A stretch of 64,000 nucleotides of DNA from Zygnema circumcarinatum SAG 698-1b. Its lineage: Eukaryota > Plantae > Zygnematophyceae. Each line of letters begins with the position of its first letter. Position 1 is the stretch's first letter. Positions 1-64,000 of the stretch are shown piece by piece. The notes beneath the pieces are model-generated. The model did not search any database and was not told the DNA's origin. It saw only the letters and a program-made list of their open reading frames with translations. The stretch spans positions 1,054,001 through 1,118,000 of the forward strand of contig CM074817.1 in assembly GCA_037447605.1 (NCBI GenBank), given 5' to 3'. The position numbers and the translations under genes are program-made.

Positions 1-239
1 TTGAAAGAACACGCGACGATGTTGATTGACTAATCAAACGCGGTTAGTTAGTCACAAAGCACTCGGCGAACTTTTAGCGTGACGTGACACAGCGACCAGC
101 TAGACGACTAGACCTTTTGGAGGCCGCACGGACCGCACGTGCCGTGATTCGTGACCGCCAATTAGAGAGCGCCAAGTGACTCCCGTCTGTCCCTTTCCCT
201 GTCACTAACCGTAAAACAAGCGTCGGCCATCTTTCTCAC

Positions 240-600
240 ATGGACAACGCCACGTCAGCCCTATGTCACGTGGCGCTGTCCCACTGGAGCTTGCTCTTCC
301 GGACCACAGCGCGCGTGTGGAAAAGCGCGTCCCGCGGGATGGGAGGACCGTCGCACGTCCGTCGTACTTCGTCGCATGGCGTCGCAGGTAATCGCAACAC
401 GCGTCAAGCAGCGCATGCCGGGTCTGCGGGAACACGTGGCGCTCTCCGGGCCACGGTGTGGGCTCACCGCGGCCTTATCCGCGTACAGGCACCAGGCACA
501 TCCGCTCTCGCACGCATATGTAGGGAACGTGCCCAGCACGCAGCGTGAGTCGACAGCCAATCAGCGCGCGCCACGTTGACACTGTTCTCCACGTGGCATC
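240..600 (+). promoter_or_regulatory. G-box/ABRE-rich proximal promoter of the orphan gene at 672
   Basis: ACGTGGC or its complement GCCACGT at ~248, 267, 435, 570 and 591, plus CCAAT at ~558 and a TATA-like CGTATAA at ~622, all upstream of the ATG at 672. Motif match only. Confidence 0.4.
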
Positions 601-671
601 TCGCGATTGGTCGTCCATGCGCGTATAACAAGGAGCCCCCTCCCCCTTGCAAGCGCTCTTTCTCTCTCTTC

Positions 672-2559
672 TCTCCCTCCTCCCTACCTACCAAGCTCAA
701 GCACTCGGCTCTCTGCTATCCGCCGGCAGCCATGGCGGACCTTGCGTTCCCTGTGAAATGGGTGGAGGAATTCGATATTGCGGTGCCAATGGAGACGGAT
801 GTGATATTTGAGACGGTTGAGACAGTTGAGACGTTTCAGGCAGTGGAGACGAAGGATGTGCGGCCTCGGTTGAACGACGAGTTCAGCATGGGCCCTGTCG
901 CGATGCTGCTCTTGAGTTTGTTGGTGTGGGCCGCGAGGGGCACGCTCTTCACGCAATGGGAGTTTGTGCAGCTGGCGATTGTGTTTGTCGTTTTAGGAGC
1001 GTTCGTCGCCAGGATGTGCAATCTGCTGGCGCTTATGCATCTGAAGCAACTTTCGGTGCATTATTACAGTAAGGTAAGGAAAGGGTTGTTGCAAGGCACA
1101 TTCACTTGTTCGATTACGCGATAGCTCTATTTGGGAACCAAATACAATATTTATTTTGAAGCTAAACGAGTTTTCGCGTTTGCTTTGCAGAACCCTCACT
1201 TTGAGGATGCTTCGCTCAGAAGACTTTACAGCCGAGAGAATAGCGCGCGGGTGGATTATTCCACGCAGCACACAGGTTTGGTTCTGAACTCTCGACTGGA
1301 ATAAATTGGCACTTTGTCTTGAAAGGTTGAGTTGTAGGTTCAATTTCTTTCTTTTGTTTGACTTCGCAATCGATCAAAATTGTTGCATGCAAAATCAGAG
1401 TTTGGGCTAGACAGTGACAGGAACAGGTTCATGATGAGGGTTGGGGGACTGGAATTGCAACTAAGGTTGAGTGCCTGCAGCTTCATTGGCTTGATGGTCG
1501 GAATAACTGAATAAATGATTCTTCAAAATGTAGAACAGAATTCTTAATGTACGTAGTACATTAGTAGAAGGCTTGATGGTCGGAATAACTGAAGGAATAC
1601 AGGGGTGTTTGTGCGTGTCTATCTCTGTGCAGTTCTGCGGTCCGCTACAAAGAAAGCGGCACGAGAGGACATCATGCGCTCGGGTTTCTACATGCTCGTG
1701 GCTCGGGTCTTTGCGCCAGACGCCTTGGACAAGTCCGCATGGGACCTTTTGCAGTTGGCACTCTCCCTCCTTCTTGTCACACTGATTGTCCTCGACATCA
1801 CCAATCTGCTGATGAAGAAGAAGTTGGAGCGATTGTTTGATACGATGTTTCACGCGGTATGTGCACCTCCATACAAAGCCGCAGGATTGTTTCGATAACT
1901 TGTCTCTGAAATAAAGAAATGGATCAGAAAACATTTTTTTTGCAGCCTTTGCTTGATGTAGTTGCATTGAGTTCGCTTTACTGCGGGAATGAATGAACTG
2001 ACCGATGATAAATGAATGCTGCATGCTGTGGGCGGAGCAGGCTGTGGGGAGGCTCAAGTTTCTCTCTAATCGCGCCCAGCCGTATGTGAGGGCGGAGCAG
2101 TTGTGGGAGTTGGTTCTCGCGGGGCCTTACAATACAGCGTGGGAGGAGGGGGACAAGGAGTGGGTGCGTTGGTTATGGCCGATTGTGTTCTATCGCCTTT
2201 TTATGCACCCGCAGGTAGAGGTGTGGGAGCCCACCCTCGAGGTGCGGAATCAGTGGCTCATGTGGCGGAAGCAGGGGCCGTTTTGGCTTGGGAGGGAGGG
2301 AGGGAGGGAGGGAAAAAGGGAGGGAGGGGACGCAGGGGGGCATGGAAGGCGGTGGTCCCTGCTCGTCAGATTTGTTCCGGGCCCAACATCGGGGCTCAGT
2401 TCAGTTCCTGGCCCAACATCGGGGCTCAGTTCAGTTCCTGGCCCAACATCGGGGCTCAGTTCAGTTCCGAGCTCAACATCGGGGCTCAGTTCAGTTCCGG
2501 GCCCAACATCGGGGCTCAGTTCAGTTCAGTTCGTTTTTTGTACAGTGAGATTGGAATGA
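672..2559 (+). CDS. Orphan multi-pass membrane protein, family not recognised; 3' end uncertain
   Basis: ATG in GCCATGG context at 672. Phase-compatible GT-AG exons 672-1073, 1191-1275, 1633-1856 and 2041 onward. Hydrophobic segments MGPVAMLLLSLLVWAA, FVQLAIVFVVLGAFVA and LLQLALSLLLVTLIVLDI. The frame stays open to 2559, but further splicing after ~2100-2215 is possible. Confidence 0.6.
2374..2530 (+). repeat. 30-bp minisatellite, 5 units (GTTCCGGGCCCAACATCGGGGCTCAGTTCA)
   Basis: Directly visible tandem units with 1-3 substitutions each. Confidence 0.95.
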
Positions 2560-3124
2560 GCGGAGAAAGGGAGAGGCGGAGCAAGTCGTCTGCTTGTTGA
2601 ACGTTGCAGGGTCGTCAGCAACATCATGAGTGCTGCTTTTTTATTTTCCACATTCGTTATTCAGCTTCATTTTCCATTTCAGTTCAGTTCAGATCAGGTT
2701 AAGGGAAATTTAGACTGAAGCTGAATAATAATAATTTGTGAAGAGTGACTATTTAGAGCAAGTTTTTGCTCTTCGTTGTCCAGCAGAGTTCATGGTCGTT
2801 TCGTTTTTTTTGTTCAGTCCATTGTTTAGTTTTAGTTTCAGTTTCATTCCAGTTCAGTTGTAGTCGAGTCTCTCCCTTGTCATTGGCTGAAAGTCGCTTT
2901 AGCTGCAGGGCCATCGTCGTCGTGGTCATCTTTCTGTACTTTTTTTTGGCGTTTTTACGCCATTTCATGACGAGTGTCGAACAATTTGAAAAAGCTCTTG
3001 TTTACCTCTCTCTTGCTTCCCATCCCCTCCTCTTTCTCCTCTCTCTGTCCTCTCTCTCTCCTCTCCCTCTGCCGTCTTCCCCTTCGGTTGTCCTGTATTT
3101 GGAATTGAGGACACGACAAAATAA

Positions 3125-3192
3125 CTGCAAACAGAGATACCCTCTAGCAGAACTGCTGCAAACAGAGATACCCTGTAGCAGAACTGCTGCAT
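3125..3192 (+). repeat. 30-bp tandem duplication, ~2.2 units (CTGCAAACAGAGATACCCTSTAGCAGAACT)
   Basis: Direct repeat visible in sequence. Confidence 0.8.
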
Positions 3193-3965
3193 TCGGCAGA
3201 CAAACGCTGAAACCACCGTATTTTGCAACTGCGGAATTCGACCCGCTCATTAAGGGGTTGAGGAGACTTAGAAAAGTTTCACACTTTTGGAACTTCAAAA
3301 TCAACATATGCTAATCCGGCAGACTAGTTAATAACAGCGTGTGAAACAAGTATACTTCCTGTAGAACGAATTCCATATCGGCCTTTCCAAAATCTGAAAC
3401 CGAATCCCCCTATTTCTAGCGCCTCGTCTACACTTCAACAGCACACGATCCAAACAGCACAAATGCTCAAATAACAACTCACATGTCATTTTGTGCCACA
3501 TCTGTTCACATCATGTGAACAGCTCCTCTAGGTACCTTAGGCCCTATGACTAGTTGGCCATTCAGAGACCAGAAACTGACCGGAAACAAACATACAAACA
3601 ACAGTACAAAAAAGGCTCTTTTGCAAGATGTAATCGTCACACAGTTGATATTTTCGGCCTTTAAATTTCTTTCCAAGACGAAACGTTTTTAGCGTCTAGC
3701 CGAACCAAAATAAAAGAGAAAAAAAGAGCGGCGGGGGGGCGGGGGATTGAAGAGGTGGAGTGGACAGCAGCAGAGAAATTAAATTCTCACAACCTCGCCT
3801 CAGAAAGATTCCAACGCCTTATCCCCCTAAGGTACCACCCCCACCCCCTAACCCTAATCCCCCAAAACTCTAAACCCTTCCGCCGTGCATCGTGGTGCTT
3901 TGTGCTAGTCTCTGCCTGGGTACCCCGCCCTCCACAGATGTCCAAATTTTCGTCTCTTCTCTCTC

Positions 3966-4009
<44 letters not shown>

Positions 4010-4275
4010 GCCTGACTTAAAAAATTGATGAGGGTGCACATAAACTATGAACAAATGTCCGTTTGCACCCCGCCTGGTCCTCAATCCTAGCCTAAACCAC
4101 GACACTGAAGCCTGAACCCTATACTTTTCCTTGTTACTTCACACTCGATCAACCGGCCCAACTCAAGGAGCGATTCATCGTACCTTTTGCATCGTAAAGC
4201 TCTGACAAGCTTCTTGCTGCCACCCCTCCTCTTTCCCTTTCAAAGAACAACTAGCTGTGACGTCATCAAATGCGG

Positions 4276-4310
<35 letters not shown>

Positions 4311-4773
4311 TCCACGGGATTCAGTGAACGTTCTTCATGGAGCTCCTTGAGCTCTCACTCACTCACTCAGTTAACAGTCCTACAAAGAACACCGCTACAT
4401 AGAACAGCTTCTATTCGCCTAGACGCCTTCTTCTGTCAGCCGTCGTGATCTCTTCCATTCTTTCCCATTCATTTCTTCATTTTCGTACATCTGAGCTGAA
4501 CTGACAACTTTTTTTAGCCATGTATAGGCCGTCATTCTCGGCCTCGTAAAGGCCCAATTCTGAAAATATACTACAACTCCTCTCGGCCAAATATACCTGT
4601 TAAGCTACTCCAGAAATCTCAACCCAATTGCTACCATAATCTCATTTTCTCCCCAACGAAAATTAGTGTTCCATTGATTACTAACTTTCTACGTGCCCCC
4701 TAACACGTCCACAAATTTCTCCTCCACAGTTATTGACGGCGTTGAAAGTTCTCTCCAGCTTCACCCTAGAGGC

Positions 4774-13905
<9,132 letters not shown>

Positions 13906-16534
13906 GGCGGGCTGCTGCCGCCACCGCCCTACATCTGTCGCCTCCACTCTTCTCCCTCGCTCTTTCTCCACTCCTCCTTCCTCCCCTACTACTTCCCCTC
14001 TCTTTGTTCAGCTACGTCCTGATGTTCAAGCTGAATGGAAGCGCTCCAAACCCAAAAAGAGAGTCACTTCTTCTTCCTTTACTCTTCTTCTTCTACTCAC
14101 TTCCGTCGTCCTTTCTCTCACTCTCCTCCTTACTCCTGACTTACTTCCTCCCCCTTCCTACAGCTATGTCTTGCTGTTAAGTCAAAGGGAGACGTTCCAA
14201 ATCCAAAATGATTGCCTCCTCCTCTTCCTTCTTCTATCCTCAGCTAAAGGAGTCTCCAAGAACTGAAAACAGCAGTAATCCTAAAATCCTTAAAAGCCTG
14301 CTCCTCTTGCTCCTCCTTCCTCCTCACCACTCCAACTCCATCTCCCACCCTCCTCCCTTCTGTTCCTTCAGCTCAGCCACCTCAACAGCTGTATACGCCC
14401 TTCCAACCCTAAGCTCTCCTCCTCTTCTTCCCTCCCTCCCACCCCCTACCACCACCCCTCGCCCTCCTTTCTACCTCCTCCTACCTCCTCCCTTTCCTCT
14501 CCCTCTTCCTTCCCTTCCCCTGAACCAAACAAACACCCAAACTCCAAACCCTTCCCCTCCCCCTTCCCCTCCTTATATTCCTCCCCAAAAACACAAAGAA
14601 CCTGAACCCTCTGAAGAACCCTTCTTCAGCAAGCTTCTCCTCCTCCTCTGCTCCTCCTTCGGCCGTGTTCCAAAACCCTAATCAAGGGTTCACCGGCAAT
14701 GCCAAGCTCTCCAGAAACTATGGCGCCGGCAGCAAAATTAGGGTTTGCGCCACTGCAGAAGCTCAAAGTACAGGAGACAGACCTTCTGGCTTGGCGGCCC
14801 TTTGTACTTCCAGTTTTTTGACGGCCAAGAGTCACATTTGACGGTTTTTGTTCGCCGGTTACGCAAAATCGTGACGACCGGCAATATCGGTGATCCGTCG
14901 CCAGTCGGTGACGTCCAGAATAGACGGCCGTTGCTGCCAGCCGGCAGAAAAACAGACGGTATGCTGCCGGCTGCGGCCCAGAGTCGCCGGCCAGACGGCT
15001 CAAAATGGAAAATAAGTTTTTCGATGGTATTTTGCGGCGGACATCAGCCAATGAGCGCCGTCAGGAATCTCCGGAAAGCCACGTGGCAGATCTACACGGC
15101 TGGACGCGTAGGACAAAATTTTGAGATGGACATGTGGCGGTTTCTCATTGGCTGAAATCTGAGCACGCCAGTGGAAAGGAGGCGGCGTAGGGTGGGTCCC
15201 CAATAGGGACGAGAACCAATGAGAGAATGCCACGTGATCTACGTGTACACGTGGTTTTTCCTGATTGGTAATTTCCTAGTTTTTTTTTGTACAGTATGCG
15301 GTACGGACCCACTAGGGGGCTTGATCGATCTTGGACATTTCGAAGGACAAACTAGTACGTTTCATTACTGTACTAAGGCAAGGATGTGAATGTACTGTTT
15401 CAGATCCCGATTTTTTCAAGACAGAAATGCTCTTAGCGTAGAGTCCGACTTTTTGCTGAACTGTGGGGGCGACAAGTTGGTGGTTACACTCATGTTGGTT
15501 GTCAACCACTACTATGAGAACTTCAGAACAACGCAATGTTGTTGAAGACATATGAAACATGGAACGCGACACTTTGCAAGAAACATGCGCAACAAACAAC
15601 AACAACAACAACATTCGCAACAACATCAACGACGTAGCGAAATGAACCAACATGCGCAACATACACGGCAGAGCAACACAACATGGACATGCACAACAAC
15701 ACAAACAAACGGAACATGGAGCACGCACATTGGTCACATTCCAGACGTCCAAATTGTTCGATGAATCTTCGATTCGTCCTCAACAATTTGCAGCTCCCCC
15801 CTCCCAGAGCTGTGCCCTCAGACTCGCCCTTTCGTTACACTTTCTTCTCTCCTTCTCCGCCTCCGCTTTAACATACACTTCACTTCACTTCTCTCCTCCT
15901 ATGATACATTTCAATATGGAGCCAGGCTCATACTGCTTCTTATGTTCAGCCTGCCTCTAACTCTGTCTCTACCAACCTAACCCCCATAGTATAATAATAG
16001 TAATGACATAAGCTTTCCTCCCATCCCCTTCCAGAGGACCCCCAAAACGTATGCAGACATACATGTTCTGCTTTTTGCCCTAATTTCCAAAGCAGCTTCT
16101 TGCCTCCATTCTGGACAATGTACAGGCTGTTGTCCCCCTTGCAGCCTTCCTCATCTTCATCCTTATCCTTATCTTCTCCTTAATTCTGCAAAATCTTCCT
16201 CCTATCGTCGTCGAACTCCCTGCCATGACTTGTCAAATCGACTTATCTGAAGCTCAAGCTGCACCCCAATATCCAGACAGACACAAACTCCCTTTTTTGT
16301 TTTTGCATCGTAGATTACATTGCCTGCTCTCGGGTCCATTTTTTGCCTTTTCCCGGAGCCGCCATTATGTTGATACAAATTACAGTCGCAGTGAAGAAGG
16401 CCCCACTGCGCATGTGCAGCGGCCGCCGTTCCATGGACATAGTAGGAAAATTGCCAAGACTGGTCTTATGCGGGTCGAGGGTCTTATTGCACAACGCAAT
16501 TTCACATGAATGGGTTTCCATGTCCGCACGGCAT

Positions 16535-17422
16535 TCAGTTGTGGACGAGGGGACCGTTTTCATAGAACAGGTCCAGAAGGTCAAGCGTCTGCAAGACCAA
16601 TCCCATGCATAGATTGACCCCATGTCACATGTTTGTGCTGCATATAGTCGCCCTTTCCCTCCCCTCTCTCTCTCCCTCTCTCCCTCACTCCCTCTCGTCT
16701 CTCTCTCTCGTCCTTCCTCTCTCTCTGATGCATGAAGGAAGGAAAGGCGAGATGTAAAGTAAGAGAGATGGGGTAATAGTGAGTGAGAGAAGGTGGACAA
16801 GGAGCAGGAGAGATACTGGAGGAGAAACTCTCACTCACTCTCTCTCTGTCTTCCTCTCTCTCTCTTGTGCATGAAGGGAGGAGAGGAGAGATGTATGAGT
16901 GAGAAAAAGTGGACAAGGAGCAGGAGAGATACTGGAGGAGAAACTCTCTCTCTCTCTCTCTCTCCTCCTCTCTCTCTCTCTGGTCCATGAAGGGAGGAGA
17001 CGCGAGATGTAAAGTAGGAGCAAGGTGGTAACAGTGAGTGAGAATAAGTGGACAAGGAGAAGGAGAGATACTGGAGGAGAAAAGGAAGGAGAGAAGGTAC
17101 GTGGCAAGCCTGTGAAGGATAAATGGAACGTAACCCTAAGTCAGCCACCACTCTCATTCGGAGACATTTTGGCTGCGAACCACATCACATTCACTTGCAA
17201 ATGCAGGGCGAGCTGACCTCGGGTACGGACAGCTGCAGGCGGAACTTTGGACCGTCGTAATGGTGAAGGATAGGTCTGAACGCCTCCTCCTCTAAAGGCT
17301 GGCAGAGACTCCGCACACGAACACGCACCTGATGCTTCAACCCAATGGAATACGTCAGAGAACGAGAGAGAGAGAGCGAGCGAGAGAGAGAGAATGAGAG
17401 AGAAAGAGAGAGCGAGCAAAGA

Positions 17423-17481
<59 letters not shown>

Positions 17482-17484
17482 GGG

Positions 17485-17519
<35 letters not shown>

Positions 17520-18585
17520 CGAGAGAGTGAGAGAGAGAGCGAGAGAGAGAAACCTAAAACCCCATCCCGCGACATGCCCATCGACTATCCTTGTCAACCA
17601 GATGGCGAAACCACGAGGGGGGGGGGGGGGGGGGGGGGGGGGNNNNNNNNNNGGGGGAGGGAAGGCGAGGGAGAGGGGGAGAGGGGGTGGGGAAGGGAAA
17701 GGGACGAGGGGGAAGAGTGGGGTAGTGGGGGAGAGGGGGAGGGAGGGAGGAGAGGAGGGTTAAGGGGAAGGGGAGGGAAGTGTGGGGAAGAGGGGGAAGG
17801 AGGGAGGGAGGGCGGGGGGGAGGGACAGGGAGGGGGTGGACGAGGGTGGGGTATAAGGGGAGGAGAGGGGAGGGGTAAGGGAGGGGGAAATTGGGGGATG
17901 GAGAGAAAGGGGTAAGAGGGGAAGGGAGGCGGAAGTGGGTATGGAGAAAGGGAACATGGGGATGGAGTTGGGGGTGGAACATGGTAATGGAGAAGGACAG
18001 AGAGGCGAAGGGAGTGGGAGGGGAGGAAGATGGGGGAGAGGGGAGAGGGGGGAGAAGAGGGGCTGCGAAAGGGGGTCGGCGAGAGGCAGGCAGAGGGGAA
18101 GGGAAGGAAGGGGGGTGGGAGAGCGGGAGGAAGAGGGAGGGAGAGGAAGAGAGAAAGGGTACGGGGGGAGGTGGGAGAGAGGGAGGTAGAAGGACGGGGG
18201 AGAGGGAAGTCGGAAAAGCGAGGGAGAGAGGAAGGGAGAGGGATAGCCAGGGTTCGAATTAGACAAGAGTGGGAGACGGGGGTGGAGAGGGACAGGGTGA
18301 GGCAGGAGAGATGGTGGTGGGCAACGAGGGCGGCAGAGAGGATGGGAGAGGAGAGACAGGAAGTAGAAAGTAAGAAAGGAAAGTAAGAGAGAGAGAGAGG
18401 GGAGGCTGACCGAAGAGTTGGCGCTTAAGATCTTCCTGCATTGTGTCATTATTGCAGACGAAGATATAGCCTCCTAGGGGCTCCCCATGAGAGAGAGCCT
18501 CAGCGGGAGGGAGAGACTTAAAGCGGCGGTCAGAGGCAGCCTGGCGAATAAAGAAAGGAGGGTTGCCAGTGAAGACTCCCGTCAT
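16535..18585 (-). CDS. Stand-alone DCD-domain (B2/NRP-like) protein; exons 2-3 not visible, probably lost in the gap at 17643-17652
   Basis: Exon 18411-18585 (MTGVF..GEPLGGYIFVCNNDTMQEDLKRQLFG), exon 17218-17328 (VRVRVRSLCQPLEEEAFRPILHHYDGPKFRLQLSVPE), last exon 16535-16588 (TLDLLDLFYENGPLVHN*). Intron positions and the 111-nt exon size match the DCD part of the neighbouring fusion gene. Start codon uncertain. Confidence 0.8.
16770..17085 (+). repeat. ~120-130-bp intronic minisatellite, ~3 units (..GTGGACAAGGAGCAGGAGAGATACTGGAGGAGAAACTCTC..)
   Basis: Three visible copies of the core near 16795, 16910 and 17050. Confidence 0.8.
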
Positions 18586-19041
18586 TTTGAGGGCGGAGAA
18601 GAGCACCTGGGGGGGAGAGGAAGGGAGAAGAAGAGGGAGAGAGGGCGGGTGAGGGACTGGGACGGGTGGGAAGGAGAGAGAGAGAGAGAGGGGGAGGGAA
18701 GGAAGGGGAGTAAGGGGATGATCTGTGGGGTAGGAGCTGTGTAGGATTTGTAGATAAGGAAACGGTTTATAGTTACCTGCGATAGTTCTTGAATCTAGAA
18801 CATTTGCTATGCAGAGAGAAAGCGGGAAAAGAGGGGAGAGAGAGAGAGAATGGGGGAAGTGAGGGAGGGTGAGAGGGAGGAGGGAGACAAGAAGGGGGAG
18901 GAGTAGAGAGGGGGAGAGGGAGAGAGAAAAGGAGGGAGAGGGAGAGAAGAGATTGACGGAAAGGAAGTGACAGAGGGAGAATCGTTGCAGAGAATGAGCA
19001 ACTGAATGGACCGACAATCAGAGCATTCGCTATTCGCTATC

Positions 19042-19072
19042 CGTTAAGAGGTTCCAATGGAACCTCTTAACG
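19042..19072. repeat. Perfect palindrome, 15-bp arms with 1-nt loop (CGTTAAGAGGTTCCA-A-TGGAACCTCTTAACG)
   Basis: Arms 19042-19056 and 19058-19072 are exact reverse complements. Confidence 0.95.
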
Positions 19073-19152
19073 AAATTCTAAAGCACTCAAAATGTTCCCA
19101 ATAGAATCGAGCATGCTGACATCAACTTACCCAGATAAAGATAAGAAAAAGA

Positions 19153-19253
<101 letters not shown>

Positions 19254-20819
19254 GTAATCGTGAACGCTGTATGCGGGGTATGGTTGATATGAATATGGGA
19301 GGAAAATAAAAAGAGAACGGATGAAGCAATCACAGGAAGAGCTTCAAGCGCTCTCAACTAACGGAGTAGTTCAGATATGCCCGGAGTGAAATTGATGCCA
19401 CCTCTCACATTTCTTTCTCTCCCACTCTCTCCCTCTCTCTCTCCCCCTCTCTCTCTCCTCCCTTCACCGCAATCCCTCTCCCCCTTCACCTCCTAGCCCA
19501 GTCCTCGTCTTCACTTTCCCCCTTCCTAGCCTCTACCCCCACTATCCCACCAATTCCTCTCTCACTCGCCTTCTCCCATCTCATCTCCTAAAGGTCCCTC
19601 ACTCTCTCCCTCCCCTACCTCTTAGCTCTACCTCGTGGCTGTCTCCCTCCCTCCCTCTCTCACTCTCCCTCCCTATCTCTTCTCGCCCCCCACCAAATTC
19701 TCCTCCTGCTCACCTCCTTTGCAGCCAACTACGCCTTGCCAGGTCATCTCACCATCCTCTCCCTCATCTGTCGCGGCATTCCCCTCTCTCCACACCTCCC
19801 CACCATGGCTCCTCTTCTTCCCCTCCCGCACTAAATATACCTCTCCCCTCTCTCTCCCCTTCCCTCTCTCGTTCCCCCTCCCTCTCTCTCTCTTGCTCCC
19901 TCTCTCCCTCTCCCTCACTCCCGTCCTCCCTCCCTCCCGCCCTATATCGCTTTCTGTCCACCTTTCCCTCTCCCTCTCCCTCTCCCACTCTGTATTACCC
20001 AGCCTGCCAGCCGCCACGCAGTTTCTCCGCACGACGTCCAGACCGCGCGGTGAACCGCGCGACCAACCACACGGTTTCTTGGCCCCATTCTCCGCACCGA
20101 GCCGCTTCGCGAGAGGTAGTGCTCCCGCGCGGTTTTCACCATCCGTACAGTTTTATGCGCTTTGTTCCCATAAACCGTACAGTTTATCGTACGAAATCGT
20201 ACCAGAATTGACCCTTTCGGCGGTTGCGCATCGCTGTTTCTGCCCGTTCGTACACAATGTACGAATATGTCGGCAGATACGACAAATACTAGTCTTTTGT
20301 CGCGTTTCGGCGGTTCGGCCTCGGCCAGTTCGACTGGGCGGTGTTTCGACGTGGCTCAGACCAATCAAGAGGAGCCACGTCATTTCCGATCATGACGCTC
20401 ACGTGGCGCCACCATGACATAGTGGGCGGTATATGCTGTCGTTTACTGACTGTACGGACGAGATTGAAAGAATCAAGTGTATGATCTTTTAACCTACAGT
20501 ACGGTCATGGCTGTACGAAAAGATCTTTTTTCAATATTGTCCAGTTATATTATGCCACGTGTGCAAATCGTACACGTGGTACCTTCCATCTGAAAATATT
20601 TACCAAAGAAGAAATGTTGTGGATAAGGAATGTCGGTGGTGCCAAGGGGAGTTTTTGGACGGTATCGAGACCGTTAACGACCGGGAAGGGCGTGGCGGTT
20701 GGGGAAGGGCAAAAAGTCGTTGGGGAACCGAAGCGGTTTGTAGACGACAAAACTGCCGATTCTCGGACCGGGACCGGTAAGCGCTACGTCGCTGACTTTT
20801 GTCGCAGTTGGCGCCGAGT

Positions 20820-21185
20820 TTCTCCTCAACGGAACTGGGAGCGGGAAATTTGCCGATGCCGAGGCTATACCGATCGACGGCTTCGATGAAACCACGAGGG
20901 AGTGGAGATGCAGTGCCGCTGCCATGTCACAGTTCAGCGTCCTCCGTAACTGTAACGGTGACAGCGAAAGGCACTATCTTCAACTTCAGGAGAGGCACAT
21001 AGAACCGCTCAGGTACAGGTAGAAATTCTTTTGGGCTGTGTCTTTAAACACATGGTCCAATCACAGGTATGTTCAACAGACATATGCTGACGTGACGACC
21101 AGCGATTGGTTAAATTCGGCTTAAAGATCCACAGCGCACGTACACTGACTCGTCAAGAAATTCTGACACGTGTCGTCCTCTCATA
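20820..21185 (+). repeat. Dispersed ~370-bp repeat, copy A (diverged copy B at ~31665-32135)
   Basis: Colinear shared blocks: GGGAGCGGG.AATTTGCCGA, CGACGGCTTCGATGAAACCACGAG, GATGCAGTGCCGCT, GGAGAGGCACAT, ATGGTCCAATCACAGGTATG, AAGATCCACAGCGCA. Confidence 0.85.
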
Positions 21186-21537
21186 CGGTCGCTTATTTTC
21201 GAGTTTTCGATGTGGGCCGTTACAGTTGCCAGTCGAATGACACATGCTATGAATCTTGCTTCAATTTCCAATTTAAGAGCGAGGGCATGTGATGACCAAT
21301 GAGGCTGAGCCACGTTCCCCCTTTGGGATCTTTGCCAATTGGGGCCTTCCCCTCCCCCCCCCCCCCCTCAGATTTTGAAAATTCTGCTTTTTTTTTTAAT
21401 TTTATCGTATGTATGTTATGCTAAAAGGGAGCTTAGCCCCCCCTCAGCAAAAATCCGGGATCCGCCCACTGCCCTGAACCCCTCAACCCAAACATATTCA
21501 CACCTTTGCCCCAGCTTCCCACTAAAATTTCTCCATC

Positions 21538-24500
21538 TCACACCTTCTTCAATACTCCCGCCTTCCCTTGCCGCACCTCATAACTGTGCTCCACCACAAG
21601 GGGAGTCTCTATAGAAACTGGCCTTTCAGGCGACCAGAGCTCCAAGTTGCAGAAGGGTACACCCCCCCCCCCTCCTCCTCCCCAATACACGAGGCACATC
21701 TGAACCTCCTCCAAGCTGAAGTGGTTAACCAACTCCCATCCGCTCTCTTTATCCACCAGCGCCCACTCCCCTGCCAGAGATCAAGAGTCCCCCCTTACCC
21801 ACACTTTTCAATCCGAGCTGTCGAAGCTATACTAGCGATGGAATTTAGGTTTTTTCAGCGTTTTCCGGCTAGAAAATATGTCATCCATCTTCAGTATTGC
21901 AGCCTCTCTTAACAACTTAAATATCTGAGATTGAGCTCTGTGTCTCTCACCGTTAGGTCGGTCCCGCCCCTTCAAAACCGCCTCTCCGGACTCAGGCACA
22001 ATCTCCCTCGGGCTCCCATCCACGGCTCTAAAGCGCACTGCCATATGGGACGGATTGACCAGTTTGAAGGAGGGATGAACCCTTAGACAGACCAATCTGC
22101 AGCTCGCTCTCACATTTCCATTAGCTCCGTCATGTCATGCATTTTTTAGAACAGAATCTATCTGATAAAGTTTAGGATACTATTCTCACATAGACTCTAT
22201 CTCCAGACGTCATGTCATGACTGATCTTTTCCCTTGTGGGAGAAGACGATTCCAACAGGTTCGTTTCCAGAAGTTCATGAGATTTTCGATGGGTGAAAAG
22301 TTGAACCCCACCTAGAGAAACCGCCGGAACCTGCTCCCACTGACTTTGCAACAATGGAAGATCGAATCACAACTTTGTGAACGGCTTCGCTCGGTATCGC
22401 AATCCGGCGAAGCATGGCAAGTCCCCCCCCAATCTCTCCCTCCATTGTCACAGATTCCTCTCCCTCCATCTGCTTCAGCTCCCTCCTGCATTCCTCAACA
22501 AAGAGACATCCCACAAACACTGAAGGGAAGCCTAACAGACCCCTTCTTCCATTCAGAACATCGATAAGGAAAAACACAAAAGAATGAAAAGAGCAACAGA
22601 AATGCAAGCATCCAGTCTTATACCATCTATCCTCCATATCATCTACCGTCGTGTCTATATCAACTATGCCTTACATTGCAAGTGGAAGAGAAGTGAAGGG
22701 GTGTACCCAAGAACTGAGTATGGCTCAGAGGCACCGGCTGACCGGTACTCGGTTCCGCTGTACTCCTCATAGCCTCCCTCTCCCACTCTGCTCTCCAACA
22801 GCTCACACTCTGCTCCCACCTCCCCCTCCCTCCCGTATTAAAGATACGATGCCCCTCCTCATTAACCATCTGAGGAATTCGGGAAAAGCCTAAACATCAC
22901 AAATGGGTGCATCTGCTGCTCTTCTCTGCACAAGCGAGAAATAAAGAAACGGGCACAGCAAAGTGACTGTTTTATTGCTCGTTTGAAAAGAAGCCCAATC
23001 TTTTCAGCACCCATTTCAAAAAGAGGAAGTTTCCTTCTTTCTTATCCACTTTACCCGTGGAACTGTGAGTCATGGATATGATCCTCCCCCCGCAAAAAGG
23101 AGCAATTTTGAGCTCCCACTCTCCTCCCTTCAGCTCTATGGGCACATGGCTTGTTTCTCGTCCTTTGTGGCTTGCATCTTGCTCGATATCTTCTTGCAGC
23201 CTTCCTACTATTTTGTGCACAGAAAAAAAAGGAAAAAAACGAGAAGAGGGGGCAGAATTTATCAGTTTATTTATTTTTAACTATGTGAATGGGGGCATAC
23301 TCTCTAAAGCATTTTTTTTCAAAATTGTTCGCAGCACTGAGCTGAGTGCTGACCTGGGACGGGCTTCACTCTTTTCTTGGCTTCTAAAGCCATAATTTCA
23401 ATCTCCTTTTCTGAAGGAAGTTTTAATAGCACAGGCAGCCCGTCAACTCCAGATCCCTCCACCTGCCATTGAACTAAACGAGTTAAGTCCATAAAGCATA
23501 ATTAGACTTTTAAAAATGCGTCGGTTTATCTAAGAAAAGAGTCCCTCATTGTTGAATGCCTTTTTTTTTCCTAAAGTTTAATAAGAGTTTGTTTGAAACA
23601 TGTCAACACAGTAAAAAAGACGAAGGAAAAAGGGAGGTAAAACCTGAACATAATCCGCAAGCAATAGTCGAACATGGAGAGAGCGTTTTGGCCTTGGTCG
23701 GTCTCCCTCCTCCCTCTCAACTTCCACAATAACACTGTCTCCTTCTCGACTCGCCTTATAGTGGGAGAGGAGGTAGTCCCCATTGAGATAGCCATAGCCA
23801 TCACCTTCATCTTCAAAGAGAATGCCTTTAGCACCACCTGCTTATTAAGGAAAAAGTAGAAGACAAAGGAGGAGGAGGAGGAGGAGGAGGAGTGTGATGA
23901 TAATGCAATTGATGTGTTCTTGATTTCTCAATTCCTCTCATGTTGATTAAATCCAATAAAATTTCAAGAATAGGAGAACTTTCAGTTCGTACCCGAGGCA
24001 TCAAGGGCTACCAGAAGTGTAACTGTATCCTCGGGTTCTATGTCTTCCACACTTTGTAGGATGGGACCGGATGGGACTATCCCTCCCCCTTGAAGAAATA
24101 GCAAGGGCAAATCCTGCATCACATGTCCAAATCAAATTCATCAAATTACCAATATTTTTTGAAATATGTTTCACAACGAGAACATTACAAGCAGTTTGTA
24201 GATACTGCACGCTCCCACGAAAGATGACCAATGAATTTGTTACCGGGTGAGAATCGTCGAAATCGAACCGTCGCCAAACTCCGGTCGGGAGAGTGACAGC
24301 TGTCCACGGCTCGAGATCACGGTCCTTTGCCGTCCTGCAGTTCACCTCTTTTCTTATATGAACAAGGGAATGACTAACTTGTAGTCATAAAACAATCAAC
24401 ATGAACAAGATTTGCAACACATAAGCAATTAACCTAGTTAGCTATGTCTATGATGCCGTGCATAGAACGAACGGCGTCAGAGGTCTACCCACATGTTAAA

Positions 24501-27500
24501 GTAAAGGGATATTGTTTATGTAAACAGCCTGCCTATTATTTGAAGTGATGCTTAAAGAAAACAGTACGAACGCATGTTTTGATGTTAAGCAACTTACGAG
24601 CAAGAAACGAGAAGTGGGCCCAACAAGAAGGAGTCCTCTATTCCCCTGAGCTTTGAATCTTTGGGATCTACACGTGTCAACATTCACAAATTCAGCTCCG
24701 GTTGATGGGTATCTGCTCTATTCTCATTTTATGCAGTATAGGTTCAATAAAAGGAAAAAAGCCCCTCACTTCTAAAAGTGAAAATGAGAAGTACTTCAAA
24801 CATATAGTACGGACCAAAGATATAGCAGCGAATACGAAAAACATGGTACCTTCCAATAAACAACAAACCCCCCATATATTCTGTCGAAATTTCACTGTAA
24901 GGAAGGGCTAAAAGACGGGTTTTTTATCACCTGCAAAGAAGATAGGAGTCATTACAGGGAGGCCCTTCCTGTGGCTTAAATAAAAGAGGGTATAGAAATG
25001 TCGCAACAGCCGATATCGCCTCTCCAGAGCAAGCCGGCAGACGCGTTCACACTGCTCAGAGAATATGAAAAAAAAAAAAGGGAGCCCCCAAATATGACAA
25101 TCCTTCCTCTTCCTCTCCCACTATTCGGCCTTCCAGAACGAGCAGAACATTCCATACGGCATCCCATCCATCCATTCATCCATCCATCCCACCCATGTTT
25201 CCCGACTCAGAACAAAAAAGAAAAAAAAAATTGGAATCCCTTAGCAACCTATGAACCCAATAACAACCGAACCCAATAACAACCGTACCCAACCCTTCCA
25301 AGAAGTGCTCCAAGTACTGCAAAGTGGGTCCGTTTACCTCCGCCCCAAAGGACCACGGCTCGTGATCTCTCGTGCCCGTTTCCGAGTGGCCCCGCGAGAA
25401 AGGAAGAAGGGCGCCGAGGCCCATCCACCGCGCGAAGAGCTTCGGGGAACTGTCGCCGGCGAACCCGCCGATGTCGGGCCCGCAGAAGGGCTGCGCGCTC
25501 AGGCTCTGAAGGGGGGAGAGGAGGGGTTTGGTTGGGGGATGGGAGAGAGAGGAAGAGAGAGAGAGAGAGAGGGAGAGAGTGAAGGGGGGAGAGGAGGGCT
25601 TTGGTGGGGGGATGGGAGAGAGAGGAAGCGAGAGAGAGAGAGAGGGAGAGTGTGTGAAGGGGGGAGAGGAGGGCTTTGGTGGGGGGATGGGAGAGAGAGG
25701 AAGCGAGAGAGAGAGAGAGAGAGAGTGAAGGGGGGAGAGGAGGGTTTTGGTAGGGGGATGGGAGAGAGGAAGAAAGAGAGAGAGCGAGAGAGTGTGAAGG
25801 GGGGAGAGGAGGGTTTTGGTAGGGAGATGGGAGAGAGAGGACGAGCGATAGAGAACGAGAGAGTGAAGGGGGGAGAGGAGGGTTGTGGTAGGGGGATGGG
25901 AGAGAGAGGAGAGAGAGAGAAAGAGAGAGAGAGGAGAAAGAGTGTAGGTGGTGGGTATGTATGTACGTGAAATTTATGTGAACTATCAAATAAGCCGAGA
26001 GAGGAGAAATTCGTGTATGTATGTATGCATGTAGGTATGCATGTATGTGTGTATGTATGTGTGAATTTATGTGAAGTATCATGTGAGTTGCAACTTAAAA
26101 AGAGGAAGGATCACTTCGACCTGAAGGAAGATCAAAGCGGGGAGTAGGCTTTTGTGAATCAGCATGGTTTTTCTGGAGTAAGGATTTGGAGATGTTGCTA
26201 CAGGCGTTGTGCAGGATACCCCCCTTTCTTTTTCACATTTTAAGGAGGAAAAAAGAAACAGTCCTGAATCAGAAGTGGTGTATAAACATGGTGCAACCTT
26301 TAGCCTCTCCTTGTGCAACTTAAGCAGGAAACAAGCGCAGTACTAACCAGATTGAGAGCCATAGGAATGCTAAAGTGAAGGTGCTCCCAGGTGGCCAAAT
26401 TGTCTCCAGTCCACGTGGCAGCATATCTGTGGCTGCCGATGTATCCCGCACGTGTGAGTACAAATGGGCGCTTTTCCGGTTTTGCCGCCTTGATGCCCTC
26501 CCATGTGGATCGCGCCATTAGCATTCCGTACACCTGAACAGGGTTCAGCACCACCCCACACGTGTGGAAAGGTAGCAATTAGCAAAAGCTCAGAAGATGC
26601 GAAATTTCAAGGAATGGATTTTTTCAAGGTGCTGCCATAGGACAAATGCTTCGGTTGATGTTGATTTCAAAAGGGAAAAGGAGGCTCGTTTGGAGGTAAG
26701 AGTCCTTACATTGTGGTAGTGGAGGTGACTTTGTGTGCCCCCAAGTTCCTCATCCCCTCTGTGCACATTGGTTTCGGGCATTGTCTTCGTTACGGTCTGC
26801 GGCGAAGAAGCGACCAGTAACCATTTTTTAGTCAGCTAAACCTGCTAACATGATCGCTTTTGTGAAATGAAAACAAAACTGGAAAAACCCGCGTAACCAA
26901 ACAAGCACATACTAGTAGATTTTTGTACATAGTTGGTTAGCTAAGTTAGTGCTCTAGTAAGTTAGTATATAACTAAGTGTAAAAAGCATATTTTGGGGTT
27001 GTATTTGAGTCATTCCTATTCGCTCACATTGAAGACGGCTGGTTCATTCATGTCGTTCCAAATCCCATCCACGCCTTGTAAAGTAAAGTCCCTAATGAGA
27101 GCCGCCCACCATCTCCTTGTGCTCTCCTTGGTAAAGTCAGGAAATCGGCACGCTCCGGGCCATACATTGCCTGCGAGAGCCTCCCTAAGTTAGACTACCC
27201 ATTATTTGGGTTTGATTTTACACATGAAAAAACTGCCACCTGTCAACTGCACTTCAATTTTTTCCATTTCTAAGGACTATCAACTGAATGTGAGAGCATG
27301 AAGTTGTAACTGACTACCTGTGAAAGGCTTTCCGTTGGCCTTTTGCACCCAGACATCGGCCTTATTGCCGGAGTCATAAACAAAGTAACCGGACTCTTCT
27401 TTTATTCCGGGATCAATCATCCACACTGCTTTGAAGTTCAGCTTGTGGAGCTCATCTGCCAGGCCCTTTGGATTTGGAAACTTCACCTGCATAGGCATCA

Positions 27501-30500
27501 TTAGCCCGTGAGATCGTGACTCGGAGAAAGAAAGTCACAAGCGGGTAGTTGGAAAGCATCATACTGAGAGAGAGAGAAAGGAAGAGAAAATGAGGAACAC
27601 AGAGAGAGAGAGAATGAAGAAAGAGAGAGAGAGAGAGAGAACATATTATAAAAAAAGCTCGTGAACAATGTTGTGCGGGAGGCAGAGACTGCAGTTTTGC
27701 ACTGACCGGGTCAAAAGTGAAGCAGCGAAAGCCCTCCATATAGTCAATGTCCATCCATATGACGTCACATGGAATCTTCTTTTCCCTAAATGTGGCTGCT
27801 ACCTGCAATGAACATGCAGATCTAAAGGGCTCCAGTCACTGTTAAACTTTTGGTTACCTATGGTTTAACTTAGGCAGTTTACTCTCCGTCCCCTGACTAA
27901 GAAGCATTGCTGATAGATGGAGGTACGTTCCCCTTATCAGAGAACTTGACACCGCTTATCAACAGCTACCACAGATTTTCAGCCCTTGTAAAAGTTCAGG
28001 CAATGAATATACACACATATAAAAGCGTCTGCTATGGATGAAGTCTTTGCTATAACCTTCACTTTTTTTTTCGTTACCCTTTAGCTGAACAATTATGGAG
28101 GTCAAAGCAGAAAATCCTCAGGTTGGAGATGCACCGATAGGGAGAGTTCAACAAATTTGGGGAAGCGAGGGAGAGGGTGGAGAGGAGGGGTGGGATAATA
28201 GAGCTTGAAGATGAGATGAATACCTCCACAACTCTAAGGGAAGGCTCATAGCTAAAGCGGCACTGGTGGTAGCCTAGAGCCCATGCGGGAGGCATTCCTA
28301 TCTTACCTGAATCCATGCCCAACAAATTGCCCATACCAACCCTTAGATGCTAGAGTCCATATATGAACCAACTGGTCAGGCATGTGTTGGACGAATAGTA
28401 TCACGGGAACAGATACATGGACCTACTGGTGAAAAGCTGTGATCTAAATTCACTCCTTTGTTCAGTCACGTACATAAGGGTACATCTACCACTTTGTGCA
28501 GTCACCCATGTAAACGTAATTTTACCACTATGTATGTATATTTATGTCTATGTTCTGAGGTTTGAAATGCTCCTACCCACCTTCTGCACGTACTCTGCAG
28601 GCTCATAGCTCCAGCGACATTGGTGGTAGCCTAGGGCCCAAACTGGGGGCATTTCCATGCGGCCTGCAGCCCGTCAACGAGCGGTATCCCACAAGCCTGC
28701 GCTACGCTAAACTGTTTCGATGCGAGCCTAAGGGAAAAGGGCCGAATTTTCATTATATTGGCCCATCTTCAGACGCGTTCCGAAGTCTTCTAGAGAATTG
28801 AATCAGCTTGTGATTCCAGAGCATGTGATCTATTTACTTTGGATAGCGGTTAATCGCGGTTCATTAATCGTTATCGTACGTGAGACTTCGACTCGAGGTG
28901 GATCATTCTGACTCGTGTCTTGCAATCGACTTTAGAGGTTGAATTTAATCAGCTAAGAAGTGCATATACTTTGCTCTTGTGCATATGCATTCACAGAGGG
29001 GCCGAAAGTAGGTCGAATCCGTACGAATCTGCTCACCTATAGCATTAGAAAGCACAGCAAGCACTTCATGAGGTGTCCGAAATGGTCCGAATGCGACAAT
29101 GGGAAAGTGTGCTGCTGCCACAAACTTGATGCTGCTTGCTTTCCGAAGATCGATCTATCCCAGCATGCCACAGAGACAATGCAAAAGATATATGGCATGT
29201 CATATGGCGAGAAAGATCGACTAGAAGCATAGTTCGTTTACTAATTAGTCTCCCATCTCCGTAGCTTATCAAGCAAATTTTTTTTTACTAAAACTTGGAG
29301 CAAAAGGATATTTCAAGAAAATGGATAAGCATACAGATACTGAAACTTGTAGCAGGTAGGCAATACTATTGAATTTCTTTTATTATGACTGACCTCACAT
29401 CTGCGAGTGGTATCGGCCAAAAGGCCGATACAGGCCCCATCCGGAAGAACTGCCAATACCCAAGGATGGGACTGGTACAGAGAGGAGGTGCTGCTGCTAT
29501 AGCCCCATGCATCCGTGTTCCATGTGAAGCACTGTAAAAAGAAAAAAATTGCCTATATGAGATGCTGCTCAAAGTCAATTTGCAGCCTATCTGGCAATCC
29601 GTAAAGTTTTAAGTAACAAACTGCAAAAAAAATTCCAAACGTGTCTGCTTCTCGAGAAAGGTATTGGAATGAATGGCTAGATGGTCCATATGGTCCTGGA
29701 TATGGCGGAAGGGAGAGGGGAGCTAAGAGGGAGAGGAAAGAGTGAGGAGAGACGAGAAGAGAGAAAACGGGGAGGGGAGAGCAGAGACTAGAGGAGAGGA
29801 GTGAGGTGGAGTTAGAGACAGGCAAGAGGAAAGAAACTGCATACAAATCGCCGCTATAACATAGGAGGCAGACCTATAATATAAAGAAACCTGAAAAAAT
29901 ACTCACCCTCCGGCCTGTACGTTCCAAACTTCCGCTCACTTCCCCAGTGCCATAAAATGAGGTGCCTTCTGGAAACTGCATTGCAACAAGAAGAGGAAAA
30001 AAGGGCATAAGATAGTCTATAACTTCCAGAACGCAAACAGCCAAAGGAAGTTGGTGATGTTAAGGTACATTGTAGCATTTGCATTTGAAACTCCAGAAGC
30101 TAAAGTGAACACATATTCCAGCGGACAGATCACAGATCTACATCGAATTATTAGCTCCTAAAAACCACTTTTGGCAACCTTCTGATACATGGTGTCGCCA
30201 CAGCTGAACTTTGACAATCTTTTTGGTGCAACAAACCTTCACTAATGATTCCGTCCAAGAACAAACAAGAGACAAAAGGACCTCCAGTTCCAAACTCACC
30301 CCAAGTTACAACTGGTATGATGCAGACATCCTGATCACTACATTAAAATGCGATGAAACTCCCAGTTTCAACCTTTTGAGTACATACGCATCCGTACACT
30401 TACCTCAATAACCACAGTCTGCAATCCACTCTCAATTCGACATTTGGCACGAGAGAGCTCCTTTCCCAAATCCGCTCCATTTGCACCATGAAGCTCCGCC

Positions 30501-30628
30501 TCCCTCTTGCTGGGCTCCACGAATGAAAGGGACGGGCAGGCGAGCTTTCGGGCAGCCTCGCTCGCATCGAGGCGATGCACTCCTGCTTGCAGGACAGCCA
30601 TGGCCGCCATGTTCTTTGCGGGAGCCAT
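21538..30628 (-). CDS. GH31 alpha-glucosidase, plant heteroglycan glucosidase 1 (HGL1/AGL2)-like, ~22 exons
   Basis: Exons include 30404-30628, 29907-29975 (FPEGTSFYGTGEVSG), 29394-29531 (FTWNTDAWGY..LYQSHPW), 29037-29154, 27707-27802 (DVIWMDIDYM), 27318-27486 and 27028-27170 (GIWNDMNEP, catalytic nucleophile). Also ~26347-26534 (RPFVLTRAGYIGSHRYAATWTGDN, acid/base), ~25331-25505 (GPDIGGF..RGHSE) and 21538-21770 (NLELWSPERPVS..EHSYEV). The start Met is inferred and may lie further upstream. Confidence 0.93.
25500..25950 (+). repeat. ~62-bp GA-rich intronic minisatellite, ~7 units (GTGAAGGGGGGAGAGGAGGG.TTTGGT.GGGG.ATGGGAGAGAG..)
   Basis: Visible tandem units inside a GH31 intron. Confidence 0.85.
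28224..28306 (-). CDS. GH31 alternative exon 5b (G)KIGMPPAWALGYHQCRFSYEPSLRVVE
   Basis: 83 nt; acceptor ..GGATTCAG, donor GAG|GTATTC; phase 1 to phase 0; no stops. Confidence 0.85.
28581..28663 (-). CDS. GH31 alternative exon 5a (G)RMEMPPVWALGYHQCRWSYEPAEYVQK
   Basis: 83 nt; acceptor ..GGGCTGCAG, donor AAG|GTGGGT; phase 1 to phase 0; paralogous to 28224-28306; not annotated in the ORF track. Confidence 0.85.
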
Positions 30629-31509
30629 TTCACGCGAATCCGTCGAACGAGTCACGGCCAACGGCACACGACCTGCAAACGTGGAGCTTGAAACACCATC
30701 AAAATTTGGAAGACTGAGACAAGAGAGGCAGAGAGTTCTCGGACAGTTGGCAAGAAGAGAGTTTTTAGGCGGAGACAACAAGTTCAGCCTACGAGGTAAA
30801 GGCCAGCACGAGAGCAATCGATGATGGCTATACGAGTTCAGGCCATTCTTTGCTTCACTAAAAGTGAAAAATTAAGCTTTGTAAAGAGCAGTATCCGTCC
30901 TACTCCTCAATGAGGCATAGGAAACGGACTCAAGCTCTTCCAAACAAGGAGGACGGGTAGAACAAGAAGATAAAGTACTATCTGCAAACTTTCTAATTTT
31001 AAACGTGCATTCTACCGCCACTCGTTTGACAGATGTCCTTGATCTGCACATCTCCAAATGAAACCGAAAATTTCAGTTCAAGTGAAGCAGATACCATTTG
31101 CTGAAGAGCAGATAACAGCTGTTCTCCGCTTTTTCCCTCTACTTGCAGCCGCGATCGCAGCGCTGAGCCTCGTCTCGAACAAGCAGTCACTCCACTGCTT
31201 CAACCTCCAGCTGTCAGAGACACACTCAACATCCTTCCATGGTCTGCCAAGAAAATGCGGAATCAAAATCTTGATTTGATCAGCGTTCAGCGGAGGGAGG
31301 GAGGGAGAAGGGAGGAGGGAGGGAGAGGGAATATATCAGATAAGCATGCATGCATGCAGGCAGGCAGGCAGACATGTAAGGAAGGCCTTACAAGGTGTGT
31401 CTACCGCAGAGGGCCTGCACAGCCTGCGGGCGCATCCGCAATCCTAGAGAGGGAGGGAGGGAGGGAGGGAGGGAGGGAGGGAGGGAGAGAGGGAGAGTGG
31501 GAGAGAGAG

Positions 31510-32170
31510 GTATGGACACGTGGAAGAAGGAGGACCTGCTGCCAGGGCGCCAAGGAGCCCTGAGAGCACGCCACGTGGCGTCCCTAGCCTCGTTGACGGC
31601 CACGTGGATTGCCTCATGGAGCGCCACGTGGCGTTCCTTACCACGTGGAGCGCCACGTGGACGGGTGGTTGGGAGCGGGGAATTTGCCGAATTGGAGGCG
31701 TTACCGTTCGACGGCTTCGATGAAACCACGAGTGGGATGCAGTGCCGCTTCTGTGCCACAGTTCTGCATCTTCCGCAACTAAAACGGTAACAGCGCGGTT
31801 CGCTGCAACTTCTGGAGAGGCACATGGAAACGCTCGAAGTACCATACAGGTAGATTTGGGCTGTGCCGTTAAACGCATGGTCCAATCACAGGTATGCTCA
31901 ACAGGCAGATGCTGACGTGGCGACCAACGATTGATCACGTTGGTTCCAAGATCCACAGCGCATGTAAACCGGCAGGACTCCTGAAGAAATTTTATCACGT
32001 GGCGTCCGCTGATACGTCGTTTATTTTTCTTAAATGAACTGATGTTCAACGATTGGTCAAGTCGGTTCTAAAACATCCACTGCGCATGTAAGCCAGCAGG
32101 ACTCGCCAAGAATTCTGACACGTGGCGTCCGTTGATAAGGTCGCACATTTTCGGCTGCTGACGTGGCGCC
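31510..32170. promoter_or_regulatory. G-box/ABRE cluster in the divergent intergenic region between GH31 and the PHI-1 receptor kinase
   Basis: Six CACGTG (most as GCCACGTGG) within 31517-31660, plus ACGTGGC near 31916, 31997, 32120 and 32160. Confidence 0.5.
31665..32135 (+). repeat. Dispersed repeat, copy B (see 20820-21185), with an internal ~120-bp duplication
   Basis: Same colinear blocks as copy A; the block GCGCATGTAA.CC.GCAGGACTC..AAGAA.T.T..CACGTGGCGTCCG.TGATA occurs twice. Confidence 0.85.
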
Positions 32171-33053
32171 CGTATCTGCGCGCTGGACCGCCGACAAACG
32201 GCCGCCGCGAGCCTCAAAATTATTGCCGATGAGGGCAGGGACGGAAATGGGGCGAAAAAAACATCAGCGGGCAGGACCACACATTTCAATGCCCGGATCT
32301 TGCATATCGACGGACGACAGAGATTAAAGTCATATCGGACGGTGTAATTGCGCCATTAAAAATGTCCTTCTGGACTGCCCGTTTCGACTGATAAGAAATA
32401 ACGGGCAGGAAATGCCCGATAGCTATTTTAAAATTGGGTCAATGTCGGCGACCGCGATATCTGGGCCGGCAGTCGGTTGGTCAGTTCCCGACAAAAAAAC
32501 ATGGCACCGACGAGCGTCAATCCAATCACTGATAACCACGTGGCATGTCGGCGCCGCCGTACGAGTATGGTTAATTTCCCGGCCGTCCGTCCGCCGGCTC
32601 GCGGCCGTCCTCGGGCAGCCTCTCCCTCACTCCCTCTCTCACTTTCTCTCCCTCTCCCACTCCCTCTCCCCCGCCCACTCTCTCTCTCTCGATCTATCTC
32701 TCACTCTCTCTCCCCGCCTTTAAAGATTTATTTATTTATTTATTTCTCTATCTCTCTACATATCTCTCTCCCCCCCTTTCTCACTCTCACTCTCACTCTC
32801 ACTCTCTCTCACTCCCTCACATTCTCTCTCTCTCTCTCGCCCCTTCTCCTCCCACAATACACTCCTTTCCCACATTCCAATGCCGCATCTTACTATCCTC
32901 TCCTATCTCCTCACGCCACACTCCCCCCCCTCTCTTCCTCTTTCCTCTCCCTCCATCTCCCTCCATAACTTCAAATCAGCTTAAATAGTAATCCTAGCTT
33001 CATCTAAACTCTAAAGTCACCAAAATATAAAAAATAATTACTAACTCGGATCC

Positions 33054-34222
33054 ATGACACATACTCTCCCCCTCTTAGCCCTCCTCACTGCGAGCTTCGC
33101 AGGAGCCCTCTCTCTCTCCCTCCCCAGAAAATTTTTACAGGAACAACCCACATTAGAAATTTCAACAAAAACCCATCTCAACTTCCCATCTCACATAACT
33201 CCCCTCCTCTCACAACCCCACATTGGCCGCACCTTAAAAGATTACTCCTACTTCACATTAAACGGATTAACATATGATGGAGGCCGAGTAGCTTCAGGAG
33301 GAGTGAATGTATACCTTATATGGTACGGAAACTGGACCAATTACAACTCCTCTAAGGAGTTAGTTCGAATTTTTGTGAACTCTCTTGGGCCCAACAACAC
33401 CGCTTTGAGCTCTCCCTCAGTGGAGGGATGGTGGGGACTGGCTATGCAATTCTATTCAAGCGGACCTGGAGCAGGCTATGTCAACTCTAACATTAGTCTC
33501 GCAGAGGAGTATGAATTTAGCGGTTTGGTGCAGGGAAGCATCTTAAACACCAGCACGGTTCTTAATATACTTCTGTCGGCAATGAAGGATGGGCTTCCTG
33601 TGGACGATCATGGCTTCTACTTTGTGATAACTTCTCCGGAACTGGAGGTGAGGTGGGGTGGGTGGGAGAGGGGAGGGAGGGAGGGAGTGGGCGGGTGAGA
33701 GAAGTTGGTCAGGGCGGTAGAGACAGAGGGGAGCGAAAGGGACCGTAAGAGCTATGGAGGGGAAAGATGGAAATGGGGTGGGAAGGAGTGCAAGGAAGTG
33801 AGGGGGTGATGGGTAGTTAGGAAAGGATGGAGAAAGAGCAGGAGGAAGGGTGAGGGGGTGGGAGGGAGAGGAGTCTTAGGACAGGTGGGGGGGAGATGGA
33901 GGAACGTATGCAAAGTATTGGCTGGGTGCTCTATGAAGGAGGTAGGAAGAAAAAATTAGAGAGGATTGGAGAGTGGGAGGAGGAAGGTAAGGATGGCGGG
34001 GAAGGAAAGGAAAGACTGGGGTAGACCTGCGGGTGCGTTCTCGTAAGGAAGCAAGCTTTTGTAGGGGAGCGAGAGAAAAAGAGAAGCAGAAAAAGCGTGA
34101 AGGGAAGAAAATACTCGTTCAAGCACGTATCTGTGAATCAAACCTCAATTTGAAACCTTAAAACTCCTGAAATTGCTGTGAAAAATAATGGAAGTGAAGT
34201 CCCAATTTCTTCTCTCTCTCTC

Positions 34223-34253
<31 letters not shown>

Positions 34254-37200
34254 AAACTCCTTACGTTTACTTTACTGTGACAGCTGGGAAATGACAGCTA
34301 CGGCAGTCCCACCTGCTACTGCAACATCCGAGACTGGACGGATGCATATTACAATACCAGCATCTCGTATGCGTGGGTCACTTACCCCAACTCCACCTGC
34401 TTGAGCGACTGCTCCAGCTTTGTTACTGGAAGCGGATACATATCTCCCAACGCGGATCCTGGAGGAGACGCAGTTGTGAACCATGTGGCAATGGCCATGT
34501 CCGGCATGGCCATGGACCCGGAGCTGAATGGATGGAGGGGAGAAAACGACCAGATTGATGCGGCCTACCTCTGCAAGTACAATTACAGCACTACCAGAAC
34601 CAATGCAGAAGGAGGTACGGAAAGGCTTTGAGAGCAGGTTCCAAGGAGTAGTTAAAGTGGAAGAGTCTAGGTTTATGCTAAAAAGTGAGGCTAAGAAACC
34701 AGCAAAGTCTGCTGGTTTACTGTGAAATGGCCTAAGGTGAGCCTATTTTGGGGCATTGCAGGAACCTTTAATGTGTACGGAAGCGGCAATACTACATTTC
34801 TCATTTCTCAAATGTGGGACGTCGAAAAGGGTTCTTGTGGCTTGCAGGCTTCTGCTTTTATCCCTCCGCCTCCGCCTCCTCGACCACCTCCACTACCACC
34901 TCCTCCTCGTCCACCACCTCCTCTCCCACCCCCTTTGAAAAGCCCTCCTCCTCCTCCTCCTCCTCCTCCGTCACCATACCCACCTCCTCCCTTCGCTGTA
35001 TCAACACCACCTCCAGGTTCTTGTTCACCTTTCCATCCTGCATGCATGCTATTTTAATGAGATTTTTTTTTCTTTTTTCGATTAGTTGGTTCAGCAAGAC
35101 GTATGCCAATGTTCCTCTTCAAAATCTTGTACGCTGGATTAAAGCTAATGGCCTTTCTAATGTTTTGATCCAAACGACTTTCTGGAAGGGGTTTCCGACA
35201 GCATGCTTTTAATAGTCTCAAGTCCTGCATTCAACCATGACTACCCTCTAATTGTGCGATCGATTTTTGTGACGGCTCCAGGTGAAAAAAAATCGAGCAA
35301 AAGTCTGGTTCCTATTATTGTTGCAATAGCTGTTTGTGTTGGCCTTATTTCCGTAGCAGCGTTCTTGGTTTTCCTTTGGTGGATGCGCCGACGCAAGGAC
35401 GCTTCAAAAGCTTCACAGAAAGGTGCATAAAATGGCTCCTGATTGCAATTTCTTGCGCTTCTTTCTCTGTTTCTTACTCCCTCTCCCTGCTACTCAAACA
35501 CATAGCAAACACACCAAAAAGTACAGTACACACAGCACATCATAAACAGCAGTTTTCAAGTACATATTGACGTTTCCTTCTCGTCCTGCTGCATGTGACT
35601 GCATGCGAGAGTCTGACAATACAAGTTTTCTTGCCTGTTATATTGCCGCGTACAGGCGTGCCTCCAGGAGGGGGACCGCCCGGAGGGATGCTGGCGCTGG
35701 GCGCGGGCGGAGGCGTGATTCAGCTTCCGGGCGGACACCTCATTCAGGCGTGGACCCTTGAAGAAGTCGCAGCAGCGACCGGGAATTTCAGCGACGAGAA
35801 CAAGCTTGGAAAAGGCGGATATGGAACAGTCTACAGAGGGACTGCTCCCGATGGCTCCGTTTGGGCGGTCAAGAGAGCGCTGCGAGTGAGCGATGGAGAG
35901 GCCGACTCAGAGTTTGAAGACGAGGTGAGCTTCACAACTGCATGGCATGCAGAAAGAGTTTATTATTCAGGAAAGAGTATTGCGTAGAAATCCCTTATAA
36001 CATTTTTGTGGTTATATTCATGAGCCGAGACTGGCATGGTGCCAGGTTGAGTGTCTTCAAACCCTTTTACAGTGATCCAAGGAACTTCTTAGCGTTTGCA
36101 GGAGAGGCTGCTGATATTGGGAGGGGAGGAAGTGCAGGTCAAACTGATCGCACCCATGGCGCACCGCAACTTGGTCTCTTTGAAGGGATTCTGCGCGGAG
36201 AAGGGAGAGCAGATTCTCATATATGAATTTGTGGCAAATGGAACACTAAAGCAGCACCTGATGCTGGATCCAAGTGAGGCCCCTATCCTGATTCCGCATT
36301 CTCTGAGTGAAGGATTTCAAAACCTTGCAAAGCCCTCTCGCTTCCTTCAGACTCGATTTGAGATAACGTCATGAAGGGGCTGGGAAGTAATGCATCCAGC
36401 AATGCCTTCATAATCTCCGTAGTTCTCAGTTGGGCAAGTGAACATTTCGACAAGTGACGCATACATCAGTGACTCTCAATTCGCTTTATCAATAGATTGA
36501 TAGCGTGGAACCATCGAAAGAAATTAAATCGAGGCGGTATGTTTATTCACATGCAGACAAGTATTCCTGAGCCTAGCTACTGCCTTTAAGCTCATTGAAA
36601 TGTGCTAACTTGAGCTAATCCGTTTGTTTCTCTGTTTGCTCTGCACACAGAGCTCGGCGGAGTCCCATTGAGTTTCGCGCAGCGTTTGGAGATTGCCATC
36701 GGCTCCGCGCGAGGGCTGCAATACTTGCACAGCTTCGCGAAGGAGCCGGTCATCCACCGCGACATCAAGTCGGAAAACATTCTCCTTGATGCGAACTTGC
36801 AGGTGAGAGAGCCGCACATTAATACATAAAACACACTTGAATACACTTTTTATACTTTTTACCAGACTATACCTCTCTGCCTATATCAACATCGACATGC
36901 TTATTGTGCTCTATTGACTGTTCCACCATCTGCAGGCCAAAGTAGCAGACTTCGGTCTTTTGAAGCCCTTGAATGAAGAGGCGACGCACGTGTCAACGCG
37001 CGTTGCAGGAACCATCGGCTACATGGACCCTGAGTACCGTCAGCTGCACCACGTTTCAACAAAAAGTGATGTGTATAGGTGAGTTCTAAGGGGAGAGCTC
37101 GAGAGGGAAGGAGGCCCAGATGAGGTTTAACAAAGGCGTCTACACTCCACTTACTTTTTCAGAAGCAATTCAACGCATAGTTTTGTGTGTTCACATAGTT

Positions 37201-37867
37201 TTGTGTGTCAATGCAAGTGATGTATTAATGTGTCAGTTTGGCTTCTGTTCCTAATGGCGAAATTTGCATGTGTGGCTGCAGCTTTGGAGTGGTGCTCTTG
37301 GAGCTGATCACAGGGAAGAGGCCGATCGTATTGGCGGACAGTCCTGCAGAGGGAGAGCAGACAATGGAACGCATCACTTTGGTGCAGTGGGTCAGTCCTG
37401 AAGCGCTCCATCTTCTTCAAAATCTTCACTTTACCTTCCTTTCTCTTTTCCATCTTTTTTTCTTTTCCTTCTTATCCTTTATTCTGTCTGTAAATGCTTG
37501 GATTCCAACCCTAGCTGACTGGCTACAATTGTGTGTTCAGGTAAACCTGCAAGCTCAAACTGAGCAATGGGCGGCCATAGTTGATCCTCTCCTTAAGGAA
37601 GATTACCCCCTTGAAGGCGCCAAGAGGTTCATCCATCTTGCAAGACTCTGCACACAAGTGGAGAGCCATACGAGGCCGAGCATGGAGGAGGTTACAAGGC
37701 GACTTGAAGAGATAAAGTCTGGAGGGGCTGTGGACTGGGACAAGGAAATTGGAACTTTACCGAATCAAAGGATCTCTTCCCCTTATCAACACGACCTCAA
37801 CTCTATAACAACAAGCACAACCGAAAGCTTCATTCCTCCACTTTCAGAACGTCCAGGGATCCGGTGA
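33054..37867 (+). CDS. Receptor-like kinase with PHI-1/EXORDIUM ectodomain, Pro-rich linker, TM helix and RD Ser/Thr kinase; ~818 aa, 10 exons
   Basis: Exons 33054-33647, 34284-34614, 34762-35016, 35282-35422, 35656-35924, 36138-36273, 36651-36802, 36936-37078, 37282-37390, 37541-37867 (2457 nt, in frame). Signal peptide [23 protein letters not shown]-1 motifs [71 protein letters not shown]. Kinase [43 protein letters not shown]. The 35016 to 35282 junction is inferred from the phase match. Confidence 0.82.
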
Positions 37868-39842
37868 CCGGGTCTGCCACGGCACAATCAAATCATGTTT
37901 TTCCTTTTCTTGTCAAAAGAAAATAGTGATGGACAGTACAGTCAGAAGGCTGCGCAGGCTAGGTCAATCAGTTCATTGACTAATTATGTAATTAGAAGTT
38001 TGGAGAGGAAGTTTGTTTAAGATGGAAACAAGTGGCGAAGAAGCGAAATGTTGATGTGCGTCGGAGGAGGAGGAGGACAGTTCCTCCTTGTAAGAGCGAG
38101 TCGGCTTACCCTTTAAGCGTCAGAAATTGTTTGTTATGCCCCCTCGGCCGACCCTTCATGGAAAGCAGAGGTTCCGACGACTTAACTTTTGCCCTTTTGG
38201 ACGGTGCCCTGCTCCGCATTTCTGCCGATGTTGCGGTGGCCGACCTTCCAAAACCCTAAAAACCCTAGGAACCCTACCAACCATCAAAACCCTAAAAGCG
38301 CCTCTGGAGGCCCCTCCAGCTCCGCTCGCCACTTGGCGCACATCGGCGCCCTTTGCGGGTGCTTCTAGCGCCGTGTTGTTGTTGTTGTTGTTGTCGTCGA
38401 AGCAAAGTTGTGCTCATGGCTCTCCGGTCCAGCTCATAATTTTGCGGAGATTTCGGGCCGAGGGACGCGCGCACTCGCACTTGCCAGCCGGGATTGGTGG
38501 GACACGTGGGCACGTGCCATTCGCTGGGACCGAGCCCCTTCACAGATCTAACGGTTGTCGTGGCGCGATGTGCGAGAGAATTGACGGTGGAGATTGAACG
38601 CACTTGTGAAGGACGCACATCCGCGAACGACCTCGTGGCGGACGGATCTTCCGCTCCGAGCGGATTCGGGCAGGCTGATTTTTTTTTTCTCTCAAAAAAA
38701 ATTTCAGGGGGGATATCCAAAATGGGGGGGCGAAATATCATTTTCCTTGTTCTTTCTCTCGCCCTTTTGTCCTCTGTGAGAGGTTGGCTCCTCGTGGTTC
38801 CCCGTGTTGCTGTTGTTGTTGGCCATGCACCAATCATGCCATGGCCATGCGTGAGACCAATATCCAAATTGAATTCATTTTTGTGAAGGCAAGTATAGAA
38901 CCGTCCATTGCGAACTTAGTCAAGCACCTGCCAATGGCGCGCTGCCACGTGGACAATCTTTCACACTTGGCGAATGCCTAATGGACGTGTTGAGTCTCTC
39001 AGTTTTAGGGGTTTGGGTATTAGGGTCTAAGGTTTGGGGTTTAAGGTCTAGGCGACGGAGAAAGACCAGTTATTTCGGTGTCATAAAGAAAGACTCGAGA
39101 GTGAATCTTGTGCCGTTTCAGACATATGCAATTATGGGTGATTCATTCATGCATGCATGCTGGCGTGCGTGTGCTGCTGCATGTCACCGTTAGGAAGGGC
39201 CGAGCCGACTTAAGGCTCCTTTGGGCATATAATGCGAGGCGAGGCAGGATGGAGGGAGGGAGGGAGGGGAGGAGGGAGGCAGGGGTGGGAGGGGAGGGAG
39301 AGGGGGGGAGGGAGGGAGGGAGGGAGGGAGGGAGGGAGGGAGGGAAACAAGAAGGTGCTCTGATGTAGTTTGCAGGTGGAGAGGACGGGGGCCTTAGTTT
39401 ATATATGGTAAGTAGAATAATTTGCAAGGGGAAGGGGACCATCTCGCTTGAGCAATTGAGCCTCTCATACTGTCATCTTTTCTACGATGTCAAACGCCAA
39501 GTTGATATTCTTCAATACGAGGTAAGCGTGCAGATGCAAGCAATAGGGTGGGTCAGACTTAGCCCCGAGCGTACTAATTCCCGAATTTAGTACAGGCTAC
39601 TCACGTTATAGTGACATTGTTTATAATAACAGCATGGATATACTGCAACCTTTGCGTCCCCGTAGTGACGTCATTCCCGTACGGAGCCAGCCGTGGTTCT
39701 CCATGTTGTTGCTGTCGGCCATGCACCATTCATGTCATCGCCATGCGTGAGACCAACGCCAAATCCTTCTCGTTCTCTTCTCCTTCCTTTCCTTTCCTTC
39801 CTTTCTCTCGACCTGTTTCGGGGGGACTAGTACTGTACACAT

Positions 39843-40202
39843 GGCCAAATCAAAATCGTAAGCCTGCCGGCCGTATTTCGCACTGGCTAGGTACGCATTT
39901 CGGTACGGCTGGGTTCGGCGGAGACGCGGATCCCGACCCGAAATATATACACAAAAAAAGTGACTTTTCGTATACTGAATTCGGGAATTTCGTACGCTCC
40001 GTGCTAAGTCTGACCCCTCCTATTAGGGGAAGTCAGACCTTGACCACCGCTTACGAAATTCCCCAATTCCTTATAGTAAAAGTCACTTCTTTCGTGTACG
40101 AATTCCGGGTCGGGATCCGAGGCTCCGCCGTACACAGCCGTACCGAAATGCGTACCTAGCCAATGCTGAATTTGCCCGACAGGCTTACGAAATTGATTTG
40201 GC
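39843..40202. mobile_element. ~360-bp foldback (MITE-like) element, essentially one long imperfect hairpin; partial extra copy at ~39550-39595
   Basis: The left arm GCCAAATCAAAATCGTAAGCCTG..GCTAGGTACGCATTTCGGTACGGCTG..GGATCCCGACCCG..AAGTGACTTTT pairs with the right arm AAAAGTCACTT..CGGGTCGGGATCC..CAGCCGTACCGAAATGCGTACCTAGC..CAGGCTTACGAAATTGATTTGGC. No TSD established. Confidence 0.7.
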
Positions 40203-41468
40203 GATGGTTGAGGTCTGACTCCCCCTATTTCGTATGGGGATAAGGGGAAAGGAATTGTGCAGAGAGAAATGTGATCGGTGGCTTCTGATTGCTCGAAGCA
40301 TCACTTGCTGACGTCTGCTTTCGTGGGCCTACAACCCTACGACTCTCCGCCGCATTTCCGCGAAATGTCGGTCCAACCACCCCCGTCCATCTCACAGGTG
40401 ACGGCAACAGCAGTCAACGTAGCTCTAAAACTTCGGTCAAATCCCATTCTCGAAAATTAACCAATCACAAGCCACCGACACAACACGGATAACCCACCGA
40501 CCACCAATCGATCGCTTGCCGACTTCTCACCGACCATCCACCGACCACTGGACCCACCCTCGGTGCCCCACGGGACCCGTGGGCTTGTTGGGCCGGGACG
40601 GCGAGCTCGTCGTATTCGATATCGCCATATCGCCATACTGATGTCTTATCGTCTCTAACCGACAGAGCCTGCCGGCGATTATGTACGGCAGGCTTATTGG
40701 TTCCCTTACAGAGTTACAGTACAAAAAAATCTCCAGCGGCGGCAATTTGCCGGTCTTGGTCGATACGTTGCCGATATGGCGATATCGACTTGCCTGTCGG
40801 AAACGACATCATTGGCCGCTCGGCGACTGGTGGTTGTACACCACATGTGTGACAGCGGCTTCGGATTGGCTGGTCTTCCAATCGTAGGTCTCTAGGTGTC
40901 GGGCTTCTCCATTGTGCCGCCAGGCCCGCCACGTGTTCGGTTGTCTTGTTGTTTTAGGCGGTCCGCAAAATGACCCAGAAAATCAACGCTAAGCGACAAA
41001 ACATATTCATCGAATCTGGTCCTCTGGGAAAAAGACAGCGAGCGTGGCAGACGTTCCAAAGTTAGGGTTGTCATTATGGCGTCACAATGTTTGTTGCAAG
41101 GGCAGTATTTTCTGGCTGCTTGTGTAATTCCAAAATCCATGACGAAAGCATTTTGAACTACACGACAAACCAATGGTCGTTGTCGGTCCTGCCTCCCGGT
41201 GGTCAGCGGCCACCGTTGACCCACCCGCCGAACCGACAGATTTTCCGAGCAGGAGCGTGACATCTGTGACGCCTCATTGACCGATTCTGCGGGAGGGAGG
41301 AAGCGTCGGTGACGGGCGGTCAGCGTTCAGGGGGAGGGAGAGAGAGAGGGCGAGAGGGAGGAAGGCGGAGGGAGAGAGACAGTGGGGAGGGAGAGGGTTC
41401 AGGGTCAGGTATAGGGCTAGAATTAGGGTTCAGGGCGAAGGGTTAAGAGGTGAGGGCGAGGTACGGGA

Positions 41469-44400
41469 ATGGCGACGTTGCGAGGAGCCGTTGCGGCCTG
41501 CATGGCGGTGGCGCTGCTGGGGGCGGTGGGACTGGGGGAGGGGGTGGAGCTGGACGCCGGGGACAGTGAGTGGCCCGCTTCTGCGCTGCTCAAGGAGGGA
41601 GGGGGGAGGGGGAGGGAGAGGGGGAGGGGGGAGGGGGAGGGGGGAGGGGAGGGGGGAGGGGAGAAGGGGAGGGGGGAGGGGGAGGGGGGGGAGGGGGAGG
41701 GGGAGGGGGAGGGGGGAGGGGAGGGGGGAGGGGAGGAGGGGAGGAGGGAGGGGGAGGGGGGAGGGGAGGGGAGGGAGGGGAGGGGGGGAGGGAGAGGGGG
41801 AGGGGGAGGGGGGGGAGGGGGGAGGGGGGAGGGGGGAGGGGGGAGGGGGGAGGGGGGGGAGGGGGGAGGGGGAGGGGGAGGGGGAGGGGGAGGGTGGGGA
41901 GGGGGGAGGGGAGGGGGAGGGGGAGGGAGAGGGGGAGGGGGAGGGGGGAGGGGGGAGGGGGAGGGGAGGGAGGGGAGGGGAGGGGGAGGGAGAGGGAGGG
42001 GAGGGGGAGGGGGGAGGGGGGAGGTGCGAGGCGGGAGGAGGAGGGGGAGGGGAGGGGAAGGGTAGGAGAAGGGTAGGAGAAGGGGAAGGGAGGAGGCTCA
42101 GGCTGCCACGGCGGCTCTCGTTCAGAGGGTGCGGTAGAAGGGAGAGAGAGGGATTTGTGGGAACTGTCAGGATAATTAACTCTTACTATGTCGTTGTATG
42201 ACATTGTCTCAGAAGTGGGTCTCATAATGACGATGGTGTTTGACATGAGTGAGGTGCATAGAATTAAACACAGCTCCTTCGGGCGTTTGGCAACTCATGA
42301 CCCCACTTTCAGCAAGTCTCCATTAACCGCACAATTCACGTAACCATGGCAACCTCCTATAGAATTTGCTGAATCACGTTAATAAATTAAGCTATATTAT
42401 CGTATACTATGTAAATTTCAAGTTTGAAAATTCCTTGTAAAGGCTAAGGTTTCGATACGTAACAAGTAACATACCGGAATTACGGCTGATGATGATATAC
42501 GTTTCTCTTAGTCCATAATATGCGAACAGTGTTGCTCATATATTACATAAGTTCCTTCAATTTTCTTCTTTCTTTCTTCTTCTTTCTTCTGTCGACTAAA
42601 AGTTGAATTTCAGGCTCACCTGTGGCTCTTGTAAAGTCCAAACTTCGCAATGCTCAAAGCTGTAGTGAAAGGTGGGAGGTACGCTTTAATGCTGCTAGCA
42701 GCCCTTTCAATGGTTTTTTTTGCGTGTCCTGACGAGGTTTTTTCTTGTGCTTGGAACACACCCAGGCATCGCCTTATTATCAATAAAGAATTCCTTCACA
42801 AATGCTTCCGTCCTGTCGACATGGACGGCGAACAACACAAACTGCAGCTCCTGGGTTGGCCTCACTTGCGACTCTGCAGGCCGAGTCATACAACTGTAAG
42901 TTCCGTCCTGTTTCTGGGAAGCAGGAAAGCTGTGAAGGCCTGCTTCTTTATCTGCTTTACTCAATGCGTTTTCTTCAATATTGCCAGCAGTTCTGCAGCA
43001 TATGGTTGATTAGCAGGGACCTTGAGTGTATGCAGTTGGGTTTTTTCTGTATCACTTCCAATCACTGGCTTCAATTTTCCTAAAACCTGTTTGGAATGAT
43101 ACGTGCAGAGATCTGTATAACATGGGTGTTGGAGGAGTGATCTCACCTGCAATCGGCGGCCTGACGAAACTCCAAATTTTGTAAGTTCTATGCCTAGGAT
43201 CAAGACATTACTAGGAGAGAAACTCTTATCGTTATTGTATCGTATTGTATCGCTGCTCCATCAGTGTGGCTCTACCTCATCGTGCATCCTCGTTGAAGGT
43301 CACCAGACTCACAAATTAGGGTTGCTGGCAGAAACCTTTATCGCAATGGCTTAAGTGGAGCCATTCCAGACACAATCGGCAACCTTACAAATCTACAACT
43401 CGTGTGCGTATCTTTCCTATAGACTTTCCCTCAACCAACATTTAGCCTTTCAGTGTATGCGAAGTGAATCCTACATTGAAAATTTCTCTACAAGGATATT
43501 TTGAAGTTAATTGAAGTTAAGTTGATTTTGAAGCTCCCTAATTTATGTTGCCCTTATTCAGACCAACGCTATTGCTGCTCACAGATACTTGAAAAACAAT
43601 CAAATAAATGGCAGCATCCCAGACACAATCGGCAACCTGACCACCCTGCAGTATTTGTAAGTGTTTCGTCAACCTGAAACTTTCACTCAGCCGAAAACTC
43701 TGCAATTTGACCAATGCGGAAATCTGAGAAGAAACTCATGTTTCTGATTTTTGTCTATCTGCGATGGCTGGCAGATTTCTTAACATGAACAACCTCACTG
43801 GCGCCATCCCCCCTGTACTCGGCAACCTTGTTAACCTAACGAAGCTGTGAGTTTCATGTTCATGAAGCCCTACCATGTGCTGGCTCTATCTGCTATGATA
43901 TACCAAGCCACCTTTCAACGTACTTAACTCGGCAGATGCTCATTAAACTCAGTCATCACCTTTGCTTGCAGTTTTCTCAGCTACAATCAGCTAACCGGCA
44001 CAGTCCCCGAGACTATTGGCGGACTCACCAACCTGCAGGAATTGTGAGTTTTTTCATGGAGGTTCTCATTCGAAATGGCAATCATGATTATGAGATGCTT
44101 CCAAAAAGGAATGTGTTTCCATTGCCCAGTTTTCCTCGCCTTCTTTCCACCTTTTTCGCTTTTCTCACCCTAAATGCCCACTCCTACTATATTTTTGCCT
44201 CCCCGATTCGAATCTGATTCGCTTTCATCTGATCTCCCCAACCTGTCTCAACTATGTGCAGGGGAATGGATGGTAATCGGTTGGAGGGAAGGCTCTCCAA
44301 TATCATCGGCAATCTCACATACCTCAAACGCCTGTGCGTTCCAGTTCTTCCATCTTGATCAAACCTGTCCTTTTGCCTTAACAGTGTGCAGGGAGTCCTG

Positions 44401-47400
44401 CCTTGAATGGCATGTGAGTCTCTGCAAGTTTTCTGCATTCACAGCAAAGCAACGCTCGCCCTCATCCGACATTCTAATCTCGTGTTGATTCATTCAACGT
44501 CTCCAAACTTTCAAGCGCTTCTTCAGTGTCTCTCACACGCTGCCACGCGCGTTTCTGCAGATACCTAAATAACAGCCGTTTCACAGGCTCCATATCTTTG
44601 GCCAGCGACTTCCTTCTCACAGTCAACGTTGAAGGAAATTACTTCTCTGGACCGCTAAACTTCACCAAAAATGGCACAAGCTTCTGCTCCTTGGTGGACA
44701 GCAACTGCCTTTTCTTCTACGACTCGTCCGGAGGCTGCGCAGCTTCCCAGCTTCAGCGGAGTCCTTCAGAGTGCGCGGCATTTTGCAACAGTGCGGATGC
44801 CGCCGGTACATGCAGCGGCCATGGCACGTGCGCGTTCGCCACAACCACATGCAACTGCGATGAGGGATACACATTGGCGCTAGGGACCTGCTCTCCATCC
44901 AGTGAGTGGTTTCTTACTATGGGAGAGATTCTGCTGAGGGGCTGATTGATGCTTGTTGCAGTCGATCATGCTCAACGAATGGTCCATACAGTGGGGTTTA
45001 TTGATCAGCCACTCTAATTCCTATATATTGCTATCGCTTTTGTGACAGCTGCAGGTGAAAAAAAGTCGAGTCAAAATCTGGTTCCTATTATTGTTGCAAT
45101 AGCAGTTTCTGTTGGCCTTATTTCCGTAGCAGCGGTCATTTTTTTCGTTTGGTGGATGCGCCGACGCAAAAGAGCTTCATATAAAGGTGCATAGGATGGC
45201 TCCTTGCTCCGATCCCCTCTGCCACACATGCATATCACAACTGTCTCCGGCTCATGCTGTGCACTATCTTCAATTTCGTTCATCCTTATTCATCGACCGC
45301 CGCTTACAGTCAACTTTCCTTTCCCAACAAAAAGCGTGCCTCTCCTAATAGATCCCTCCCGTGAAACAACTCATAGAAGACGATAAACTGCCTACCATCT
45401 ATATTCCTTGATTCAAACACAACAAGCAATACATTACTCACATGACACTACACACAGCAGTTTGAACATAGATTTTGCTCTACTCTCATTCTGCTGCATA
45501 TCTGAGTTTGACAAAGCCAATTCCCCTGTTATATTGCCGCGTACAGGCGTGCCAGGAGGCACGCCCCCCCCTCGAGGGATGCTCTCACGGGGGGCGGGCA
45601 GAGGAATCATTCAGCTGCCGGGAGGACATCTCATTCAAGCTTTGACCCTTGAAGAAGTTGCAGCAGCGACTGGGAATTTCAGCGACGAGAATAAACTTGG
45701 AAAAGGCGGATATGGAACAGTCTACAGAGGGACTGCTCCCGATGGCTCCGTTTGGGCGGTCAAGAGAGCGCTGCGAGTGAGCGATGGAGAGGCCGACTCA
45801 GACTTTGAAGACGAGGTGAGCTTCACAACTGCAAGGCAGAGGGAGTTTACTCTTCAGGAGAGAGCAGCTTGTGGAATGCTGCTGCATTAGGTTGACTCCT
45901 TATCTTCCTTTCATTATCTCCTCCAAAAGTCTTACCTCCATCTGCTGCTGATAATCATATGCAATGACTTGCACTTGCAGGAGAGGCTGCTGATATTGGG
46001 AGGGGGGGGAAGTGCAGGTCAAACTGATCGCACCCATGGCGCACCGCAACTTGGTCTCTTTGAAGGGATTCTGCGCGGAGAAGGGAGAGCAGATTCTCAT
46101 ATATGAATTTGTGGCAAATGGAACCCTAAAGCAGCACCTCATGCTCGATCCAAGTGAGGCCCCTTTCCTGATCCCGCATTCTCTGAGTGAAGAATTTCAA
46201 AACCTTGCAAAGCCCTCTCGCTTCCTTCAGACTCGATTTGAGATAACGTCATGCTGGGGCTCACTTCGTTTTATCAATAGATTGATAGCATGGAACCATC
46301 GAAAGTAATTAAATCGTGGCGGTATGTATATTTACATACAGACAAGTATTCCTGAGCCTAGCTGCTGCCTTTAAGCTCATTGAAATGTGCTAAGTTGAGC
46401 TAATCCGTGTTTTTCTTTCTGTTTGCTCTGCACGCAGAGCTCGGCGGAGTCCCGTTGAGTTTCGCGCAGCGTTTGGAGATTGCCATCGGCTCCGCGCGAG
46501 GGCTGCAATACTTGCACAGCTTCGCGAAGGAGCCGGTCATCCACCGCGACATCAAGTCGGAAAACATTCTCCTTGATGCGAACTTGCAGGTGAGAGCCGC
46601 ACATGCCTTATTCAAACACACATGAATGTACTTTTTATACTTTTTACCAGACTTTACCTCTCTGCCTATCTCAAGATCAACATGCTCATTATGCTCTATT
46701 GACTGTTCCAACCTCTGCAGGCCAAAGTAGCAGACTTCGGTCTTTTGAAGCCCTTGAATGAAGAGGCCACGCACGTGTCAACGCGCGTTGCAGGAACCAT
46801 CGGCTACATGGACCCTGAGTACCGTCACCTTCAGCGTGTTTCAACAAAAAGTGATGTGTATAGGTAAACAATATGCAGAGGGCTAAGAGAGGGAAGGAGG
46901 GTGCGAAAGGGCAGCGGATGAGAGTTACAAAAAGTGTCTATGCTCCAATCGATTTAAAGCAATTCGACACGTATGTGCCTTCTGTGCCTAATAATGTGAT
47001 CTTTGCATGTATGGCTGCAGCTTTGGAGTGGTGCTCTTAGAGCTAATCACAGGGAAGAAGCCGATCGTATTGGCGGACCGGCCTAAAGAAATAGAGCAGA
47101 CAGTAGAGCACATCACACTGGTACAGTGGGTGAGTTCTGAAGCGCCCTATATCAACTTTGGATCTTCGTTCATCTTCTTACTTTTCTTTCCCACCCTTTC
47201 TTCTTATTGCTTCTTGTTTTGTCTGTAACAGCTTAGTTGTAACTATAGTTTTGAGACTTTTATTTGCTTCTTTTGCTGCTCATCTTGTTTGCTCAGGTGA
47301 ACCTGCAAGCTCAAACTGGGAATTGGACAGCCATAGTTGATCCTCTTCTTAAGGAAGATTACCCCCTTGAAGGCGCCAAGAGGTTCATTCAGCTTGCAAG

Positions 47401-47623
47401 ATTATGCACTCAAATGGAGAGCCGAGTGAGGCCGAGCATTGAGGAGGTTACAAGAATTCTTGAAGAGATAAAGTCAGGAGGGGCTGTGGACTTGGAGAAG
47501 GACATTGGAACAATACCGAATCAAAGAATCCCTTTCCCTTATCAACAGGGACCCGGCTCCATAACCACAAGCTCAAGTGAAAGCTTCATTCCTCCACTTT
47601 CGCAACGTCCAGGGATCCGGTAA
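41469..47623 (+). CDS. LRR-EGF receptor-like kinase (RD kinase), ~755 aa, 16 exons
   Basis: Signal-peptide exon 41469-41565. LRRNT exon 42766-42895 ([20 protein letters not shown]). Six 72-nt LRR exons: 43109-43180, 43332-43403, 43585-43656, 43775-43846, 43972-44043, 44262-44333. LRR+EGF exon 44561-44901 ([15 protein letters not shown]). TM exon 45055-45186. Kinase exons 45547-45815, 46018-46153, 46438-46589, 46721-46863, 47021-47129, 47297-47623. Total 2268 nt, in frame. Confidence 0.9.
41590..42065 (+). repeat. (GGGGGA/GGGA)n G-rich tract in intron 1 of the LRR-RLK
   Basis: Directly visible; the Gly- or Pro-rich ORFs here are artefacts. Confidence 0.9.
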
Positions 47624-49287
47624 ATTAGGTCTGCCTCTGCAGCATCAAAACTTGTATTGATGATTATGTTTTCTAAGTTAAATAGATGGTTCAAGGAAGC
47701 AAAGCTGAGTAAGCGGTCAATCAATTTATTGGCTACTTAATCAGAGAGAGGTTTGGCAAGGAAGTTTTCTCCACTTTCAGTGACCAGAAAGGAGCCAGTT
47801 CGTCCTTGTTAGACTCCGCTTTCAAACCCCGCAAGGGACGGTTCAATTTCCTAGAAGGCTAGCCAGATTCAGTGGAGAGAGAGAGAGAGAGACGAATCGT
47901 GCAGGACAGATAGCTTTACCTTTCAAAACAAAAGATGCAACAAAATAAGTAAAACATACCACTCCAGTGCATCCGGCAATAAAGTATTTGCTCTCAGTTC
48001 ATATTGACAAGGTTCGACAGGAGAGGAAAGGATTCCACAAATTTCTCCTCGCAGGTAGGTCGGGCCGCGCAGAGAGAGAGGCTTTTGAATATGGAGAGAG
48101 AGGGGGAGTTGGAGAGAGCGAAAGCGAGAGGGAGGCAAAGAGAGTACCAGTAACTTGCGGACAAAGAACAAACGGCGAGTTCAATAGGACTGGGCGACAT
48201 GTGGACGCAGACGGACGGCACGGACTATCCTCCAGTCGGACGAGGACCTCACACGTGTGACCACGCTAATCCGTGACAGTTAGGGTGGGTTCCCATCAGC
48301 CCGTTATTCCGACGTGGCGTCGTAATGGACGACGACCCATAGGTTAAAAGGCATGGAAAGAGGGAAGAGAAGGGAGGGGAGGTGGCGGCTGTAGTGGTGG
48401 CGGCCGTCGCCTCGGTCGCGTCGGTAACCGCGGTGGGCCACAACGGACGCTTCAATTCGTGCACGTGGCAATCGCTGATTGGTAAACGGCGTTTTGATGG
48501 AACTCGTTTCATCTGCAAAACGGCATCCTACGTGGACCGTAACGAGCTCGTTACGAAACGAGCTGATGGAAACCCACCCTTAGCGTGCCAAACAACATTT
48601 CTAATTGTCGCATGGACACGCCACGTGTCCGCGCGAGATTTTCGGACATTGTTCGAAGACCCGCCACGTGTCCGCAAAAAGACAGACTGACTAACTGACT
48701 AACTGGGATGAATGCCTGTTCACTCTCACGATCCCAGGCATGTATTCATCCACACATCATGCATGCATGTATGCCATGCCATGCCATGCCATGGGTGGAT
48801 AGATGCATGGTATGGCCCGGATCCCGCGTGCCGAATTCAAACGCCGCCCTTCAAAAGGCGGGCGAGCAAGACGCACTCTCCGCCTCCGAACTGAAACAGC
48901 AACTGAATTTGAAGCTGTCGGAGCATGGAAGCGATACCACGACACGACTGCAAGTCATGGAGAGGTCACTTTCTATCGGTGTCACATTTTCGTTCCTTGG
49001 ACTGTTCGCCGTGTCTCGTGCATCCCATTTGTTTGTCGCATAGTGAGACGGTTTCCAAAACGAGCATTTCTATGCTACTGACCTCAACTCCGTCCTCTTC
49101 TCATCAGCAAAACAAAGTCCCTCAGTCGAAAATCATGACTGAAGCACATCACATCTCAAAGACCGTACGGATCCAAGGAGCTCGTCCGACGCAAAACGTA
49201 ACTGACCCTCACCATGTAAACCCTAAAGTGCTCGTCAACCTTCCTGCCCACCTGACGTGGGAAGCCACCCTCGTTTCCATCCCTAAC

Positions 49288-50305
49288 CTAACTCCCCACT
49301 TTGAATGCATCCACGTAGAGCCCATAGACGAAGCCAGCCTTCCAATAGTTAGAGAGCTGCAGAACATAGCGCATGAACTGTTGAAACGGTGCCCCCAGAC
49401 CTGCTAGAGGATGCCTCTGACGAGGACATCTCTCTACGCCCAGGGCTTGGAGACGCCACCTTTGCGGAAGCACAAGATCTCACTCACAAAGCTTAAAAAC
49501 AACCCCAAGCAAAGAATGACAAACAGAACAGAAAGACAAGTAATTTAAGAGAAAGCACAACGGCCTAAAACTCTTAACTTTCAGATTGAAGTACAAGCAT
49601 GCAGCAAGAGTCCCTCCCCTGCACCTCTACTCCACTACAAGACTACCACCCTCAAGCTATGAAGCTCCACCAAATTCAGGCAAGCCTCACCTACCGCTTC
49701 TCGCAGTCTACACTCAGGGTTAAGTCTCAAAGTTCTCCCTCTCAACTTATACTTCGCCCAAAGCAACAGCCATGGGCGACTACCAACCCCGCACTAGCAC
49801 ACACTTAGCGCTGGTCTCGCCACGCGTCTGCGCCTGCACGTCTGTCACGTCACGCGCCTTTGTTTCGCGCCTGTCACGTCACACGCCTTTAGTTGCGCGC
49901 CGCGCCACGTCACGCGCCCTTAGTTGCGCGCCGCGCCACGTCACGTCACTGCGCGCCATTTCGAACTCCGTCGCCACACAGCCGGCCGTTTCACATTCGT
50001 TACGGACTCTTGTTCCGACGGCTTCCCGTGACTCGCGCCTCGGGTCACTCATACACACCTCTGGACTCCTAGCTTGATACTAGCTCTACCGCCTAGCTCT
50101 TCTAGACTCCCAGACAAACACATGCACTCACTAACTAAGTACCACTAACAAATGTACACTAACATGAACTTCATGAGAGGCCGATCTCTCCTTATCGGAA
50201 ATTTGTACAACAACGTTCCTTGCAGCTCCAAGATGGCCACTATGAAACCGGCGACCAATACATCCCAGTCGCCTGTTTGACCGATAATGGTCGAGATTGA
50301 GAGAG
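49288..50305 (-). pseudogene. ycf20: 3' fragment of a Ycf20/DUF565 (NPQ6-like) gene, split by a solo LTR
   Basis: Removing the LTR and one TSD restores one frame: ISTIIGQTGDWDVLVAGFIVAILELQGTLLYKFPIRRDRPLMKFMRYVLQLSNYWKAGFVYGLYVDAFKVGS*. This matches the Ycf20 signatures GQTGDWDVLVAG and WKAG..GL.VDAFK.GS as I recall them. No 5' part is visible. Confidence 0.8.
49379..50164 (-). mobile_element. Solo LTR (786 bp, copia-like) with 5-bp TSD TGAAC
   Basis: TG...CA termini (TGTTGAAAC..CACTAACA); identical TGAAC flanks at 49374-49378 and 50165-50169. Confidence 0.9.
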
Positions 50306-50517
50306 AGGAAGAAGCGAGTAAGGAGCCATCCTATGCACCTTCATGTGAAGCAATTGAAGCTCCATTGCGTCGGCGCATCCACCAAACGAAAACAACGAGC
50401 GCTGCTGCCAAAATAAGGCCAACAGAAACTGCTATTGGAACAACAATAGGAACCAGATTTGGACTCGATTTTTCCTCTTCACCTGCATCTGTCACAAAAC
50501 CGACAGCACAGCAATGC

Positions 50518-51406
50518 ATAGGAATTAGAGTGTGGCTGGTCGATAAACCCCACAGTGTGGAGCATTCGTTGAGCATGAACGACTGCACCGCAAGCATCAA
50601 TACGTACTTTCTCAAGCTATGCATCTCCACAGACAATCAGACTCCTTTGTCATTCCTCGAGCTACGCAATTTTCTCTTCGAATAGCAGCAATGTCAAACT
50701 CGCAGGTTATCTTGCCGCTGCAAATGGAGTGTTGATAGGTTGTTGTTGAAGCATGCACGGGATTGGGATGGGTCGAGAAGATTATCGAAAGATAAAACAT
50801 GATATCAGAGCGGCTCATCCTAGTACACTCTGCCCCGGTTTCTGAATGAGCTCGCAGAGTCCACCAAGTAATATGTGCGATGTAGTTCTAGAAGTTCAAG
50901 TATTGAACCTCGTCTATGGATCGCGTTCAGCGTGCTCTTCCAACAGCGGCAGTGTGAGAGATAGAGCCACCACCCCTGCGCCCCTATCCCTAGCCCGCGC
51001 CCCCTTCTCCCTCCCTTCCGTACGAGTGTCCCCCGGCCCGCAGCTCACCGCACAGCGCATATCCCGCGTCGCATGTGCACGTACGCGTGGCGTGCCCGCG
51101 CGTGCCGCGGCCCCCGCACGCTCCCTCGGGCGACCCGCTCTGGCAGAAGGCCGCGCACTTTTTCCGAGGTCTCTGCGAAAGAGCTGCGCCACATCCTGTG
51201 ATATTGCGGTAAATGCAGTTGTTGTATTCCCAGTAGCAAACAGGTAGCCCGTTCCTTGTAATGTTAATTGGTCCGGAGAAGTAGTTGTCTTCGAAATGCA
51301 CAATGAAGTAGGTGGTATTGCTCGCAAGGGATATGGAGCCAGTCAACGTGTTGTTGTATAAGGACCTGATGACAGTAAGGGTGGCGCGTTAAAGAGAGAG
51401 AGAGAG

Positions 51407-51473
<67 letters not shown>

Positions 51474-51486
51474 AAGAGAGAGAGAG

Positions 51487-51545
<59 letters not shown>

Positions 51546-53210
51546 GAACTTCCCCGCAGAACCCGTCCAAGTCATCCTTGTGTCACCGCCTCTGAAAACA
51601 TTAACTTGTGCTCTCTGCAAAGTCTCTGACTCCGTCTTCACGACCCTACGCAACCTTCAGCCTCCAAACGCTGAGCCCTCAATCTCTAAGACCTTCCCTA
51701 CATCCAGTCTACCTGCAATCCCATAAACCCTGAACCCCATAAACCCCCCGAGCTTCTAAGTTCTTTGAACTCATATATGCCCCTAAACGGCTCGAATTGT
51801 AAGGCCTAAAACCTTCAACCCTAAACCCTAAACCCTAAACCTTATTTGTAAACTATAACCACAACACTCCAGAAAATTGAGTCCAATCTCACGCATGCAA
51901 AACTGAGCGTTGTTGTGCGTCAATAAATCCCACGCCGTGACAGAAGTGACCAGCCATGTGGAACAAGAACATGCGAACAACTCTCGTGCAAGCGCGAATC
52001 TAATGCGACAGTTTGAGAGGTACGAATGCTTTTTGCCGAGAACCAAAAAAATTCAAACTGCAAACACAACGTTATCGATGCAGCGGTGCTTACAAGAAGG
52101 AGAGCATGGTGAGCTTAGAGATGAAGCCGGACACTCTCCCCTCCAATTTGTTGTCGCTCAGGTCCCTACAGACACACACCACGACAAAAATCACAACGAA
52201 AAGCTGCTCATGGTCTGCACAGAGGTTCGAACCAAAGCAGGCATGCAACTCCAAGTTCTATGGGCCGAAGAAAAAGAAGGAGCCACGAACATGAACATGA
52301 ACATGCACATGNNNNNNNNNNATAGGAATTAGAGTGTGGCTGGTCGATAAACCCCACAGTGTGGAGCATTCGTTGAGCATGAACGACTGCACCGCAAGCA
52401 TCAATACGTACTTTCTCAAGCTATGCATCTCCACAGACAATCAGACTCCTTTGTCATTCCTCGAGCTACGCAATTTTCTCTTCGAATAGCAGCAATGTCA
52501 AACTCGCAGGTTATCTTGCCGCTGCAAATGGAGTGTTGATAGGTTGTTGTTGAAGCATGCACGGGATTGGGATGGGTCGAGAAGATTATCGAAAGATAAA
52601 ACATGATATCAGAGCGGCTCATCCTAGTACACTCTGCCCCGGTTTCTGAATGAGCTCGCAGAGTCCACCAAGTAATATGTGCGATGTAGTTCTAGAAGTT
52701 CAAGTATTGAACCTCGTCTATGGATCGCGTTCAGCGTGCTCTTCCAACAGCGGCAGTGTGAGAGATAGAGCCACCACCCCTGCGCCCCTATCCCTAGCCC
52801 GCGCCCCCTTCTCCCTCCCTTCCGTACGAGTGTCCCCCGGCCCGCAGCTCACCGCACAGCGCATATCCCGCGTCGCATGTGCACGTACGCGTGGCGTGCC
52901 CGCGCGTGCCGCGGCCCCCGCACGCTCCCTCGGGCGACCCGCTCTGGCAGAAGGCCGCGCACTTTTTCCGAGGTCTCTGCGAAAGAGCTGCGCCACATCC
53001 TGTGATATTGCGGTAAATGCAGTTGTTGTATTCCCAGTAGCAAACAGGTAGCCCGTTCCTTGTAATGTTAATTGGTCCGGAGAAGTAGTTGTCTTCGAAA
53101 TGCACAATGAAGTAGGTGGTATTGCTCGCAAGGGATATGGAGCCAGTCAACGTGTTGTTGTATAAGGACCTGATGACAGTAAGGGTGGCGCGTTAAAGAG
53201 AGAGAGAGAG

Positions 53211-53277
<67 letters not shown>

Positions 53278-53290
53278 AAGAGAGAGAGAG

Positions 53291-53349
<59 letters not shown>

Positions 53350-53889
53350 GAACTTCCCCGCAGAACCCGTCCAAGTCATCCTTGTGTCACCGCCTCTGAA
53401 AACATTAACTTGTGCTCTCTGCAAAGTCTCTGACTCCGTCTTCACGACCCTACGCAACCTTCAGCCTCCAAACGCTGAGCCCTCAATCTCTAAGACCTTC
53501 CCTACATCCAGTCTACCTGCAATCCCATAAACCCTGAACCCCATAAACCCCCCGAGCTTCTAAGTTCTTTGAACTCATATATGCCCCTAAACGGCTCGAA
53601 TTGTAAGGCCTAAAACCTTCAACCCTAAACCCTAAACCCTAAACCTTATTTGTAAACTATAACCACAACACTCCAGAAAATTGAGTCCAATCTCACGCAT
53701 GCAAAACTGAGCGTTGTTGTGCGTCAATAAATCCCACGCCGTGACAGAAGTGACCAGCCATGTGGAACAAGAACATGCGAACAACTCTCGTGCAAGCGCG
53801 AATCTAATGCGACAGTTTGAGAGGTACGAATGCTTTTTGCCGAGAACCAAAAAAATTCAAACTGCAAACACAACGTTATCGATGCAGCG
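50518..53889 (+). repeat. Apparently identical ~1.57-kb direct repeat (50518-52085 and 52322-53889) around the N gap; probable assembly duplication
   Basis: Offset 1804. No differences seen, including microsatellite lengths; the second copy starts exactly at the gap edge. Confidence 0.85.
51816..51841 (+). repeat. Short plant telomere-type/telo-box array (CCCTAAA)x3; duplicate at ~53620-53645
   Basis: AACCCTAAACCCTAAACCCTAAACC is visible. Degenerate versions occur near 38250-38300 and 39000-39050. Confidence 0.6.
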
Positions 53890-54189
53890 AAGCAGCAAGA
53901 AGGAGAGAGCATGGTGAGCTTAGAGATGAAGCCGACACTCTCCCTCCAATTTGTTGTCGCCAGTCCCTACGCTGCATACTACCACCCACAAAAATCACAA
54001 CCAAAAGCCGCCATGGTCCGCATGCAGGTTCGAAACCCAGCGCAGCATTGCAACTCCAAGTTCTATGGGCCGAAGAAAAAGAAGGAGCGATGCAATACAA
54101 ACATGGCGATGCATACGTAATATGCACATGCATTACGCACATGCACATGCATATGAATATGTATATGCATATGCATATGTATTATGAAT

Positions 54190-54607
54190 ATGCACATGCA
54201 TATGAACATGCACATGCATATGAATATGTACATGTACATGCACATGAACATGCACATGCACATGAACATGAACATGAACATGCACATGCACATGCACATG
54301 AACATGAACATGAACATGAACATGCACATGAACATGCACATGCACATGCACATGCACATACACATGAACATGCACATGCACATGCACATGCACATGCACA
54401 TGCACATGCACATGAACATGAACATGCACATGCACATGCACATGCACATGCACATGCACATGCACATGAACATGCACATGCACATGCACATGCACATGCA
54501 CATGAACATGCACATGCACATGCACATGCACATGCACATGCACATGCACATGCACATGAACATGAACATGCACATGCACATGCACATGCACATGAACATG
54601 AACATGG
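54190..54607 (+). repeat. (CACATG/AACATG)n hexamer microsatellite, intronic
   Basis: Directly visible; the His-Ala, Met-His and Cys-Met ORFs are artefacts. Confidence 0.95.
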
Positions 54608-54714
54608 ACCGCATACGCTTGCGTACGCACGAAGGACCTATGATGGATAATGTGACGACTGCCGTCTCTACCACTGGCATTCCTTTGTCAGGCATTGCTA
54701 TCACTTCCATTTCA

Positions 54715-55335
54715 TATTTATGGGGAAAGAGACTTACAAGTTGTCCAGATTCGCAAGGTTGCCGATAGAATCCGGGATTGACCCCGTTAGGGAATTAGAC
54801 CCCAAGTTTCTGCCAAAAATAAAAACAAGGGCATTGAATAAACATGCTGCCACAACTAGCATTTCTATCACTTTCATTTCAGATTTATGGGGAACGAAAC
54901 TTACAACTGTTTCAGATTCGCAAGGTTGCCGATAGAATCCAGGATAGACCCCGTTAGAGAATTAGACCCCAAGTCCCTGCCAAAAATAAAAAAGGGCACT
55001 GAATATACATGCTGCCACAACTAGCATTTCAATCTCTTTCATTTCATCTCAAATTTATGGGGAAATAAACTTACAAGTAGGTCAGATTCGCAAGGTTGCC
55101 GATAGAATCCGGAATAGACCCCGTTAGGCCATTATACCCCGAGTGTCTGCCAAAAATAAAAAAAGGGCACTGAATGAACATGCTGCCACAACTAGCATTT
55201 CAATCTCTTTCATTTCATCTCAGATTTATGGGGAAAGAAACTTAAAACTCTTTCAGATTCGCAAGGTTGCCGATAGAATCCGGGATAGACCCCGTTAGGC
55301 CATTATTCCCCAAGTGTCTGCCAAAAATTTTAAAA
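54715..55335 (-). repeat. Tandem ~170-bp units, each one 72-nt LRR exon plus its intron, 4 copies
   Basis: Exons translate to xLGxNxLTGSIPDSIGNLANLxxL variants; introns share GAAATGCTAGTTGTGGCAGCATG and TTTTTGGCAG. Confidence 0.92.
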
Positions 55336-55773
55336 AAAGGGCTTCACGAGTCTTGGCGATGTTTCCAGCAAAATGCACAACTCGCGTGAAAGAGTGCTCA
55401 AGTGAGTGCGAGGAACGGAGGCGAGCAACTGCAATGCACCACGCAAGTGTGACGTGACATCTGCAACTTCAAGCGTGCGCATGCGCCGGCGCACGCACTG
55501 CAGGTCGCGAGGCCGCTTGGTGGGCCACTGCTTCTACTGATTCAGCACGGCCCAATATCTGAGCCCTCCCTATGAATGTGAACGCGCAAACACGCATGGA
55601 ACGCACCCTTAAGGAATGGAGCCACTCACAAATATCTCAACTCCGTCAGTTTACCGATGGCAGGTGAGATGGTTCCTCCAACTTCAGAATTGAACCAAAA
55701 AGAACTGCATAAGGCAGGTTGGCAGTGAGAGCGTCAGAAGAACAGGGCCGCGGGCAGTGGAAGGACTGCTCCG

Positions 55774-56575
55774 TGTTGGAAACTAGAGCCTGGTCTCTCT
55801 CACTTGCTGCACTCTCAGGCATGCTTGTAATTCAGCGAACACACCCACCCCCAATGCACACACCGGAAGGAGAGAATGAAAGCTGAGAAATGAAACACCG
55901 AGAGATGAAGTAAGAGGAGAAAGCCCCACCGGCTCAAAACTCCTTAAAATAGATAAGAAGGGTTACACACGTAAATTCAGCCTCAAAGGACTCCTAATGC
56001 TTCTGCCCTACACTCCTATCTACCGCCGCCTATACAAAGAAGCTCCTACACTCGCCATTCAAGGAGCCGAGATGCAAGGTTCTAAGGGTAACTAGCACTA
56101 TGCACTAAGCAAACTAAATACTACCGGCCAAGCACCTCCACGTGCTCCAATCAAGGCAAGCCACCGCTGCTCCACCTCCATGTCGCCGAGGTCGCCCGGG
56201 CTTTCTCGGAGCTCGCCGCCGGGAGCTCACAGAGGCCGCCATGGGGAGGGGAGAGCGTCTGCATGTAAACACCTCCTCCGGCCGCCCAACCTTCCGCCGC
56301 CCTTCGCCCAATAACTGCATCTGTTAATTCATAGCCGCCGACCTATCAAGGCCGCCACGCGGTTCGCTACATCACTTATCGACCTTAAGCGGACTTACCG
56401 TGGCGCTGTTTATCGCCCTCCACGCGGTCCTATTCAAAACCCTCGCCGCCTTCTCCCATTCAAGAACAAATTTAGCGACTGTTCAGACTGCGGATCAATC
56501 TACTAAGGACCGCTGAAGACTAGTTGCTGACCGTAAAGTGTACTACGTTGTTCTATACCCCTATTGTACACTACA
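55774..56575 (-). mobile_element. Solo LTR (802 bp, copia-like) with 5-bp TSD CTCCG, in the first intron of the LRR gene
   Basis: TGTTGG...CTACA termini; CTCCG at 55769-55773 and 56576-56580; shares an AAAACTC(C)TTA block with the other LTRs. Confidence 0.85.
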
Positions 56576-56999
56576 CTCCGGGCGTCGCTTTTCAGTCACT
56601 TCCTGAGGAGGCTTCTTCCCACAGACCCTCCTCGCAGCCTCGGGCTGCAGTTCAGCAGCTATGGAAACCGCGGAGCCCTCCAAAATCAACAGCGGTGTTC
56701 AGTCAAAGCGTAGCTCACAGAGAAGCAACGCGCCCGCTTATAAGGTCGCAATTGACCCCAATCCAGTTGCTGCAGTCGGGGTCACTCGCTGTCCAGGGAG
56801 TGAGGTTTTGTACGTCGTTGAATGCCGCTTTGACAGCGAGAAGAGGGTCGCGGGTCCATGTCCTGAGCTGCGGCTTCGCGCGGGGCGGCGGCGGCGGCAA
56901 AGAGGAGGACCGCCGCCGCCGCCGCGAGAGAGAGAGACCGCGCGCGCGCCATCGCGGCCAAGCGCCCGCCGGAGACAGGAGGGGACAGGACGCGCGGTC

Positions 57000-57480
57000 G
57001 GCCAGAAGCGAGGGGAGGGGCGGGAAGGGGCGGGGAGTGGAGGAGAGGGAAGGGAGAGGAGGGAGGGCAAGGGAGGGAGGGGAGGGGGAGGGGGAGGGGG
57101 AAGGGGAGGGGAGGGAGGGGAGGGAGGGGAGGGAGAGGGAGGAGGGAGAGGGAGAGGGAGAGGGGGAGGGGAGAGGGGGAGGGGGAGGGGGAGGGGGAGG
57201 GGGAGGGGGAGGGGGAGGGGGAGGGGGAAGGGGGAGGGGGGATGTGGGAGGGGAGGGGAGAGGGGGAGGGGGGAGGGGGAGGGGGAAGGGGAGGGGAGGG
57301 AGGAGGGAGGGGAGGGGGAGGGGGAGGGGGGAGGGGAGGGGGAGGGGGAGGGGGAGGGGGAGGGGGAGGGGGGAGGGGGAGGGGGAGGGGGGAGGGGAGG
57401 GGGGAGGGGGAGGGGGAGGGGGAGGGGGAGGGGGAGGGGGAGGGGGAGGTGGAGGGGGAGGGGGAGGGGGAGGGGGAGGG
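57000..57480 (+). repeat. (GGGGGA)n tract upstream of the LRR pseudogene start
   Basis: Directly visible. Confidence 0.9.
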
Positions 57481-58347
57481 CTGGGCTAGGCTTGGCTGGG
57501 CTGGGCTGGCCGGCTGGGCTGGGCTGGGCTCGCGGGCGGGGCAGCGGGATGGGCGGATGGAGGGAGGGAGGGGCCTGCTTTATACGATGGCGCCTTCCTT
57601 CGCCACGGCTTCCGGGGGGCCACGCGGCATCGCTGCCCGGCACTTCGTCAACGGGCCATGTCTGTAAAATAATCACCATAAGGAGGAGACTTTGGGACAC
57701 GTGTCGTCCTGAGATTGGTGCATAGGCATCTAGGCATTGAGGGCAGCAACATTTGTCCTTCTAGATCATGCCAGGATGTTTCGTACGACTTTTCGACCCG
57801 GCTGTACTTCTTGCCAGCTGGCTCAATTGGCTAGGAATTTGTCGTGACCCTCTCTCGAATCGAGAGAGGATTAGTTACGACTAGGGATGGCCCGCGTTAT
57901 AAATTCCGAATATATTATATAATTTACAACCGGTTTAAAATTAGTAATATATTACAAAGTAAAACACTTTATTACATATATTATACCCACTCGTTTTGAA
58001 CAATTAACGACCGTACGACCGTACTCATACGGTCGTACGAACGTACCATACCAAAATTAGGTCGTTTTGGCGTTGGCGTTGTAGCACAAGATAAGTGGGG
58101 TTAAGAGGAGACTGCTGAGCTATTTGCAGGTGCTGTACGGCCACTCGCGCGTCCGTGCTGAAACTAATGAAGGGTTGGGTTGGTTCTGTGGGTCTGCCTG
58201 CAGCATAGAGCCAGGATCCGGGAGATTCAGAGGCACGCGCAGCGGAAGACGTAGGGATCCTGAAGATGTTCCCACCGGCGGCTGGACCCGATGCGCAAAG
58301 AGCCCTTCCTTGGGGGCTCTCCTCCCCTGTCCTCTCCNNNNNNNNNN

Positions 58348-58985
58348 ATCGTGCAAACTTAGGGCGTAGGGTAGCCATGATGTGCAGCCAAGTGAGTGGC
58401 ATGTGGTCAGTCCGGATGATAATGGGCTGGTAGGCCGTGAAGAGCTTGAACTTCTCGAGTGCCCAGAGGATAGCCGCGGCCTCACCCTCAGTAGGGCTGT
58501 ACTTGGTCTCGGTTTCTGAACAAACCCTGCTAGCATAACTGACCGGGTGTTCCTCATCCGAGAAGGCTTGACTGGCCACTGCCCCAAAGCCCGTCTGACT
58601 CCAGTCAGCGTCAATGATGGTGGGCAGGGTGGGGTCGAATTGATGCAGACAAGGAGCCTGAAGGAGGGCACTCTTGAGCGCCTGGAAGGCCAAATCCTGC
58701 GCTCGGCTCCATTCGTATTGGACTCCGTGCTTCTCAAGGCATGTAGCAGAGGCGTAGCGATGAGAATAGCCTTGATGAACGGCGATAGAATGAGTGAGGT
58801 CCCAGAAGACTTGTGGTAGTGAGTTACGTAGATACGGCATAAGGTCAATCGCTTCAATCTTGTCGAGTGATGGTTTCAGGCCATTGATGCCGAGGCGGTG
58901 CCCGAGATGAGTGATCTCCTGATGGCCCCATTTGCACTTCTTGGGTGCAATCTTCAAGCGCTTGATGGTACATTGCGGTACTGGT
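58348..58985 (-). mobile_element. Ty3/gypsy pol fragment (RT C-terminus plus RNase H), decayed
   Basis: LKIAPKKCKWG..ITHLGH, AFQALKSALLQAPCL..FDP..IIDADWSQTGFGAV, PVSYASR, YSPTEGEAAAILWAL, IIRTDHMPL. Confidence 0.9.
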
Positions 58986-58990
58986 CAATG

Positions 58991-61900
58991 TGTTGCGGTG
59001 GGAGGACAGCCAGTCCTTCTTTGTGGAGGAAGCATCATCCCACGGCAAAAGGCTTCGCGAGAGACGCGGCTTGAGGGCGAATACCTGGTTGTGGCGCTGG
59101 TGAGTCTGGCTGGAATTCTTGAGCAAAAGGAAGCATCCCCTTTGCCTGGCGTGTGGCTGTCACAACCACGTCTTTGCGGCGGTCGGCACAGCCGGGGATG
59201 CGTGTGGCGGCCTTCTGAGTCACCCGCGGGGAGGTGTACTTGAGGCGTACCCGTCACGGTACTCTCACGGCGGGCAGTGGTCAGGCGCGGGGACCACCTA
59301 GGACAGATAGGGTCTTGGATCAGTGCGAAAATGGCAAGGGTTTTGTAGCGTTTTGGAACGGCGCTTGCATTAGATCATTACAATTCACGGGTGACCGTTG
59401 ATGCCAGACGGTGACGATTCGGACCCAGCGCGCGTAGGATCCAGCCGTGCACCGACTTGCAATACGGCAGCGCCCGGCGTACATGGCGCGCCAGCGGAAA
59501 CGCGGCGTTATGCGTTGCACTCCTACGACCATTCGAGGTGAGAGGCGGACCTGGCGGAGTTGCCCTTTGGGCAGCCCTACTTCCAATCCTCCATGCTGGT
59601 AGGAGGTTCAGCGGGGAAGCATATAGGAAGCGAGGTTGGCTGTGCGCCAGCCAACCAACGTACGGCATTGGTTCCACCCGCAGAGCTGCGCCACTTATAC
59701 GAAAACGCTCTCTCGTGAACTTCGGGTGCTGGTCAGTGTTATTCGCTTGCTTGAGCTGAAGGAGTTAGATTCGGCCCGTGACATTTTGTGCTCGAGAGCA
59801 GCGTTGCGGCCTTCTCTTTGACAGAGAACCTGCGGGTCATGGTGACCACACGCCGGGCCGGAGGGGACCCGGGGCCCTCGGGGCCGCCACCTCCACCACC
59901 TGTCCCCCGGGACGAGGTGATGGAGGAGAACTCGGAGACTGCAGCCACCCCCATGGAGGGGCCCAGTCCCGAGCCCACGGATGACCAAGGTCATCCGGTA
60001 GCTGCTGCCCCTTTCCCCGCGTCACCGGAGCCGCTGGCTCCGGCAGGATCCGTCGATCCCATGATCGGGGCCCACATCACGGTGGGCGCTTCCCTAAAGA
60101 TGAAGAAGAAGGTCGAAGATGCGGGGAAGATGTGGCGCGGCGATGCGTCGCCACCATGGCTTGTTGAGGCAGGTGGGCGACATGGAGCTGCGGTCGCGTA
60201 GCAGACCGCGCTCAAATGGAGTTCGAGGGCCTTTAGCGAGGCGGGCTGGGAGGATGCGAGAGGTGCGAACCCCTGTTTGTGAGGCGGTAGATGCGGCATG
60301 TCACGAGGAGGGCGAGGTTAGGCATACCACTCGATGGCGTCGTTTATACCGACGCCCCAACGGCTACCCGGGAAGCAGCGGCAGAGATCCGTACCCACGG
60401 CTTGTCCCGCGGTCACCCGTGGGTGGCGGAGCCATAGCGATGGGGGCCCCGTCGTGACGGTTGCTGGTGGCGGAGGAGATCCCGGCCTTCGGGCTGCTCC
60501 TTCGCAACCCACTGAGGATGCCAAACGGAATCGAGCGAAGGTGGCCCCGATCTCCGTTTGGGGTGAACATCCTACCACGGACTGCTCTATCGAGCAGTGG
60601 TTGGGTCAAACGAAGGGTTACCTTCTCGCGACCAACTGTCCCCCCCTTCAGTGGGTAAGCTTTGCTTACCCAGCACTCAGAGGAGCCGCATACCGTGTGT
60701 ATGAGGGCCTCTCTGATGAGATTGGGGACGATTGGGATAAGTTCAGAGATGAACTTATCAAACACTTTAGGGCCGTCGGCAGAGCCAGGGGCCATTTGGC
60801 TATGGTCCAAGCTGCGGCCGGTGTCAAGCGGTTTTGCGAGACACATGTCAAGTACCCGCAATCACCATACACAAGCCTGGGCAGGCTGAGTTTTTCTACC
60901 ACTTCAGGAATGGCTTGAAGCCACACCTGAGGAAGCAGCTAGGGACTAACCCACGGACTCTGCGAAGCCCAGTAGGACCCCGTGACTTCACGAGGTACGT
61001 ACTTTGATCGCGACCATTCAATTGGACACACGCCCACTGCGAGCGATCGCGGGCCCTTCGGAAGACCCGGCGGTGGCGATGTGGCTGAGATTAGGTGGAA
61101 GAGGCGGGGACCTGGGTTCTGCCAAGGTATGGCGGGGAAAGAATAGCGGAAGCGGCGGAAGCTTGACGCTTTCGCCTGCTTGCAAGGCCGCCGAAGTTGA
61201 CTCGGAGGAAATGGAAGATCGGCCGGAAAAACAAATGTTTCAGTTGTAGGAAGGGAGGGTCACAAGGCGAGTGATTTCCTTTAAACACCAAAAGGGCCGA
61301 GGAAGGGCAAGGGGCGAGGAAAACCCCAACCACCGGCTGACTTGAATTAGATTCTTGGTGGGGAGGATGAGCTGGGGAATCAGGGAGTCTTGGTTGCCAT
61401 CACAATTAGGAAATTGTTGTTCCTTCGACCTCTGGATATTGTGAAATTGATGGGCAGACCTTTCGGAGTGCATGACTTGTTTGTTTGTAATGCGCTTTCG
61501 GATTCCATTTCTCTATCCCTTGCCACTGTGGTGACTCCTTCTAAATTCATGGGTGTAGTGATGCATGGTCAATGGCATGTCTTTATCCTCAATGTAATGG
61601 GCGATGATGTCTTGGTGGAATGTGCCATGGATGCTTTGCATGTCATGAGGGACACATCCCACATCCTTGGGCTGCATGTGCTGGTTCCTCAGCACATGGC
61701 AGTTCGCACCTTTCCCAACGCCACTTGGCGGTTGGTGAAGCAGTTGAGGAAAGGGCACAAGTTGGTGCAGACGATGGAAGGGTCCCCCAGTTCACTGGTT
61801 GGATCACCCTACACCTTGGTGTGGAGGACGGCTCGTCCTCAACCCTCGCATATAGTGCGATCTATGTTCCATCTTGCCCATCGTGCCATGACCTTCACCG

Positions 61901-62602
61901 GGTCAGCCAATGGCCACCCAGCAGTTATACTGCTAGATACTGGGGCAGATGCTACCTTTNNNNNNNNNNTCATCGGACCCTTCAAGGTCGTGAAGCGCAT
62001 CAATGAGGTCGCTTACCGGTTGGATTTACCAGACCATATGAAGGTGCATCCGGTCTTTCATGTGGGATTGCTAAAAGCCTACCGCAGCGATGGGAGGATC
62101 CAGCCACCTCCCCCACCAGTGGAACTTGAGGGTGAACTTGAGTATGAAGTTGAAACCATTCAAGCCCACCGTATTGTGAGAAAGGGTCGTTCTTCCCGTC
62201 ACGAATACCTCGTGAAGTGGTTGGGCTATGGGGTTGAACATAGCACATGGGAAGCGAGGGAGCAACTTAACCAATGCCGAGGAGCTCATACACTTATGCT
62301 GGGAGAGCGGCGGGCGCGGGGAGGGAAGCAGGCAGGCGGCTGGGGAGTTCAGGCGTCCTTGCGCTGGCTTCAGAAAGGACGGCCGGAGTTATCGGTAGGC
62401 CTCCCGGTTATCCGCGTAGGATTCGGCGTCGCGGGTGAAACCCTACGGCTGCCTTCACCCGCGCACACGTGAGCGAGGCGTTCACATTCTCACGAGGGGA
62501 GTAATGTAGCGGCCTTCACGATCACCGCGAGGAGGTGTACTTAGGGCGTACCCGTCTGGTACTCTCACCGAGGCGTGAGGCCGAGTGGTGAGCCCAGCAG
62601 GG
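58991..62602 (+). mobile_element. Decayed chromovirus-type Ty3/gypsy element(s): LTR-like, gag, protease, gap, integrase C-terminus plus chromodomain, LTR-like
   Basis: gag-like W..FRDELIKHF near 60735-60770; protease ILLDTGADATF at ~61927-61959. GPFKVVKRINEVAYRLDLP..HPVFHVGLLK and chromodomain EYEVETIQAHR..YLVKWLGYGVEHSTWE at 61971-62280. Homologous LTR blocks (GGAGGTGTACTT..GGCGTACCCGTC..GGTACTCTCAC) at ~59230 and ~62530. The two sides of the gap may come from different copies. Confidence 0.75.
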
Positions 62603-64000
62603 TGTTGAAGCAGGGTTTGCTCCCCACTTAGCCACCTTGGGTGTAAGCCCTCCCGTGGAGCAGGTTCCCAGGATGAACATTCAAACACTCAAGCTCTATC
62701 TTACTTCACTCATAAGCCCATAACAACGGAATGAAGCTACAAGACTTAAGCAGTGAAATCCGCAATGAGAGAGAGTGTTAGGAGAAGCTCCGGCTCTAAA
62801 ACTCCTTATAATAAGCTGTCTTCCACAGCCGGTGAAGTTCTCCCACTACTTCAAGGTCCCTCTCACTCACTACCTCACGACACAAGTGTAGGCAGCCTAG
62901 CAGCACGAGCAGGCACAGAATAAGACCCGAGACTATGACAAAGTAGTGTGGGTGGGTTACTTCCCATAATAAAACTATGCAGCATATATATAATATGGCG
63001 TCGTGGCTATGACACACACATGTCACTGTCAGCGTCACACTCAATACAAGCTCATGCTGATGCGAGGTAGAGCGCACCGGGGAATAGCGACCGGCTAGGC
63101 TGCCCGCCACGTAAACCTACGGCGGCGCCGACCTAGTTCTTATTAAAACCGTACACACACATCCGTGCAGTGATGTCGCCCGTTTCGCCCGGGCCCGCTC
63201 CTTCGGTCTTAAAGCCATGAGCACACCTGGTAGTACACTTTCGAACTTCGCGGACCCACATTGCGAGTGGTCCCGCGTGGCGCATTCGGTTGCGCCGCCA
63301 AATATCTTCATATGCGTTTCGCGCGCAACTTTGCGCTCCGGCGTTTGGCGCGCGCCGCGTTCAATCAAAGTTCGCGTAGCCATTAGCGAATCAGCGGCGG
63401 CGCTGCCGACCAATCAAAGTTGGCGTCAGTTCTCTCCAGCGCCGCGTATTAGCCGGCGCCAGCGTCAATCGGCGCCGCTTCGTTAGGTACTCAGCACTCG
63501 CTGGCTGCCTCACAGAGTCGAGCACCGACATTCCTAAATCCCAAGAGCACTCGCCCTAGCGAATCTCATGTTCACACAAGCGGTACCACAACAAGTTAGT
63601 GTGTGCGTCTGATGTCTAACTATCATACACTAACACTAACAATCCCCCTCTTGGTACTTTCGGTTCCTCATGGGCCCCTAGCCCGGTGATCAACTCTTGT
63701 TCACTAGTAGTGTCTCCCGTGACCCCACTTGGTCAACATGCAGCGGCCTGGCTCTTTTGTTCCTACAAGAGCTTCACACATCATCCCTTCCTCTACCTAC
63801 TCTCGCACATAATGATATTGCACCCTAATGTGCTTGGTTCTCTTATGAAACACAGGGTTCTCCATGAGGGCTATAGATGACTGGTTGTCCGTAAAAAGAG
63901 TCAATGGTGTTTGTGGTTGCTTACATTCATCAAAGAAATGTTGGAACCACATCCCCTCCTTCGCTGCATGGCACGCTCCCATGTACTCTCCTTCGGTGCT
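62603..64000 (-). mobile_element. 3' end of a Ty1/copia element: RNase H (with in-frame stop), PPT and 3' LTR 62603-63641
   Basis: EYM..HAAKEGMW..FTDNQSSIALMENPVFHKRTKHIRVQYHYVRE. On the minus strand, PPT AAGAGGGGG is followed by AT and TGTTAG; the LTR ends ..CTTCAACA. Confidence 0.9.

Follow-up and report, generated by a model that had tools for sequence, protein, structure and literature searches.

A gene for a GH31 alpha-glucosidase of the HGL1 type in the streptophyte alga Zygnema circumcarinatum quite probably carries two alternative exons of the mutually exclusive type that arose by tandem duplication. In the proposed explanation, each productive message would keep one of two 83-nt twins (here exon A and exon B). 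The two resulting enzymes would have 10 differing residues within a 28-residue stretch where the catalytic barrel begins. One of these residues would be the aromatic lining subsite -1/+1, at the position of Trp376 in human GAA: Trp with A and Phe with B. Messages containing both twins, with a stop two codons into B, would presumably be cleared by nonsense-mediated decay, and it would be decay, not a strict splicing block, that restricts protein output to either twin. Both proteins are presumably made. The window referred to below is the whole stretch of DNA analyzed, 64,000 nt long, and coordinates are positions within it (Table 1).

The limits given for the gene are approximate, being set by the outermost exons with homology support. 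Five exon translations match PF01055 (catalytic TIM-barrel) above the cut-off, with E values from 5e-10 to 2e-22, and one matches PF13802 (N-terminal mutarotase-like). The nucleophile and acid/base motifs are present in the exon translations GIWNDMNEPAVF and AATWTGDNLATW; in GH31, these motifs are WxDMNE and the TGDN region. The closest full-length named matches are to heteroglycan glucosidase 1 and alpha-glucosidase 2. Identity to plant and algal HGL1 orthologs is about 57–63% over BLAST-aligned stretches, and the nearest row of the tree alignment is 68% identical to the window protein. No relative above these values (~63% by BLAST, 68% in the tree alignment) appeared in profile and nearest-transcript homolog searches, in which angiosperms dominate the matches. 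The tree places the window protein within the streptophyte HGL1 clade (support 99/98), with a polytomy at the streptophyte base in the whole-protein tree. The predicted product is, judging from these comparisons, a GH31 alpha-glucosidase orthologous to plant HGL1 and not to other plant GH31 groups. The same placement amends a preliminary description of this DNA, which had spoken of mutually exclusive exons as rare in “plants”: the host belongs to the streptophyte algae rather than to the land plants.

Outside the plants, the nearest relatives of the HGL1 family are bacterial (PMC3087550). A search of metagenomes with the pattern HQCRFSYE found four contigs, none of them algal. Three carry intron-free, bacterial-looking full-length homologs with a GC content of 65–68%, and the fourth is a 13-residue match; the metagenome homologs are 45–48% identical. 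No report on the substrate or biochemistry of HGL1 was found in the literature searched.

Both twins lie on the minus strand, in the same phase, with AG/GT acceptors and donors and no stops in either frame, and the minus-strand reading is identical to the earlier claim of two paralogous, stop-free 83-nt exons. The acceptors are ctgcag/G for exon A and ttcag/G for exon B, and the donors AAG/gtgggt and GAG/gtattc, respectively; the upstream exon has the donor TAG/gtgagc at 29037. Each twin opens in phase 1 by completing a Gly codon and ends on a codon boundary (phase 0). The 28-residue stretch is made up of 27 residues coded wholly by the twin and of this shared Gly, whose codon spans the junction. 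Because 83 is not divisible by 3, a message with both twins or with neither has a broken frame. The first letters of exon B are GTAAGATAG, which read V-R-stop in phase 0. In conceptual translation, A and B together therefore end in VR-stop two codons into B, in keeping with the earlier statement that including both would shift the frame, and omission of both shifts the frame into stops.

Table 1. Features of the HGL1-type gene and its twin exons in the window (X1, X2, X3, and X5 are the four RNA runs)
Feature	Position	Strand	Description and evidence
GH31 alpha-glucosidase gene, HGL1 / “alpha-glucosidase 2” type	21574..30610	-	Full-length homologs by tblastn
Second exon upstream of twins	29394..29532	-	Contains SHPWVLAV...ADTTRRCE; contig pieces and joint 29394>29154 in 4/4 runs
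Upstream exon, constitutive	29037..29154	-	118 nt, phase 1 end; sequence, and RNA contig pieces in 4/4 runs
Exon A, W form	28581..28663	-	83 nt; core ...GYHQCRWSYEP...; sequence and RNA joints
A-B intron	28307..28580	-	274 nt; removed in A+B messages; joint 28581>28306 in X1 and X3
Exon B, F form	28224..28306	-	83 nt; core ...GYHQCRFSYEP...; sequence and RNA joints
Downstream exon, constitutive	27707..27802	-	VAATFREKKIPCDVIWMDIDYM...; sequence; PF01055 positions 27–58; RNA contigs
Next exon downstream	27317..27486	-	Joint 27707>27486 in 4/4 runs

Exons A and B are identical at 56 of 83 bases, and a repeat search recovers a direct repeat of 73 nt between them, at 77% identity and a distance of 357 nt. 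No comparable repeat was found in the flanking introns of the twins, and no third copy of the exon by tblastn within the window. The two peptides agree at 18 of 28 positions and differ at 10. In the 18-residue core MPPxWALGYHQCRxSYEP there are just two differences, V/A and W/F, so that 16 residues are kept, and seven codons of this core have synonymous differences. The W/F difference is the aromatic swap, CR-W-SY in A (codon TGG, 28613-28611) and CR-F-SY in B (codon TTT, 28256-28254). By the Nei-Gojobori method, pS is 0.54–0.57 and pN 0.26, for a dN/dS of about 0.3. A drift simulation was also run, in which one copy evolved neutrally for half of the observed synonymous distance (20,000 runs). 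In 0.1% of runs (P ~0.001) the neutral copy had no stop and no more than 10 amino-acid changes, and in none of the 20,000 did it keep the core with at most two changes (P < 5e-5). Purifying selection on both twins is thus supported, as had been proposed from the sequence, and it is made very likely by the presence of a twin in Klebsormidium DNA and of one inferred from gene models in Spirogloea (below).

Splicing was followed in Logan contigs from four public Z. circumcarinatum runs (X1, X2, X3, and X5) belonging to three studies. All mapped contigs agree to at least 99%, and the depths given here are contig word depths, not read counts. The upstream exon is joined to A (29037>28663) in X1, X2, and X5, and to B with A skipped (29037>28306) in X2, X3, and X5, at depths of 37.6, 18, and 34.9. 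Exon B is joined to the downstream exon (28224>27802) in all four runs, at a depth of 29.5 in X5. The joint from A to the downstream exon with B skipped (28581>27802) was seen in X5 only (depth 20.7), on short bubble contigs with 26–27 nt on the shorter side. These were the four junctions that the preliminary description had set for checking; all are present in contigs, the last in just one of the four runs. At the contig level, both B-only joints occur in X2, X3, and X5, and both A-only joints in X5 alone. A-only and B-only messages both exist, and the pair is therefore spliced as alternatives.

The exclusion is leaky. No joint skipping both twins (29037>27802) was found in contigs of the four runs, but A is joined to B (28581>28306) in X1, on a 3023-nt contig, and in X3, which falls short of strict exclusion in the sense of never both and never neither. 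The A-B intron is also retained in contigs of all four runs. Of the earlier claim of mutually exclusive splicing, then, the alternative use of A and B stands, with joints of both kinds, and its strictness does not, given A+B messages in two runs. Because the A+B form meets an early stop, exclusion is probably at the protein level only. The W form may be minor, since the sole X1 contig holds A+B and the upstream>A joint of X2 lies on a contig in which the A-B intron is retained.

Contigs of this kind invite the question of whether one twin is simply a decaying duplicate and the joints are splicing noise or artefacts of de Bruijn assembly. Several joints do lie on contigs with only 25–30 nt at one side, and Logan contigs can thread paths through bubbles. 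However, the joints fall exactly at AG/GT sites on contigs of at least 99% likeness, the same joints recur in runs of three studies, and neutral decay is rejected both by the simulation and by the fact that other algae conserve the twin. Decay or artefact is accordingly very improbable.

Another reading takes exon A as a regulatory poison exon, with the F form as the sole productive enzyme, the A+B messages degraded so that expression is lowered, and the A-only joint as splicing noise. The A+B joints in two of four runs are what such an exon would leave, as is the lone long X1 contig with both exons; B-only joints are the deeper in X2, X3, and X5, the A>downstream joint comes from one run, and the A+B form has its stop two codons into B. 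A poison exon needs no coding capacity, yet A is free of stops and keeps 16 of the 18 core residues, and at the variable site it has the Trp used there by all land plants checked. Moreover, the A>downstream depth in X5 (20.7, compared with 29.5 for B>downstream) is above trace level, and an intact W exon of equal length stands beside the F exon in Klebsormidium. A purely regulatory exon A is unlikely on this evidence.

The check for the pair in related genomes, suggested at the outset, turned up an 83 + 83 nt W/F twin in the DNA of Klebsormidium nitens. Its locus, taken from DF237268.1 and numbered on its own, has an F exon at 2701-2783 and a W exon at 2850-2932, both with AG/GT sites. The spacer between them is 66 nt, compared with about 230–630 nt for eight other measurable introns (from tblastn segment boundaries). 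The W exon is absent from the annotation and was read from the DNA. The twins are in the order W-F in Zygnema and F-W in Klebsormidium. In Spirogloea muscicola, a twin is inferred from gene models rather than DNA: among three homeologs, one (P0353) has W and two (P0011 and P0316) have F. P0353 differs from the other two at 13 of 27 residues in the swapped exon, and the homeologs are nearly identical elsewhere where all three align, bar one divergent stretch of the P0353 model. The same W/F contrast is found in all three algae with a twin, in Spirogloea by gene models. Closterium has one complete exon, of the F type, and this exon appears prone to partial tandem duplication there. Marchantia paleacea, Sphagnum balticum, and Physcomitrium patens each have a single W exon with the same 83-nt boundaries, and the F or Y copies of Papaver, Smallanthus, and Nymphaea are separate paralogous genes on other contigs.

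These distributions suggest that the pair may predate the split of these algal lineages and that the F copy may have been lost in land plants. A residue-identity matrix of the 27-residue exons gave no sorting by orthology into a W and an F group; in it, only the W exons of Spirogloea, Klebsormidium, and land plants look closer to one another (20–21 of 26). Given the opposite twin orders, this lack of sorting, and the partial duplication in Closterium, independent duplications of the exon in separate algal lineages are also possible.

The preliminary description had assigned the swapped residue to Trp376 of GAA and to the Tyr of N-terminal maltase-glucoamylase, and alignment agrees. In a gap-free alignment over residues 362–380 of full-length human GAA, the Phe of exon B falls on residue 376; in N-terminal maltase-glucoamylase, it falls on the Tyr of HLSRYDY. 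GAA W376 lines subsite -1 and contacts the ligand (PMC5653652). A solved bacterial relative, 5djw, natively has CRFSY. The exon just downstream of the twins presumably contains the Asp matching GAA D404, by residue count in the GAA sequence. In humans, N-terminal sucrase-isomaltase and N-terminal maltase-glucoamylase are set apart in specificity by a Trp/Tyr difference at the homologous site, linked to alpha-1,6 versus alpha-1,4 preference, and in a gut bacterial GH31 a W-to-Y swap reportedly shifted specificity. The Zygnema twins resemble the human pair in having an aromatic swap at the same site in similar GH31 catalytic domains. They differ in that the human enzymes are separate duplicated domains or genes with W/Y, whereas in Zygnema W/F comes from alternative exons of one gene.

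A swap at this position could alter substrate or linkage preference, as the preliminary description proposed, but the chance of this is well below even. W, F, and Y alternate here in many relatives on otherwise near-identical backgrounds, recent angiosperm paralogs and bacteria among them, a pattern that would fit functional tuning or simple tolerance alike. Both isoforms could be made and be functionally equivalent, with the ten changes tolerated and the twin kept by neutral subfunctionalization, for example in expression context. This has a substantial chance of being correct, if short of an even one. All three residues are bulky aromatics able to stack on a sugar ring, and they alternate among close Papaver, Smallanthus, and Nymphaea paralogs with identical or nearly identical exon peptides. 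A bacterial homolog agrees with the Klebsormidium W exon at 24 of 28 residues, yet has F. Equivalence fits less well with the recurrence of specifically a W/F contrast in each twin-bearing alga, or with the Trp/Tyr specificity split of the human enzymes and the shift reported for the gut bacterial one.

More far-reaching, and unlikely as a whole, is that the pair is an ancient W/F splicing switch of specificity, older than the split between Klebsormidiophyceae and Zygnematophyceae/land plants. One gene would then yield two linkage preferences (for example, alpha-1,4 and alpha-1,6 or alpha-1,3), and the switch would have been lost toward land plants and rebuilt in some of their lineages by gene duplication, as the F/Y paralogs.

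No regulator, competing RNA pairing, or steric block for the twins was identified within the window. A search for competing docking/selector pairings found only short AT-rich inverted repeats (for example, 28003-28019 with 28529-28545), which are not counted as evidence. U12-type sites can be set aside as an exclusion mechanism: the donors GTGAGC, GTGGGT, and GTATTC are unlike the U12 consensus, RTATCCTT. The 274-nt intron and the A+B joints likewise rule against steric exclusion in the Zygnema gene; in Klebsormidium, with its 66-nt spacer, it is possible. The start of exon B has a recursive-splice-like motif, ttcag/GTAAGA, which may have arisen by chance given the Gly-Lys codons.

Mutually exclusive tandem-duplicated exons are well known from animals, for example exons 9/10 of the pyruvate kinase gene PKM and those of tropomyosin. 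The Zygnema pair is similar in that two homologous exons lie side by side and match in length and phase, with one kept per productive message, in that the swap alters a functional segment, and in that joint inclusion is out of frame, with decay expected. It differs in its leaky exclusion, as seen in the A+B joints, and in its host, since few such pairs are on record from streptophyte algae. A full-text search gave no paper that connects mutually exclusive exons with an HGL1-type enzyme, and among the matches listed in the literature search there was none on mutually exclusive exons in streptophyte algae. The exon pair is real, probably old, and apparently unreported, although its kind is already known. 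Plant HGL1 (At3g23640, heteroglycan glucosidase 1) belongs to the orthologous family, with the same 83-nt exon boundaries in three bryophytes, but unlike the Zygnema gene, the land-plant HGL1 orthologs checked have one exon, of the W type.

Mutually exclusive exons that have been checked are scarce in the green lineage, and the Zygnema case has both RNA support and a structural target, the sugar-pocket aromatic. Since the Klebsormidium and Spirogloea gene models miss or mishandle the second exon, such pairs are probably underrepresented in the annotation of algal genomes. With a twin that recurs among streptophyte algae of long-separated lineages and is missing in the bryophytes checked, the system bears on the age of regulated exon switching in the plant lineage. 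As land-plant paralogs vary at the same residue, it also bears on splicing and gene duplication as interchangeable routes to the same enzyme diversification, and on the actual role of HGL1.

The twin exons lie in a GH31 gene of about 20 exons, as counted by mapping full-length relatives onto the window, and its exon translations match the GH31 N-terminal and catalytic domains (Pfam PF13802 and PF01055). The preliminary description of two 83-nt exons with the same phase, AG/GT sites and no stops, one with tryptophan (exon A) and one with phenylalanine (exon B) at the same site, is borne out by the sequence. Both start in phase 1 and end on a codon boundary. They are identical at 56 of 83 bases, and an independent repeat search recovered them as a 73-nt direct repeat (77% identity); it found nothing similar in the introns on either side, and there is no third copy of the exon within the 64,000-nt window. 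Ten of the 28 residues differ between the two peptides, but only V/A and W/F do so in the 18-residue core MPPxWALGYHQCRxSYEP, where seven codons are changed silently. Introns of this gene also contain long, CT-rich, microsatellite-like stretches (25500–26100 and 27600–27680, minus strand), which translate as SLSLPP... repeats and so give long spurious open frames.

Coordinates of the gene, the twin exons and their counterparts in other algae
Feature	Position and length	Strand	Basis
GH31 gene	~30610 to 21574	minus	Pfam matches of exon translations, mapping of full-length relatives
Upstream exon	ends 29037, 118 nt	minus	sequence
Exon A	28663–28581, 83 nt	minus	sequence; AG/GT sites, stop-free
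Trp codon of exon A	28613–28611	minus	sequence
Exon B	28306–28224, 83 nt	minus	sequence; AG/GT sites, stop-free
Phe codon of exon B	28256–28254	minus	sequence
Downstream exon	starts 27802	minus	sequence
Klebsormidium F exon (CRFSY), annotated	L003 (DF237268.1) 2701–2783, 83 nt		AG/GT, open frame
Klebsormidium W exon (CRWSY), unannotated	L003 (DF237268.1) 2850–2932, 83 nt		AG/GT, open frame
Closterium NIES-68 partial copy	L004 4299–4343		just after single F exon
Closterium Naga37s-1 partial copy	L008 2792–2851		just after single F exon

Among named proteins, the closest are those called "heteroglycan glucosidase 1 / alpha-glucosidase 2" (HGL1) in plants, with 57–63% identity over BLAST-aligned stretches. 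In a maximum-likelihood tree the window protein sits inside a streptophyte clade (support 99/98) whose base is not resolved, nearest to transcript P0254 (68%) and Spirogloea. HGL1 is a plant group whose closest non-plant relatives are bacteria (PMC3087550), an affinity that fits the bacterial-looking metagenome homologues, 45–48% identical to the window protein.

Between exons A and B, pS is about 0.55 and pN 0.26, a ratio of about 0.3 (Nei-Gojobori). Of 20,000 runs of a neutral simulation, with one copy drifting for half of the silent distance, 0.1% ended with an open frame and no more than 10 amino-acid changes in that copy, and none with two or fewer changes in its core. Because neutral drift seldom or never gives the conservation observed, purifying selection acts on both twins as coding sequence within the Zygnema genome. 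This agrees with the selection suggested earlier for both exons, as does the intact W/F twin kept in other algae.

RNA from Zygnema circumcarinatum contains both alternative messages. Nine runs were found, and four from three studies (X1, X2, X3 and X5) were mapped to 27200–29600 as Logan contigs, each with 99% identity or more; the spliced joints identify them as RNA. The upstream exon is joined to A (29037 to 28663) in X1, X2 and X5, and to B with A skipped (29037 to 28306) in X2, X3 and X5, at depths of 37.6, 18 and 34.9, which are contig word depths rather than read counts. A is spliced past B to the downstream exon (28581 to 27802) in X5 (word depth 20.7), and B to the downstream exon (28224 to 27802) in all four runs. 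A is joined to B (28581 to 28306) in X1, within a 3023-nt contig, and in X3. The joint that skips both twins (29037 to 27802) is absent from the Logan contigs of the four runs, an assembly type that loses rare variants, and the shorter side of several joints is only 25–30 nt. In sum, the B-only (F) message is backed by three runs, A-only (W) by one and the A+B form by two. The mutually exclusive splicing first proposed thus stands as far as each twin being used alone, but not as strict exclusion. The A+B message reads V-R-stop at the start of exon B and is expected to be degraded. Intron-retaining contigs are present too; over the intron after B (27803–28223) an X2 contig has depth 41 against about 79 in adjacent exons, which points to either pronounced retention of this intron or pre-mRNA among the X2 RNA.

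No convincing competing RNA pairings were found around the twins, no U12-type donors are present, and the 274-nt intron between A and B is spliced out in some messages, while keeping both twins or neither gives an early stop. The one-or-the-other outcome in Zygnema is therefore best explained by frame: the early stop with both exons or neither would leave messages with one twin as the output. Exon B begins GTAAGATAG right after its acceptor (ttcag/GTAAGA, 28298–28310, minus strand), so that any exon joined to B, A and the upstream exon included, rebuilds a strong donor, AAG/GTAAGA. By its motif it resembles a recursive splice site, which could, speculatively, convert A+B intermediates to A-only messages. 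A second acceptor (atag/G) lies 9 nt inside exon B, and its use would remove three residues in frame. Use of neither the rebuilt donor nor the second acceptor was seen in the Logan contigs.

The pair was also sought in related genomes. An intact F/W twin of 83 + 83 nt is present in Klebsormidium nitens DNA, where the public gene model (GAQ86902.1) takes the F exon only. Its order is F-W, in contrast to W-F in Zygnema. The spacer is 66 nt, against about 230–630 nt for the eight other introns measurable from tblastn segment boundaries, and may itself block joint inclusion. In Spirogloea muscicola three homeologous models are almost identical wherever all are aligned, save one divergent stretch of P0353, but differ in 13 of 27 residues exactly in the twin exon, one having W and two F. 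Both F models (P0011 and P0316) have a spurious short N-terminus just before this exon and lack all upstream sequence, probably a gene-prediction failure caused by twin exons. The simplest reading of these gene models is that every homeolog carries the pair in the order W-F; as a minimum, W and F were both present in the lineage. The exon occurs only once, as a W form with the same boundaries, in Marchantia paleacea, Sphagnum balticum and Physcomitrium patens. W is also found in annotated proteins of Mesotaenium and Mesostigma. Two Closterium strains have one F exon, followed by an incomplete tandem duplicate of its 3' part that is almost unchanged in sequence and includes a repeat of the intron start; that of Naga37s-1 (60 nt), if spliced in, would give an in-frame 20-residue insert.

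These exons, of 27 residues, do not group cleanly as W and F among species; only the W exons of Spirogloea, Klebsormidium and land plants are mutually closer (20–21 of 26). Between species, as between the two Klebsormidium exons, silent changes have reached saturation (pS 0.66–0.77). Because the Klebsormidium pair runs in the opposite order and Closterium has partial duplications, repeated duplication stays an alternative to one old origin. One old origin would mean that both exons were there before these algal classes separated and have been kept ever since; with repeated origin, the same W/F contrast would have arisen by convergence.

The aromatic residue reportedly influences alpha-1,6 versus alpha-1,4 preference, and a W-to-Y switch at this site is reported to have shifted specificity in a gut-bacterial GH31; both statements come from the preliminary description and are taken here as leads. 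Its assignment of the site to Trp376 of human GAA holds: a 34-residue translation through exon B aligns gap-free to GAA 362–380, placing the exon B phenylalanine at position 376 of the full-length protein, and the same residue aligns with the tyrosine of HLSRYDY in N-terminal maltase-glucoamylase. The best match among solved structures, 5djw, carries CRFSY as its natural sequence; its annotation is bacterial alpha-glucosidase II. The crystal structure of GAA shows W376 in hydrophobic contact with the subsite -1 ligand and tilting upon binding (PMC5653652), and it is among the listed ligand contacts (PMC7357040).

Among 221 matches of the site in HGL1-type proteins fetched by family searches, the residue is W in 203, F in 10 and Y in 8. 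Land-plant proteins with F or Y come from Papaver (P0354, P0357, P0358, P0380), Smallanthus (P0383), Nymphaea (P0374), Adiantum (P0373) and Actinidia (P0288). For the first three genera, W counterparts from the same species or genus were fetched; the F or Y versions are separate paralogous genes on other contigs, with exon peptides that, apart from this site, are the same as in the W version or almost the same. A metagenome contig (Ga0070726_10000026, L009 5038–5121) has an intron-free GH31 homologue of bacterial appearance whose identity to the window protein is 48%; it shares 24 of 28 residues with the Klebsormidium W exon, yet has F at the site. Together with the land-plant paralogs, it indicates that the site toggles repeatedly. 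Such toggling is compatible with tuning of the pocket, and equally with any large aromatic being tolerated there.

Overall, the twin exons are confirmed and the splicing part of their interpretation is supported; the W/F switch may, as first proposed, also change linkage specificity. Among the papers listed by full-text literature searches there was no prior report of this twin. The pair is real and belongs to a known class of alternative splicing, of which it is an apparently unreported case. Its target in the active site is unusually clear and its distribution informative, being present in streptophyte algae and absent from the three bryophytes.

Follow-up and report, generated by a model that had tools for sequence, protein, structure and literature searches.

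A predicted receptor kinase with a PHI-1/EXORDIUM ectodomain and a proline-rich stalk in the alga Zygnema circumcarinatum

PHI-1/EXORDIUM is normally a secreted cell-wall protein, and its biochemical activity has been unknown since 1999. The family has been tied to brassinosteroid-promoted growth, to carbon status and, in a preprint, to the regulation of cellulose synthase (10.1101/2024.01.24.577082), and EXL proteins recur in zygnematophyte algal stress data sets. In the 64,000-nucleotide stretch of DNA analysed here (the window), a PHI-1 coding region lies upstream of a transmembrane (TM) kinase coding region on the same strand, which raises the question whether positions 33054-37867 hold one receptor kinase gene or a secreted PHI-1 gene beside a separate kinase. 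We observed that a ten-exon model of this interval yields a protein of 818 aa, with GT-AG borders at all nine introns, no internal stop and a stop codon at 37865-37867. On the strength of the sequence and of structural models, we consider it likely that the interval is a single gene for a type-I single-pass PHI-1 receptor kinase whose ectodomain is a binding module. The model consists of the following parts.

33054-33647, + strand: exon 1; start codon, putative signal peptide (residues ~1-23) and N-terminal half of PHI-1; donor GAG|GTGAGG; based on Pfam Phi_1 at 56.7 bits (profile positions 1-120) and a hydrophobic N-terminus
34284-34614, + strand: exon 2; middle of PHI-1, including the helix that bears HExxE in canonical members (here AMAMSG); based on Pfam Phi_1 at 31.5 bits (profile positions 131-231) and the column table
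34762-35016, + strand: exon 3; C-terminal PHI-1 strands (FNVYG...FLISQMWD...GSCGLQ), then the proline-rich stalk; ends at the phase-1 donor CAG|GTTCTT
35017-35281, + strand: intron 3; 265 nt, 40% GC; contains the read-through stop 35055-35057 and an in-frame ATG at 35203
35282-35422, + strand: exon 4; symmetric phase 1-1; TM helix and RRRK stop-transfer sequence
35656-35924, 36138-36273, 36651-36802, 36936-37078, 37282-37390 and 37541-37867, + strand: exons 5-10; Gly/Pro-rich juxtamembrane segment, RD Ser/Thr kinase and C-terminal tail

The junction between stalk and TM exon is central to the question. An earlier note on this DNA had proposed that a phase-1 donor at 35016 pairs with the phase-1 acceptor of the TM exon at 35282 and that the join gives 818 aa without a stop. 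We re-read both sites (CTCCAG|gttctt and ...ggctccag|GTGAAA) and reproduced the translation, and the PHI-1 domain, proline-rich stalk, TM exon and RD kinase named in that note were all recovered by Pfam, motif and hydrophobicity analysis. The tail of exon 3 holds only three phase-compatible GT donors, among which 35016 has the best exon-side consensus; past it, the read-through frame (ORF 34722..35057) stops at 35055-35057. The statement that there was no alternative start between ectodomain and kinase did not hold, as the ATG at 35203 opens an in-frame ORF (35203..35430). Two further splice sites deserve mention. A donor in L001 falls at a position equal to that of the exon 2 donor. For exon 6, a stronger-looking acceptor at 36102 was dropped as the main form; it adds 12 residues that are absent from two homologous proteins (P0077 and P0151, below) and from a paralogous copy in the window (copy 2, below).

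We next consider the extracellular part. Exons 1 and 2 together cover Phi_1 (PF04674) profile positions 1-231, each scoring above the gathering cut-off of 25 bits, and the C-terminal strands and last cysteine align with P0151 and with the family consensus. The window domain retains the cysteines, glycines and tryptophans that are structural in PHI-1; six cysteines and ten N-glycosylation sequons lie in the ectodomain. Only two hydrophobic segments were found in the protein. Residues 4-23 are compatible by hydrophobicity with a signal peptide, with an n-region that lacks a basic residue. The second segment (residues ~403-425) peaks at 3.05 on the Kyte-Doolittle scale at residues 405-423 and is followed by RRRK, in agreement with the positive-inside rule. 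Between the globular PHI-1 domain of ~280 residues and this helix lies a stalk of ~55 residues, 71% of them proline, which is extensin-like.

Exons 5-8 match Pfam kinase models. The G-loop, AVK lysine, HRD, DFG and DPE motifs are intact, and this motif content suggests an active-looking, catalytically competent RD kinase of the RLK/Pelle type. It is 51% identical to the kinases of P0077 and P0151 and, over the full kinase domain, 40-44% identical to the land-plant RLKs tested; apart from the former two, its closest matches are plant RLKs. Against copy 2, dN/dS is 0.34 for the whole comparison and falls to 0.24 within the kinase core, so the kinase is under purifying selection.

P0077 (914 aa) and P0151 (918 aa) are EukProt Trinity transcripts with complete ORFs that combine Phi_1, a TM helix and Pkinase. 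When the spliced 818-aa model was compared by local blastp, a single HSP aligned its residues 49-770 with residues 154-862 of P0151 (35% identity, E 1e-123), spanning PHI-1, TM helix and kinase. Such a colinear match to an independent 918-aa protein places the gene model far beyond chance. Over 720 colinear residues, the two transcripts share with the window protein the order of PHI-1, a short linker, one TM helix and an RLK/Pelle kinase. They differ in an N-terminal extension of ~165 residues ahead of PHI-1, in an Ala/Ser/Thr linker where the window protein has its proline stalk, and in PHI-1 domains that are just 28-30% identical to that of the window. Proteins of this kind seem to be rare, since no large cluster combining Phi_1 and a kinase was found in the ESM Atlas. 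Exon 1 had no match above 52% identity among 1.84 billion representatives, and the window protein was not among the matches of the PHI-1 part of P0077, of its kinase part or of P0001, the nearest relative of the window PHI-1 domain, in the databases searched. A cluster search of the AlphaFold DB retrieved PHI-1 relatives, some of them 700-1200 aa long.

A second feature joins the window protein to these transcripts. Canonical PHI-1 domains carry a polar set, H...HExxE...ExxD, in columns that are 86-96% conserved among 69 reference domains. All six polar residues are intact in 57 of the 70 domains compared, and all six are lost only in the window protein (which has R, M, A, G, D and Y in these columns), P0001, P0077 and P0151. 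P0001, from a transcript with a retained intron (SRR8128905), comes from a different organism and shares the degenerate state, which therefore predates the local duplication of the kinase module described below. In a free PHI-1 tree obtained by a short search, the window domain grouped with P0001 and apart from P0077 and P0151, whose branch is long. A tree constrained to unite all four was not rejected and scored above the short free-search tree (p-AU 0.69 and 0.92, including a run with the motif columns removed), a result that may be partly due to long-branch attraction. Taken at the level of sequence, the best explanation places the window gene in a PHI-1 receptor kinase family that is small and older, with P0077 and P0151 as further members. 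Loss of the polar residues suggests that the kinase-linked PHI-1 ectodomain is a non-catalytic binding module, and the proposal of the earlier note that PHI-1 can serve as a ligand-sensing module, which we keep as an inference, gains some weight from the loss of these residues in the kinase-linked domains.

The TM-kinase module also occurs elsewhere in the window.

45055-47624, + strand: copy 2 of the TM-kinase module, behind an LRR and EGF-like ectodomain; same phase-1 acceptor, all splice sites conserved
45055-45186, + strand: TM exon of copy 2, homologous to exon 4
50337-50482, - strand: copy 3, a TM exon with acceptor and donor context as in exon 4

No kinase homology was found downstream of the TM exon of copy 3. 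In copy 2, the TM exon is preceded by just 13 stop-free codons and no ATG; it has no possible start of its own, and its acceptor must thus serve an internal exon.

These data bear directly on the alternative of two adjacent genes, in which a secreted PHI-1-extensin protein would end at 35055-35057 and a TM-kinase with an extracellular stub of 26 residues would start at ATG 35203. Three observations count against a fused protein. The donor at 35016 is weaker than the gene's other eight; the ATG at 35203 has an A at -3 and a path of 26 stop-free codons into the TM exon; and P0013 is a natural secreted PHI-1 protein with a proline-rich tail and no TM helix, so that exons 1-3 could also form a protein by themselves. 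However, stop and ATG are just 146 nt apart, which leaves little space for a terminator and a promoter, and positions 35017-35281 are intron-like in composition. The ATG is missing from copy 2, and P0013-type proteins retain the six conserved residues that the window domain has lost like the kinase-linked ones. The homologous transcripts with the same architecture, the internal TM exon of the paralog and the small number of phase-compatible donors together favor a fused receptor kinase, for which the 35016|35282 splice would be used in vivo, and we regard two separate genes as unlikely.

A young fusion would also yield a single reading frame. By this account, intronic recombination placed a copy of the TM-kinase module of an LRR-EGF receptor kinase after a pre-existing secreted PHI-1-extensin gene, the likeness to P0077 and P0151 reflects convergence, and the chimera may lack an established function or have hardly any. 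Homology between copy 1 (the gene described here) and copy 2 does begin abruptly within the intron, at 35255 and 27 nt upstream of the acceptor, and continues through the introns and 3' UTR; exons are 90% and introns 55% identical, and dS is only ~0.2. The separation of the window domain from P0077 and P0151 in the free tree fits as well. Against this, both the PHI-1 subtype and the kinase clade are common to the window protein and the two transcripts, a single clade of degenerate domains is the better-scoring topology, P0001 was already degenerate in another organism, and purifying selection has acted on the kinase. We therefore judge a recent chimera to be quite improbable. The locus is very unlikely to be a pseudogene, whether untranscribed or in decay: the weak third donor and the poor pyrimidine tract at the exon 6 acceptor would fit decay, but a frame of 818 codons is open over ten exons with intact splice sites and catalytic motifs, the PHI-1 core residues are kept and dN/dS is low.

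The single-gene reading leaves the question of what the PHI-1 ectodomain resembles. Two AF2 models (pLDDT 85 and 92.5) were searched by two routes, and all top structural matches were metzincin catalytic domains, with Z scores of 8.0-9.1 over 150-175 aligned residues. The match is middling (Z 8-9; Foldseek E only 0.01). HExxE lies mid-helix, at residues 202-206 of a predicted helix spanning 191-209. The zinc motif HExxH is absent: canonical PHI-1 has HExxE, and neither motif occurs in the window protein. Canonical PHI-1 gave no peptidase-family match in lenient Pfam scans, and a PHI-1 profile found no related solved structure among PDB sequences, so a zincin relationship rests on predicted folds and motif. 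From the models we infer a PHI-1 fold similar to that of metzincin-type metalloprotease domains. In the search independent of Foldseek, ADAM22 ranked first for canonical PHI-1 (Z 9.1), and it also matched the P0077 ectodomain model (Z 8.3). ADAM22 is a catalytically inactive ADAM that acts as a receptor for LGI1. It offers a likeness to the window protein in that a metzincin-like ectodomain without catalytic residues serves as a binding receptor; the differences are that its sequence relationship to PHI-1 is undetectable, that it has no kinase domain and that the fold match is moderate. A bolder idea, possible but less likely than not, is that PHI-1/EXORDIUM is an extracellular, divergent zincin-like protein with an HExxE motif that works either as a metalloenzyme or as a metal-dependent binder, and that in the algal relatives of land plants a catalytically dead branch of it was wired directly to a receptor kinase. 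If this were true, EXO-type growth and cell-wall signalling would have begun as, or paralleled, a direct receptor-kinase pathway, and the ligand of the receptor would point to the long-sought substrate or partner of land-plant EXO proteins.

For the receptor kinase that we favor, the following mode of action can be proposed. Cleavage of the signal peptide would leave a PHI-1 ectodomain that is heavily N-glycosylatable and has three cysteine pairs, all conserved. The rigid stalk of ~55 residues, probably rich in hydroxyproline and O-glycosylated, would hold PHI-1 out into the cell wall, and one TM helix would connect it to the Gly/Pro-rich juxtamembrane segment and the RD kinase. The ectodomain is most likely non-catalytic and may bind a wall-derived peptide, protein or glycan, and occupancy by the ligand could be coupled to kinase activation, by analogy with the use of catalytically dead ADAM22 as a receptor. 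Retention of intron 3 might yield an additional, soluble PHI-1-stalk isoform. Later, the TM-kinase module would have been copied onto other ectodomains of the cluster by recombination in the intron preceding the phase 1-1 TM exon.

At least three genes carry a natural fusion of PHI-1 to a receptor kinase, which argues for the ability of PHI-1 to occupy the receiving end of a signalling pathway. The fusion also makes the domain tractable to assay, by means of chimeric receptors and of pull-downs with the ectodomain. The predicted metzincin-like fold, and the clean split between soluble domains that keep the motif and kinase-linked domains that lack it, give a concrete hypothesis that can be tested for either group. 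Ectodomain swapping via a symmetric phase 1-1 TM exon is also clearly exemplified by this locus.

The earlier note had called the receptor class apparently undescribed, which stands in part. The metaRLK preprint lists CUB/Phi_1 among the 20 commonest multi-domain RLK ectodomains in 528 plant genomes (10.1101/2023.12.21.572927), and thus counts Phi_1 as an extracellular domain of predicted receptor kinases. The entry is a listing, never followed by study: it gives the domain combination with CUB only, with no gene, species, analysis or experiment, and the preprint places it with Pfam domains that the literature on receptor kinases had yet to report (10.1101/2023.12.21.572927). The window protein is free of CUB, and just ~45 residues separate its signal peptide from Phi_1. 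A review of receptor kinases from 2024 and a green-alga survey from 2026 make no mention of PHI-1. With canonical PHI-1/EXORDIUM/EXL proteins, the window domain shares the glycosylatable extracellular domain, the cysteine pattern and the core residues; these proteins are soluble, secreted, ~300 aa long and keep the polar set, whereas the best-supported model continues from the degenerate window domain into the stalk, TM helix and kinase.

Secreted apoplastic families have become receptor ectodomains before. PR5K, a thaumatin-like receptor kinase, arose by recruitment of one such family. Another case is DUF26, recruited as the ectodomain of the CRK kinases (see PMC6368629). The window protein likely followed the same evolutionary route, although the ectodomain folds are unrelated and PR5K and CRK are land-plant classes with studied members. 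With PERKs it shares an extensin-like proline-rich segment immediately outside the TM helix and an RLK/Pelle kinase; in the sole PERK comparison, the kinase of P0077 and a PERK8-like protein shared 38% identity, and other RLK subfamilies were at least as close to this kinase. PERKs lack a globular ectodomain, whereas the window protein places its PHI-1 domain before the stalk.

We rebuilt the gene at 33054-37867 from the raw sequence and obtained 818 residues with no internal stops from ten exons, with GT...AG boundaries at all nine introns. This agrees with the account in the earlier note, as do the phase-1 donor CAG|GTTCTT (35016), the phase-1 acceptor (35282) and the stop codon that read-through would meet at 35055-35057.

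Exons of the window gene
33054-33647, + strand: exon 1, Pfam Phi_1
34284-34614, + strand: exon 2, Pfam Phi_1
34762-35016, + strand: exon 3, ends at the phase-1 donor CAG|GTTCTT
35282-35422, + strand: exon 4, the transmembrane (TM) exon, with the phase-1 acceptor at 35282
35656-35924, + strand: exon 5, Pfam kinase models
36138-36273, + strand: exon 6, Pfam kinase models
36651-36802, + strand: exon 7, Pfam kinase models
36936-37078, + strand: exon 8, Pfam kinase models
37282-37390, + strand: exon 9, GT...AG-bounded exon of the 818-residue model
37541-37867, + strand: exon 10, last exon of the model

Phi_1 matched exon 1 with 56.7 bits and exon 2 with 31.5 bits (Pfam cut-off, 25 bits), and the kinase carries the G-loop, AVK lysine, HRD, DFG and DPE motifs. 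Just two segments of the protein are hydrophobic, one N-terminal and one at residues ~403-425 followed by RRRK. Its ectodomain has six cysteines, the stalk consists of 71% proline, and there are ten N-glycosylation sequons. An additional acceptor, cgtttgcag|GAGAGG (36102-36137), has a better pyrimidine tract than that of the 36138 acceptor and would add 12 in-frame residues to the kinase N-lobe. This insert is absent from the homologs and from the paralogous copy 2, and the site may act in alternative 3' splicing, yielding an 830-aa isoform. Upstream of the start codon (32600-32960) there is a long, microsatellite-like CT-rich tract, much of intron 1 is taken up by a purine-rich (GA/GGA) tract at 33650-34000, and degenerate plant-type telomere-like repeats (CCCTAAA variants) occupy intergenic 38240-38310 downstream of the gene.

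With exon 1 as the query, an exhaustive HMMER search recovered P0077, a 914-aa homolog in which Pfam places Phi_1 at 182-441 and a kinase at 575-848. P0077 and the 918-aa P0151, which are 63-75% identical to each other, both derive from EukProt Trinity transcripts whose ORFs are flagged as complete. The collections searched contained no proteins of the source organism itself. The spliced window model aligned to P0151 in a single HSP (model 49-770, P0151 154-862, E 1e-123) spanning PHI-1, linker, TM helix, juxtamembrane segment and kinase. The kinase of the model is 51% identical to those of P0077 and P0151 alike; against the land-plant RLKs tested, identity across the full kinase domain is 40-44%.

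The window also holds paralogous modules.

Paralogs of the TM-kinase module
45055-47624, + strand: copy 2 TM-kinase module, paralog of the TM-kinase module of the gene at 33054-37867 (copy 1)
50482-50337, - strand: third TM exon copy, with conserved acceptor and donor contexts

The copy 2 acceptor, ttttgtgacagctgcag|GTGAA, is the same as that of the window gene's TM exon. Upstream of it are just 13 stop-free codons and no ATG, and the exon is fed by a phase-1 donor that closes an LRR plus EGF-like ectodomain; the TM exon in this gene family is thus an internal, symmetric phase 1-1 exon. Copy 2 as a whole (41469-47624, +) combines a signal peptide and a plant LRR N-terminal cap with about seven leucine-rich repeats, each on an exon of its own, and with an EGF-like module and the common TM-kinase module; its first exon is followed by a long low-complexity stretch rich in GGA/GAG (41600-42100). 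The plant-type LRR cap, like the extensin-like stalk, the PHI-1 domain and the RLK/Pelle kinase, is consistent with Streptophyta. No kinase homology lies downstream of the third TM exon on its strand; this exon is a relic or else is spliced to another cytoplasmic part.

These data bear on whether the 35016/35282 join is real. The colinearity of P0077 and P0151 and the internal TM exon of copy 2 support it. So does the exon 3 tail, where the only phase-compatible GT donors are 34908, 35016 and 35022, just 35016 having CAG on its exon side, and so does the intron-like GC content of 35017-35281 (40%; introns 2-9, 38-45%). We therefore consider a fused receptor kinase the best-supported model and a probable one. 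Less probably, there is no join and a secreted PHI-1 protein is separate from the TM-kinase: GTTCTT is the weakest donor of the gene, and secreted PHI-1 proteins that have a proline-rich tail but lack a TM helix are known (P0013). The earlier note saw no alternative start between the two parts; this is mistaken, as the frame from an in-frame ATG at 35203 runs without a stop into the TM exon. This ATG may give a kinase-only product, but it is not conserved in the gene family and lies only 146 nt from the stop at 35057.

Homology between copies 1 and 2 runs from 35255, 27 nt before the 35282 acceptor, to 38014, introns included. All copy 2 splice sites are conserved, with 90% identity in exons and 55% in introns. 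Overall dN/dS was 0.34, and the kinase core gave 0.24 (dS ~0.2); both kinases are thus under purifying selection. The abrupt intronic boundary bears the signature of ectodomain exchange by intronic recombination. Between 36096-37114 and 45975-46900, the middle is 92-97% identical, introns included, and both ends only 76-84%, a pattern suggestive of an older duplication with recent gene conversion inside it.

A quick maximum-likelihood tree built from 70 PHI-1 domains paired the window domain with P0001 (99% SH-aLRT), to which it is most closely related; the two share 43-50% identity, according to which columns are used. In P0001, taken from an SRA assembly, a retained intron truncates the ORF. 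The donor of that intron in the P0001 transcript contig L001 (1140-1183; GGAG|GTGAGA) occupies precisely the codon position of the window exon 2 donor, so that this intron position is conserved between two organisms. P0077 and P0151 sat apart on a long branch. A tree forcing all four domains together was not rejected (p-AU 0.69) and its likelihood exceeded that of the short free-search tree; with motif columns removed it was again likelier and not rejected (p-AU 0.92). Subject to a long-branch caveat, the constrained trees are compatible with one old fusion, leaving a recent, convergent fusion as a minority possibility.

Six polar columns, H, HExxE (in one helix) and ExxD, are 86-96% conserved across 69 reference PHI-1 domains. 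All six residues are kept in 57 of 70 domains (references plus window) and all six are lost only in the window protein (R, M, A, G, D, Y), P0001, P0077 and P0151. The P0077 ectodomain (pLDDT 85, pTM 0.86) and the canonical member P0060 (pLDDT 92.5, pTM 0.89) were modelled with AlphaFold2, and both models were compared with the PDB. Foldseek gave weak matches to ulilysin, ADAMTS and snake-venom metalloproteases, and nearly all of the top 40 VIA-align rows were adamalysin, ADAM and ADAMTS catalytic domains (Z 7.2-8.6). In a Foldseek-independent search, metzincin-type or related metallopeptidase domains filled nearly all of the top 23 rows, led by ADAM22 (Z 9.1), with unrelated folds from rank 24 onward (Z ≤ 6.1). 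Zincins carry HExxH mid-helix, and HExxE takes the corresponding place in the canonical model (residues 202-206 of helix 191-209). Since Z 8-9 is middling by the structural tool's own notes and no sequence-level link of PHI-1 to peptidase families or any solved structure was found, a shared PHI-1/metzincin fold is about an even bet. The N terminus of P0060 resembles a bacterial lipoprotein signal (LLLSAC), and an Atlas search with exon 1 returned, among its top clusters, a mostly bacterial one without a common Pfam family. The PHI-1 family may thus extend beyond eukaryotes, as would suit an ancient origin of an enzyme-like kind.

The earlier note proposed an apparently undescribed receptor class. 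The architecture is indeed not described, but the combination has already been counted in the one relevant literature mention, the metaRLK preprint (10.1101/2023.12.21.572927), and the window protein is better called a receptor kinase whose ectodomain has hardly been catalogued. Neither a 2024 receptor-kinase review nor a 2026 survey of green-algal receptor kinases mentions PHI-1, and our literature search found no EXORDIUM-metalloprotease link. PHI-1 proteins were still said in a 2024 preprint to resemble nothing of known function (10.1101/2024.01.24.577082). The analysis adds a testable idea, that PHI-1 is zincin-like and its kinase-linked branch catalytically dead. Should the fold relationship be real, the soluble PHI-1 proteins may act as metal-dependent enzymes or binders, and the kinase-linked branch would be a pseudo-enzyme serving as a binding module, in the manner of ADAM22. 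The metaRLK class includes a CUB part (CUB/Phi_1), unlike the window protein.
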